From assembly GCA_000388065.2 (NCBI GenBank), contig KB932202.1: 64,000 nucleotides of DNA; one strand, written 5' to 3'. The stretch's first letter is position 1; every line of letters starts with the position of its first letter. This stretch comes from Fonticula alba ATCC 38817. Taxonomy: Eukaryota > Protista > Nucleariida. This document shows, piece after piece, positions 1 through 64,000 of this stretch. The notes below the pieces were generated by a model. That model searched no databases and had not been told where the DNA came from. It was given only the letters and a program-made list of their open reading frames with translations. The translations under genes were made by a program, and so were the position numbers.

Positions 1-3000
1 CACCTTCCACCAGGCCGAGCTGGACCCGGTGGCCTTCCGGGCCGAGGTGGCCGCGCAGATGGAGCAGCATGCCCGGTCGGCCCGGGCCCTGGCCGAGGCC
101 CCGGCCGGCCAGCCCGGGGCCGAGGTCATCCTGACGGTCCTCCGGGCCGGCCGGGAGATCCCCCTGCCGGAGCACGATGCCACCATTCGCCCGGGGGACC
201 TGCTGTGCCTGGCGGCCCCCGGGCCGCCGGAGCGCGACACGCACCACATCATCTTCGAGGGCCAGCGCGTGGGCGTCCCGGCGGCGGATCTGGTCCCGGT
301 GTTTGATGTGCGTCGTGAGGCGTGGCCCTGTGCCTGGGTCTTTTCCCATTGCCCGCTCTTTTCCCATTGCCCGCTCTTTTCCCATTGCCCGCTCTTTTCC
401 CATTGCCCGCTCTTTTCCTTTTGCCCATCTGGCGGGTGGGGGACCGGGGGGACCGCCTCCGACGCGGCCTCTCGGCCGGCCTGCCGGCCTGCCTGCCCCT
501 TTCGCTGACGCCTCCGCTCGTGGGCCCCGGGCAGATCTTCGTCGACCGCTCCGACTGCCGGACCTTCGCCGGCACCAGCGACCTGATGGGGCTGCTGTCG
601 CAGCTGGCCGCGTCGGCCGTGCGGGCCGCGCACCATGCCCGGACGCATGCGCTGCCGCGGCCGCGCGCGGTCGGCCTCTTCGGCGGCCTGGTGGGGCTGA
701 TCTTCTCGGCGGTTCAGCTGGCCCAGCTGGCCAGCGGCGTGGCGCACCGGATCTACCTGAACCGTGATGTGCGCCTGCTGCAGCACGGCTCGCAGCAGGT
801 CCTCCGCGCCCTGGCCGACCTGCTGGAGGCCATGCGCAAGGGTACGTCCCCGGCGGCGCATGAGCCCGCGCATACACCACCATCCCCGCGCGCCCTGCCG
901 ACGCGCCCACCATGCCCCGTCGACTCACCTCGCACCCACGCACGCTGCACGCTGCACGCTGCACGCTGCACACCGCACACTGCACCCTGCACGCTGCACG
1001 CTGCACACCGCACGCCGCACACCGCACACCGCACACCGCACACCGCACACCGCACACACACAGCCTTCATCGTCAATGAGGCGCGCCTGCGCCGGGCCGA
1101 CTCCGATCACCTGTCCCTGACCCAGGTGCACGCCCTGCTGTCCGGGGTGCTGGACCTGAGCCGGGCCCTCAAGGAGCTGACCATGTCGCTGCTGCCGATC
1201 GCCCGGCACCCGCGCGGCCTCGGGCCCTCGGCCAGCGGCGTGGACAGCGTCGTGCGGGTCCTCCGCGACCGGCTCTACCTCTTCCAGGCCCCCGGGGACT
1301 TTGCCGCCCAGGCGGCCCTCTTCCGCCGCCGGCTCGCCGACTGCCTCCGGGCCCTGTCCTCGGTGGATGACGTCGGCACGGCCTTCCGCTCGTCGGCCCT
1401 GTCACTGGCCGCCGGGCTGGACCTGCTCTTTGCCCTGTCGCGCACGCACACCGTACGTCGGCCGCCGGGCCCTGCTTCCTCTCCCGGCCCCCCCCCCCCC
1501 CCCCGGGCCGCCGCCTCTCTGACCCTCCTCCCTCCGTCGCCATGCACCCGGGGGCCTGCTGTGCCGCTGCAGCTCAACCTCCAGCCCCTGGTGGACCCCC
1601 ACCGGCTGGTGGCCTCGGCCGTGCGGGCCATCCAGCCCCTCATGCTGGAGGTGATGCCGGTGTACCAGCACAACAAGACCACCGTGCGGGAGCTCTTCAA
1701 CACCGTGTCGGGCGAGCACCTGAAGCAGGTCCAGCGCCAGGTGGACGCCTGCCTGGCACACCCGTCGGTGGCCGGGGGCCCGGACGCGGCGGCCGACGCC
1801 GATGCCTACTCCGGCCGCGTGCCGGCCGCCGTGGACGCCATGTCCAAGGAGATGGTGCAGGGCATTTCCACGCTCATGGCGGCCGTCCACCGCGAGGAGA
1901 AGACCCGCTACGGGGAGNNNNNNNNNNCGGCCGCCGTGGACGCCATGTCCAAGGAGATGGTGCAGGGCATTTCCACGCTCATGGCGGCCGTCCACCGCGA
2001 GGAGAAGACCCGCTACGGGGAGATCGTGGACGGGCTCCGGGTGACGGCCGGCCGGCTGCTGGATGCCATCCACCAGGACCTGGCCGTGGGCAAGGGCATC
2101 ACCGGCATCCGGGGCTTCGAGGAAATCGTCAATGCCACCCTCTCCAAGCAGCAGTCCTCCGGCAGCGGGCGCATCATGTCCGGGCAGGGGGCCCTCTCGC
2201 TGCAGGCCTTGGGCCTGGATGGCGGGGCGTCGGCGGCGGACTTGCCGGCGGCCGCGGCCGCCGCCACCACCACCGGCACCTCGTCCATCACCCTGGCCGG
2301 GTCGGTGGCCGGGGCGGCCGATGCCGGGCACCTGGTCGGCCTGCCGAGTGACATGCTCACCGGCAGCGTGGACGCCATGCGGGCCTGCTTCGACCAGCAT
2401 GTCAAGCGCCTGATGGGCATCATCGTGCAGGTGGTCCCGCAGAAGGAGCGCCAGACCGTGGCCCCGGCCGAGGTGGCCCGCTGTGTCCAGGCCTTCGATG
2501 CCATCCTGGCGGCGGTGGACCCGCTGCCGGGGCGGGTGCACACGGCCACCGTGGCCGATGGCCTGGACACCCGCCGCCGGGAGCTCCAGTCGGCGGTGCT
2601 GCGCTTCCAGCTGGCGGCCAAGGAGTGCGCCGGGCTGGTGGCCACCGAGGCGGCGGTCACCGCCTTCCGGGCCGCCTGCCTCGGGGGGCTGGCCGCCGTG
2701 AAGGCCCTGTCGGCCGCCGTGGACGNNNNNNNNNNCGGGCTGGTGGCCACCGAGGCGGCGGTCACCGCCTTCCGGGCCGCCTGCCTCGGGGGGCTGGCCG
2801 CCGTGAAGGCCCTGTCGGCCGCCGTGGACGAGGCCATCTCCGACATCGGGGCCCTCGGCTGCGCCCTGCCGCACATCGATGCCACGGTCAGTGCCTCGCT
2901 CCAGGGGGCCGGGGCCGGTGGTTCGGCGGCCGGCATGCCCTCGGCGGGGGCCGGCCACGGCCCCGGGCCCGGCGCCAATGGCCCCCTGGCGGCCCCGGCC

Positions 3001-6000
3001 GTGGCCGCGTCGCCCCTGTCTCCCTTCGCCCAGGCGCCGGGTGAGGCCGGCGGCATGCCGGCCGGCGGGCCCATTCGCCGGCTGCCCATCAGCCGCCGGT
3101 CCAGCCAGTACGGCGCGCCGGCCGGCGCCGGCGGGCTGCTCCCGGGCCACGGCGCCTCGGGCTCCAGCCCCGCCGCCGGGGCCAAGCCCTTCTCGCCCTT
3201 TTCGCCGTTTGCCGCGGCCGGGGGGGCCTCCCCGGCGGCCGAGGCCGCCGCCGGTGTCACCTCGCCCCCGATGGCCGGCGTGCACTCGCCCTTCGCCCCG
3301 GCCCCCGCGGCCGGCGCCGGCCCGCATTCGCCCTTCGCCCCGCCGATGGATTCGGTACGCCCGCATGCCTGTGGTGCCCGCCGCCTCCGGGCCCGGAGGC
3401 GCGGCCGGGCAGGACGCGCCCCCCCCCCCGGCCGATGCCCCTCCCCCTTTGCTGACCCCGCTCTCGCCTGCCATCCCCATGTGTCGCCCGGCCTGACCGG
3501 CCAACCCGGTGGGCTGGGCAGCTCGCCAAGCCGGCCCCCGCGGGGGTCGGCCAGCGGACCGGCCCGGCGCCGCCCCTCAACCGGCGCCTGTCCACCATGG
3601 GCATGCCGAATGCCGGCAGCAGCGGGTCCTTCGACCTGGGCCCCGGGGCCACGGCGGCCGGGGTGCTGGAGCCCCGCAAGCAGTCGCTCAACAGCTGCAT
3701 GAGCCTCATCTATGAGCATGTGGTGAAGCTGCGCCTGCAGGTGAACCTGGCGGCCGGCGTCTGGCCGCCGCCCACCATCGTCGACGACATCCTCAGCTGC
3801 TGCCAGACCATCGCCAAGTCCATGAAGGGCATCCTGATGATCTTCGAGGATGTGGTGTCGGCCGAGCGCCAGCGCCTGGCCATCGAAAAGCAGGCCATCC
3901 TCAGCCAGTGGGGCGCCGAGCGGCTGGACATCCAGGCCGTGGCCATTGTCCTGGCCCTGCAGGGGGTCATCGTGGCCGAGCACCGCCAGCAGGAGGAGGT
4001 CGAGGAGCGCCGGAAGTACATCCAATCGCGGCAGGAGAAGTTCGCCACCCCCTCGGAAACCTGGCGCCAGAAGTCCAAGAACATGGACTACGAGCGCTTC
4101 TACTCCGGGCTCTGCACGCCGAACCTCCTGGGCGACGACACGGCCCTCATGGAGCTGGCCACCGGGCCCGGGAGCCAGGCCCCGGCCGCCCCGGCATCGC
4201 CCACGGACCAGGCCCCGGCCGAGGCGGCCGGCGCCACCTCGCGCCACGTGCCGGCGGCCAATGGCTTCCTCACGCAGGATGGCGACCTGGCGCTGGACAT
4301 CCGCCACGACGCGTCCACCAACATGCGGCGGTTCTTCGTGCGGGCCGGCACGCCGGAGGCCCTGGTCCGGCTGCTGGTGTCCAATGTCTACATCGGCATG
4401 GAGTACCCGCAGGCCTTCTTCATGTCCTACCGGTCGTTCGCCTCGCCGTCGGAACTGCTGTCCATGATCATCGAGCGGTATAACATCACCCCGCCGGATT
4501 ACCTGGAGCACCCGTGCCAAATCGAGTACTACTATGTCAAGCGCATTGTGCCGATCCGCGAGCGGGCGGTGGTGGTGCTGAACATGTGGCTGACCCAGCA
4601 CTTTGAGACGGACTTCCTGGCCGAGCAGCAGGCCCTGCTGGAGCAGCTCCAGGCCTTCCTCCGGGGGCGCATGCGGGTCACCGACGAGCCGCATGCCCTG
4701 CTGCTGGAGCGCTCCATCGAGCGCCGGTTCCAGGTGGCCCGGGGGGCGGCGGCGGCGGCGGCGGCGGCGGCCGCCGCGGCGACCGGCGACCCGGGCGATG
4801 CGGATGCCGCGGATGCCGCGGCCGCCGCGGCCGGCGTGTCCACCGGCGTGTCGGGCTACACCACCGGCGGCCCGGCGGCCCTGTCGGAGTCGCAGCTCCG
4901 CAGCGCGCCGCCGGTGCTCAAGCCGACGGCCTTCTTCGCCCCGGCGGCCGACGCCTCGGACCTGCTGTTCATCGACCCGCTGGAGGTGGCCCGCCAGCTG
5001 ACCCTCATCGATTACCAGCTCTTCTCCACCATCCGCGGCAAGACCGAGCTCATGAACCAGGCCTGGTCCAAGGACTCGCTCAAGCACCGGGCCCCGAATG
5101 TCCGGGCCCTGATCAAGCGCTCCAACGACCTGACCTACTTTGTGGCCACGGAGTTGCTCCGGTGCCGGTGCATGGGCGAGCGCCAGCGCCGGCTGGCGCA
5201 CTTCATCCTGGTGGCCTCGCGGTGCATGCAGCTTGGCAACATGAATTCCGCCTTCTCGGTGTACGCCGGCCTGGCCTCCTCGCCCATTCACCGGCTCAAG
5301 CGCACCTGGGCGCCCATCCTGTCCGGCGGCAAGTCCGGCGTGGAGCCCGTGTCCGAGGGGTCGGTCATGCACCAGCAGCAGCTGGCGGCCACGGCTGCCG
5401 CGGCCGCGGCCGCCGCCGCCGCCGCCGCCTCTGCCGCTGCGTCCGCCGCCGCCCTGCAGCTGCCCTCCACGCCGACGTCGCAAGACCAGCGCAGTCCCAA
5501 GACCCCGTGGGTCGCGGCCCCCGGCGCCGGGTCCACCGAGGCCACCCCTTCGCCCTCGGCGGCGTCCAGCTCCACCGACATGCCGGTGGCCGCGTCGCTG
5601 CGTGACCTGCATGCCCAGCCGGCTGGCGGTGTGGTCGCGGCGACCGCCCAGCCGCCCTTGTCGCCGGGCGGCGCGACGCCGCCGGTCGGCCCGGCGGACG
5701 GCCTGTCCGTGGCCATCCCCCCGGCCGGGTCGGTGTCCGCCGCCGGGCAGCCACTCACCCCGAGCGACCTGGCCCGGTTGAAGGCCGCTCGCGCGGCGGC
5801 CGTGGCCGCGGCCCCGCCGGTGGCCCTGACCGTGGCCGGCATCGCCGCCGGCGACCAGGCCCTCTTCGAGCAGGCCGCCGAGGCGTGGACCCATCTGGAG
5901 AGCATCACCAGCCCGGCCAAGAACCACGGCGCCTACCGGCAAATTCTCCAGGGCGCCAGCGCGCCCTTCATCCCCTTCCTCGGTGCGTTTACCTCCATCC

Positions 6001-6452
6001 CGCCGCGCGGCAGGGGGGGGTGCCTCCCCCTCCTCCTCCTCCTCCGGGGGCCCCTCTCGGATGTGGGCAGCATGCTGACCTGTGTTTGTTTGTTTGTTTG
6101 TTTGTTTGCTTTTTTCTCTCGCGGCGCGTCCCCTCGGCCAGGCCTCTACCTGACGGATTTGGTCTTCATCGACGACGGCAACCCCGACACGGTGTTCCTG
6201 CCGCCGACCGAGAAGAACTGCTTCACCTCCACGGTGGCGGTCAACTTCGACAAGCACTTCAAGGCCTTCCAAATCATCTCGGAGATCGAGCGCTTCCAGT
6301 CGATCCCCTTCGCCTTCCGCACGTGGACCGAGCTGCTGGAGATTCTCCTGTCTCGTTGCGACGCCAGTTTGCTGTTCGACGATAACATGATGTACCAGCA
6401 GTCCCTGGTGGCCGAGCCGCGCGCCGCGCGCCGGCCCATCGCCCGGTCCTGA
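1..6452 (+). CDS. Ras guanine-nucleotide exchange factor (REM + CDC25 domains), 5' end outside window
   Basis: Exons <1-307, 535-841, 1064-1452, 1573-3354, 3522-5982, 6142-6452; all GT-AG with consistent phases. REM-like RAGTPEALVRLL...YPQAFFMSYRSFASP. CDC25 motifs DPLEVARQLTL, NMNSAFSVYAGL...IHRLKRTW and PFIPFLG|LYLTDLVFIDDGNPD...VNFDK (rejoined across intron 5983-6141). Stop TGA 6450-6452. Confidence 0.93.
340..418. repeat. Intronic 18-nt tandem repeat (CTTTTCCCATTGCCCGCT) x4 plus partial copy
   Basis: Read directly from the sequence; lies in RasGEF intron 308-534. Confidence 0.95.
938..1060. repeat. Intronic degenerate heptamer microsatellites (GCACGCT / GCACACC)
   Basis: Read directly; lies in RasGEF intron 842-1063. 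Confidence 0.85.
1823..2022. other. Assembly artefact: 95-nt exact duplication flanking a 10-N gap
   Basis: 1823-1917 is repeated at 1928-2022, separated by N at 1918-1927. Confidence 0.92.
2631..2830. other. Assembly artefact: 95-nt exact duplication flanking a 10-N gap
   Basis: 2631-2725 is repeated at 2736-2830, separated by N at 2726-2735. Confidence 0.92.
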
Positions 6453-6680
6453 GAGCCGGGCCAGCGGCGGAGCGCCCTCCCCGCCCCGCCGGCCGGGCGC
6501 GTGCCGCGAATACCAGCGATTTTGTTGCCCATGTGACAGCCTGCCAGGAGGGGCAAAGGAGCAAGGGGGGCGGTGGGGTGGGCAGGGCGAGTGCAATCCC
6601 CGGTCGGTGGTGTATTGGGCCAGGGCGTGTGTCTGGAGGGTGCCCCCGGGGCATGGTGGCCCGGGCCGGAGGGGGGCCCT

Positions 6681-8835
6681 TCAGTAGCCGAACCGGTCGT
6701 TGAGGCTGGTTCGGCCGTCGCCGGTTTGCCCGGCGGGTGGCTTCCACCCGGCGCCGGGGGCCCGGCCGCCCACTGTGGCCAGGGGGATGGTCTCGTCCGG
6801 GAGGATGTCCGAATCGTCGGGCGGCGGCGGCGGCGGCGGCAGGACCCCAGGCCGCGGGCGCTTCGGCGCGGGCGACGCCTCCTGCGTGTCCTCCGGCCCG
6901 GGGCGCTTAGGCCCGGGGGCGACCGGCTTCGGGCCCACTGGCTCCCCGGGGGCGGCCGGCTTCGGGCCCACTGGCTCCCCAGGGGCGGCCGGCGTCGGGA
7001 CCGTCGGCTCAGGCGCGGCCGGCATCGAGGACGCCGATTCAGGGGCCTTCGGCCCGGCGGCCGCGGCCGGCGCGCGGGCAAATGCGAAGGCCGAAGCCGA
7101 GGGAGCCGCCACAGCGAGCAACTTATCAATCTGGACCAGGGCCTGTGGCAGGCGTGGGAGTGGGCGACGAGGGGAGCGGGCAAAAGGGGACGACCAAACA
7201 GTGGGTCAGACGGGGCCAGCCTGCAAGGGAGGGAGAGAGACACAGGGATGCGAGGCCTTCCCACATACCTCCTCCGCCTGTTGGGACGCTCGCCGGATGG
7301 CCGGCAGACGTTCGGTCAGCTCGTCCAGACGCAGGCGCGTGACATAGGCATCGATGTCGTCCTGCTTGGTGGCCCGCTGTCGGAGCGCCGCCGCCTCCGT
7401 GGCTGGCAGACCGGCCGTGCGTGTGCCGTCGCAAGTACATTGTCAGCATGCGGATGGGTGGCCCAGGGCCGGGGAGGGAGGAACGCAAGGAGAGAGAGAG
7501 AGAGGGGGAAAGAGAGGGACCACCCCCGGGGCAGGGCAGGAGGCCCACGCACTGATGTCCTGAAGCGCGCAGGCCAAGATCCGCTGGCCCTGCTCCACGC
7601 GCGCGCGGTCTGCCTGCAGCGACGCCAGCGAATGGACGCCGCGCTCGTCGAACCACACATACCGGTGACTGGCCAGCTGCTCGGCCGAGGCCGGGGCCGC
7701 CCCGCCGGTGGTCGTCTCGTCGGCCGCCGCGTCGCCGTGTGTCCGGTCGAAGAAGTCGTCGCGGTCGCTGCGCCCGGCTCGCGACACCGGGCCCGACCGC
7801 CGGCCTAGGTGCCCCCGCTTGTGCAGGACCCCCAGATGGAAGAGCTTCCGGCAGGCGTCCAGGATGGCGGACAGCTCGGCGTCGCGCTTTCGCGAGGCAT
7901 CGCCCGTGCCATTGACCTCTGCAAGGGCAAGCGGACCAGCGGGCAGGCAGCCCCGTGCACCGGGGGGGGGGGGGGGGGGGGCCCGGCGGGGGCCTGGGTG
8001 CTTGCTTTGCGCCCCGGCGCGCATGCGCACAGAGCCCGATGCACCCACCGGGCCAGGCACAGGCGACCCGAAAGCAGGGGGCCCGGAAGCCACGAAAAGA
8101 AACCCGACACCCGGAGGAACACAAGAAGGAGGACCGGGAAGTGCGCAAACCGGGGACACAAAAGAGGGACAGGCGTCAGCGGCAGCCGGGGAAAGGGGCA
8201 GATAGGAAGGGAGAGAGAGAGAGGGAGAGGGAGAGGGAGAGAGAGAGAGAGAGAGAGAGAAACCAGCCCCCGACCAGCGGAGTTGGCCAAGCACGCACGG
8301 TCGCCATCGCGATTGTACAGAGGCAGGCTGACGGTGGCGAAGAAGTGCGGCCCGGGGCCGCGCGTGGCCCGGGCGAAGCTGCTGGCCGAGCCCCCGCGCC
8401 GGCCGCCGAAGTCCAGCTCGTCGTCCTCGTCGTCGCGCATGCCGACGCGCCGGCCGCCGCGCTCCTCGACCACCTCCACCTCCATGGCCTCGCCGCGGGA
8501 CTCGAACCAGGCCGCCAGGACTCGGCGTGGCTCCGACGCGTACGACGCATCGTCCCGGTCCACCGCCAGCGGCGCATCGGTCATGTCCCCGGCGAAGTTG
8601 TCATCGTGAGCCCGGGGGTCATCCTCGCCATCCTCCTGCTCCTCGGGCCTGCGAAGCGGGTCAGTGCCGGGCCGCATGAAGAGAGCGAGCAAGCGGCGAG
8701 AAGGGCAAAAAGAAAGCAAGAACAGGAGCAGAAGAGAGGGAGGGGGCGGGGCGGGACACAACACAGGCGCCGGCGCCAGTGGGAGGCCAAGCGCACCGTC
8801 GCGATGTGACCATGCCCGAGTCCTTCTTGGAGGGT

Positions 8836-8883
<48 letters not shown>

Positions 8884-9739
8884 GCGGCCAGCAACTCGCG
8901 GCGCTCGGCCGCCTCCAGCCGGTCGGCCGCCTCGTCGGTGGTGTTCAGCACAAAGGTGCGCGTGCTGGCCCCGAAGGCGATCCGGTCGCCGGAGAATACC
9001 CGCAGGTGCCGGTGCGGCGAAACGCGCTGCTCATTCAGGAAGGTCCCGTGCGTGCTGCCGAGGTCCACGAGGAAGATCTTGCCTGGGAGGGCCACACCAG
9101 CCCCGGGCCCCCGGCGGGGGAAGGAGCAAAGCCGGTCAGTCACGCGGCCAGCGGAGGGGAGGCCTCCCCCCCCCCCCCTCTTCCCCGGGGGAGGCGGGGA
9201 GCCGCACCGATGGATCCCGGCCCAAGCACGTACCCGAGCTGCAGAACTGCAGCACCGCATGGTAGCGCGAGATCGACGCATGGGTCTGCACCAGGTCCGA
9301 GTGCGGGATGCGGCCTGTGACCGGGGCCCCCACACCCGACCCCCGGCCCCGGCGCCGACGCCGGCGGGCGCAAGGCGCACCATCAAATGGGTCAGTATCG
9401 GAGCCCGGCGGAAAAGACCCCGGGCGCGGTGAGGGACCCATGCACGGGAGAAGGCCCGCCCGGCGGGGCACCGCACGCACCGACAACGAAAAAGGCATGG
9501 CCATGGGCATGGAGGTCCAGCTCCCCGAGCAGCTGGTCCTCCTTGAAGACGTCCAGCGTATACCGGTGGGCCAGCGGCGCCCCGCTGGCCAGCGGGGTGT
9601 ACCGCAGGGCCGGCACCCCCTCCGGCGGATTGAAGAAGTCAATGCGCTCGGCGGCCGGAACCGGCGCCGGGGCCGGCTGGGGCGCAGGCTCGCCGCCAAA
9701 GGTCGGCCGGGCAAAGCCGTCATCCGCGTCGTGGCTCAT
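6681..9739 (-). CDS. SLC4A1AP: Kanadaptin-like FHA-domain protein (~645 aa)
   Basis: Exons 9739-9481, 9314-9234, 9082-8797, 8648-8299, 7918-7553, 7402-7269, 7142-6681; total 1938 nt, in frame. FHA motifs VVG|RIPHSDL...HASISRYHAVLQ and LVDLGSTHGTFLN...FGASTR. Internal DDFFDRT and DDIDAYV. Family C-terminus WKPPAGQTGDGRTSLNDRFGY*. Confidence 0.9.
8838..8882 (-). repeat. (CAG)15 polyglutamine tract just after the FHA domain
   Basis: 15 CTG units on the + strand within kanadaptin exon 3. Confidence 0.95.
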
Positions 9740-10116
9740 CGGGCAAAGGAGAGGGCCGGCGGGCGGGCGGGCGGGCGGGCGGGCGGGCAAGAGGGAAGAG
9801 AAAGAGGCAGAGAGAGAAGGAGGCAGAGAAGGTCTATCTCGTATGTATTTTCCACTGAGGCAGGGGAAGGCAAAGGGGGTGCCCGGCCTTCAAGGGGGCA
9901 GGCGATCGCGGCCGCCCCCCCCCCGGCACATCCGGCACATCCGGCACATCCGGCCCCCCGAGGCCCGGGGCCAGACACGAGAAGCCCCCGGAGTTGGAGG
10001 CCACAAAAGGAAACCACCAACCAGCGAGAGATCTACCAGCCAGGGCGATCTGGCGCGGCGGGGACAGCCGAGTGCCAACGCTCGCGGCCGGGCGGCGGGG
10101 GGGGGGGGACCAGCGT

Positions 10117-11908
10117 CTAGGGCCTCTCCGCGGGAGCCGCCGGCTGGAAGAAGGAGATCTCCAGCACCGCCAGGCCCAGCTCCATGAAGAGGTGCCCCCG
10201 GAGGTCCGGCCGGGCGAAGAGGTCCGGCCGCGACTTGGCCCCGGGCCGGACCAGAGCCCCGACATAGGCCGCCTGCACGGAGGACGGCTTGAACTCCGGC
10301 GCGTGGAGGGCCTCGCCCGGCGTGGCCGGCTGGGGGACCGCGATCTCCGGGCACCCGGCCCCCGGGTCCAGGAGCCCGGTCGGCGTGAGCCCCTCCACAT
10401 GGGGGGCCGCCGGCTCGGTCGGGTCCCGCGAGTAGAAGACCTCCGGCAGGAGGAAGACCGGCGCCTCGGCCGGCTTGGCCGTGGCGGCCAGCACCTGCTG
10501 GAAGCCCGGCGCTATGGGGCCCAAGCGGACGGCGGTCAGCGAGCGGCACACGGCCAGACGCCCACCCGGCAGGCAGCAGGGGAAGGACGGCGACGGCGGC
10601 GGGAGGCGGGGCAGCAGGCGCACCGATATTTGAAAGGGAAAAAATGAGCAGGGCACCGGACACCGGTGGCCTGATGGGGCAGCCGGCGGCGCAGGCGCCA
10701 GGCCCGCCGGGGCCCGGCCCGGCGCACTGCCCGTCGGCGCAGATCCCCAGCGTCCCGAGCGCCTCCAGGAGGGCCACCCCGGCCAGGGCGCCGAGCTCTG
10801 GCCGTGCGCGCGCACGCGTGCAGAGACAGGGGCGGGAGTGGAGCACGGGTCAGGGAGCGGGCGAAGGAAGGGAGAGCAGAAGGAGAGGAGCGGGGGGGGC
10901 AGGGGACGCGACAGTGTCCGCGCAAGGGGCGCGGCCCAGGCCACTGGCACGCACTCAGAGTCCGCAGGTCCAGCAGCACGGACACCGGCTGCAGGCAGAC
11001 CCCCGGCCGGTCGGCCGGGCAGTGCCGACAAATGGCCGCCCACTTGCAGGGCAGGAGGGTCACTCGCTTGACGATGCTGCTGGCGCAGGGGCCGGCGGCC
11101 TTGCCGACCGGGCCGGCCCGCTGCAGCAGCAATTGGTCCAGGCGCTCCAGATACGGCAGGACATTGGCCTGGGTGGTGCTCAGCACGGAGCTGATGGACG
11201 CCGGCAGCCGGGGATACCCGGGCCGGCCGGCCAGCGTCCCCTCAAAGGGACAATTGTCCGCCTCCACCAGGCGGTCCGTCAGGCGAGCGGTGAACACACC
11301 GGCCGTGGGCTGGCACTTCCAGCCTGGAGTTGCACCCGGCACCGGCAGGGGGTAGGGGGGGGGGGGGGGGCAGGAGGCCACAGCGTGGCAAGTGGAAACC
11401 CAGCGACGGACGGATTAGCGACGCCAAATGATCGGGCGAAGGGCCGGCAGCAGGAGGAGCAGGAGGAGCAGGAGGAGCAGGAGGAGGGGCGGAACCCCGG
11501 GCGCACCGATAATCGGGATGTCCACGGCGAAGTGGCCCCCCACGCCGGCAGCCAGCAGGGCATCCACATCGCCGCCGGCCCCGGGCCATGCGGTCGCCAG
11601 CCACCACAGGGCACAGGCCCAGGCCACCGGGAGCCCCGGGTCGGCGGCCAGCGAGTCGGGCAGCGGATGCACCTCGGACGCATGGCCGCCCTTGGCCGCC
11701 GGCCGCACGAGCAGCAGCCCGGCATCGCAGCGCAGGGCGCACGTCGGCAGCACCGGCTACCAGGGCGAGGGCCGGTTCGAAAGCGTGAGCCGGCATGGTC
11801 AGAAGCGCCGGGCCGCCACCAGAGCAAAGACATGTCAAAGGGAGCAGGAAAGCCGCACGAAGACCGGGCCATGCACAGCACAGGACAACACACACACACA
11901 CACACACA

Positions 11909-11945
<37 letters not shown>

Positions 11946-12414
11946 ACACACACGCGTACCTGACGGCCGATCAAGCGGCCAACACGCTCGGCGCACATGC
12001 CTACCAAGTCCGGCCAGGCGGCCAAGGCCCCGGAGCAGCCAGCACCCGGCGCCAGGCTCACCGCACACGCGGCCCGCATGACCTCCACCCCGGCAAGCAG
12101 GTCCGGCGGCGACTCGGCCAGTAGGCTGGCCAGCTGCTGCAGGGGCTTTCGCGGCAGGGTAAACTCCAAGCGCCAGCCGAAGGTCGCGCCCACGCTCACC
12201 AGCAGCGCAATCGTCAGACCAGGAGCCGGTGGCGCCGGTTCGGGCTCTGGCTCCGGCTCCGGCTGCAACCGCGACAACGATCCAGGCCGAGACTGCGACT
12301 GAGACTGCGACTGCGACTGCGACTGCGACTGCGACTGCGACTGCGACTGCGACTGCGACTGAGAGTGTAACTGCGACTGAGAGTGCAACTGCGACTGAGA
12401 GTGCAACTGCGACT

Positions 12415-12455
<41 letters not shown>

Positions 12456-12698
12456 TGCGGCCGTGAGTCCGGGATTCGGCCCAGTGGAGCTGGAGAGGGA
12501 GCCGGCAGGGGGGAGCATGCTCCCGGAGCCAAAGAGGCATGCCTTGCCCTGGCGGCCAAAACACGACGCGAGGACACCCGGCGCCGGGAGACAACCCCCC
12601 CGGTAACGAGGTCCATGTAGGTTGGATGGGGCTTCGCCGGGTCATTGGCCACGCCCGGGCCGGCACCTCGGGCCCTGTCTACCGGGGCATCATGGACC

Positions 12699-12734
<36 letters not shown>

Positions 12735-15060
12735 GGGGCGGCCTTCTTCGGGCGCGGCGAATTGCACCTCTTGGCCGGCTCCGACACATGCCCGGCGTCC
12801 TGCCCCAAGCTGCCAGACAGAGCCACGTCGGCGGCTTCCCCCCGGTGGCGATCGATGCCCGGGCTGGCCGTGGCCTCGGTGTCGAAGAGCGCCCGCGGGC
12901 CGGACCCGGCCGTGCGCCGGCGCTTGGAGGTCGTCGAGGGCGAGCCATCCAACAGGTCGCCCTGCTGCCGGCGCCGGCCGCCGGGCGTCAGCGGTTCCGG
13001 CGAGGCCCCTGCATGGGGGGATCCCACGGCGCGATGCCGGCGGCCGTCCACCGAGCCGGGGCCCGACTGCGACCCCTGGCTCGGGGAACGGGGCCCCCGC
13101 CGCCGGGGGGTCTCGTGCTGCGTGGCGGCCGCCCGCGAGGCTGCCCGCCTGGAGGGCGTGCCGCCGGAGTGCGCGAACAGGGCCCGCACGGCCTCGCCCT
13201 GGCGCAAGCGCCCGGCCCCACGCAGATCCCGGAACTCCTGGGCCGCCACCCCGGGCTCGAACTCGATCTCCTCGTCCTCCACGACAAAGCCGTCGCCCGT
13301 GTCATAGTGGTCGGTGCCGAGCAAGCCAAAGGCCTCGCCCTCGGCCTCGACCTCCGGCTCCTCCTCCTCCTCCTCCACCAGCTCCTCCTCCATGAGAACG
13401 CCGCCGCCGCCGCCGCCGCCGCCGAGGGTGCTGCCACTGGCCGGGAGGCCCGCAGGCCATATGCGTGTGCGCTGGCTCGACGACCGGCCCAAGGGCGACC
13501 GAATGCGCCCCGAGCCCACTTTGCCGGACCTCGACGACGGTGATGGCGATGGCGATGGCGACGGCGACGACGACGGCGACGAAGCCAGCCCCGCAGAACC
13601 CAACGGGGCGGTGGACAGGGAGGCCGCTCGCGTGGGCGCCCCCCCACGCGGAGGGGTCCTGCCGGGCGTGCGCCACGGGCTGGCCGACAGCCCCGGCGAG
13701 GAGCCTGACAACGGCACCCCCGGGGCCCCGGGCGAGGCCCCGGCCAGCGGACCTGCCAGGGCCCCGGACGACAAGCCCGGAGACAGACGAGCCAAGGAAG
13801 CCGCCGGCACGCCAAGTGCCGGCCCCGCCGCCGGGCTGGCGACAGAGCCCGGCGAGGCCACCCCGGAGCTCGACGGGCTCGCCGTGCACACCGGCTCCGA
13901 CATGACCCAGTCCCGGATGGAGCGCACCGGGCCAGGGGTCGCCGGGCTGGCGGCCCCGGGACGGATGCGCGCCAGGCGCCGGGCCGCTGCTCGGGAAAGC
14001 AGCGTCTCCGGCATCGGGAACCCGGCCTCCCGCAGGAATGCCCCCATGCCGGGCAGCGACGTCACATACCGGAAGCCGGCCGCCAGGTCCCGCTGCGGCC
14101 GGCCGCCAACCGGCATCTGCACATTGACACGATGGTGCAAGCGCCTCAGCGCTGCCGCCTCCTTTTCCGGCAGCGAGGCCTCGGCCCCCGGCATTCCCAG
14201 GGAGCACAGCTTGTTGCGCAGGTCGCGCTGCGCATGCAGCACCAGCAGCTCGACGACCCCGAACTGCGACACCCGCTGCGCCTGCTCGAGTGCCTGCTCG
14301 AAGCAGGCCTCAATCTGGGTGATGGACTGCACGGGCCAGGCCGGCATCGGACCGGGGGTCCGGGGAAAGATCCACCATCGGTTAGCCAAGCATGTACATG
14401 TGTCCCGCCGCGTGCCACGCCCCGGGACAGGGGGACAGCGGGCGAAAAGACATGCGGCCCCGGGGGAGGGAGAGAGAGGGAGAGAGAGAGAGAGAGAGAG
14501 AGAGCGCGCACCACATCGGCCATGCCCATGCACTGCAAGCGCAAGAGTTCCAGGGTCAGGCGGAAGTCCGCGGACCCATCGCAATCGCTCGTCCAGAAGG
14601 AGGGAAAATGCGGCGCATGCAGAGCCAGGGCCTGATGGCGCCACCGCAGGCGGGTCTCCGGCTGCGCGATATTCACCACCCCCTGCTGCCCTGCGCCCTG
14701 GCCGGTGGCCCCGGCGAACAGCATCACCCGGTCCAGGTGCCCGAGCGCCGTGGCGGCCTGGGGCCCGGAAAGCCCGGCCGATGGCGCCGACAGCAGCACA
14801 CACCCGGCCAGCCACTCCAGACGCAGGCGCTCCGCGCCATTGGGGTTGATCTCGTCCACCAGCTGGGAAAATTGCTGGGCCAGGGCGTCCGTGTGGCAGA
14901 AAAAGAGCATGCTTGTGCTCCCGCCGGCGCGCATGCCGGCCAATCGGCGCTGCGCCACGTCTCGGCGGATCAGCTGTACCAGGAGGCTGATGTCGGACAC
15001 GCACTCGGCCGCCGTGGCCAGGAGCTCGCTGGCGGCATCCACGCGCCCCAGGAGGCTACG

Positions 15061-15111
<51 letters not shown>

Positions 15112-18100
15112 AGCGACAGGGGCGGGGTGGGGGTCAGCGTCGTGTTGGGCGATCGTCGGGCCGGCTTGTGCGGGTGGCGTCCAACGGCGCAGGCAGGCCA
15201 CCCAGGGAGGGCACCCTCCTGCCCCCCCCCCCCCGGCCAGGCCCATCGGTGACATGGGCCATGGGTCGCGGCCGCATCCTGCCCATGCCCGCGAAGAGAG
15301 GGCCGCAGGCAACACGGCCGCCGGCACAGCATCCCGAGCACACACGGCACACATACAGAAAGAGAGAAAGAGAAGAAAGGCGAGAAGGGATGGAATAGAA
15401 CGCGCAAGGCCACGGGCAAAAGACACCCAGCAAACGGCCACCCAGCCGGATGGGCACCAACACACGCACCACAGACACTCCAAGTACTGCATCACCGCGT
15501 CGAAACGGCTGCGCAGGGTCTTGCCCAGGATCAGCGCATCCGAGGGGGCCGGCGTGCGGGCATGCGTCTCGGCCGTTCGCGGCCCATGAAGCCAGTCCAG
15601 ATGCCCGCCAACCGAGCTGTCCCGCAGGTATGCCTGGCACGAATGCAGCCGCCGGCTCAGAGGCCGGAGCTCGCGCACCAGCAGATGGCGGCTCATCACA
15701 TGGCGCCAGTGGATTTCCAGCCCCGGCACCAGATCCCCGAGGGCCACCAGCACCGGCACCGGCCACACCAGCAGCCGGGCCCTGTCGGCCGGGCCCAAGG
15801 CCAGCCCGCCATCCCGCCCGCCGAGGCGCTGCCCGGACAGCACGCCATCCAGATACTCGTCCAGCGGCCCGGGCCGCGGGCTGGCCGCCGCATCAAGCTC
15901 CGCCCAGTGGAGACGCACATTGTGCGAGGCCAGGGCCGCGCGCAGGGCCGTGGCCGGCACGGCCGGCGCCGGCTCACCGGCCGGCAGCAAAAAGGCCCCC
16001 TGCTCCTCGAGGAAGGTGCTCAGCTGGGCAAACCCCTCGGCCGGGAGGCCGAAGAAAAACCGGTGCGCCAGGGCGGCCAGCTGCCCGGCACTCAGGCACA
16101 CCCGCATCGGCGCCTGGGTGCCGGCTCGAGAGCTGGCCCCGCCGGTCGGCGTGCCGGGCCCCGGCCGTGTGCCCGCTCGCCGGTGCAGCGGGTACACCGT
16201 GTGCCACAGGTATGGCAGGCTGCCGAACTTGGATGTCCCGAGGGTGGCCTCCTCGAAGAAGTACGACAAGAAACACAGGACCATCCCCTGGCCGAAGGTC
16301 AGCCATGCCAGCGCCTCGGCCGTTGCATCCACGCGCGCCAGAACCGTTGCTGGGGTAAAGATCGTCAGAAAGGTGTACATCGCCATGTGCGTGCGTGCGT
16401 GCGCATGGTTGCTTGGCAGGGGGAGCCCGGGGAAAAGCACGAGTGGGGGACTGAAAGGGGAAGAGACGGCAGGCTGGGGCAGAACGAACCGATATCGCGA
16501 ACAAAAAACAGGATGTCATCGATGCTGCCGCGCGCCCGGGCCAGGGCCAGGGCATGCAAAAGGAACTGCCGGCCACCGTGGTGTAAGTGTGCTGTGGGAG
16601 ATGCGTGCATGTGCGTATGCGTGCGGTCCCCATGTGCGCCGGTGTGCCGGTGCGCCCCGGGAAATGGCACACCCTCGGCCCGAAGAGGGAGAAAAAAAAG
16701 CAGACCCAAATCAACACCAAGCCCGGCCCGGTCCGGCCCGGCCCGGCACACGTACCACAAGGATGCTGCGCACATCCTGCTCCTGGTTCAGGGCCCGGCT
16801 GAGACTGAGGCACGCCAGCTGCTCCGCATGGAGGACATACCGCCGGGTGAGCCCGGGCGCGGTGTCGGCTTCCAGGGCCCCGGGGCCGGCATGGCGCGCA
16901 CCGGCCGTGCACTGCAGCGCCCGCGCAAAGATGACCAGCGCACCGGCCGGGTTGTTCGTGATCAGGTGGCTCCAGCCGATGGAACAGGAATACACCGCCT
17001 GCAGGCTGACCAGCAGGTCCGGCGACAGAGCATGCCTGCCCGCGCCACCCGGCTCATTCAGCTGCTGGGTGATGATCTTCAACGCGCGAACCCCGTGAAA
17101 GACCGTCTTTTGCTTGACCTCGCGAAAGTGCTGGCTCCCCAGCCGGCGCTCGGCCCCCGGCATGATGGCCATGCACTGGAACACCTGGCCCAGGGCAAAG
17201 TGCGCCAGGTGCTGCAGCTCAATCCGCGATGCCCCGGTGAAGCACCGCCGAAAGGGCTGGTGGCGACTGGTCACCGGGTCGGCTGCCGCCGGGGTCGAGA
17301 TCACCCGCCGGAGGGTGCGCTCGGCCTCGGGAAATTGGCCGGCCCTGCGGTCCGGCCCCATGCCACCGGCGGGGTCGGGCGAAGGAAGGCCCGAAAGTGC
17401 CCATACACACATGCATGCCACCGACAGCCGGTGACAATGGTCATGGCAGCCATGTCAACACACTTGCACCAGGGAGAGCACCGGCAGGATGGGAGGAGGG
17501 CAACCGGAAGCCAGTTGGCAAGGGTCGCACAAAAAAAAATACCTCCCCCACGCCCCGAGCAACCACGGGCACCGGCGACGGCCCGGCACCGACACGCACC
17601 GGAATTGCAGGAGCCCCAGGGTGATCTCGGTCAGATAAATTTCCCACATGGCCGCCTGCGGCTTGGCCAGGTCGCCCGGGTCGAGGCCGGCCGGCGGCCC
17701 GGCCGCACACCGACACGGGCTGGCGCAGGCCCCACAAAAGCGCAAATGCGAGAAGTCCGGCGACAGGGCCTCGGCCCCCGGGCCAACCTGGTGGTCCGGC
17801 ACCAGGTCCATGTCCCAGGCGGCGGCCGGCGTGGGCCCCACCGCCGCCCGGGACCCGGGCATGTGGCATGCGCCGCAGGCGCCATCCCCGCCCGCCGGCC
17901 GGCATGCACACCGCCAGCCCTGGCAGTCGGCCAGGCCCCGGAACAGGCACGATCGCGCGGCCCGGGTGAACAGCAGCGCCGCATCCAGGTCCTCTGACAG
18001 GGAGAGCCCCGACAGGGGGGTGACAAGTCAGCTCACAGCAAAAAAAAAACGCCAGGCGGAGCACGCGATCCGAGAAGGGGGGGGGGCTGTTGCCCCGCCC

Positions 18101-18644
18101 GCCTCGACGCACTCGAATCGAATGCCAAGAACGCCAACACCAGCAGCGTATCCGCCGCATCGGGCCACGCCCGATCGGCCAGGCAAATGGGGAAGTAGGC
18201 CAGCTTGACCGCCACCGCCGATGCCGTCAGCGAGTCCACCAGGGGAAAGGCATCCGCATGGGCCAGCCCCGGCACGCCCAGGTGCGAGGCCAGCCCGCCC
18301 GCCGGGCCTGGCTCGCCGACGGGGAGAACTTGCGGAATCCCCCGCCCGCCGGACCGGCCATCCACCGCCTGGCCAGTTTGAGAGAAGGGGTTGAAGCGCG
18401 TGACCGGGTGAAAGCCCGACGGTCGGTACTTCTCGATGTCGCTGCCGAAGGTTGTCAGCAGCATGTCCACCAGCCACACCTCCCGCGGGACCTCGTCCAG
18501 GGTGGAGAAGGCCCCGAGGAGGGTCTTCTGCTCGATTGAGAGGCGCCGCTGGCTGTCGGCCTCCGCCTCGCGCCAGGTGTTCACCCGCTCGGACCAGCGA
18601 ACCACCTGGGCAACCACCGCCGCCGCCACGCTTGGGAGGGACAT
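10117..18644 (-). CDS. Large uncharacterised TPR-containing protein (~2132 aa) with central disordered acidic/SQ region; possibly Tonsoku-like
   Basis: Exons 18644-18113, 17993-17600, 17344-16756, 16287-15470, 15055-14512, 14326-11960, 11756-11507, 11323-10955, 10797-10657, 10511-10117; total 6399 nt, all nine junction phases consistent, ATG at 18644, TAG at 10117. Splicing creates TPR-like helices GLLQFR|AGQFPEAERTLRRVI and YLECL|CLLGRVDAASELL. The family assignment is uncertain. Confidence 0.75.
12291..12455 (-). repeat. Coding hexamer repeats: ~18 SQ dipeptides plus an SP run
   Basis: (GACTGC)n, GAGAGTGCAACTGCGACT and (GACGGC)n on the + strand encode SPSPSP-SQSQLH x3-(SQ)~12 in exon 6 of the TPR gene. 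Confidence 0.9.
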
Positions 18645-19205
18645 CTCGTCAGGGGGGGGGGGGGGGGATCGGAGAGCCAGAGGGGCCCGGGCGCGGAGAG
18701 GGGAGGAAAGACGCGGAGGAGGGAGGCAGGGGGGGGGGGGGAGGGAGGGAGAGGCTCGGCCTCAGGGGAGGGGCGCGGAGAAAGCCGCGAGGGGAGATCG
18801 GCGCGAGGCGCGAGCGAGGAAGGGTGTCGCGAGCAGGAAACAAGAGGGAGAGGCGGTGCGGAGGCGTGTGTGGGGGAGGGTGTGGCGGCCCGCGTGAACG
18901 CGACCATGCCCGCTTGTGGGTTGACACCGCCGGGGTGTTCCCGGCGGCGGCCCCGGCCTCCCCCTGGTGGATGCCGGACGTCGCACGCAGATCGTCCAGG
19001 CGTGCCGCCGGTCGTGGGCATCGGGGGGGGGGGCGGGGGGGGCACGGCCACGGACCGGCGCGCCACCCGAGAACACGCTAGCCCCCGACTGAGGGGCGGC
19101 GGCCGATCGATTTTAAATAAAAACCGTGTGGCCGCCGCCGAATCACGTTGGTGGTCAGCTCTATTTTGATTTCGCCCCCCCCCCCCCTACACAGCTTCAG
19201 CTCCG

Positions 19206-19264
19206 GCCGCCAGCCGCCAGCCGCCAGCCGCCAGCCGCCAGCCGCCAGCCGCCAGCCGCCAGCC
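19206..19264. repeat. (GCCGCCA)8 heptamer repeat in the divergent intergenic region between the TPR gene and VPS18
   Basis: Read directly from the sequence. Confidence 0.9.
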
Positions 19265-19565
19265 CCGACAAGGGCCGGGAAGCCAGGCCCGGGGTACGTG
19301 TGTCTGTGTCATCGCCGCGCCTAGCACACACGGACGGCGCATCCCGGCCGGGCAGGGCGCCCCGCCAGCACACACATTTTCGTGCACTTCGGCCCCCGGG
19401 AGGGGGGCGGTTCTCGCCCGGCCTCCAGAGCGACCTCATCGGAATCCCCCCCNNNNNNNNNNNNNNNNNNNNNNNNNNNNNNNNNNNNNNNNNNNNNNNN
19501 NNNNNNNNNNNNNNNNNNNNNNNNNNNNNNNNNCCCCCTATGCCGGGCACCTTGCCTCCGGGCAT

Positions 19566-21240
19566 ATGATCGGCCCGGCTGGCGCGGCCGCGCCCGTGCG
19601 TTCCCTCCTCCTCCCTCCCCCCCCCCCCCTCCTCCTCCCTTGCCATGTGGCCATCCTCGCGCACATGCCCATGCCGGCACCGCAGCAAACACGGCCCCGC
19701 CCCCACTCACATGCCCGCACACCCGCCCGCTTGCCCACGCCCCGGCGATGTGCACACAGAGCGCCCCGGTGGCCCACGATGAGGGCCTCCCCGCGTTGTT
19801 CGAGCTGGAGTCCATCAGCATCGCCGGGCACGATGTGCAGCCGGTCCGCATTGCCACCGCCAACAGCATCATCGTCACCGCCACCACCAAGAACATCCTT
19901 CTCGTGCTGGACCTCAACAACCCGGACAACATTGTTCGTGCGTGCCGCGCCCCGCCTGGTCGCCCTCCCCCCGCCGGCGCACACCCACACATCCCCGCAT
20001 TCCCGCCCCACTTGCACACACTTACACCCATCATCACTCCCATGCGCATACACACACGCACATGCAGAACACGACCTCCCCCAGCCGGCCAGCCAGCTGG
20101 TGGCCCTCTTCCTGGACCCGCAGGCCCAGCACCTGCTCATGTCCTTCCAGAATGCCAAGACCTTCTACCTGGCCATGGGCCAGAAGAAGGCCCGCCTGCT
20201 GGAGCGCCTCAATGGCCACATCATCACCGCGGTCGGGTGGAACCCCCGGCGCGATGCGCCCGGCGGCGGGGCCGGCGGCGCCGATGGCGACATCCTCCTC
20301 GGCACGGCCGAGGGCCTGCTCCTGGAGCTGGACATGCATGCCCCCTCGGAGGAGTCCATCCTCCGCCGGCGCTCGGTCAAGGCCATCTTCACCTGCCCCA
20401 AGGAGGACGTCAAGACCCCGGTGGTGGGGATCTTCTCGGAAATCCGCGGCAAGTACCTGCGCGTGATCGTGCTCACCACACACCACTTCCTGCAGTTCTC
20501 CGGCGCCCTGGCGGCCGAGCCGCGCACGGCCGGCGATGGTGCCGGGGCCTCCGGCGGCAGCGGGGCCGGCGCCGGCGGGGCCGGCGGGTCCGACCGTCTG
20601 GGCACCTCGCTGCCCGGGTCGACCCTCCTGCAAGATGGCGCCAGCCAGCTGGTGGGCAGTGTGGCCGCCGGCATGGCCTCGGCCACCGGGGCCGGCGGCG
20701 CCTCCGCCGGTCTCTTTAGCACCTTCTTCGCCGGGTACACCGGCAACTACCTGGACACGGCCCTCGTGTCGCCGCCCAATGTCCCCTACCAGCTGAACAA
20801 CCACGGTGTGGCCTTTTCCACGGTGGCCGCCACCTCTGACGGCCGCCAGGCCGAGTCCTTTGCCTGCCTGCTCGGCGCCAGCCTCTACCATGGTAGCCTG
20901 ACGTCCACCGTCGGCGAGGGCATGCCCGTGGTCGGCACGGCCAAGTTCATGCCGCACCCGAAGCTGGCCGACGAGCCGGCCGACGCCGTTGTCCCCAACT
21001 CCATCGTCCTCACCCGGCATCACATCCTGCTGCTGATGGGCGACCAGCTGGTGGCCTTTTCGCGCATCAGCTTCAAGGTTGTCTTCAAGCATGTACGTCC
21101 CCCGACCCGTCAGCCAGCAGGCTTCTGCCGCCGCCGCCGCCGCCGCCCCTCTTTGGCGTCGCCTTGCTTCCGGCGGGGGGCCCTCGCTCTCACACGCCCC
21201 TGCCCTTTGTTCCCTGTGCCCCTTCCCCCCCCCCCCCCCC

Positions 21241-21271
<31 letters not shown>

Positions 21272-24200
21272 CGCCCATTGGGCCTCCTGCTCACCCCGCC
21301 CGCATCTTTCCACCCCCCCCCCCACACCCCCCGGCTCCGTCCCTTCTTCCGGAAACACCCCGGCAGCGCTTCCGCGAGACGCCCATCCACATGACGGCCG
21401 ATGCCTCCAGCGACACCATCTGGCTGGCCACCAATAGCACCATCTACGAGGTGGTCACCGAAAATGAGGACAAGAACCTGTGGGAGGACTACCTCTTCGA
21501 CGAGCAGCTGGCCAAGGCCCTGCACCATTGCCACACGCCGAAGCAGTTCCAGCGGGTCTTCCGGTCCATCGGCTCCGCCGCCTGGGCGGACAACAGCTAT
21601 GCCATCGCCGCCGCCGCATGGGCCCGGATTACCGGCAACAATTACAGCTTCGAGGACATCACCCTGCGCTTCTTGAATTTGGTGCGTCCCTCGGCCGACA
21701 TCCCGGGCGGCCGGTGTCCCGCTGTGCGGCTGCCACTGACAAGTCCCCCGGTGTCCTGATCCCCCCCCCCCTCCTTTCTCTCTCTGGCCCCTTCGGTGGA
21801 TGGCATGCATATGCACACAACCACATACATATACACACATGTGCACATGCAAATATGCATGCACGCATGTACGCACGCACGCACGCACGCACGCACGCAC
21901 GGACAGGCCTCGCGCCCCTCGCCCGAGCAATCCTCCGCCGGGCGCTTCGCCCTGCTGGTGTATCTCCTGTCGCGGTACCAATTCTACGAGAAGACCGACG
22001 TCACGCAGCTCAACCTCCTGGCCACCTGGATCACGGAGATGTTCCTCAGTGAAATGTCCCGCGAGGCCGTCCTCCAGGCGGCTGCCCAACAGGTGACCGG
22101 CTCCGGGGCCGCCACCGCCGAGGGCGCCGCATCGACCAGCAGCACCGGCCGTGAGGCGGCTCTGCGGGCCCAATTTGCGCGGTTCCTGAAAACCGGTGTG
22201 GCCGCCGTCCCGGCCCCCTCCGGGCTCCTGCACCAGGACTCCAACCAGGAGGACCATTACGCCGACCTGAACTTCCTGCTCCCCGGGCACCACTCACCGT
22301 CGGCCTCCTCCCCGAACCTCAAGCAGCCCAGCCAGAACCCCGGCAAGGACCACCTGGATCGTGCCACGGCCTATCGGCTGATGGCCTCCTATGGTCGGAC
22401 GCGCGAGATGCTGGACTACGCCACCATGGTCGGGGACTTCGAGCGAGTCATCAGCCACCACCTGCAGGTGGGCAACTACGCCGACGCCCTGGCCATCGTC
22501 ATGAAATACGTACGTCAGCGTGTGCCCCTCTTTTTCTTTTTTTTTTGCATTCCCCTCCGGCCGAGCCACCCTTGCCTGGGGGATGTGCCCTCCTGCCTGT
22601 CCTGTTGACGCCGCCCTCTCCCTCCCCCGCGTCCATGCGCACACACACACACACACACACCAACACACCAACACCAACACACCAACACACCAACACACAC
22701 ACACACTAACACACTAACACCGACACAGCCCTCGGATGATATCTTCTACAAGTTCGCCCCCACGCTCATGGAGCACCTCCCCCGGGAGTTCATCGAGTTC
22801 CTCGAGCGCATTCGCGACCTGGACCCCAAGAGCCTCCTGCCGGCCCTGATGAAGTACACCGCCCGGCGGACGGCCGAGATCCAGGCCAATCCCCAGCTGG
22901 CCAAAACCCTGCCCAACTACGCCATCAACTTCCTGTACTTCTGCATCGAGCACCGGAAGAACCGCGACGCGGCCGTGCACAACTACCTGCTGTCGCTGCT
23001 GGCCCAGCAGCCGGACGAAACCCAGCTCCTGGACTTCATTCGCGCCCACATCAACCTGGACCCGGCCTTCAACCTGCAGTATGCCCTGCGCATTTGCACG
23101 CAACATGGCCACGCCCGGTCGGCGGTGCACATCTATGCCGCCATGGGCCTCTACGAGGAGGCGGTCTTCACCGCCCTCACCAAGGCCAAGGACATCGAGC
23201 TGGCCCAGTCCTTCCCGGAGAACCTCAAGGATGGGGACCTGGTGCTGGACAGTGCCACGCGCCTGGGCGGCAACAGTGGCCGGGATCCGGGCTCCGCGCG
23301 CGGGTCCTCCTCGGCCGTCGTGGCCGCCGCCATCCCCGAGGATCTGGAAGGCCTGCGCAAGAAGCTCTGGCTGCAAATCGCCAAGCATGTGGTCGAGGAA
23401 AACAACGACATCGAGAAGTGCGTCCACGGTCTCCCCCTCCTCCTGACCGGGACATTCCCGGCCGTGGCCGGGGGGGGGGGNNNNNNNNNNNNNNNNNNNN
23501 NNNNNNNNNNNNNNNNNNNNNNNNNNNNNNNNNNNNGGGGGGGGCGCGCGGAACACCCTGGCAAGCCCACTTCCCTTCTTGCTCCCCCTGCCTCGGTTAT
23601 GGCTGTCGACGGCCATGTGAGCCCCTTGTGACTGACGACCGCGCCCTTGTTTCTTTTTTCCTTTCCATGACTCTCCCCCCCTCCCCTCCCCCTCTCCGTG
23701 CTCGACCGGCATAGGGCCATGGAGTTCGTCGAAAAGTGCCCAAGCCTCCGGATTGAGGATGTGCTGCCCTTCTTCGGGGACTTCGCCAACATCGATCACT
23801 TCCAAGACCAAATCTGTCAAGCCCTGCGCAAGTACAGCAAGGAGACCGAGTCCTTCCGCGAGCGCATGGACTCCACGTCCCACAGTGCCGAGCTCCTGCG
23901 TGAGGACATCCGCGCCCTGCGCGCCCGGGCCGCCTCGGCCCCGGTCACCTCCAGCTGTGGGCTTTGTAACCGTGGTCTTCTCAGCCGGACGGCCATCGTT
24001 TTCGCCTGCTCGCATGCCTTCCATCTGGACTGCGTCATCAACCAGGTGCGTTCTTTGCGCCCCCTCGGCTCGGCCAGTGCCTTTTTTCTTCTTTTTTTTT
24101 TTTTTTGCTTCGCTCCCCCCTGCCCAGCCAAAGGACTCGGTGCAGATGTGCTGACCGCTGCCATGTTTGCCATAACCCATGCCCGGTCCACTGCGGTGCT

Positions 24201-24643
24201 CCGCCCTCCAGCGCAAGCGCTTCGCTCCGCTGCACGAGCGCGCCAAGATCCAGGAGCTTCAGAAGCGCATCTCTCAGAACACCGCCACCGGCCGGCAGGA
24301 CACCCTCCTCAGCTCGCCCCTTGTGCAAATGAGCAAGGTACGCCGTCCGGCGATGGGGGAGGGGGGCGGGGAGGGGGGGGCCTTCGACACCTGGGCCCCG
24401 ATGCGCACCACCCCCCCCCCCCCCCCCCCCCCTGTTGTCGCTTCGCACCTTCCCCACACCATGCTAACTCACCAACCCGGCGCATACGCACACACGCACA
24501 CGCACACACAGAGCGAACTCGAGGAGATCGCCTCGTCCGAGTGCGTCCTCTGCGGCGAGATCGCCATCGCCGCCGCTCTGGACAACCCCTTCATTCTGGA
24601 CACCGACGAGGACCGCATGATCGCCAACTCGTGGAAGTTGTGA
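19566..24643 (+). CDS. VPS18: Vacuolar protein sorting 18 / Pep3, HOPS/CORVET subunit (~1142 aa)
   Basis: Exons 19566-19595 (start uncertain because an N gap lies just upstream), 19760-19937, 20068-21092, 21367-21681, 21907-22509, 22729-23417, 23715-24045, 24212-24337, 24512-24643. Motifs LFLDPQAQHLLMS, ITAVGWN, ENEDKNLWEDYL, LATWITEMFL, LRKKLWLQIAKHVV, LRIEDVLPFF, RING CGLC...FACSHAFHLDC and C-terminal ECVLCGE. Confidence 0.95.
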
Positions 24644-25765
24644 AACAGCGGGCGTGATGCGGCCCCGTGGGTCCTCTGCGGAATGACATTCCCCGGAATG
24701 TGCATAGATGAATACACATATCTTTGACATTCTGATCCGCAACCCTCGCTCGGGCGCCGAATTTTCTGGCCCGTGTCCGCGTCCGGTCCGCGCCCCGACC
24801 AGGCGAGGGGGATTGAGGGCTCTACCGGCTGCAGGGCGCTCCCTCCCCTGTCCCCTGCGCACGGGAAGATGGGGCCGACACGAGAGGGCACGTCTGGCAG
24901 GGGGGGGGGGGGAGGCAAACGAGAGGCCGAGAGCCCCTACCACCGGGCGGCTCCCGAGACTGGCCGCGGAATCGAAAAGACCCATGGGCCGCCGGGGCGT
25001 ACCCGGCCACCAGTGGCTGCGCGGCCAGCTACATGGCTGTCTTTTGGTGCGAGAGCCAGGCGGGTGCGCTTGGGCGCATCCCGCACGTGCACCCTCCGGT
25101 GGCACCCTGAGAGCACGCCCCCGGGTGCCGCCGCCGCGGCCAAAAAAAAAAGTGGCCGCTCGTCCCCCCACTGCTGGCATGTTTGTCCAGGGGTGTGCAG
25201 GGGCAGGGCCCCCGCGCCGCGCCCCCTCTGCCCCGAGGGGGGGGGGGGGACGGGGCGGGACGCGGTCGCGCGCCCAAAATGGCCGGCCATCTCCCAATTG
25301 ATGTCGGGGCCGCTACACCTTGCCGGGCCGGCGCCGGGGGTCCGACCCCGGCGTCCAATTCAGGGTGGGCAGCGCCAGCCCCCCTCCCCCCCCCCTCACG
25401 GGCAGCCGCGGTGGCAGGGCGGGAAACAGAGCGGCAGCCCAGACAACGCCACAGCCGGGGAAAGAAGTCCAGGGACCCGCGCGCCAGAGGGGGGGGACGC
25501 ACATCATGACGGAGACACACCCCGGCGGCCACCAGCCCTGTCCCCCGCAGACCGGCCCCGCCTTCTCCCCCCGCCCAGCCGCCCCGGCGCCAAGGAACTG
25601 CCGCGCGCGTGCACGGGGAGCCGGCCACATAAATGGCCCCCCCCCGGGCCGCGGCCTGCCCCAGGGATCAGACACCTCTTTTTTTTTGAGTGCGGAATTC
25701 CTCTGCCCTCTGCCCTCGCGCCCCCTTTTCACCTCTCCCCCCCCCCTCCGCATACCACCGACAAC

Positions 25766-26443
25766 ATGAGCTGGGACAACACCCGCGCCGTGGCCGATGC
25801 CGTCCACCAGCACCTGAGCCCCACCAACCCGGCCGGCTCCTTCCTCATCACCGGCTACAAGGACGACAACACCCTGACCGTCCTGGAGTCTGGCACCGGT
25901 GCGCGCACCCCCAGCTGCACCGCCACCCACCCACACACACACGCACACGCACACGCACGCACGCACGCGCGCACCTCCCGTCGCTGACCCCCCCGAGCAC
26001 CCTGCCGTGTCCCTCCCATGCGCATGACCCCAGGCGGCGTCGAGGTCCTCAAGGAGCGCCTCGCCGAGGACAAGGTCCTGTACATCCTCCTCCGCATCAC
26101 CGACATCAAGGACGGCAACGCCCTCTACCGCGACGTCCTCCTCAGCTGGTGGGGCCCGAAGGTCAGCAAGATCAAGGCCGCCCGCATGCGCACCCACCAC
26201 TCCCTGGTATGTGTCCCCCCCCCCTCCCCCCTCCCCTGACACACATGCACACGCACGCACACACACACCTCCATATGCCCCCTTCCTGGTCGCTGACGCA
26301 CCGCTTCTCCTCCCCCCATGCAGGTCTTCGACACCCTCCGCCCCAACCACAGCCAGCTCGAGGTCCTCGGCAAGCGCGAGTTCACTGAGCAGATCATCCG
26401 CGACCGCTCCAGCCCCGGGTCCGGCTCTCACGTCATTGAGTAA
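25766..26443 (+). CDS. ADF-H domain actin-binding protein, coactosin-like (141 aa)
   Basis: Exons 25766-25898, 26034-26206, 26324-26443; total 426 nt. The product ...FLITGYKDDNTLTVLESGTG|GVEVLKERLAEDKVLYILLRI...VLLSWWGPKVSKIKAARM matches the coactosin/Abp1/drebrin ADF-H pattern. Confidence 0.85.
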
Positions 26444-26725
26444 ATCCCCCACAAGCTGCCCGCCCTCGCCGCCGCGCGCGCCCTTCCCGTGTGGTGGCCT
26501 GTGTACACACATGCCCCCTCCACACACACACACACACACGCGCGCGCATGTGCGCGCGCTGTGTGACAGAAAATACACCCAATGTCAACTCACTTTCCCA
26601 CTGCTACCCTGCCACCCCTCCGCGCGCCTCCTTTTTTTTTTCCGGGCGGGGCAACAAGAAGAAGCACGAAGAGATCTTCATTGGAGGGGGGGGGGGAGGG
26701 GGGCTTTCGCCGACCGCGCCCGGGC

Positions 26726-29654
26726 TCAACTATCGACCTCCTCCGGGCTGGCCGTGCTACGGCCACCCCGGCCGTCGGGATGCCGCAACATCCGGGCAAT
26801 CGACTGACCAAGCATGTCCACCAGGGCCTGCTGACTTTGGAGCCCGGCCACCAGGAGACGGAGCTCGCGCGCCAGCCGGCCCGCCGGCGTGACCGGCCCG
26901 GCGCTCTCCACATCTCCGGCGCCTGAGGGCTCGCCGGCCACCACGACCGGGCGGTGCGTGCCGGCGGGGCCCGGCCGATGCCGCTGCTGCAACAGGGGCG
27001 ACACCACCCCGAGCAGACGCTCGGCCTCGCTGCCCCCGTCCCCGTCCCCGCCGCCGAGGGTCGACTGGCTGGCGTCGTCACCAGCCAGGTCGGCCGTGGC
27101 GGTCCCCAGCCCGCCGGCCACCACCCAAGCGGTCGTCAGCCGCAGGCGCATGCAGGCCTGGGTCACCGCGCGCCGGGCATCCGGCTTGGGCCCAGATTGC
27201 GAGGCCGTCCGCTGCCGCCGCCGCAGCCCCGGGGAGGCCACGGTCGAGCCGCGCCGGCCTGCATGGGGGCACGCATCGGCCGCCCGGCCGCAACCAAGCG
27301 CCCAGCCCTGCACGTGCAGCAGCGCCGACACCACGGCCTCCTGGCCGCCATTGGAGACGGGTCCCGATGGGAGGTGCGGCGCCCCCTGGCCCCCGAGGAT
27401 GGTCGCCACATCGTCCACCGCCGCGCTGGTGAAGGCGTCCGACACAAAGAGCCCCCGGTCCTGGTGGCGGGGCGCCGGTCGTGCGGCAAATGCCGCGGCA
27501 GAGGGGCGGTGCATATATGTCAGCCAGGGTGCGAGAAAGGCGGGGCCCGGAGCGGCGCGGGGGAGGGCGAGACAAAGGCGGCAGAGCAGGCTGCTGCAAG
27601 CGCACCAGTCGAACGTGCAGCGCAAAAGCCGACACGCAGTACCAGAGAACCTGCTGCAGGGCGACAACCGGCGCGGGCTGCCCATCGGCATTCTCGGCCG
27701 CAAGCACAACGACCGGCGATGGCGGCTCGGCATCGGCCGAGGGGGCGGGCTGCGCGGCCAGGGTGGCCGCCGCCGCCGCCGCCTTCTCGATGTTCAGCAG
27801 CTCCCGGCGTCCATCGACCACAGCCGCGCCATACAGCCGGGAAACGGCCAGGAAGTCCCGGAAGAGCAGGCCCTCACACGGGCCGCCGGCCGCCGGCGGG
27901 ATGGCGTCCTCCTCGATGACATGCGGCCGGCAGGATAGGCAGCTCGGGCTGCAGGCCGACGCATCGCCGGCTCCACTGAAACCATGCAGCCGGACAACAT
28001 AACTGTATGCCAGGCTGACGGCGGGGGGCGAGAGGGGGGCGAGAGGGGGGCGAGAGGGGGGCGAGAGGGGGGCGAGAGAGGGGCGTCAGCGGTGGCACGA
28101 GGTGTGAGAGGGACGGAAGGCCCAGGCCCAGGGGGGGCCGTGGCTCTCGGTCTCGAGGAAGAGGAAATGTGCGCACAGGAAGTCCAGCAGCTGGACCAGG
28201 ATGACCAGGTGGTTGATGCTCGGCGGCAGGCGAGTTGAAAGGGCCTGCTGGAAGAGGGCACACCCGGAGCGTGCCCCATGTGCTGCGCATGGCGGGGAAG
28301 GAAGGCTGTCAGTCTCACCGCCGGGCGGGGGGGGGGAGGCTGGGAAGGGGCACGACTGGCACAACTGGCACAGGGCGCGCACGCACCGACATCCTCCGGG
28401 TGAAGGAGGACCGAGGGAACGCCATCCGGCCGGGGGGCCGCCCGTCGCCGGGTCGCCCACCATGGGGCCCAGCGCCGGGCCTGGTCCATTTCGCGCGCCC
28501 GAAGCTCGGCCACGGACGTGATGTCCAGGGCGGCGGGGTCGCCATCGGCGGCTGCTGCCCGCTGGCCGGGCCCAGCCGCCGCCGGGGGGGAGATCATCTG
28601 CTCGAAGAGCGCCACGCCAATGGCCTCGGGCGTGTCGTCCGGCCGCGCGGTCCCGGCCGCGCGGATGGCCTCAATGCCCGCCGTCAGGTGCTCGCGCAGG
28701 GTGCGTGCCTCCTCGGTGGCCTGCTCCGGATCGCCAAGGAGGATGGCTCGCACAAGCTCCAGACGGTCCTCCGCACTGATGGACGCCCAGAGGGCCGGGG
28801 CCGGGGCATTTTCCGGGTCGGCCAATGCCTCGAGGCCGCGCTCGTCCGCCGGCGCCTCCTCCCCATCGGTCAGCTCGCCGGCTGCGGCGTCCGTCGCATC
28901 ATCTACCACAGCCCCAGGCCGGGGCGGGGGGGGGGGGGGGGGGGAGAAAGAGCAGGTGCGAGATGGGCATGTCAGCGGCAGGCGGGCCTCCCTCCAGTCT
29001 CCGAGAGGCAGCACAGGGTGCCAACATACCGAAAGCTCGATCCGGCCGGATTGCCGCCGCACCGGGCCGCTCCTCGTGCCAGGCCCGGGTCAGGGCCCGG
29101 ACCACCGCCCGGCCGTCCTCCCGGTCGGCCCGCTTGCCACGCAGCTCGCCAACCACCTGGTCGCGGGAGAAGTCCTCCCGGCAGCGGACGTGCAGCGGCG
29201 AGTCGGCGAAGCACCGGACCGAGCAGTAGGGCACCTGGCAGCGGTTGCACCGGTACGGCGCGGCCACCGGCGCCGTGCGGAAATCAAAGTCCGACCCCGC
29301 CGGTGGAGGGGCCTCCTGGTGGCGCAGGAAACACAGCTGGCAGTCCTGCAAGCGGGCCTCGCGCAGCTGTGCCGTCTCGCGCGCGACCGGGCGAACGGTG
29401 GTCAGCCGTCGGCTGATGGGAGCCGAGGCCGGGACGGGGCCCGGGTCGCTGGGCTCCTCGTCGGCAGCCGACGATTGGAGGATCGTCACTCGGCCGACCT
29501 GAGCCGGGGCGTCTGGCGCGCCAGCCGGCGGCACGGCCCCCTCCGGCAGCGAGAACACCGACCGCCGGAGGAACCGCCGCGACGAAAGCATCGAGCTCAG
29601 GGACACATCATCCAGCGGACTGGCCGAGGCCGGCGCGCCTGGGGGAGGGTCCAT
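26726..29654 (-). CDS. ZNHIT2: Zinc finger HIT domain protein 2-like (~796 aa)
   Basis: Exons 29654-29030, 28902-28387, 28282-28177, 28014-27606, 27460-26726; total 2391 nt. HIT finger CQLC...YRCNRCQVPYCSVRC...H.RCREDFSRDQV, then LWASISAEDR, WAPWW and LLAYSYVVRLHG, as in ZNHIT2. The last intron boundaries are less certain. Confidence 0.8.
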
Positions 29655-31716
29655 TGCCGGGCCGATGGTCTGCACAAAACTGGTGCCGAGGCAAGCGGGG
29701 AGGGAGGGGGGGGGGGGGATGAGGAGCAAGGGGAGGGGCGAATGGAGGGCAGATCCGTCCCACGCAAGGGTACAGAGTCAAGTGGAGGAGGAGGAGGAGA
29801 GGAGGGGGGATTTCTCCGCCAGATCGCCCCTCTCCGGGACGAGTCAGCCCGAAAAAGCCCCTCCCCCTGCCGCCGGATGCCGCACCGCGGAGGCGGAAGA
29901 CGAGTTGGGCGCGATCCCCCCACCACCACCACCACCACCACCGCACATGGCGTGCCCCCACGGCGACATCGGCGAAGACCCGGGAGGGGGGGGGGGGGCA
30001 GTCAGGCAGGTACGGGGGGAGGCGGGCGGACGGGCCTCCCCCACACCGACCTCGGGGGTCGATCGGGCGGGAGGCGCCGCCTTTGAACACGTGTACGTCA
30101 TGAAGAAGGAGGGCGTGATCCGGGCGAGCATGGCCGGCCTGGGCCACCGCGTTGCCCGTCCTCCCCCCGAGACCCGTCCCCAGCTGGAGGGAGGGGGAAG
30201 CAGCGACACGCGCGGCGCAGGCGACGGCGTCCCCCCCCCCCCCTCGCCCCCGGTGGCAGCGGCGGCGGTGGCGACTGCGGGGACAACACATCTGCGCCCG
30301 TGTATTGAATAGGAAGCGGCAGGGACACATATGCGGGTGTCCGGGCGCGGTCCCGGGCCGTGTTCTTCTTCTGGCCAAAGTGTGAGGCCCCCCTCGCTGT
30401 GGATGCGCCCCCGCATACCAGAGGCTGCCCCCCTCGCCCCCTGGGAAATCGTGCGGCCAGCCATGTTGCACCGGCGCGGCTCCACAGGCTCCCCCTGCTC
30501 GAGGGGGCACGAGGGCGTGCGGCCGCGCCTCGCGGCCCCCCCGGCGCCCGTGCACATCACACGTCGAGATACGGAGAACCAAGGGGGGAGGGGGGAGAAA
30601 ACAGCGGTACACAAAGAGAGGTGAAGAGAGAAAGATGGAGGGAAAAACACACGGAGAACACGCCTGATGATATAAGGGGGGGTGGATATTGGACAAGGTA
30701 ACAAGTGGGGGGAGGGAGGAGAAGGAAGGAGGGAGGGGGTTGCGGGGAGGAGGAGGAGAGAGAGAGAGGGAGAAGGAGACAACGGGGAAGCAACGCCCGG
30801 CCCCCAGCCTGGGAGGAGGGAACCCCCGGGGAGAGGGAGGAACAAGATGCCACCCCGATGACGTATGGGGCACCGGGGGCGCGCGCAGAGCAACACGGAG
30901 GACGACCCCCCTCCTCCGGATCCCGCCCCGCTGTGCGCATGTGCGTGAGGGGGGAAGGCACACGCACACACATACACAGGTAATAGAGGGAGCAGGAGAG
31001 GGGGGGGGGGAAGGACTACGGCTCGCGCGTACGCACACGACAAGGGGGGAGAGAGGAAGGGCGAGAGGGAAGGGAAGACACGCGCGCAACGCAGGAACAA
31101 CAAGAGCGAGGGGGAGGGAGGGGGGGGGAGCGCGCGAATGCGCAAGCACACACGGAGAAGGTGAGGTGCGCACACACACACACACACGCACGTACACCCC
31201 CGCCCTCCCCCTTGCTCTGCCCCTTTTCCCAGCCGACGCCGCCCCACAGACCCCCTTCTGTTCACCTTCTGTGCGGTGCCCCGTGCCCCCCCCATAAGGG
31301 GCGGGCCTTGCCTCCTGCCCCCCCCCCCCCGCCTCTTCTCGCGCAGGCCAATGCTCAGCCCGGGCCTCCTGCCGAAAGGCAAGGAGGGGCGCGCGGGCGA
31401 GAAGGGGGCATGCACACAGGGAGGGGGGAGGAGGAGCGAAGGCGTCTTCGGAGCAAGAAGGAGAGAAGAAGAGGAAGAAGGGCCTGGCGGCTGGCGGCGG
31501 CGGCGGCGAAGAAAGGAAGGGGAGGCATATGAGACCGCACACCACCACCACCACGCATGGGGACATGTGTGCACGACCTCCTCTGCTGCTCACGCACGCA
31601 CACACACACAAGGAGGGGAGGGAGCCAGGCTGCCGCTGCCGCTGCTGTTGCTGCTGCCGCTGCTACCTGGAGAGGCGCACCGTCGTGCAGAGCCCCCGCG
31701 CCCGACGGCCGCCGCC

Positions 31717-33416
31717 TTAACCGGAGATGTACTGGCTGTAGTTCTCGGGCAGGGGGTCGATGGTGGTGTCGTACAGCTTGCGGATCTGGTCGATGAGGAC
31801 GAGCTCATCGTCGGAGCAGATGTTGATGGAGATACCCTTACGACCGAAACGACCACCACGACCGATGCGATGGATGTAGTTCTCGAAGTTGCGAGGGATG
31901 TCGAAGTTGATGACCAGGGACACCTGCTGGACGTCGATACCACGGGCCAGCAGATCGGTGGTGACCAGGACACGAGAGTCACCGTTGCGGAAGTTCAGCA
32001 TGACGCTCTCGCGGTTCTCCTGCGACAGCTCACCGTGCAGAGAGGCAACCGGGAAGTTGTTGCCCTCCAGGAAGGAGGTCAGGTGGTCGACGGTGCGGCG
32101 GGAGTTGCAGAAAATGACGGACTGAGTGATGATCAGGGTCTCGTAGAGATCGCGCAGGATCTCCAGCTTCTGGGCGTGGGTGTTGGCGCCGATGTAGAAC
32201 TGGCGAATACCCTCGAGGGTGAGCTCCTCAGCGCGGACCAGGATCCGGGTGGGGTCCTCCATGAAGGAGTCGGTCAGCTCGAGGACCTCCTGCGGCATGG
32301 TGGCCGACAGGAGAACCACCTGCGAGTCCTTGGGGAAGAGCTGGAAGATCTCGCGGATCTGGTTCTGGAAGCCGCGGGAAAGCATCTCATCAGCCTCATC
32401 CAGGACGAAGATGGCCAGGCGGGAGAGATCCAGGATGCCACGGTGAGCCATGTCGCACACACGGCCCGGGGTACCGACAACGATCTGCACACCGCTGCGG
32501 AAGGCCTCGATGTCCGAGCGCAGGGGGTACCACCGATGCAGGCGTAGATGGAAGCGCGCAGGTGGGTGTTGACGCTGTTCATGAAGTTGAAGATCTGGGT
32601 GGCCAGCTCACGGGTGGGAGCCAGGATGAGGGCCTGGCAGTGGCGCTGGCTCAGGTCGATGCGCTGCAGGACCGAGATGGTGAAGGTGGCGGTCTTACCG
32701 GTACCGGACTGGGCCTGGGCAATGACATCGGAGCCGCGGATGATCGGGACGATGGCGCGCTGCTGAATGGCGGAGGGGTTCTCAAAACTGCGGACATCGC
32801 GCCACCGGGAGGGGAGGGGGGAGAGGGGGAGAGATGTCAGGCACGGCGGGAGGGGGAGGGGGGTGGAAGGGCGGAAAGCCCGGGGCCGGGAGCCGCCGAA
32901 CGACGTACCCGACACCGTAGACACCGCGGAGGAGGGCGTCATGGAGGCCCATCTGGTCGAAGGAGGTGTAGATGTCGAGCTCCTTCGACGCCTGGATACG
33001 CGGGAACGGGGAGGAAATGGCGGTCAGCACACTGAGACGGGGGGGGCGAGAGAGAGAGAGAGGGAGAGAGAGGCAGATGCATAGGTCGGGCCGTGGTGGC
33101 CGCGCGTGTGTGCTGTTGTCGGGGGTCAACAGGAAGGGGGGAGCGAGAGACCCGGGCGCACCTCGATGTTGATGTCGTTGTTAACCCTGTGTTGTGAAGA
33201 AGGGCCAGCACATGCCGGGGGAGGGAGGAGGCCGAGAACAAGGGGGAGGGGTTAGAGGAAGGAGGGAGGCGACACGCGTGGCCGTGCACAGGCGGGTGGG
33301 GGGGGAGAGGCCGGCAAGAGGGAGAGAAAGCGCGCGCAAGAGAGAGAGAGAGAGGGAGAGAGAGAGAGGGGAGCAGGCGATCAAAAGGGGGGGAGGAGGA
33401 GGGAGGAGACGAACAT
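31717..33416 (-). CDS. EIF4A: Eukaryotic initiation factor 4A, DEAD-box helicase (~393 aa; apparent 1-nt frameshift in the assembly)
   Basis: Coding exons 33416-33415 (AT), 33186-33162, 32991-32909, 32787-31717. Q motif SFDQMGL...G|[56 protein letters not shown]. The total of 1181 nt is one base short of a multiple of 3; the frame shifts at the G5 run 32523-32527. The region has strong codon bias and lacks low-complexity inserts. Confidence 0.95.
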
Positions 33417-33727
33417 GGTGATGTTGGGGGTCTCTATATTGTGATCCAAACACAGGAATCTGTGTGACACACACACACACACAACACGCGGCGAGGGCCG
33501 GAGGGAGGAGGCAGAGAGAGAGGGAGCGCGAGGGCAAGCGAGAGGGTGCGGCAGGGCAGCGCGGGGCCGGAGAGGACGGAGGGAAACGGGGTCAGCAAGA
33601 TGTGTGTATGTGTGCGAGTGCGAGTGCGCGCGCAAGAGAGGGGGAAGGGGGAGCGCGGCCGGAGGGAGAGGGGTGGGACGCCGAGTAGGCAGGGAGAAAA
33701 GGGAGGGTAGCGGGGGATCATCACGCG

Positions 33728-33790
33728 GGGAAGAGGGAAGAGGGAAGAGGGAAGAGGGAAGAGGGAAGAGGGAAGAGGGAAGAGGGAAGA
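33728..33790. repeat. (GGGAAGA)9 purine heptamer repeat upstream of eIF4A
   Basis: Read directly; forms a pyrimidine tract on the eIF4A sense strand. Confidence 0.9.
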
Positions 33791-36482
33791 GGGCGAGGCC
33801 GGCTTGGCGGGCACGGGCACGGTAATGGGGCGGAAGGCGGTTATGGGGGGGGGGCGAGGAGCAGGGCAAAGGAAGCAAGGGAAGGGAGCAGGGCTCGGGG
33901 GGCATAAGGGGGCGGGGCGGGGCGGNNNNNNNNNNNNNNNNNNNNNNNNNNNNNNNNNNNNNNNNNNNNNNNNNNNNNNNNNNNNNNNNNNNNNNNNNNN
34001 NNNNNNNNNNNNNNNNNNNNNNNNNNNNNNNNNNNNNNNNNNNNNNNNNNNNNNNNNNNNNNNNNNNNNNNNNNNNNNNNNNNNNNNNNNNNNNNNNNNN
34101 NNNNNNNNNNNNNNNNNNNNNNNNNNNNNNNNNNNNNNNNNNNNNNNNNNNNNNNNNNNNNNNNNNNNNNNNNNNNNNNNNNNNNNNNNNNNNNNNNNNN
34201 NNNNNNNNNNNNNNNNNNNNNNNNNNNNNNNNNNNNNNNNNNNNNNNNNNNNNNNNNNNNNNNNNNNNNNNNNNNNNNNNNNNNNNNNNNNNNNNNNNNN
34301 NNNNNNNNNNNNNNNNNNNNNNNNNNNNNNNNNNNNNNNNNNNNNNNNNNNNNNNNNNNNNNNNNNNNNNNNNNNNNNNNNNNNNNNNNNNNNNNNNNNN
34401 NNNNNNNNNNNNNNNNNNNNNNNNNNNNNNNNNNNNNNNNNNNNNNNNNNNNNNNNNNNNNNNNNNNNNNNNNNNNNNNNNNNNNNNNNNNNNNNNNNNN
34501 NNNNNNNNNNNNNNNNNNNNNNNNNNNNNNNNNNNNNNNNNNNNNNNNNNNTGCACGCCAGGGCTGCCGCGCGTCCACCCCGCCGCGGCTGTGGGTGCCG
34601 CGCTCACAAGGCGCGCCAGGCCCTCTCGAATTTTCTTCGCCACGAAGCCCGCGCACGCCCCCGTGCTATGGTGGACCGGCTCCCGAGGGTCCCCTGCCAC
34701 CTAGCCGGGTCTCGTGCCAGTCGGCCGGGCGTCGCACAGGGCAGAGCCTCGCGCAGCCCCGCCAGGCGCCCCCTCCCGGGCCGCCCGGCCAGCCAGGCTG
34801 GCGTCTTGCGCGCGATACAGCCCCCCCCCCCCCCCCGCCCCGCCCCTGTCTAGACGGCCGGTATCCCCGGGCGCCCGGCCGCGAGGGGGGAGGGCACGGC
34901 CACGCGTGGCCACCTCGCGCAGGGCGCGGGCGCGCACCCGAACAAGCGCGCGCACACCCGCACCCACATGCACGGCTCCAGGAATGTCACTGTCCGCATG
35001 TGTCCGCTGCCGGGCTCCCCCGTCGCCGGGGCGATGACATCTGTAAGGGCGGTCTCGCGTGCACATGCACGCCGGGGGTGCACAGAGGGCTCCGGCGGAA
35101 ATGGGCCCCCGCCCCTCCCTAGCTGGGTGCCCCGCACATGGGGGCGTGGCAAGAAAAAAAAAAAGACAAGGCGGCGCGGCGGGCCACAAACAAACACCCC
35201 GCCCGGCGCGGGGGACCGGCGAGAAAACAGCACTGGCGCGCGGCGGGGGCCCGAGACACCGACGGCAGGGGCAGGAGGGGGGGGGGGGGGGTTTTACAGC
35301 CGCCGCCGCATGGTAGTTAGGTTTAACTTTCCGGCCTAGGTTCCGTCGAGCCACCCCCCTGTCGGGGCCTGCTTGCCCCAGTCTAGTCTCCCAAGCCGAG
35401 GGGGTCCGCAGGCACCCCCCTCCCCTTTGGGGGGGGGGATATCCCCACCTGGCCGAGCGGCAGCGGATGCGCCACCAAACGCGAATATATGCGACCGGCA
35501 TTATAAAGTGGCCATTTGTGCCGAGCCCCACTGGTGAGGGGGATATATACAACGGCGCGCCTGGCGAGACTGCCGCGCGCGCCCGCCCTCCTCTCGAACC
35601 CCCCCCCCGCCCCCTTATACCTCGCTTAAGTTCGGGAAGCCAGCCGGCCGAGGGGGGTGCCGCGCTCCCGGGGCTTCGGACGGCTTGACATGAGAGCACG
35701 CACGCCCATCACGCGACATCGGGGAATAACATTGCGGCCACACTTTCGGCCTCACACCACCACGCCCCCGTGCACGCGCCCGGAATCCGTCGGCAGCCGG
35801 AATTCTTCACTCCCAGATTGCCGACGCCCCATACCCAGAGCCACGCTTGTTCCTGGAGAAGGAGATTTCGCGGCGGGGCCCACGCGCGGCGGCGCCAGCG
35901 CGGGGGCGTCCCTCGCCCGGCCCTCGGTGGCACCTGCGTGGCTCCGCCGCCTGCACAGTCCCCCCCCCCGGGCCGCGGGCGCGGCAGGGCGAGAGAGTGT
36001 CCTCCCCCGGCCCCGTGGCCCCTCTGTCCCCCCCCCCCAGAGCGGGCCGATTGTGGGGCTGGACAAGCCGCGGTGGCGCAGCCCCGGCGAGGCCCGCCCG
36101 CAGGCCCGCCCCAAGGGCGCCCGGACCCTGGGNNNNNNNNNNNNNNNNNNNNNNNNNNNNNNNNNNNNNNNNNNNNNNNNNNNNNNNNNNNNNNNNNNNN
36201 NNNNNNNNNNNNNNNNNNNNNNNNNNNNNNNNNNNNNNNNNNNNNNNNNNNNNNNNNNNNNNNNNNNNNNNNNNNNNNNNNNNNNNNNNNNNNNNNNNNN
36301 NNNNNNNNNNNNNNNNNNNNNNNNNNNNNNNNNNNNNNNNNNNNNNNNNNNNNNNNNNNNNNNNNNNNNNNNNNNNNNNNNNNNNNNNNNNNNNNNNNNN
36401 NNNNNNNNNNNNNNNNNCCCCCCCTCCGGCGGGCCATCTCCCCTCCCCCTCCTCCTCCTCTCGGGTTCCTCTTGTCGGCACC

Positions 36483-38174
36483 ATGTCGAAGAACATCCGC
36501 CCGAAGGACCTGAACCACGACAATGCCGACGGTAGCGGCCGTCGGTTCCGGGTACGCCTGGCGCCTCCCTTGTGCCCTTTCCCCCCTCGGTGAATGCCTC
36601 CTTGCTTCCCCCCGCCGTATTGCTGACCCTCCTTTTCTCTCTTCCCTCCCCCCCTTCAGTACACGACCTTTGCCGAGCGCGTCACCGGCGTCGACCTGGC
36701 CACCATCCAGCGCTCCCAGCTTCGTGTGGACAAGGATCTCATCAAGGTGCCTCCCTTCCTCGGACACCGCTCTCTGTGGGCTACCCCCCCCCCCCCCCCC
36801 CCTCCTCGATGCTGACGGTTTCCTCTCCCTCGCGCCCGCTCCCCACCCGGACAGGATAACGACTCGCTCCTGTGCCACAAGCTCACCGAGTGGCGGGAGC
36901 TCGACTGCTCGACTGCCTTCTCCAACTTCTCGCGCGAGCTGATGCCCCTGTGCGGGTCGCTGCCGCTGGTGCTCTTCAACCGGGAGCGCATCGTCGAGTG
37001 CTTCGAGAAGCACCTGGCCGTGCCGGACTCGCTGGCCATTCGGCCGGTGTCCACCCTGGTGACCTACTTCGCCTTCGATCTGCAGGACGAGTTCCTGCCG
37101 CTCTTCCCGCGCATCTTCACCGCCCTGGTGGCCCTGCTGGAGATCACCGAATCCGAGGTGGTCGAGGTGCGCCGGCTGCCTTGCCGCCATCATGGTGGCC
37201 GATCTACTGTTTGATCCCCCCCCCCNNNNNNNNNNNNNNNNNNNNNNNNNNNNNNNNNNNNNNNNNNNNNNNNNNNNNNNNNNNCCCCCCCCCCCCCCCC
37301 CCCGCCCCCTCATCCAGCACTCACCTCCGCCGTCGTCCGTGCAGCGTCTTTTCCCCCCTCCTCGGGTCCGGCAACAAGCAGTATGTGCGCCGCTTCGCGG
37401 CCGAGTCGTTCGCCTTCCTGTTCCGCCGGCTGCCGGCCGACAAGGCGGCCCTCGTGCTGGACCTCCTGCTGGCCGAGATGCCGGCCAACAAGGCGGCCAA
37501 TCGCCGCCAGACCCCCCTGGCCACCGGCCAGTCTGCGGCCACCCTCGGCAGCCTCACCTCCATGGAGGCCCTGGCCGCCTTGAGCCCGCAAGCTTCGGAC
37601 TTTGACGAGAGCCTCTGCTTCCTCTTCTTCGACGTGATCAAGGTGCGCCGTTCGCGCACGCGGGCCCTCTCTCCCCGCCTGGCGCCTCAACCTGTCACTG
37701 ACCTGCCATCGCCACTGTGTCATTGTGTCGCGCCCACCGCGCCCACCACTACCACCGCACCGCCACCAATAACAGGGTGTCCCCGGCCGCCTGCACTCCC
37801 GCGGCACGGATACCCTTGTCATGCTGCTCGACCGACTGGACCAACTCTGGACCGAGGACCTGGCGCGTGCCGAGCGCTTCAAGGCCGTGCTCATCGGGCT
37901 GAATGTCCTCCTGTGCGGGCACTCCGAGCGCGAGCACTCGCAGGTGGCCATCCAGGTGTATCTGGACCGCCTGGCCGACCTGGGCAGCCTTGGCGAGACC
38001 TCCCTGGCGGCCGGCACCCGGTACGCCGTCTGCATGCGCCTCCTGTCGGTCTGGCTCTCCGGCCGTGGCGGCCAGCGTGTCGATGGTGCGCACACATGCC
38101 CCCGCTGCTGTTCCTCCTCCTCCTCCTCGCTCCACTCCACCGTTTGCCATCCTCCCCTCGTGGACACCTTCGCA

Positions 38175-38207
<33 letters not shown>

Positions 38208-41200
38208 CGTCGGTGCCCTCCCCGCCCCGCCGCCGCCGCCGCCGCCGCAGACTGGGCGGCCATTTGCTCCGGGGTCCTGGCGCCATCGCGCGCGGTGCTC
38301 CTTGCCTGGTCGGCTCCCGACGCCTCGGCCACCCTCCTGGATGGGCCGGCCTCCCCGGGGCAGGTGTTCGTCGCCTTTGCCGGGGTCCTGGCGGCGGTGC
38401 TGCGCTTTGCCGGGGATCTCCCCCGCGCGGCCATCTCCCCGCTAGCCAGCCTGCTCTTCACCCTGGTACGCGGCTGCCCGTCCCATGATGTCCCCCCCCC
38501 CCCCCCGCCCCTCCTTGCTCGCGGACGCATAGCACTCACCAAGTTGCCGCCACATGCCCCGGTACAGCCTCTCGGCATTTCGCTGGCCGTCTGCCGGTCG
38601 GTCCTGGAGGCGGACCACTTCTTCCAGCATGCCCTCGGCCCGTGCATGCAGGCCACGGCCGCGGCCCTGTTCGGCCCGGCCCCGGAGGCCGCCATGCAGG
38701 CGACCGCCTTCCTGGCCGAGGTGCTGCCGCTGCTGCTGGAGGATCCTCGGGCGGAGGGGATTCTGACGCGCACGCCGGCCGGCCTGGTCCGGCTGCCGCC
38801 GGTCCCGGGGCGCGTGCGCGCCGGCGAGGACCACTTCCCGGAGCACTGGCGTGAGACGTGCAGCCCGGCCAGCTGGCCCGGGCTCGACCGGGCCGAGCTG
38901 CCCGGCGCCTGTGCCACGGTCGTCGCCATCAGCACGCTCCTTCGTCGGCTGGACCTCGGGCCGGGTGCCACCGGGGCCGGGGTGCTGGACGCCCTGCTGG
39001 GGGCCGTGATCGGGCATCTGCCGCGCGCGGCCGGCGCCCCGGGGCTGCCCTATTCCGGCGTCGTGAGCCTGGGCCTGTTGGACCCGGTGGACGCGTGTCT
39101 CCTGCACACGGCGGCACATCTGATGGAAACCCTGGGCCACCTTCAGGCCGGCCTGGGGAAGGAGGCTGCCCTGCATGATCGCCAGTGGTTTGGCCAGCTG
39201 TTCCAGCTGGCCCCGGTGTGCTACACCTCCGGGCCGCTGTTGGCCGGGCTGGTGGCCGTGCTGCAGCCGCTGGCGGTGTCCGATGACGAGTCGGAGGCCG
39301 GGGGTGCCCTGCCTGCGGGGGTCCTGGCCACCTTGCCGGGGCTGGTGGAGCCGCCGGCCCCCGGGGCCCCGGTCGAGGCCCCGGAGCTGACGCCCCTCGG
39401 CACGGTCATCCTGCAGATGGGCGCCTCCTTCGACACGTTGACCCGGGTGTCGGCGCTGCGGCTGCTGCGGCTGCTGGCGCCGGGGCTGCTGGGCCCGGCT
39501 GCCGGGCCGGATGCCGCCACCACCGTGGCCACTCTCCTGGCCCGGCTGCTGGCCGTGGAGGCCATTCCCCTGGACTTGAGCACGCACCGTGAGCGCCTGC
39601 TGGAGCAGGATGCCCTGGGGCGCTATTGCGCCGGGGCCCGGCTGCCGGCCCCCTTTGACCGGCTGCCGACGCTCTTCCTCCTCTCGCAGATGGCCGTCAA
39701 TTTGCGGCTCATCTGGCCCAACACGCGCGAGCACCTGGCCCGCGAGGCGGCCACCCGGCCGGGGCCCTTTGCGATGGTGGTGGCCGCGGCCCTGGAGCAG
39801 GCCCGCGCGTCGGCCATCGAGGCCGCGTCGCTGTCCGGCGCATCGGCCGGCTTCACCGGGGCCTTCCTCCCGGTGCTGGGTCTGGCCGAGGAGCCGTGCC
39901 TGGCGGCCCCGGCCCCGGGGCAGGTGGTGCGAGCCCCGCGCCGCGACCACCGGACCACCATCAACCCGCGCTTCGAGATCGTGGACACCTTCACCGATGG
40001 GCATGTCCGTGCGCTGGCGGCCAGCGTGCGCTTGCTGCTGGCCCCGCCGGTGGCCCTGGCCTTGCACCTGAATGGTCGGATGGTGGCCACGGTGACCGGC
40101 TCGCGGCTGGACTTCGCCGCCTTCGAGGTCCGGCTGTGGGACATGTTGCAGGAGGCCACCTCGGCGGCCGAGCGCATTGGCCGGTCCCTGGTGCCGCTGA
40201 TGCTGGCCACCATGGACAAGTACCTGGAGGTGTCGTCCCTGCTGCAGGACGCGTCCCCGGCTGCGGCCGCGGGCGCCACCGCCGCCTCCACCGACAAGGA
40301 TGCCGAGGAGGATGCCGAGGAGGATGCCGACGAGGAGGAGGAGGACCTGTCCGCCACCATGGAGGTCGATTCCTCGGCGCCGGCGGCCTCCCCGGAGGAG
40401 GCCGACTTTGTCGATGCCCCGGAGATGGCCCCCATCGAGGGCGCGCCGGTGGACGCGGGCACGGGCCCGGCGCACCTGCGGGCCCCGCACCGGCGTCACA
40501 TGGGCCCGCTGTTGGAGGCGCATTTGGCCTTCCTGGCGCGCTTCCGCGCCGTGCGATCGGTCTTCCAGGGTGAGGCCCTGCGCGAGCGGGTGCTGCTGCT
40601 CCTGTGCCAGGGCGATGCCCGGGTGCAGCAGGCGGCCCTGGAGGCCCTGCTGCGCTGGCGCCCGCTGAACCTCGACCGGTATGCCGATGCCATCGGGTCG
40701 CTGATCCATGAGAAGCGCTTCCGCGGGGAGCTCAGCCAATTGATGGCCTGCCTGTGTGATGAGCACTTTGTCCGGCACAAGCGCGTGAAGACCGACAACC
40801 GGGTCGAGAAGTACGGGTCCTTCGGGACCACGGGCCTCGAGCCGGCCGACCGTCGGGTGGTCATGGAGGTGGTGCTGCGGGTGCTCTTCGGCAAGCTCTT
40901 CGCTCGGGATGGCCGGGCCAAGAAGGCGCTGGCCGGGCGGCGCGTGGCCATCCTGGCCCTGCTGGCCCAGGGGTGCACCCCGGAGGAGCATGCCCTCTTT
41001 GTGGGGCTCATGGTGCGGCCCTTCCTGCGTGGATCGGCCGACGACCCGGCCCGGGCCCTCTTCACCGGGCCGGAGCACTGGCCCACGCCGGAGCAGCTGA
41101 CCTTCCCGCCGTCGGCCGATGCGAAGTCCGTGCCACGACGCTCTTCCGATCTCATGCCCTCTTTGTGGGGCTCATGGTGCGGCCCTTCCTGCGTGGATCG

Positions 41201-44200
41201 GCCGACGACCCGGCCCGGGCCCTCTTCACCGGGCCGGAGCACTGGCCCACGCCGGAGCAGCTGACCTTCCCGCCGTCGGCCGATGCGAAGTCCGTGCCGC
41301 TGGTGGCCACCGCCCCGCGGGCCCTGCAAACCGGCTTCCTGTCCACGGCCGGGTCGTTGCTGGAGCAGCTGGCCGGCCGGGCCCAGGGCTTCATGCCGCT
41401 CTTCATGGCCCTCTTCCTGGCCATCGGCCAGGGGAAGCTGCACCACCCGGCGGCCGGGCACGCGGTGCCGGATCTGCCGCTGGAGCAGCTGGTCCTCCGC
41501 CGGCTGGCCGCCGTGACCACGCAAATCCCGGGCTTCGACTATTCGCCCTATGTGGCCACCATCCATGCCGGGCTGGTGACCCCGCGATTGGAGCTCTTCA
41601 CCCAGGGCCGCGGCTTGCAGCATCGGGTGGGTCTGCTGGAGCTGCTCCGGGCATGGTCGTCGCAGGCTTCCTGCGCGGCCTTCCTCGGCCCGGATTACAG
41701 CCCGACCTTGCTGCCGACCTTGGTGGGGCTGCTGTCGCACCCGCAGGCCTCGGTCGAGGTGCTGCAGGCCATCATCGACATCGTGGCCAACCTGGTGGCC
41801 GTGGTGGATGGCCAGGCCAGATCGGAAGAGCGTCGTGGTCGCAGGCTTCCTGCGCGGCCTTCCTCGGCCCGGATTACAGCCCGACCTTGCTGCCGACCTT
41901 GGTGGGGCTGCTGTCGCACCCGCAGGCCTCGGTCGAGGTGCTGCAGGCCATCATCGACATCGTGGCCAACCTGGTGGCCGTGGTGGATGGCCAGGCCCCG
42001 GCCGACTTGTCCGATGGCAAGGCAACCATGCAGCGGGAGCTGCGCGCGGCCCAGGCCGCCATGCTCCAGCCTGCCGGGGCCGATGCCGGCACCGTGGCGA
42101 CCGAGTCGGGCCCGGTGGCGGCGGCCCGGCGTGCTTTGCTGGCCGTGGTGCCGGACTTCCTGCACCATGTGCACCTCCTGCTGCAGCGGACGCTGGCTCG
42201 CGACCCGGGGGCCCGGCAGCGCGTGCGTGCCGAGCGCATTTCGGCCTTCGCCCACGCGCGTGCGGGCATGGCGGCCGCTTCGACCCTGGCCGATGGCGGC
42301 CTGTCGGATGACCATCTTGGGCGGATTTTGTCGATCCTGGCCCGGCTGAGCCGCGGCCTCGGGGTGGCGACCGCCGGCGCGGCGCCCGGCTCGGCATCCG
42401 GCATCACCGATTCCACGGAGCTCGTGGCCCTGATGTCGGTGCTGGCCGTGCGGCCCAGCGCGCGGCTCTCCGAGTCGGCCATGGAGTCGGTGCTGGAGGT
42501 GGTGTCCAATCTCCTGCCGGGGGTGCACCTGGCGCGCCTGGGCGACCGGCTGGCGGAGATGCGCGGCGCGGTGGCCGCCCCGGCCGAGTGCCCCAGCCGC
42601 CGGGTGGAGAACTACTCGGCGCGGGCCCGCGCGGCGCTGGGGGCCCCGGCCATCGACGCTTCGGTGCCGGTGACCGCCGGCCGGCCGGCCGCCGAAATGG
42701 GCCACCCCCTGTCGGACCTGCTGGCGCCGCTGTTTGCCTCGCTGCGGACGCTGCCCACGCGGGCGGCCCTCTGTCGGGTGTTCGTGACCATGGCCGATGC
42801 GGTGCCCAGCATGGGCCCGCTGGCGGCGGCCCTGGTGGATTTGCACACGGCCGACGCCCAGTTCCTGGATGTGGTGGACTGGGAGCGCCGGGCTTCCGGC
42901 TTCCGGGCCCTGCGTGAGCAGGTCATGCCGACGGCCCCGGCCGCGGTTTTGGCCCCGGCCCTGCATGCGTTGTCCTTCTTCCTGCGCGATGTGGATGACT
43001 ATTCCCTCCGGTCGAATGCCAGTCTCTGCTGGAGTGCCCTCCTGCAGCGGATCCAGGCCGGGGCTCATGTGGGATGTGCGACGCACAGCCCGGCCGAGCA
43101 GCACCACCTGGAGCTGCTGCTGCTGACGGTCTTCATGGCCGGCATCCGCCGGGCCATTCGCTTCTCCAAGGAGGCCGTGCAGCAGGAGTTCCTGCAGCTG
43201 CTGGGTCAGGCGGTCAACCTGCTTGGCCGGCATATGCCGTACTTCTTCTCGCTCTTCCACCTGCAGTTCAGCGCGGCCACCGTGCGCAAGCGCCGTCGCC
43301 AGCAGGAGGAGGATGAGGCGGAGGCGGAGGCCGAGACCGAGGCGGAGGCCGAAGCCCCCACCGCGGCCGAGGGCTCTGACGGCGCTCTCCTGGGCGGATC
43401 CGTGCCGCTGTTGCTCGGGTCCGAGGAGGCGCTGGCTGCTTCGGCGGGTGGCGACGCCCTGGAGGGCAGCTTCTTCGAGAATGTCTTCCACCTGCAGGCG
43501 TCTCGGCGGACGCAGGCCCTGCGCCAGCTGCGCCAGTCCCTGCGCGAGAATGACACCCCCGCGGAGGCCCTCATCGGGGCCACTCCGCCGGAGGAGGGGG
43601 CCCTGCTGCGGGTCCGTGTGGACCTGGGCTTCCTCAATGAGTTGATGGCTCCGCTGGCCGTGCGCCTGGCATTGGAAAGCATGGACGCCAGCCTGCAGGA
43701 TGAGGCCATCGCCCTGTTGGGCGCCATTGCCGGGCACCTGCCGCTGGACAAGTTTGTCTTCCTCTTCTGCGACATTTCCGGGCGCTTCGATCGCCCGGCG
43801 GCCAAGACCCGCCTGCTGATCCGCATGCTGGTGACCGTGGTGGATGCCTTCCACTTCACGGTGGGCGAGCTGGACCCCGCGGTCCTGGCGGCCGAGGGGG
43901 CCATCGTCGATGGCGAGCCCGGCGACGGGGATGAAGGTGGCCCCGAGTCCGAGGACGAGGGCGACGACGGGCCGGAGGGCGGCGACCCGGGTCCGCAGGG
44001 CCCGACCGACAAGGCGCCCGGTGCCGAGCTCGACTCGGACAACGACGAGTCGGATGACGAGCCGGAGAGCGCCGGGTCCAAGGGGCCCGCGACCGCCGGC
44101 GATGCCGGGGCCAAGGGGCCCAAGTCGCGGAAGGCCTCGCCGGCCGAGGCGATCCTCCGTCCGGCGGCGGTCCTGTCGCGCGAGGCCCTCCTCCGCCTGG

Positions 44201-47200
44201 AGGAGCCGGCGCGCGTGCACTACTCCATCACGGCGACCCTGCTGCCGCGGCTGTATCGACTGGTGACGCGTGGCGCGGCGACCGCCATCGCGGCCGGGAC
44301 CGGTGCGCGGAGCAAGGCCGCCGCGGCCGCGGCCCTGGGCGGCTCCAATTCCACGGTGTCCTCGACGTCCATGATGTCGATCGCGGACAATTCCACCTCG
44401 GTGCGGGCGGACGCGGTGACGCGCCTGCCGCTGGCCCTGTCGGCGGTGAAGCTGATGCGTGCCCTGCCGGAGAGTGCCATGGCCACGCGGCTGCCCTCGG
44501 TGCTGGCCACCCTGTCGGCGCTGATGCGGTCCAAGGATGAGGCCGCGCGTGACACCACCCGCAAGACCCTGGTGGCGGTGGCCCGGCTGCTGGGCCCCCG
44601 GTACCTGGTGTCGATTGTGTGCGACTTGTCCTCGGCCCTGCGCCGGGGGTATCAGGTGCATGTGCTCGGGTTCACGGTGTACACCCTGATGGAGGCCATG
44701 ATGCCGTCCCTGTCGCCGATGCGCGTGGTGCCGGAGCTGGTGGAGGAGCTGGCGCGCATTTTCACGGCCGACGTCAGCGGTCTGCTGGCCGAGGAGAAGG
44801 ACGTGGCCGGCCTGGCGGCCAAGGGCATCGAGAGCCGCGTGTCCCGGGCCCCGGAGGGCTTCGGCCTGATCGGGCGTCTGGTGGTGCCGGAGACCGTGCT
44901 GCTGGCCCTGGGTCCGGTGTGCGATGTGCTGGCCAGTGTGGAAGACTCGCGGACCAATCGCCGGGTGGAGGCCCTCCTCCGGCGGCTGATCGCCGGCATC
45001 GTGCAGAACCGGCACTTCCCCCGGCGCGAGGCCCTGGTGCTGGCGCACTCGTTGATCGTTCGCCGGTCGCCGGTATTTACGCACACCCAGCGCATGACGG
45101 CCGCGGCGCAGGCCACTCGGGCCGGGCCGCGGCGCAACCGCGACCAGGACCTGGACCCGGATTCGGACATCCGTGGCCAGGGGGTCGGCAGCACGGCCTT
45201 CGGCATTTCCGCCCGCCATGAGCAGACCTTCCTGGTGCAGTCGCTCAATCGGCCGGATGCCGAGCGTGATGCCGGGCTGTCCCATGGTGAGGCGGCTGTT
45301 CGGCGCTTCGCCGCCAATGCCCACCTGTTCACGGATGCCGGGCTGGGCCTGGTGACGGCCGTCATCAAGAGCCAGCATTCGGAGCGCATGCGCGCGTCGG
45401 CAGCCGACCGGGCCGCCGCCGCCGCGGCCTCCGGCCCGAAGGTCTCGCGTGCCGGCGATGATGATGGGCCGGCCTCGGCGGAGCCCGACCATGTGTCGCA
45501 TGAGACCGCCGACCTGGAGGCCGCCGAGTCGGAAGCCGCCGAGATGGAGACCGCCGACCCGGAGGCGGTGGCCCGGCGTGCGGCCCGCATGGCCGAGGAT
45601 GTGGCCCTGCTGGACCCGTTTGTCGAGCCGCTGCTGGGGTTCCTGTCGGCCCGGCGGAACCGCCTCCTGCCGCCGGCCCTGACGGTGTCCTCGCGGCTGC
45701 TGCAATTGCCGCTGCCCTCGCTGGATGGGCGCCATGAGACCGCCTACGCGGAGAAGCTCTTCCAGATTGTGCTGGACAGCCCGTCCACCGGGGACGAGGT
45801 GGCCCTGGCGGCGCTGCGGGCCTTGACGCTGGTGGTCCGCCACCGGCCCAAGGCCATCGTCGACCCGGGCAAGCTGGAGCGTGTCATCGCCGTGGTGTCG
45901 CCGGAGTTGGAGAGCGCCGATCCGCGTGTCCATGGCGCGGCCTTCCCCTTCTTCCGGGCGTTGCTGGCCCGGCGGGTGGTGTCGCCCGGCATGGAGGCCA
46001 CGGTGGACCAGCTGTCGCGGCTGCTGGTGGTGTCGCCGGAGCAAAGTGTGCGCAGTGCCTCGCGGCAGTTGCTCCTGCGCTTTGTGCTGGATTACCCGCT
46101 GCCGGCCGGGCGCCTGGCCGGGCTGCTGCACTGGCTGGTGGAGCAGCTGGCCTATGAATTCGAGCTGGGCCGGCTGTCGGTCATCCAGCTGCACATGGAC
46201 TTCATGCGGTTCCTGCCGGCGGCCACGGTGCAGGCCAATGCCCTGCTTTGGCTGCTGCCGCTTGTGTTTGCCCATGTCGGCGATCAGGCCACCCAGTGCC
46301 GTGCCCTGGCCGGGGCGGTGATCGGCGCGCTGGTTGCCCGGCTGGAGCCGCGGCCGCTGGACCAGGTGCTGGCGCTGCTGCGGAGTTGGCTGGCCGGTGG
46401 CCGGCCGGCTCCGGCCCGGTCGGCCCTCGATGGGGCCCCCCGGCTGTCGGCCCTGACCCCGGCCCCGGCGAACCCGGAGCTGGCGCGCGCCGGGGCCCAG
46501 CTTGCCGGGCTGCTGAATGACGCCCTGGGCGATCGGTTCCAGGGGTCGGCCGCCATCATGGCGCCTCTTCTGCTGGACCGGCTGGTGGAGCTGCTGACCG
46601 GGCCGCGCAGTCGCCAGGTGGATGCCATCTGGCAGACGGTTTACTCGATTCTCGGGGCGCTGATGAAGCTGCTGCGGGATCACCCGCAGCGTGTGGGCCC
46701 GCGCCTGCACTGGCCGCTGCTGCTGCAGACGGATGTCCTGCGCCGGGGCCTGCTCTTCCCCCATGCGTGGGTGCGCAAGGCCACCGCGCGCCTGGTCGGC
46801 CAGTTGCTGGCCATGGCGGATGCCGAGTCGCTGGTCATTCGTGATGCCTTGGCGGCCCATGTGGCGGCCTCGGCTGCGGCTGTGGCTGCGGCCGATGTGT
46901 CGGCCTCGGCCCCGGCCCCGGCGACGACCGGCTCCTCCACCCCGGACGAGGGGGCGCCCGTGCGGTCGAAGCGTGCTCAGAAGCGCGCCCGTGCGGCCCA
47001 GCAGGCCAAGAGCCTGGAGGGGGAGGAGGCGGCCCCGGCGGCGGCGGCCCCGGCGGCGGCCCCGCTGCCTCCCCTGCCGGCTCCGACGCTGCTGCCGCTG
47101 GTGGTGTCGCTGGCGCGATTCTCCCTGCGTCAGTTGTACTCGGACAACCTGGACAGCGAGCATGGGGACCAGATTGTGCGCAATCTCTTCTTCCTGTCGC

Positions 47201-48543
47201 GAGTGCTGTACCAGCATGGGGACCTGGTGTCGGCGGATGCGGCCCGGCGTGAGGCCGAGGCGGCGACCTCCACCCCGTCGGCCGACGGGGCGGACTCCGA
47301 CGATGCGGACTCCGACGACGAGGCCCTGTCCGGCCTGCAGGAGGAGGAGGACTCCGCCGGGGCCGGGGACGATGGCCTGGGCTCTGCCTCGCGGCGGGTG
47401 GACCGCCAAGAGGACTACTCGCTGGCCAGCCTGACTGCCGGGGAGTCGGGTGCCTCGGACAATGACGCCGACGGCGCCGACAATGATGACCCGCTGCCGG
47501 CTCCCTCGGCCTCGTCGCTGGCTCTACGGGCGGCGATGGCCGAGCGCGGCCCGGCGGCCAAGCGCCACCGTGGCCACGCGGCCGGGTCCTCCGAGGAGGA
47601 GGCCGATGCCCAGGAGGCCGACGCCCCGGCGGCGGACATCATGTCCTCGCTGCTGGTGTCCGAGGAGGATCGCCAGCGTTTCGTCTTCGGCAGCTGCTCG
47701 TCGGCCTCGTTGCTGTGGCTCTTCCGGCGGATGTGCCAGATTGCCCGCCGCGAGCACCTGACCAACCGCAGCACGAAGAAGGTATGTGCCTGTTTTCTTT
47801 TTTCCCTTCCCGCTCCTTCGGTCGACACTTGGTTTGTCCCCTCCATCGTGGAAGGGGGGGGGGGCAGGGGGCGGGGGGCGGGGGGCGGGGGGTGGCCATG
47901 CTTCCTTCCTTTCGCCTTCACCTGCTCTCGGCGTTTTCTCACACCTCCCCCGCTCGTTTGATTGGTTCATCACCCATGCCACCCTCTTGCCCTGGCGTCC
48001 CGTGCCTCGCCTCGCGCGCACCCCCGTGCAACGTGCACACACGCGCACACACACACACAGCGCACGCTCGTCTTCAAGTGGATCGCCGCGGTCTTCCAGA
48101 TCCTCTCGCCAGAGGATCGCACCCTGCTGGCGCCGATGGCCCTGCTGCCGATTGTCCGTGTGATCTCCCTCTCGGCGGACACCCTGCCCGGTGGGCCGGA
48201 CCTGCCCCAGCGCCGGGCCGAGCACACGACCCTGCAGCGCCTGGCCGAGGAGGTGCGCGGCCTGCTGCGGACTTCGGTCGGCGGGGCGGACACCTTCGTC
48301 GAGCTGCACGATGCCACCCTCAGATACCTGCAGGCCCTGCGCCTGGACCGTCGTCGGCGCACCCGGCAGCTGGCCATCCTCCGGCCGGAGGTGGTGGCTC
48401 AGCGCCGCGAGCGTCGCAACGAGCGCACCCGCCAGTCCAAGCGGTCGCTGTCCGAGGCGCGCCAGCTGCGCCGGCCCACCGGCCACCGGATCAAGCTCAC
48501 TTCCTCCATGCCGGGGTCCGGAGTCCATGGCGAGAGCCTGTGA
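36483..48543 (+). CDS. UTP20: U3 snoRNA-associated protein 20 (SSU processome HEAT-repeat protein, roughly 3500 aa)
   Basis: Exons 36483-36551, 36660-36746, 36855-37166, (likely exon hidden in gap 37226-37284), ~37345-37642, 37776-38085, 38251-38465, 38568-47781, 48061-48543. Motifs RFR|YTTFAERV, LTEWRELDC, YVRRFAAESFAFLFR, VLRVLFGKL, RGYQVHVLGFTVY, YEFELGRLSV, LLFPHAWVR. Two apparent frameshifts come from adapter artefacts at 40989-41997. Confidence 0.93.
41134..41152 (+). other. Illumina adapter fragment CACGACGCTCTTCCGATCT embedded in the assembly
   Basis: Exact match to the 3' end of the TruSeq read-1 primer (ACACGACGCTCTTCCGATCT). It separates two copies of a 145-nt segment (40989-41133 and 41153-41297). 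Confidence 0.97.
41819..41837 (+). other. Illumina adapter fragment AGATCGGAAGAGCGTCGTG embedded in the assembly
   Basis: Reverse complement of the same adapter. It separates two copies of a 160-nt segment (41659-41818 and 41838-41997). Confidence 0.97.
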
Positions 48544-48974
48544 GGAGGCGGCCAGCCCGGCGGACACAAGTGAGGTCCCTTTCTCCATCCTCTCTCCTTT
48601 TCTCCCCCCTTCCCCATGGCGGCCACATGCGCCAATGCCGGCTTCCTTGGCTCCCGGTGCTCTGTGCTCTGGCCATTGGTCTTCCCTTCCGCGCCCTCCT
48701 TTTCTTTCGTGTGGCGGCCGCCTCGGCCGCGCAACCAATAGACTATCTGTTTCAAAGAACGAAGGAAAGCACTCCCCCCCCCCCTTCGCTGGGGAGGGCT
48801 GGGCAGTCGAGTCGGGGCATGTATTGTGTCTGCGACTGCGCGCGCGTGTGTGTGTGTGTGCTTCCGACATTCGGAGGGCGGAGCGAGAGAGGCTTGGCGG
48901 CCTGCCCCATCTATGAGCGCCAGATCGACGCGCGGAGCCGACCACAAAGACCTCATCTTCACGCCGGTAGTGGC

Positions 48975-50182
48975 TCACTCCTCAGCGGGAGCAGTCTCCT
49001 CGGCCGGGGTGATCTCCTCGGCAGGGGCAGGCTTCTCGGCGAGGGCAGGCTTCTCCCCCTCCGGCTCGGCGGGGGCCAGCTTCGCCTTCTTGGCCTTGGG
49101 CTGCTTGGGGGCCTGGTCGAGCTTGATCGCGCCCTTGCGCGTGGGAATGACCGCCTCCAGGACGGCCGGCCAGTCGCCATCCCTCCGGAAGGCCTCCAGC
49201 AGGATGTGGTGGACTGTGGGCCGGGGACGGCACCGGAAGGGGGGAGGGAGGGAGGGAGGGAGGCAGGGGGCTGGTCAATGGGTGTCCGGGGCAAATGCGA
49301 GGCAGGGCATCCGAGAGCGGGGTGGCCCTCGGCCGCGTACCCTGGTTGATGGTAAGCACATGGCGGGTGTCCAGGCGGATGTGCTCGCTGATGGGCAGCC
49401 GAGCGGTCCGGACGCCGGCCTGACGGGCCCGCTCATAGCACAGGCCGGGATGGTGGTTGTTGTCCACCAGATTACCGATGACATAGATGTGCCCCGGGGC
49501 AATTTTCTCCACGACATTCGGTGACTCAGCCGTCAGGTAGATGACGCGGGATTGCCACTGGGCCGGGTCCACTTCCTCGGTCGGGCGGCCGGTCTCCGCG
49601 TCCATGTGCAGGGCCAGGCCGTGATTGGAGGTGTGGCTGGGAGTCTGGCCAGGGGTGTGGCTGGGAGTCTGGCCAGGGGTGTCACTGGTAATCTGGCCAG
49701 GGGTGTCATTGGGAGTCTGGCTGGGGCTTACCTTCGCGATCTGCTCGCCAGCCTGCTCGCCAGCCTGCTCGGTGGTTTGCCCAGCAGACTGGTCCATGTC
49801 CTGGTCAGGGGCACCCTGCTCGGCGGTCTTGGCCGAGGAAGCCCCTGGCCCGGCCAAGATCCGGGCCACAAGCGACGGCAGCTCCTCGGTCAGGCTGCCC
49901 TGCATGAAGTTGACCCCGCCGGCGCGTCGCCACTCGCTCCAGCTGCAGCAGCGGTCCATGCGCTCGCGGTACTGCCCCCCGAAGGAGGTGGCATGCAGGT
50001 GGAACGGGTACTCGGCCCGGGCGTTGAGCGCATAAATGTGCTCGGTCTGGCGCACAAGCGAGTTGATTTGCTGCGGACCGCGGCCGACCAGGAGAGGGCA
50101 TGTGCGTGTGGTCAGCGGTCCGCCGGGGCAAACGCATGAAATGCATGGCCACGCAATGGCAGGCATTCATGTATGTGTGGCA

Positions 50183-50230
<48 letters not shown>

Positions 50231-50750
50231 TCGATGCCGATGTACGCGCAGCTGGCCGACACCGATGGCCCGGGCGCACCTTCTCGCTCATCAGCTCGTC
50301 AAAGCTGCTGTCCAGCACCACATGCACACCGCTGGTGATGAGGGTGTCGTCCATGGGGTCCATCTTGCGCGCGCGCTTGCGCAGGTGCAGGTTCAGCTCC
50401 TTCAGCACGGCCGCCTCGTCGAAGGAGGTCTCCTCGCGCTCATGCTGCTCCTTGATCTCCAGGAACTGCCGGAGGAGGCCGGCCCGCGCGCGGCGCTTGT
50501 CGATCCGCTGCTGCCGGCGGTCCTCGCGGCGCTGCTCGGATTTGGCCTCCCACTCCTGCTGCCGGCGCAGGCGGCGCTGCTGGTTCTTCGACAGCTTGGG
50601 AGCCGCCTCGCTCGCCGAGGGGGTGCCCCCCTCAGCAGGAGAGGCCGTTTCGGAGAGAGGGGCATGCTCAATGGGGGAGGCGGCCTCCGTGGCCATTGGG
50701 GCCATTTCGTCGGTTGCCGGGCTCGGCGGGACGTCGTGAGCGTCTACCAT
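48975..50750 (-). CDS. TRMT10: tRNA (guanine/adenine-N1 at position 9) methyltransferase Trm10, SPOUT family (~479 aa)
   Basis: Exons 50750-50280, 50070-49341, 49213-48975; total 1440 nt. Motifs LSKNQQRR, VVLDSSFDELMSEK|QINSLVRQ, VIYLTAESPN, YVIGNLVD, VRTARLPI, VLTINQ|V, DWPAVLEAVIPTRK. Confidence 0.93.
49610..49790 (-). repeat. Coding tandem repeats (PGQTPSHT-like 8-aa units and EQAG units) inside TRMT10
   Basis: 24-nt units such as GTGTGGCTGGGAGTCTGGCCAGGG on the + strand, with 12-nt CTGCTCGCCAGC units. Confidence 0.8.
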
Positions 50751-51077
50751 GGTGCTGGGGGGGGGGGGGGGATCGGGTGCGAAGAAAAATAAAAAGGCGA
50801 AGGGCGGATGCCGTGCGCGCGCGCGAAAAAAAAAGAAGGCCGACTGGCAGGGGACAGGCACACAAAGAGCGGGGAGGGGGGAGCAGGTGCAGGATGGCGG
50901 CTGGGGGGCTGGCAGCGGCGGTGGATCGCGCCGCCCGCTCCCGGCTCTTGAGGGCGCGCGGCCGGGCGTTCCCCCGCCCCTCCCCGGTCGATCCCCCCCC
51001 TCTGGGCCGGGCCACGCGCCAGCGCCCGCTGATCGGCCGAGCAGCCACCGCTCGCCGGGCTGGCCCCCCCGGGCCCC

Positions 51078-52280
51078 ATGGAGCGGGAGCTCCAGCGATA
51101 CGGCCCCCTGCGTTGGGACTTCGAGCGGGGCGCTGTTGGCTGTGCGGCGGGATTGATTGCCTGGCGGCCCGTCGCCCGGGCGCCCTGTGCGTCACGCCAA
51201 CACCCTCCGCCCTCCGCCCGCCCCCCCTCCTCTGCCGTTCCTCCCTCTGCGCCGCTCTTCTCCCCCCTCCCCCCCCAACACCGCGGCCCCCCCCCCTGGT
51301 GCGTGGTCCCCCCCCCCCCCCCGCCCTCCCCTCCCCCAGATCGACCGCGTTCCCTGTTTTTTCCACGGCCTTTCTGACACACGCCCACGTATACACCCTC
51401 CCGCCCGCCCGCCCGCCCGCCCGCCCACACGCACGCACGTACACATACGCACCCGCCTGCGGCCCCCGATGCAGAGCTCATCGACAAGTGCATTGGCTCG
51501 CGCATCTGGCTGCTCCTGCACGGCGAGTCCGAGCTGGTGGGCACCCTGTGCGGCTTCGACCAGCATGTCAGTGCGTCCAATCCGGCCCCTTGGCCAGCTG
51601 CCTCCTCCCTGGCTTGCCATGTGCCGCGCGGGGGTTCTTTCCTCTGGTTGCCAGACCGTACATTGCGTGGTCCTAACGGCCCCTGCCCCTCTCCACCTCC
51701 CTCCCTCGCTCCCTCGCTCCCTCGCTCCCTCCCCCCCTCTCTCTCTTTCCTTCCCCCCGTCCACCCCAGACATGGTCCTCGAGGATGTCACCGAGATGTG
51801 CGTTCGCCGGCCTCCCCCTCCTCTTCCCTGGCATGGCGCCCTCCCTCGCCCACACAGACCGCCTCGCCCGCCCCTGCCGCAGGCCTTCTCACGCCGTGAC
51901 CGCCGGCCCCGCCGCCCCCTCTCGCAGTCAAGTGAACCCGGATGGCTCGCGTCTGCAGCTCCCGGTTCGCAAGTCCATGCTCCTGAGCGGGAACAACATT
52001 GCCATGGTTCGACCTTTTTGCGCGCCCCGATCGTGCGCGTGTCGCCCCGCTTCATCTCGCTCTCCTCCCACGCCTGACATGTTGTTTGCCCGCGCCTGCA
52101 CCTCCTCGCCCGTCTGCCCGTTGGCCTGCCCGCGCGGTAGCTCATCCCCGGTGGATCGTACGTTCATCTTCCTCTCCTCCCGCCCGCCCGCCCCCCCCTC
52201 CCCCCCCTGTAATATGCTTCCCGCACCGATCTAATCTCCCTGCTTCCTTTTTGCCCAGCCCCTCCGACATCTCAGCCTGA
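51078..52280 (+). CDS. LSM5: U6 snRNA-associated Sm-like protein LSm5 (91 aa)
   Basis: Exons 51078-51111, 51475-51570, 51770-51797, 51928-52006, 52141-52157, 52259-52280; total 276 nt. Product ...[14 protein letters not shown]...[21 protein letters not shown]...[15 protein letters not shown]. The exon 1 donor (GTTGGG) is weaker than the others. Confidence 0.92.
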
Positions 52281-52614
52281 GCCCACCCGGCCGCCGGGTC
52301 GCTCGCCCCCCCCTGGGCCCGGGGCTCGGCATCTGGCCGACTCCCCCCTCACACCTCAGTCCACGAATAAATGCCCCCTGTACAGTACTTTCACGGCCAT
52401 GGATCTCTCTATTGCACACGCTATTCTTCCAGCCAAGGGGGAGGAGGGAAGTGTATGTGTGTGTGTGTGTGCGGCGTGCGACGTGCGACGTGCGACGTGC
52501 GCATGCGTGTGTGTGTGTGTGTGTGTATATAAGGCAGTGTGACAAGGAAAAGGAGCAACGCATCCCCCACCAAGGCAGGGGCCCGCCGCATTCAGCCGCT
52601 CACGCTGCAAGGCG

Positions 52615-53102
52615 CTACCGCTTGCCGGCGCCGGTCTTCAGGGACTTGGCCTTCTTGGCGGCGGTGGTCGTCGCGGCCGAGGGCTTCTTCTTGTTGGCGG
52701 CGGCCTTGTCGGCCGGGGCCCGGGGGAGGACCTTGAAGAAGCCATCCAGGCGGCTCTGCGTCGAGTCGCTGCGAGCCTTGTCCAGGCGCTGGATCACCGA
52801 GCGCACGCGCTCCTCACTGTGCCGCCGTGCGCACGCGCGCGCGCACGAGAGGGAGAGAGACAGAGAGGGAGAGAGAGAGAGGGAGAGAGAGAGGGAGAGA
52901 GAGAGGGAGAGAGAGAGAGGGAGAGAGAGACAGAGAAGCAGACTGTCAGTGGCAGGAAAGCCTCACCATCCCGGTCTCACTGGCTCCTGGGCAGGAAAGG
53001 ATCAAAGCAAGAAGAGGCTGGCACGCACTTGAACCCCTTCTCGGTCACCAAGAACTTGACAATGCCCTCCTCATCGGGGCTCGACCACTTAAGCTGCATG
53101 TG

Positions 53103-53147
<45 letters not shown>

Positions 53148-54807
53148 AAGGGGCGGGGGAGAAGCACATCAGCAAAGATCCTCGCCGAGTCAGACCGAGG
53201 CAATGACCTCCGGCAACCCCCCTCCCCCCCCCACGCGGCAGACAGACATACGCAGGCAGGCGCCTGCGGGAGGTGGAGGCAAGGAAAGGGGGGAAGAGCG
53301 ACGCACCTCAATGTCCGCCACCGGGGTCACCTCCGGAGACCGGAACAGCTCGCGGACCTCCTTGTAGGGCCAGTTCTCCGGGACGGTGTACCTCTTGGGG
53401 TCCAGATTCTCCAGGATGGTCTCGATGTTGCGGTGCTTGCGGATGAATTCCAGGGCACGCTTGGGGCCGACGCCGCGGATGGTGTCGCAGAAGTCACACC
53501 CCAGCAGGATGCACAGGTCGATGAACTCGTCCATCGTGAGTTCCAGCAGCTCCAGCACCCGGGGGAGGGAGTACTCGGCGATCGGCACCTTGCGCGCCTC
53601 GCTGTATGTCAGATGCCGGAGCAGGATGGTCGACCCGCACGTCAGCGAGTCCATATCCTCGGAGGCGGTGGCATACACCAGCCCTTTGGCGGCCATGACG
53701 GCGCACTGGGCCTCTGCCTCGCAGGGGGCCTCGATGTAGGGGATGCCCATGAGCGTGAGCAGGCGCTTGCACTCGGCCGTGTGCTCGGCCGTGACGCGCA
53801 CCGTCCGCCGGGAGAACTTGTCCATGTCCGCCTGGTTGCCTGGGGACGGGGCAGGATGGATAGGGGCCGGGGGCGGGGGGGGCAGGGGGGGTCGTAGCCC
53901 GGCGGGGAGCAGCGAAAAGGCGAGCGGTCAGTGTGCGGGGACGTTTGCGCGGTGTGTCGGGGCCTGGCATGGACCGGGCCCCTTGCGCGCATATCGCTGC
54001 TCGTGCGCATGGCCGGCTCCTTGCCGGGCCCTCGGCGACACGTACCCTGCTCAGTGGCCGTCTTCAGGCTCTCTTCGGCCTGCTGGCGGCGCTCCGAGCG
54101 TTTGGACAGCTCGCCGCCCTTGAGGGCCGGCGGCTTGCCATCGAACACGTACACGGGCTTGATGCCGTTCTCGACCATGCGTGCCGTGCGGTAAAGCATG
54201 CCCATGAGGTGGCTGCCGGTGGGGCGGGTGCGGGGGGCGGGGNNNNNNNNNNNNNNNNNNNNNNNNNNNNNNNNNNNNNNNNNNNNNNNNNNNNNNNNNN
54301 NNNNNNNNNNNNNNNNNNNNNNNNNNNNNNNNNNNNNNNNNNNNNNNNNNNNNNNNNNNNNNNNNNNNNNNNNNNNNNNNNNNNNNNNNNNNNNNNNNNN
54401 NNNNNNNNNNNNNNNNNNNNNNNNNNNNNNNNNNNNNNNNNNNNNNNNNNNNNNNNNNNNNNNNNNNNNNNNNNNNNNNNNNNNNNNNCGGGGCTCCGGA
54501 GCAAAGGAGAGAGGGGGGGGGGGGGGGGGAGACCGCCTGGGGAAATCGGAGGGCCAACGCCCGACAGAAGAGGCGGGGAGGGAAAGACAAGAAAGCGGGC
54601 GGGCGCTCGGCCGGCGCACCTGGTGACCTGGCCCGAGTCATTGGTCAGCACACCGCCGTCGGCCTGGCGCACGGCGATCAGGAACTGGTAGATGGACATC
54701 GACGCGTCGATGGCGATCTTCCGGCCGAACAGATGCTTGATCTCCATGTGCCGGACCGCCGTGCCGGCGACGTCGGCAATCAGCTGCGAGAGGCCGCGGA
54801 TACCCAT
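52615..54807 (-). CDS. FEN1: Flap endonuclease 1 (384 aa)
   Basis: Exons 54807-54620, 54212-54046, 53839-53307, 53093-53029, 52816-52615; total 1155 nt. Motifs [74 protein letters not shown], and PCNA PIP box QSRLDGFF. Confidence 0.97.
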
Positions 54808-55411
54808 TCTTCAAGGTCACTAAGCAGGGGGCAGGAGGATGGGCGAGGGGGGCGAGGGGGAGAAGGCCGGAGGAAGAGCGGGGGCCGATTGCAGGGTAGA
54901 CAAGGGGGGCGGGGGGGGGGGGGGGGGGGGGGGGGGCGGGGGAACTGGCGCGCCTCCCAGGCCCGCTGGGCTGGCGGTAACGGCCAATTTAAACCCACAC
55001 GGGCTTTTGCGGCGGCCTGCCAGCGGGGCGGCCCGGGGCAGCAGGTCGGTTGGCATGCGCCGCCCGGCCCCAGGATGGATTGGCACTGGGGGGGCTTTTG
55101 CGGCGGCCCGCTCGGCGGCCTCCCGCCACAGGCGCGGGAAGGGGGCGGCGGCGGGGGAGCGGGGAGCGGGGAGCGGGGACCAGGGAATGTCGCTTGAAGC
55201 GGGGGAGCCCCTGTGCCGATTGTTCTCAGCCCCGGGCGCTTTGTGGCCGCGCCGGTGGCAGGGTCGCCCGGTCCCCCGGCTGGCACATGGGGGCCGAGGC
55301 CGGACATATTGGCAGGGGCCCCCTGCGGGGCAATGCGGGCAATATAACCCCGGTCGGGCCGCCAAGCCCTGCGCCGATCTCCGCGAGAATTTGTTTACCT
55401 GCCCTGTTGTG

Positions 55412-55442
<31 letters not shown>

Positions 55443-55918
55443 ACATGCGCCTCGGACGGAGGTGGCCGGCGTACGCCCGGATGTCCGGATGCGGTGTTCC
55501 CGCGCAATCTCGGCCAGCCCGCCGGCCCGCACCCCAGGCAACTGCCAGACACCCCAAGGGGCCCCCGCCTGCCTGGCATGCTTGCCCGGCCCCGAGGCCA
55601 GCGCTTCCCTCCTCCCACTTGTCCCCCCGTTCGCCTCCCTTTGCTCGTGTCTCGCCTTACCTCGGTCCCTGCGTCGGGCCTCTCTGCTGGTGTCGGGTCC
55701 GTCGCACCACAGGTTGGGCCACCTCACCACGCCTCCCCCTCCAACTGCAAACACACGCACACACGCACACNNNNNNNNNNNNNNNNNNNNNNNNNNNNNN
55801 NNNNNNNNNNNNNNNNNNNNNNNNNNNNNNNNNNNNNNNNNNNNNNNNNNNNNNNNCACACACACACGCGCACACACACACGCCCTCCCCCTCATCCCCG
55901 CCCCGCCACATCTCCACA

Positions 55919-58900
55919 ATGCCTGGAGGCTGGTGGCCGGGCGAGGCCGACCCGGGCATCGAGCTACGCACAGTGTCACCGCCGCCCAGGCCGGAAGTCC
56001 GCGACGTGGACGACGGGGAGACTTCCGACACGCCGGCCGAGGCGGCGGATCCGTGCGACAGCCGGCCCACCGAGCACCACGGCCCGAGCATTCCCCCAAC
56101 AGACCCGGCCCCCCGGGGGATCCTCAAGCGCGCGGCGCCCGGGTCGCTGGCCTCCTCGGAGGGCCTCCCCTGGGCCGGGCCCGGGATGCCGGCGTTCGCG
56201 GCCGAGTCGCACGGCTCGCACGGGGACCCGCATGGGAACCGGCCCAGGGACCGGCAGGGCGATCGCCAGGGCAGCCTCGCCAGCGCCTCCAGCGACCATG
56301 TGGCCGGGGCATCGAGCGAGGCGGTGGCCAGCGCGTCGAGTGGCACGCTGGCCGGCGGCCGGCCGGCCGGGCTGGACCACCGCATCGCCTCCATCTTCAC
56401 CTGGGTGGCGGACACCTTCAGCCTGCATGACTTCATCGAGATCGAGCATGTCCCGGTGGAGGATTTCCCCTTCGCGGGGCTGGCGGCCGCCGGGTCCAGC
56501 TCCGGGTCCGAATCCGGCTGGGCCCCGGGGCCGCAGTCGCCGGCCAGCGAGGTCGACGCGTATGCCCGGTCGCCGGGGCATGTGGCCCCGGTGCCCGGGG
56601 ACCTCCGCCGGGGGTCCATGCAGCAGCCGCCGCGGCCGCCGCTGGCCGCCGGCCGTGCGGCGGCCCACCACAACCGGCGGTCCTCCACCCCCTCGACGGT
56701 GCCGCACCTGGAGGGCCGGCGGTACTCGCTGTCGGCCGGGGGCCGGCATGACCGCCAGGCCCCGGGGCCCGGGGCCACGATGGTGGTGGCCGGGCCGCCG
56801 GCCACGCCGGACCGCTCGACCTCGCCGGCCCCCGGGCTGACGGTCCTCTCGGCCACGGCCCCGGGCGGGCGTCTTGCCACCGCCGGCAGCCTGCTGGCCG
56901 GGCCGGCCAGCGGGGTGGCCGCCCCCGGGCCGCTGCTCACGGTGCGGCCCTACTCCCCGGTGCGTGTGCAGCGGGCCGGCCCGCGGCATGCGCCCTTCAT
57001 CGGCGAGGCGGAGTTCCGCATGCCGTCGACATTGGCCCCACTGGCCCGGCCGGCCCTCAGTGCCAGTGTCCTGTCCATGGCCGGTGGCGAGGGGGCCTCC
57101 CCGCCGCCGGGGGCCTATTGGCCGGGGGGGTCCCCGTCACCGAGGCCGGCGCCGGCGGATGGCGGCCCGTCGGCCCTGGGCATGGGCCACGGGTCGGCGG
57201 TTTCCTCGCCAGCATTGTCGCCGTCCTCATCGAGCCCGGGCGCGGTGTGCTCCTCGGCCTCCTCCTGCTCTTCCTCGGCCTCGGCCTCCTCCTCCTCCTC
57301 CTCCTCCTCCTCCTCCTCCTCCTCCTCCTCCTCGGCCTTGGGCTCCCTGCCGAGCCCATCGTCGATGGAGGCCTCTTCCGCGGGGTCCGGCCGGTCGGCC
57401 TGGGCGTCGGGCGAGCTGCACCCGGCGCCGGGGGTCCCGCTGCCGGCGGCCACCCGGCCGCGCATCCGCATCCGCCTGAGCCGGCGCCCGGAGGGGGACC
57501 TGGCCGATCCGTACCTCCGGCCGCCGACCGTGCATGGGCCCGGGTCCGCGGCCCACGGGCCGACCTCCGGCGTCCGGGCCCTGCGGTCCAGCCACCTTCG
57601 CTTGGCCAGTCGGTCGGGGTCCTACGCCGGGTCGTGCGACTCGGCGGTCCTGGTGGTGACGCCGGTGGACCTGTTCTTCCTCGGGCGCAAGTGGCAGTCC
57701 CCCGGGGACAAGCGCCGGGAGCGGCGTCTCGTCCGGCAGCTGGACACGTCGCGCCCGGCGCGACTCGTCGCCCGGCCGGGCCAGGCCACCCCGGCCGCCG
57801 TCGACACCACCCCCCCGGATGTGACGCGCGACCTGGCGGACGGGTTGCCGGCCGTGCCGAGCCTGGCCGCCACCCCTGGCGGGCCTGCCGACCGGGTTCC
57901 CTCCCTGGCGGCGGATGCCGCCCCCTTGCCCGGGCCTGCTGCCACCATTACGGCGATCCCGGTGGCCGATCGGCGGGGGTTCTCCGCCGGCGCCGGCGGC
58001 TTGACCATCCACACGGCCGGGTCGCCGAGCACCGCCGGCCCGGCCAGCCCCCTGGCCATGCGCACGCTCACCGGCACGACCACCTCGGCCGACTCGGCCC
58101 CGGTGTCGCCGGTCAACCCGGACATTGACATCGCCTCCTTTTTCGGCACCTGGAGCCCGGGGGACCTGGACCCCGATGAGGAAGAGGAGGAGGAGGAGGA
58201 CGACGACGACGAGGAAGACGACGAGGAGGATGACGAGGAGGACGGCGAGGAGGATGACGCTGACCCGAGCGGCCCCCTGGGCGCCGGGAGCATCACACCC
58301 CCGACCGATGGCGGCTCCACCTCACTTGCCTCGCCCTCGTCGGCCCCGCAGTCGGCGGCCGAGCAGGGCGCCGGGGTGGTCGCCGCCCCGCCGCCAGCTG
58401 CATTGCGCGTGCGCTCTCCCCGCCTGGCTCCCGCCCGGACGCGGTGCGTTCTCTTGCTGCTCCCTGCTGCTCCCTGCTGCTCCCTGCTGCTCCCTGCTGC
58501 TCCCTCTCTCCCGCCGCCGCGCGCGTGAGCGCCTGCACACACGCCTGCACACATATCCTCACATATCCTCACATCTACACCCACACCCCCAAATGCGCAC
58601 GTCCATGCTCACCTTCGCACCTCCTCGGGACGCGGCATGCCGCCACGACAGGGTGAGCCATCCGCAGTTTGCGGCCGGGCCATTGCCCGGCGGCCCGACG
58701 GACCGGCCGGCACCGAGCCTGGTGGCCGGGGCCCGCGCGGCGGCGCTACTCGGCGCCCGGCGATCCTCCTGGGCGCCCGTGCTGCTGGACATGAATGCGC
58801 GCAATGCCCGCGGGGGCATTCACAACAAGGATTCCTGGGCACCACGGGCGGCCGGCGGGGGCCCGGTTACGGCGGCCCCGGCGCCGGGCTTCGGCCCGAA

Positions 58901-60363
58901 TGACCTGGCCGCCTCGTCGTCGCGCGGGGGCCTCGCCTCGTCGGGCGGGCCTTCGCCCCAGCCCGGCGGGCTGGCGGGGTCCGTGGGCGACGGCCCGGCC
59001 GGGCCCGGGCTGCTGGACGCCAGCTCCTCGGGGGATGCCCTGCCGGGGCCCGGGTCCGGGGGTCCTTCGCCCAGTCGGTTTTCCTGGCGCGGGCGTCCGG
59101 CATCGATGGTCGGGCGCCCGGTCGAGGGGGCGGACGCCCAGCGGCCCGGTCGGGGGACCGGCGGCCCGGCCTCCGCCGGCACGGTGCCCGGCCCCGGGCG
59201 AGCCGCCCTCGGGCCGACCCGGCGGCGGTCCACCATCACGTCGGTCTTTCGCCGGCCGCGCACGCGCTCCGGCTCGGACTCCGACCAGTCGGTGGATGTG
59301 GGTGCTTCTGGCGACCTGCGATCCTGGCATGCCTCCTCGTCGCCCTCGCCGAGCGGGTCCTTCGGGTCTTCCTCCGGGGCGTCGGCCGTGGAGGATGCCG
59401 AGGGGGCCGGGCTCCGGGTGCGGCCGAGCTCCCCGCCGCCGCCGCCGGCGCCGCCGCCGCCGGCGGGCCCGGAGGCGGCCGACTTGCCCGAAGCCTCGGC
59501 CCCGGATGCGGCGCCCGGCATGGGGCTCGCCCCCGGGGCCGGTGCCGTGGCCGGCGTGGCGGCGATCACCATGGCCGAGGGCACGGCCGCGACACCCGCC
59601 CTGCAGGCGGCCGCCTCCCCGGGGCCGGCCGGGCCCGTTGTGGTGGTGGCCCCGAGCGCCGACCCGGGCCGGGTCGATGGCATCGGCGCCACGGTGGCCG
59701 GGCCCCCCTCCCCGAGCCAGGCTCCCGGGGCCCTCCGACGGAATACCTACTCCACGTCGGCCCCGTCGTCGGGGCTGTCCTCGGCGAGCCTCTCGCTGCC
59801 GGGGTTCCGCCGGCAGCGCTCCGACCAGTCGGTGGCTTCCTCCATGGCCGAGGGGCCGGCGTCGTCCGGCCGGCGGCCCGGCACCCGGCGGCGCTCCCAA
59901 GCCAAGGACATGTCCCCCTCCAGCCGGCCGTCCATCGCGGCCGTGGTCATTTGGGTGAATGCCCTGCTGATCACCATCGGCGTGGCGGTCATCGTCACCG
60001 TGGCCCTGGTCGGCTCCAGCCGGTACATGCTCGCATGCCTCGCTCTCTTTGCACCGGCCACCGGCCGCTCCCCCTTCCCAGCTAACCCGCCTCGCCGGTC
60101 GCGCCGCAGCGAGACCACCTCCACCATCCGCTCGCTGGCCAACCAGCTGGCCAGCCGGGCCCAGATCAATCTGGACCTGGCGCTTGACAATGCCGAGGCC
60201 CTGAGCTCCGTGCACTTGCCCTACTTCCTGCACTTTGGCCACACGCCGGCCGACTGCCAGCGTGCCTCGCGACCGCTGCTCTACTCCATGCAGCATGAGT
60301 CCCTGCTGGTCAGCATGGTCCACCTGTCGGACGGGCTGGTGCGTGCATGGGTCTCCCGTCGTG

Positions 60364-60394
<31 letters not shown>

Positions 60395-63152
60395 TGTAGC
60401 CCCTCTCTCCGTGCCCCTTTCTTCGCTTTCTCTTTGCCGCCCTCCCGGCCGCCATCGCTCCGCCCACCTTCCCCTCACCAGCCCCACACCGATGATCACA
60501 TCTGCCCCCCCCCCCCCTCCTTTCTCCCTGCGGCTGGGCGGCCCGGCTGCCGCAGGGGAGTTTCTGCGGCGCCTCGCGCGCTGGCACCTCGCCCAAAGAC
60601 GACCTCGGGGTCCGAGTCACCCGCATGCAGCCTCCGGCCGGGGACCCCACCGGCCCGGCCACCATGCAGCTGCAGGAGTTCCTCCACCATCCGGAAGCGT
60701 GCTCCCTGTCGGACTTCTCCTGCCCGGTGTTCGACTACCCGCCGCCGCTCGGGCGGGGCCCGGAGTTCTCCCGCTCGTATGACCCCCGCACGCGGAGCTG
60801 GTTTCAGGCGGTACGCCGGCTGGCCCTTCCCGAAGGGCTTTCCTGCTGGCTTTTGCCCTCTGCCTCTCGCGGTTGACTGACACCCGATGCCCCCCCCCCC
60901 CCTCCCTCCTGTGCGCATCTGCCCGCCAGGCTGCCGCCACCACCGGGCCCGTGTGGTCGGATATCTACCTCTACTCGTCGTACCACCGCCTGGGATTCAC
61001 GGTTCGTGGCTACTGTGTTGGGGTCCTCCCCTGCTGCTCCCTCTCTTCCTCCCTCTCTCTCTCTCTCTCTCTCTCCCTCTCCCCCGTCTCAGCTCATCCC
61101 CTGCCGACACCGGGACTCACCCATCACCGGGTCTCGCCCACCACCGGCCCCGGGCTGCCTGCCGGACGCACACGCTAGACCGCCCTCCGGGCGGTGCCCC
61201 TCGACAGTGCGGCACCCAGGCCGGCCAATCACCCGGTCATCATGTCGACGGACGTTTCGCTGGCCGAGTTGTCCACCTCCCTGCGCAAGCTCCTGACCGA
61301 GGTCCAAAGCCAAGGGGACATGGCCTCCTTGGGGGTCGTGTCGAATGGCGCACACCTGACCCGACGCTCGGCCCTGACCCGGATGGCCGATGCGCTAGAC
61401 CGGCTGTGGCCTGGCCGTCGGGCCGGCGCTGCCACCGCCTCGCCCACAACCGGGGATCTCGGCGCGCCGACACTCTTGCTCCTGGATGCGAAGGGCTTCC
61501 TGGTCGGGGTGGCCTTGAGCGAGAGCCACCTCGAGAGCGCGGTCTCCGGATCGGGCTCCGGCGAGCAGGTAAAGCTGGTCAAGACCCCGGCCGAAGGTGC
61601 GTGTTTTTTCCTCTCCCTCTCTCTCTTTTTCTCTGTTTCTCTTTTTCTCTGTTTCTCTGTTTCTCTCTTTCTCTGTTTCTCTCTTTCTTTCTCTCCCTCC
61701 CTCCATCTCCCTCCCTCCATCTCCCTCCCTCCATCTCTCTCCCTCTCCCTCTCTCCCTTTTCTTCTCCCTTTCCACGGCGTGTGCGTGCGTGTGTCTCGA
61801 CCGCCATACTCACCCCGCTGCTTGGCCCTCCCCATGGACAGGCTGCACGCACACTTGCTCGGTTCGTGACTGTTGCATGGTGCACTCGCAGGACAGCGAC
61901 AATGCGCACATTCGCCTGATTGCGTCGTACCTGGTCGCCCGTGGTGTCATCCCCCCGGCGCCGACCGGCGCCCTGTCTGTGCCCGGCGCCCCGGATGCCG
62001 CTGCCAACGATGTCTCCTCCTCGCGGACCAGCCGTGTGACCTACTTCGAACCGGACGACCGGGTGCGTGCGCCGCGGCCCTGTCGCCTCTGTGGGCTTGC
62101 CATGCCGACATGCCTTCTCCTTTGGCCCCCCTGCTGACCCTGATGCGCCCGCCGGCACATGGACCTGCAGCTGTCCATCGCCCACCTGCAGTATCACCGC
62201 GGCTCGAACCTCCGGTGGCGCATCGTGGCGGCCTTCGACCGGCAGCAGCTGACCCTGGCCCTGGCCCGGCGCTATGGCACCATCGTCTCGGTGGTGGCGG
62301 TGCTGCTGCTGCTGCTGTCGGTCTTCTTGTCGATCCTGCTGAATCGCTTCCTGACCAAGTGCGTCGCATGCCGCCGCATCTCTTTGTCTCTCCCTTTCCC
62401 TCTCTCTGTGTGTGTCTCTCCTCCCACCCAGACGACTGCGAGGCTCACCATCCCGCTTTCCCCTCCCTCCCTCCCTCCCTCCCCCCGCACGGCCAGCCCC
62501 CTGCTGGCGGTGATCCGGCACCTAGAGGAGGTGGCCGCATTGCAGGAAAGCCCGCAGGTGGTCAAGCGGCGCTTCCGCCGGTTCTCCTTCTTCCCCACCT
62601 TCCGGTCGCTGTTCTCCTCCTCCGAGAAGATAGACGTGTCGCCCTCTGACGCCAGCCTCGCCACCGTTGGTCAGCCACGCCGGGCAGGCGGCTCCTCGTC
62701 ACTGGTATCCTCCAGCCGGCTGGAGATCGAGGAGGTCAATGAGATCCGCGACGGTGCGTGCATTCGCTTCGCCACGCCACGCCTCGGCGGCCGCGTCCGT
62801 TGTTTTCTGCCCTGGGCGCGGGACATCGCCTCCGCGCTCCTCGCAGCTGTTGCCGCCGACTGACGCTCCGTGCCCCGACAAACTGCCGGCCGCTCTCTGC
62901 CTTTGGGGGGGGGGGGGGGTCTCGCCCGGCGGACAGCCCTCCTGTCCTTGCGCGTCGGGTTGATTTCCTTCCTTCGGTATGCCCCGCGGCAGGTGGTCAC
63001 GCTGTTGGTCCGGGAAAACCGCCGGCCCATCCTCGGCGTCGATCCCACCGAGGTGACGGTCATGTTCTCGGACATCGCCAACTTCGCCGACCTGACGCAG
63101 GCCTTCGATGATGCCCATGTGGTGGAGCTTCTCCAGTGCGTGTGCACACACC

Positions 63153-63188
<36 letters not shown>

Positions 63189-63972
63189 CACCTCGGGCTG
63201 CTTTTCGCCGGTGCCGCTCGCAACCCCTCACGCTGACACGCCCCCCCCCCCCGCCGCGCCCCTGGCCAGGCGCTACCTCTCCTCCACCATGAGCGTGGTC
63301 GTGGCCAATGAGGGGCTCATCGACAAGTTCATGACCGACGCGCTGATGGCCTTCTGGAATGCCCCGGAGCCGTATCCCTACCCGGATGGGCATGCGGCGG
63401 CCGCCTGCCGCGCCGCCCTCGAGGCCCTGAGCAAGATGGAGGCCGCCCGGGCCGACTGGGCGCTGGCCGGCCTGCCGCATGTGCAGGCGCGCTTCGGCCT
63501 GCACACCGGCATCTGCCTGGTGGGCAATCTCGGCTCGCGGAATCGGCTGAGCTTCACATGCATCGGGGACAATGTGAATCTGGCGTCCCGGCTGGAGGGC
63601 CTCAACCGGGTGTACGGCACATCCATCGTCCTGTCCGGGGCCACTCGGGCCCAAGTGCAGGGGTCCTTCGTGACTCGGGTGCTGGATAATGTCACGGTCA
63701 AGGGCAAGGCCCAGCCGGTGACCGTGTGCGAGCTGATCGGCCACAATGACGTGGTCAGTGCCAATGTGGCGGCCAGCATGCGCTCCTTCGACCAGGCCCT
63801 TCAGCTGATGACCCAGCGGCGCTTCGCCCAGGCGGCCGTCTTGCTGGAGGCCTTCCAGGCCCAGTACCCGGGGGATTTGGCCTGCCAGGAGCACCTGGCC
63901 CTGGCCCGGCGCCTGGCCGCCGACCCGCCCCCCGACGAGTGGGTCTTCCTCCGGAAGATGGACACCAAGTAG
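55919..63972 (+). CDS. Receptor-type class III adenylate cyclase (long disordered N-terminus, TM, dCache-like sensor, TM, HAMP-like linker, cyclase; ~2128 aa)
   Basis: Exons 55919-58408, 58668-60022, 60110-60338, 60556-60810, 60930-61001, 61179-61596, 61842-62062, 62171-62358, 62497-62753, 62937-63135, 63270-63972; total 6387 nt, in frame. TM1 IAAVVIWVNALLITIGVAVIVTVALV. Cache motifs YDPRTRSWFQA|...WSDIY and LLLLDAKGFLV. TM2 IVSVVAVLLLLLSVFLSILL. Catalytic motifs VMFSDIANF, IDKFMTDALMAFW, FGLHTG...GNLGS, FTCIGDNVNLASRLEG, VKGK. Confidence 0.88.
57284..57332 (+). repeat. (TCC)n polyserine tract in the cyclase N-terminus
   Basis: Read directly from the sequence. Confidence 0.9.
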
Positions 63973-64000
63973 CGAAGTGCCGCCTCGGTGGCGTCCCCGT

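What the first reader, a model, noticed from the sequence alone, without database searches (positions are those of the whole stretch)
59930..63972. Intron-rich eukaryotic gene encoding a bacterial-style dCache-HAMP class IIIb sensor adenylate cyclase
Seen: after splicing, the protein has two TM helices flanking an extracellular region with the Cache signature YDPRTRSW...WSDIY, a HAMP-like linker ending in GLISFLRYAP, and a single cyclase domain. That domain has both metal Asp residues (FSD, DKFMTD), the Lys+Thr purine-specifying pair (IDKF, FTCIGD), the N/R transition-state pair (VNLASRLE), and a helical tail ending W-x7-K. Established: this layout and tail are typical of bacterial class IIIb receptor cyclases, not of animal 12-TM or fungal Cyr1 cyclases, and the Lys/Thr pair occurs in bicarbonate-responsive cyclases. 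Inference: this is an anciently acquired (possibly horizontally transferred) and fully intronised ligand-gated cAMP source. That is notable if the host is an aggregating amoeba such as Fonticula, where it would be a functional analogue of the Dictyostelium receptor cyclase ACG.
Basis: partly seen in the sequence, partly recalled or inferred. Interest (0 to 1): 0.8.

Follow-up and report, generated by a model that had tools for sequence, protein, structure and literature searches.

The report
Cache-sensor adenylate cyclase receptor gene
This is a real, intron-rich eukaryotic gene for a surface receptor that should make cAMP directly when its bacterial-style sensor binds a small molecule (probably an amino acid). 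It is not a one-off transfer: it belongs to an unstudied receptor family shared by single-celled relatives of animals and fungi.

Summary
Nine GT..AG introns between 59910 and 63972 splice into one open frame. It has exactly two hydrophobic helices, a double-Cache ectodomain, a HAMP-like linker, one complete class IIIb cyclase domain and a conserved helical tail. Three corrections apply. The tail is W-x8-K, not W-x7-K. The linker carries a window-specific insert of about 50 aa. The gene most likely starts at 55919, which adds about 1,261 disordered residues (2,145 aa in total).

The main new result is evolutionary. The nearest full-length relatives are eukaryotic: chytrids, aphelids, ichthyosporeans and Capsaspora. 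In a whole-receptor tree all 27 eukaryotic rows separate from 31 presumed bacterial rows (only a few checked by context or name) (99/99). The window protein falls on the Holomycota side (100/96). One intron sits in the same codon and phase as in a chytrid gene. So any bacterial acquisition predates the opisthokont radiation. Pfam detects only the cyclase domain in these eukaryotic proteins, so the Cache sensor had gone unrecognised.

The sensor keeps all five residues of the published amino-acid-binding motif, so an amino-acid-gated cAMP source is my best mechanistic guess.

Splicing therefore rests on homology, codon statistics and k-mer shares. The scan had already noted this stretch once (s1-065829).

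The parts
55919..58443 (+). Probable first coding exon: the first ~842 residues of an A/S/P/G-rich, apparently disordered cytoplasmic N-terminal extension. The ATG at 55919 lies just after an assembly gap (55772-55866).
   Evidence: 1,229-codon ORF. GC at codon position 3 is 0.91, against 0.72/0.68 at positions 1/2. No Pfam hit. No RNA evidence.
58444..58651 (+). Proposed intron 0 (208 nt, GTGCGT donor, CGACAG acceptor), which joins the upstream ORF in frame to exon 1.
   Evidence: This donor (the only one with the gene's consensus GTGCGT) and this acceptor, chosen by eye, keep the frame and give 2,145 aa with no stop; other pairings were not tested exhaustively. No codon periodicity within it. 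Inferred, not shown by RNA.
58652..60022 (+). Exon 1: the rest of the disordered N-terminal region, then TM helix 1 (about 59928-60022).
   Evidence: GC3 0.90. Hydropathy peak 2.67 at aa 7-38, with 6 K/R in the 20 residues before it.
60110..62260 (+). Double-Cache ectodomain (aa 39-466), encoded by exons 2-7 (60110-60338, 60556-60810, 60930-61001, 61179-61596, 61842-62062, 62171-62260), with introns 2-6 between them.
   Evidence: Custom profile scores of 61.5 and 73.6 bits against bacterial sensors and 140 bits against eukaryotic sensors. The eukaryotic sensor profile matches bacterial dCache cyclases over its full length. The homologue P0171 folds as dCache: pLDDT 91.3, and all top 50 PDB matches are dCache ligand-binding domains.
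60778..61253 (+). The five residues of the published amino-acid-binding motif in the membrane-distal Cache module: Y189 (60778-80), R194, W196 (60799-801), Y212 (60966-68), D248 (61251-53).
   Evidence: The alignment with 56 sensors gives YRW(F)YD in the window row. The W-to-Y spacing is 16, as in PctA. Motif definition from PMC8915833.
62261..62358 (+). TM helix 2 (aa 467-499), at the end of exon 7.
   Evidence: Hydropathy peak 3.09. Aligns to TM2 of bacterial and eukaryotic homologues.
62497..62989 (+). HAMP-like linker. Helix AS1 (NPLLAVIRHLEEVAAL) is followed by a ~50-aa S/R/F-rich coding insert, then helix AS2 (EIEEVNEIRDALLSLRVGL, which spans intron 8, 62754-62936), then the cyclase-transducer motif FLRYAP.
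   Evidence: AS1 and AS2 each align to homologues, and two bacterial ones give sub-threshold Pfam HAMP matches (17-23 bits against a cutoff of 25). The insert has GC3 0.90, so it is coding. Pfam gives no HAMP hit on exon 8 alone.
62990..63753 (+). Single class IIIb cyclase catalytic domain (aa ~603-812), split by intron 9 (63136-63269).
   Evidence: PF00211 hits on both exons: 36.1 bits (above the 21.9 cutoff) and 17.4 bits. Alignments to 150 homologues run without a break across the junction. Catalytic residues are intact. AF2 model of exon 10 has pLDDT 92.2, and CyaB and CyaC are the top fold matches. Intron 9 is shared with Fimicolochytrium and Sphaeroforma genes.
63754..63972 (+). Conserved three-helix (TPR-like) tail, a terminal short strand, W875-x8-K884, then the TAG stop (63970-63972).
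   Evidence: Tail consensus is shared by bacterial and eukaryotic homologues: W in 85/92 rows, terminal K in 80/92. AF2 predicts helices at 164-181, 185-198 and 203-217 and a strand at 228-230, with pLDDT of about 98. TPR Pfam hits fall on the tail of homologue P0001. No solved counterpart was found.

Best explanation
The locus is an intact nuclear gene of 11 exons for a type-II-like, two-pass membrane receptor. The order of parts is: a long disordered cytoplasmic N-terminus, TM1, an extracellular double-Cache (dCache_1-type) sensor, TM2, a HAMP-like two-helix linker with an insert, the cyclase-transducer motif, one class IIIb adenylate cyclase domain, and a conserved TPR-like tail.

Shown here: the anatomy, intact catalytic residues, homology of every module to bacterial dCache-HAMP-cyclases, and membership of a eukaryotic clade spanning Holozoa and Holomycota.

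Inferred mechanism: it works as a homodimer. Each class III domain supplies both metal Asp residues and the Lys-Thr purine pair to one of two symmetric sites, and the Asn/Arg pair to the other. A small ligand binds the membrane-distal Cache pocket. Because that pocket keeps the Y-R-W-Y-D motif that binds the carboxyl and amino groups of amino acids in bacterial receptors and in animal alpha2delta subunits, the ligand is most probably an amino acid or a close derivative. Binding shifts TM2, the HAMP-like bundle relays the change, and cAMP synthesis from ATP changes. CO2/bicarbonate modulation is possible, as in other Lys/Thr cyclases.

Inferred history: the receptor was already present in the last common ancestor of opisthokonts, ultimately of bacterial origin. 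No animal, choanoflagellate or Dikarya member appeared in the searches made here, which would fit loss in those lineages but does not demonstrate it.
For: Gene model: single open frame across 10 junctions. GC3 is 0.80-0.95 in every exon and flat in the introns. Protein alignments cross the junctions of exons 3/4/5, 8/9 and 9/10 without breaks. RNA-labelled run X1 holds 0.38 of the gene's sampled words but only 0.12 of the stretch intron 3 + exon 4 + intron 4. That equals the share of words lying inside exon 4 (42/338). DNA runs of the same organism hold 0.38-0.88.

Cyclase: PF00211; CyaB at 5e-19 and CyaC at 1.7e-17 by sequence, and the same two by fold; all catalytic residues present.

Sensor. 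Amino-acid motif: with PMC8915833.

Family and history: named eukaryotic relatives. Eukaryotic gene neighbours for the unnamed relatives. Whole-receptor tree: eukaryotes 99/99, Holozoa 100/100, Holomycota side including the window 100/96. Cyclase-region tree: 95/93. Shared intron codon and phase with a chytrid gene.
Against: No read-level RNA evidence for any junction, and none at all for intron 0 or the start codon.

The spliced protein could not be submitted whole to Pfam or AlphaFold. The dCache fold is therefore shown for a homologue (P0171) and inferred for the window protein from profile alignment.

Pfam finds no dCache or HAMP in single exons or in most eukaryotic homologues.

The window branch is long (1.6-1.8 substitutions per site). 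With exon 10 alone and a simple model it is not resolved with the eukaryotes. A Holozoa placement is not rejected (p-AU 0.45 and 0.087).

In the window protein, position Y129 of the PctA motif region is Phe and the Y-to-D spacing is 36, slightly beyond the published x27-34. The ~50-aa HAMP insert might alter or uncouple signalling. No activity, ligand or expression data exist.
Confidence: 0.8

Rival explanations
1. The sensor does not bind amino acids. It detects another cue: another small molecule such as an amine, purine or organic acid, or a physical cue such as osmolarity as in Dictyostelium ACG. The architecture and cAMP output are otherwise as described.
For: dCache_1 domains bind many ligand classes (PMC8915833). 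The fungal-side relatives have lost the motif Trp, so ligand specificity drifts within the family. In the window protein one motif-adjacent Tyr is Phe and the Y-to-D spacing is longer than published. The membrane-proximal module and a Cys cluster (C364-C374) could add functions.
Against: All five defining motif residues are present, with the PctA W-to-Y spacing. According to PMC8915833, a bacterial dCache_1AA cyclase from Legionella was validated as an amino-acid binder.
Confidence: 0.4
2. The 1,261-residue N-terminal extension is not part of this protein. The upstream ORF (55919-58528) would be a separate gene or an untranslated oddity, and the receptor would start at an internal ATG such as 59910.
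For: No RNA evidence for intron 0. No homology of the extension to anything. The assembly gap at 55772-55866 hides the true 5' end.
Against: Strong GC3 periodicity runs from 55919 to 58443 and resumes in the receptor's frame at about 58700. A consensus GTGCGT donor and a CAG acceptor join the two frames exactly. The eukaryotic relatives also carry 300-900 or more extra residues before TM1. There is almost no intergenic space.
Confidence: 0.25
3. The protein is a pseudo-enzyme, a guanylate cyclase, or a decaying gene, rather than a working adenylate cyclase.
For: The window branch is long. There is an unusual insert in the HAMP connector. No functional data exist.
Against: The frame is open over 6.4 kb and 11 exons. 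All metal, transition-state and phosphate-binding residues are conserved. Lys-Thr specifies ATP; the few family rows with Glu and Gly at those columns are the exceptions. Strong codon bias is maintained.
Confidence: 0.06
4. It is a recent, lineage-specific horizontal transfer from bacteria, or bacterial contamination of the assembly.
For: Every module has bacterial homologues at 31-47% identity across more than ten phyla.
Against: Ten spliceosomal introns with the host's donor consensus and host-like GC3. A eukaryotic FEN1-like gene lies next door. The sensor scores 140 bits against eukaryotic profiles and 73.6 against bacterial ones. The eukaryotic clade has 99/99 support. An intron position is shared with other opisthokonts. 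No bacterial sequence is closer than the eukaryotic ones.
Confidence: 0.02

Closest known systems
Bacterial dCache_1-HAMP-class III adenylate cyclase receptors. Examples: the Legionella pneumophila dCache_1AA cyclase validated for amino-acid binding in PMC8915833, and M. tuberculosis Rv2435c noted in PMC4822843.
   Same: Same order of modules from TM1 to the C-terminal W...K tail. Homology along the full length. Same amino-acid motif. Same Lys/Thr catalytic type.
   Different: The window gene is nuclear and intron-rich. It has about 1,261 extra disordered N-terminal residues, a ~50-aa insert in the HAMP connector and extra loops in the membrane-proximal Cache module. Identity is only 31-47% in the catalytic part.
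Uncharacterised opisthokont homologues. Examples: Capsaspora CAOG_00110, Sphaeroforma SARC_04445, Creolimax CFRG2146, Amoeboaphelidium proteins, and Spizellomycetales, Rhizophlyctis and Nowakowskiella proteins.
   Same: Same architecture, including a long N-terminal extension. One clade in the whole-receptor tree. A shared intron in the cyclase domain.
   Different: All are annotated only as 'hypothetical' or 'guanylate cyclase domain-containing'. Chytrid and aphelid members have lost the motif Trp, which the window protein keeps. Identity to the nearest member is 29% over the receptor.
CyaB of Pseudomonas aeruginosa (PDB 3R5G) and CyaC of Spirulina platensis (PDB 1WC0)
   Same: Best sequence and fold matches for the catalytic domain. 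Both are class IIIb with Lys/Thr. CyaC was crystallised with bicarbonate (entry titles).
   Different: Those enzymes have other N-terminal regulators. The solved constructs contain only the catalytic domain and show nothing equivalent to the window's tail.
Dictyostelium adenylate cyclase G (AcgA)
   Same: A eukaryotic single-cyclase-domain receptor with an extracellular sensor between two TM helices. It makes cAMP directly in response to an external cue, osmolarity (PMC5055082).
   Different: From general knowledge, its sensor is a CHASE domain, not a Cache domain. It was not retrieved among the relatives here, and orthology was not tested. This is an analogy, not membership.
Naegleria Cache-containing bacterial-type adenylate cyclase (noted in PMC4822843)
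   Same: A eukaryotic protein joining a Cache sensor to a bacterial-type cyclase.
   Different: It comes from a different supergroup. Its relationship to the opisthokont clade was not tested. That paper states that Cache in fungi is limited to histidine kinases.
Animal alpha2delta and CACHD1 dCache_1AA proteins
   Same: They carry the same amino-acid-binding motif in a dCache_1 module (PMC8915833).
   Different: Their Cache domains are interrupted by a VWA insertion and have no enzymatic output. The window's Cache is contiguous and drives a cyclase. The paper states that all eukaryotic dCache_1 proteins carry the VWA insert, and this family does not fit that statement.

Membership tests
Class III nucleotidyl cyclase (Pfam PF00211) | Profile match above the curated threshold | tested here: met
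   Exon 10 scores 36.1 bits against a cutoff of 21.9. Exon 9 adds HMM positions 8-35.
Class III nucleotidyl cyclase (Pfam PF00211) | Complete catalytic set for a homodimer: two metal Asp, transition-state Asn and Arg, phosphate-binding Lys | tested here: met
   D630, D674, N754, R758 and K795/K797 are all present and 84-100% conserved over 92 rows.
Class IIIb subclass (adenylate-specific, Lys/Thr type) | Lys plus Thr (not Asp) at the two purine-specifying positions; closest to known IIIb enzymes | tested here: met
   K670 and T747. They align to the Lys and Thr of CyaB and CyaC. These two enzymes are also the top fold matches.
Class IIIb subclass (adenylate-specific, Lys/Thr type) | Stimulation by bicarbonate/CO2 | not testable with these tools
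   Needs an enzyme assay. Only inferred from the residue type.
dCache_1 extracellular sensor (Pfam PF02743) | Profile match above the curated threshold | tested here: inconclusive
   No hit on any single exon. The spliced protein could not be submitted whole. Custom profiles built from Pfam-positive bacterial sensors give 61.5-73.6 bits, against 5.2 for the best shuffle.
dCache_1 extracellular sensor (Pfam PF02743) | Fold: long stalk helix, two stacked PAS-like modules, C-terminal TM helix | tested here: inconclusive
   Shown for the clade member P0171: pLDDT 91.3, and all top 50 PDB matches are dCache ligand-binding domains. The window protein aligns to the eukaryotic clade profile at 140 bits but was not itself folded.
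dCache_1AA (amino-acid-binding subtype, PMC8915833) | Motif Y121, R126, W128, Y144, D173 (PctA numbering) | tested here: met
   Y189, R194, W196, Y212, D248. The Y-to-D spacing of 36 is slightly beyond the published range. Ligand binding itself was not tested.
HAMP linker (Pfam PF00672) | Profile match; two amphipathic helices joined by a short connector, directly after TM2 | tested here: inconclusive
   No Pfam hit on exon 8 or on nine eukaryotic relatives. AS1 and AS2 align to bacterial relatives with only weak, sub-threshold HAMP matches. The connector carries a ~50-aa insert, unlike P0074 and P0171.
Opisthokont dCache-cyclase receptor clade (defined here) | Groups with eukaryotic rather than bacterial sequences in phylogeny | tested here: met
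   99/99 in the 701-column tree and 95/93 in the 330-column tree. Not resolved with exon 10 alone.
Opisthokont dCache-cyclase receptor clade (defined here) | Shared spliceosomal intron position | tested here: met
   Intron 9 is in the same codon and phase as in Fimicolochytrium P0013, and in the same codon as in Sphaeroforma P0070. Rough chance estimate for the exact match is about 0.01.
Dictyostelium ACG-type receptor cyclase | CHASE-type extracellular sensor and orthology to AcgA | not tested
   No ACG sequence was available to the tools. The sensor here is Cache, so at most a functional analogue.
Expressed spliced eukaryotic gene | RNA reads joining the exons | tested here: inconclusive
The indirect k-mer shares fit intron removal.

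The most novel reading that the evidence does not exclude
The last common ancestor of animals and fungi had a one-protein nutrient sensor: a contiguous bacterial-type dCache_1AA domain wired directly to a class IIIb adenylate cyclase, turning extracellular amino acids into cAMP without GPCRs or G proteins. It would survive, with the full binding motif, in this organism and in ichthyosporeans and filastereans. Its ligand motif changed in chytrids and aphelids. It did not turn up in animals, choanoflagellates or Dikarya in the searches made here. It would be a second eukaryotic lineage of the 'universal amino acid sensor', independent of the VWA-interrupted alpha2delta/CACHD1 lineage.
Probability: 0.3. 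Interest if true: 0.72.

Novelty: new member of a known kind. Interest (0 to 1): 0.55.

Why it matters
cAMP signalling in animals and fungi is usually described through G-protein-coupled 12-TM cyclases, Cyr1 and soluble cyclase. This locus, together with the relatives found here, shows that single-celled opisthokonts on both the animal and the fungal side also keep a direct receptor-cyclase of bacterial design. Its sensor is invisible to standard domain annotation.

The family gives a testable candidate for how these amoebae, chytrids and ichthyosporeans sense nutrients, or each other. It also qualifies two published generalisations: that eukaryotic dCache_1 domains always carry a VWA insert, and that fungal-side lineages have Cache only in histidine kinases. 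If the host is an aggregating nucleariid, the gene is an obvious candidate for the starvation or aggregation input. That link is speculative.

Tried and rejected
No letters of 61637-61737 were sent to any search tool afterwards. Read-level splicing evidence is therefore missing.

2. I tried to recover the organism's own annotated protein, to get an id usable for whole-protein Pfam and AlphaFold. The word search with the exon 1-2 ORF found nothing. The exhaustive representative search returned no identical hit. The P0005-seeded search did not list it. The spliced protein was therefore analysed only in local scripts and exon by exon.

3. Pfam on single exons found no dCache or HAMP, and nothing in the N-terminal extension.

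4. A donor lineage could not be named. The genome-contig scan gave relatives in more than ten bacterial phyla at 31-47% identity. None entered the eukaryotic clade, and none was clearly sister to it.

5. The exon-10-only quick tree does not place the window with the eukaryotes. AU tests do not reject a Holozoa placement. Only 'within the opisthokont clade, Holomycota side favoured' is claimed.

6. A possible hidden in-frame intron in the HAMP insert (62558-62674) was rejected. The donor is non-consensus and the segment has coding GC3 of 0.90.

7. No Capsaspora gene record was available for intron mapping.

8. Literature searches found no description of this eukaryotic family. The supplements of PMC8915833 are not held.

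9. The organism's identity was not established. Run labels are coded, and the Fonticula paper I checked gave no genome statistics.

Full report
**Gene model**

The region 59500-64000 is 69% GC. Joining ten + strand segments at GT..AG boundaries gives one uninterrupted 884-codon frame from the ATG at 59910 to the TAG at 63970-63972. Six of the nine donors read GTGCGT.

Two independent sequence statistics support each exon. GC at codon position 3 is 0.80-0.95 in all exons. The introns show no periodicity and are pyrimidine-rich.

Protein homology supports the junctions. Local phmmer of the spliced protein against 150 relatives aligns residues 560-884 in one piece across the exon 8/9 and 9/10 junctions. 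A profile of bacterial sensors aligns straight across the exon 3/4/5 junctions through YDPRTRSWFQA|AAATTGPVWSDIYLY...GFT|TALRAV.

There is indirect RNA support. The RNA-labelled run X1 holds 0.38 of the sampled words of the whole gene. It holds only 0.12 of the stretch intron 3 + exon 4 + intron 4, which is exactly the fraction of words lying inside exon 4 (42/338). DNA runs of the same organism hold 0.38-0.88 of that stretch.

**The 5' end**

The gene is larger than reported. Codon periodicity (GC3 about 0.9) begins at about 55919 in the frame of a 1,229-codon ORF. It stops near 58443 and resumes in the receptor's frame near 58700. A consensus GTGCGT donor at 58444 and a CAG acceptor ending at 58651 join the two frames exactly. 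This gives an 11-exon, 2,145-aa product.

The extra 1,261 residues are A/S/P/G-rich. They have no Pfam match and no similarity to the relatives. However, the eukaryotic relatives also carry long extensions before TM1.

An assembly gap at 55772-55866 sits just upstream of the proposed ATG. This part of the model is inferred, and I give it about 75%.

**Anatomy**

- Transmembrane helices. A hydropathy scan of the whole protein finds only two TM-grade segments, aa 7-38 and 467-499 in the 884-aa numbering. The flank before TM1 is K/R-rich, so the 430-residue segment between the helices is extracellular.
- Linker. After TM2 comes a HAMP-like pair of helices, AS1 NPLLAVIRHLEEVAAL and AS2 EIEEVNEIRDALLSLRVGL. 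Both align to homologues. They are separated by a ~50-aa S/R/F-rich insert that is coding (GC3 0.90) and is absent from the nearest relatives. Pfam does not call HAMP here or in nine eukaryotic relatives, so I call it HAMP-like.
- Transducer motif. The motif FLRYAP follows; its Pro is conserved in 81/92 rows.
- Cyclase domain. One PF00211 domain is present. All canonical residues are there: metal D630 and D674, purine K670 and T747, transition-state N754 and R758, phosphate K795/K797.
- Solved relatives. The best matches are the class IIIb enzymes CyaB of P. aeruginosa and CyaC of Spirulina, by sequence (5e-19 and 1.7e-17) and by fold (AF2 of exon 10 at pLDDT 92.2). No animal tmAC, sGC or sAC chain reached 1e-5.
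- Tail. The last ~70 residues form three helices and a terminal strand at very high confidence. Their consensus, ending W-x8-K, is shared by bacterial and eukaryotic relatives. It has no solved counterpart.

**The sensor is a double Cache domain**

Pfam finds nothing in single exons, and I could not submit the spliced protein whole. Three other tests apply.

1. A profile built from 26 bacterial cyclase sensors that Pfam recognises as dCache_1 scores the spliced sensor at 61.5 bits. The best of 200 shuffles scores 5.2.
2. A profile of the eukaryotic sensors matches bacterial dCache cyclases over its whole length at 70-125 bits.
3. The sensor of the clade member P0171 was folded with a 56-row alignment. 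It gave pLDDT 91.3 and pTM 0.86, with the textbook topology of a stalk helix, two PAS-like modules and TM2. All top 50 PDB matches are dCache ligand-binding domains: TlpQ, McpU, PctA/D, TlpA/C and Mlp24.

The window sensor scores 140 bits against a eukaryotic profile built without it, and 73.6 bits against the bacterial one.

**Likely ligand**

Gumerov et al. (PMC8915833) define an amino-acid-binding motif in the distal module: Y121, R126, W128, Y144 and D173 of PctA. In my alignment the window protein has all five: Y189, R194, W196, Y212 and D248. The W-to-Y spacing matches PctA; the Y-to-D gap is slightly longer than published.

Capsaspora and several ichthyosporean members also keep the motif. 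Chytrids and aphelids replace the Trp with Phe or Tyr. This makes an amino acid or a close derivative the best ligand guess, at about 40%. It is an inference from residues only.

**Relatives and history**

The exhaustive search with exon 10 found 56,462 relatives. The organism's own protein is not in the library.

The best full-length matches are eukaryotic:
- Chytrids: Rhizophlyctis, Borealophlyctis, Gaertneriomyces, Spizellomyces, Geranomyces, Thoreauomyces, Fimicolochytrium, Nowakowskiella.
- Aphelids: Amoeboaphelidium protococcarum and A. occidentale.
- Ichthyosporeans: Sphaerothecum, Amoebidium, Chromosphaera, Sphaeroforma, Creolimax.
- Filasterean: Capsaspora.

Unnamed metagenomic members sit on contigs with eukaryotic neighbours such as a mitochondrial carrier, Med6, REV3, DNAJC9 and STRIP-like DUF3402. 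Two basal sequences, P0081 and P0110, are bacterial by context.

In a careful tree of the linker, cyclase and tail (330 columns), the window falls in a 95/93 clade of 34 eukaryotic rows plus the long-branched P0110.

In a careful tree of the whole receptor from TM1 to the C-terminus (701 columns, 58 rows):
- All 27 eukaryotic rows separate from 31 rows treated as bacterial (99/99); of those 31, only a few were confirmed by gene context or source name.
- Holozoa are monophyletic (100/100).
- The window groups with the Holomycota side (100/96).
- There, together with the metagenomic P0024, it is sister to aphelids plus chytrids.

That is the position expected for a nucleariid, but the organism was not identified.

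Caveats: the window branch is long. A Holozoa placement is not rejected (p-AU 0.45 and 0.087). Exon 10 alone under a simple model does not resolve the window's position.

Intron positions give independent support. Intron 9 lies in the same codon and phase as an intron of the Fimicolochytrium gene, and in the same codon as one of the 22 Sphaeroforma introns.

Bacterial relatives are spread over more than ten phyla at 31-47% identity with no evident donor. Dinoflagellate 'cya1'-type proteins form a separate clade.

**Comparison with the literature**

Upadhyay et al. (PMC4822843) report a Cache-cyclase in eukaryotes only for Naegleria, and state that Cache in fungi is limited to histidine kinases. 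Gumerov et al. state that all eukaryotic dCache_1 proteins carry a VWA insertion and that fungi lack dCache_1AA. Four targeted full-text searches found no description of this opisthokont family.

Pfam sees only the cyclase domain in nine eukaryotic members, which probably explains why it was overlooked. The members are nevertheless in public databases as hypothetical proteins, and the architecture is standard in bacteria.

**Verdict**

This is an intact, ancient, intronised, bacterial-type dCache-HAMP-like-class IIIb receptor adenylate cyclase. It is one member of a family shared by unicellular Holozoa and Holomycota, with a probable amino-acid-binding pocket. I classify it as a new member of a known kind, with moderate interest. 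The value lies in the family-level picture and the testable ligand prediction, not in the single gene.

Noticed in passing
window 53642-54807 (- strand): ORFs whose N-terminus reads like flap endonuclease 1 ([13 protein letters not shown]...[14 protein letters not shown]) lie just upstream of the receptor gene. They are interrupted by an assembly gap of Ns and at least one intron. This eukaryotic housekeeping neighbour argues against contamination.
   Followed up: no
window 55772-55866, and a second run of Ns at about 54240-54520: Two assembly gaps flanked by CA/CACG-type simple repeats. The first lies directly upstream of the proposed start codon of the receptor gene, so the true 5' end may be hidden.
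   Followed up: partly
window 61597-61841 (intron 5) and other introns: The introns are pyrimidine-rich (C+T up to 0.84) and built of CT/CTCT or CACG micro-repeats and G or C homopolymer runs. The stretch 61637-61737 tripped the read tool's filter and was not sent to any search tool afterwards.
   Followed up: partly
run X26 (soil metagenome) and X33 (sediment metagenome): A 2022 soil metagenome holds 0.79 of the sampled words of window 60811-61178. This organism, or a near-identical strain, therefore occurs in environmental soil data.
   Followed up: no
L009, L010, L014, L026 (genome contigs): Among the best prokaryotic matches to the cyclase and tail are contigs binned as Nanoarchaeota, Woesearchaeota and Patescibacteria MAGs. 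Receptor cyclases are unexpected in such reduced genomes. In the tree these contigs sit among ordinary bacterial sequences, which suggests mis-binning.
   Followed up: partly
P0205, P0206, P0219, P0223, P0228 and others: A bacterial subfamily (Spirochaetaceae and others) fuses a sodium:dicarboxylate symporter domain (PF00375) to the dCache-cyclase receptor, suggesting transport-coupled sensing.
   Followed up: no
P0001: A metagenomic protein joins an ECF sigma-70 factor (regions 2 and 4) to two tandem cyclase domains, each with the same TPR-like tail. This is an unusual sigma factor-cyclase fusion.
   Followed up: no
window ectodomain, aa 364-374 of the short numbering (exon 6, about 61844-61876): A cluster of four cysteines (C-x3-C-x4-CC) lies in a window-specific loop of the membrane-proximal Cache module. 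It could form disulfides or bind metal. The relatives lack it.
   Followed up: no
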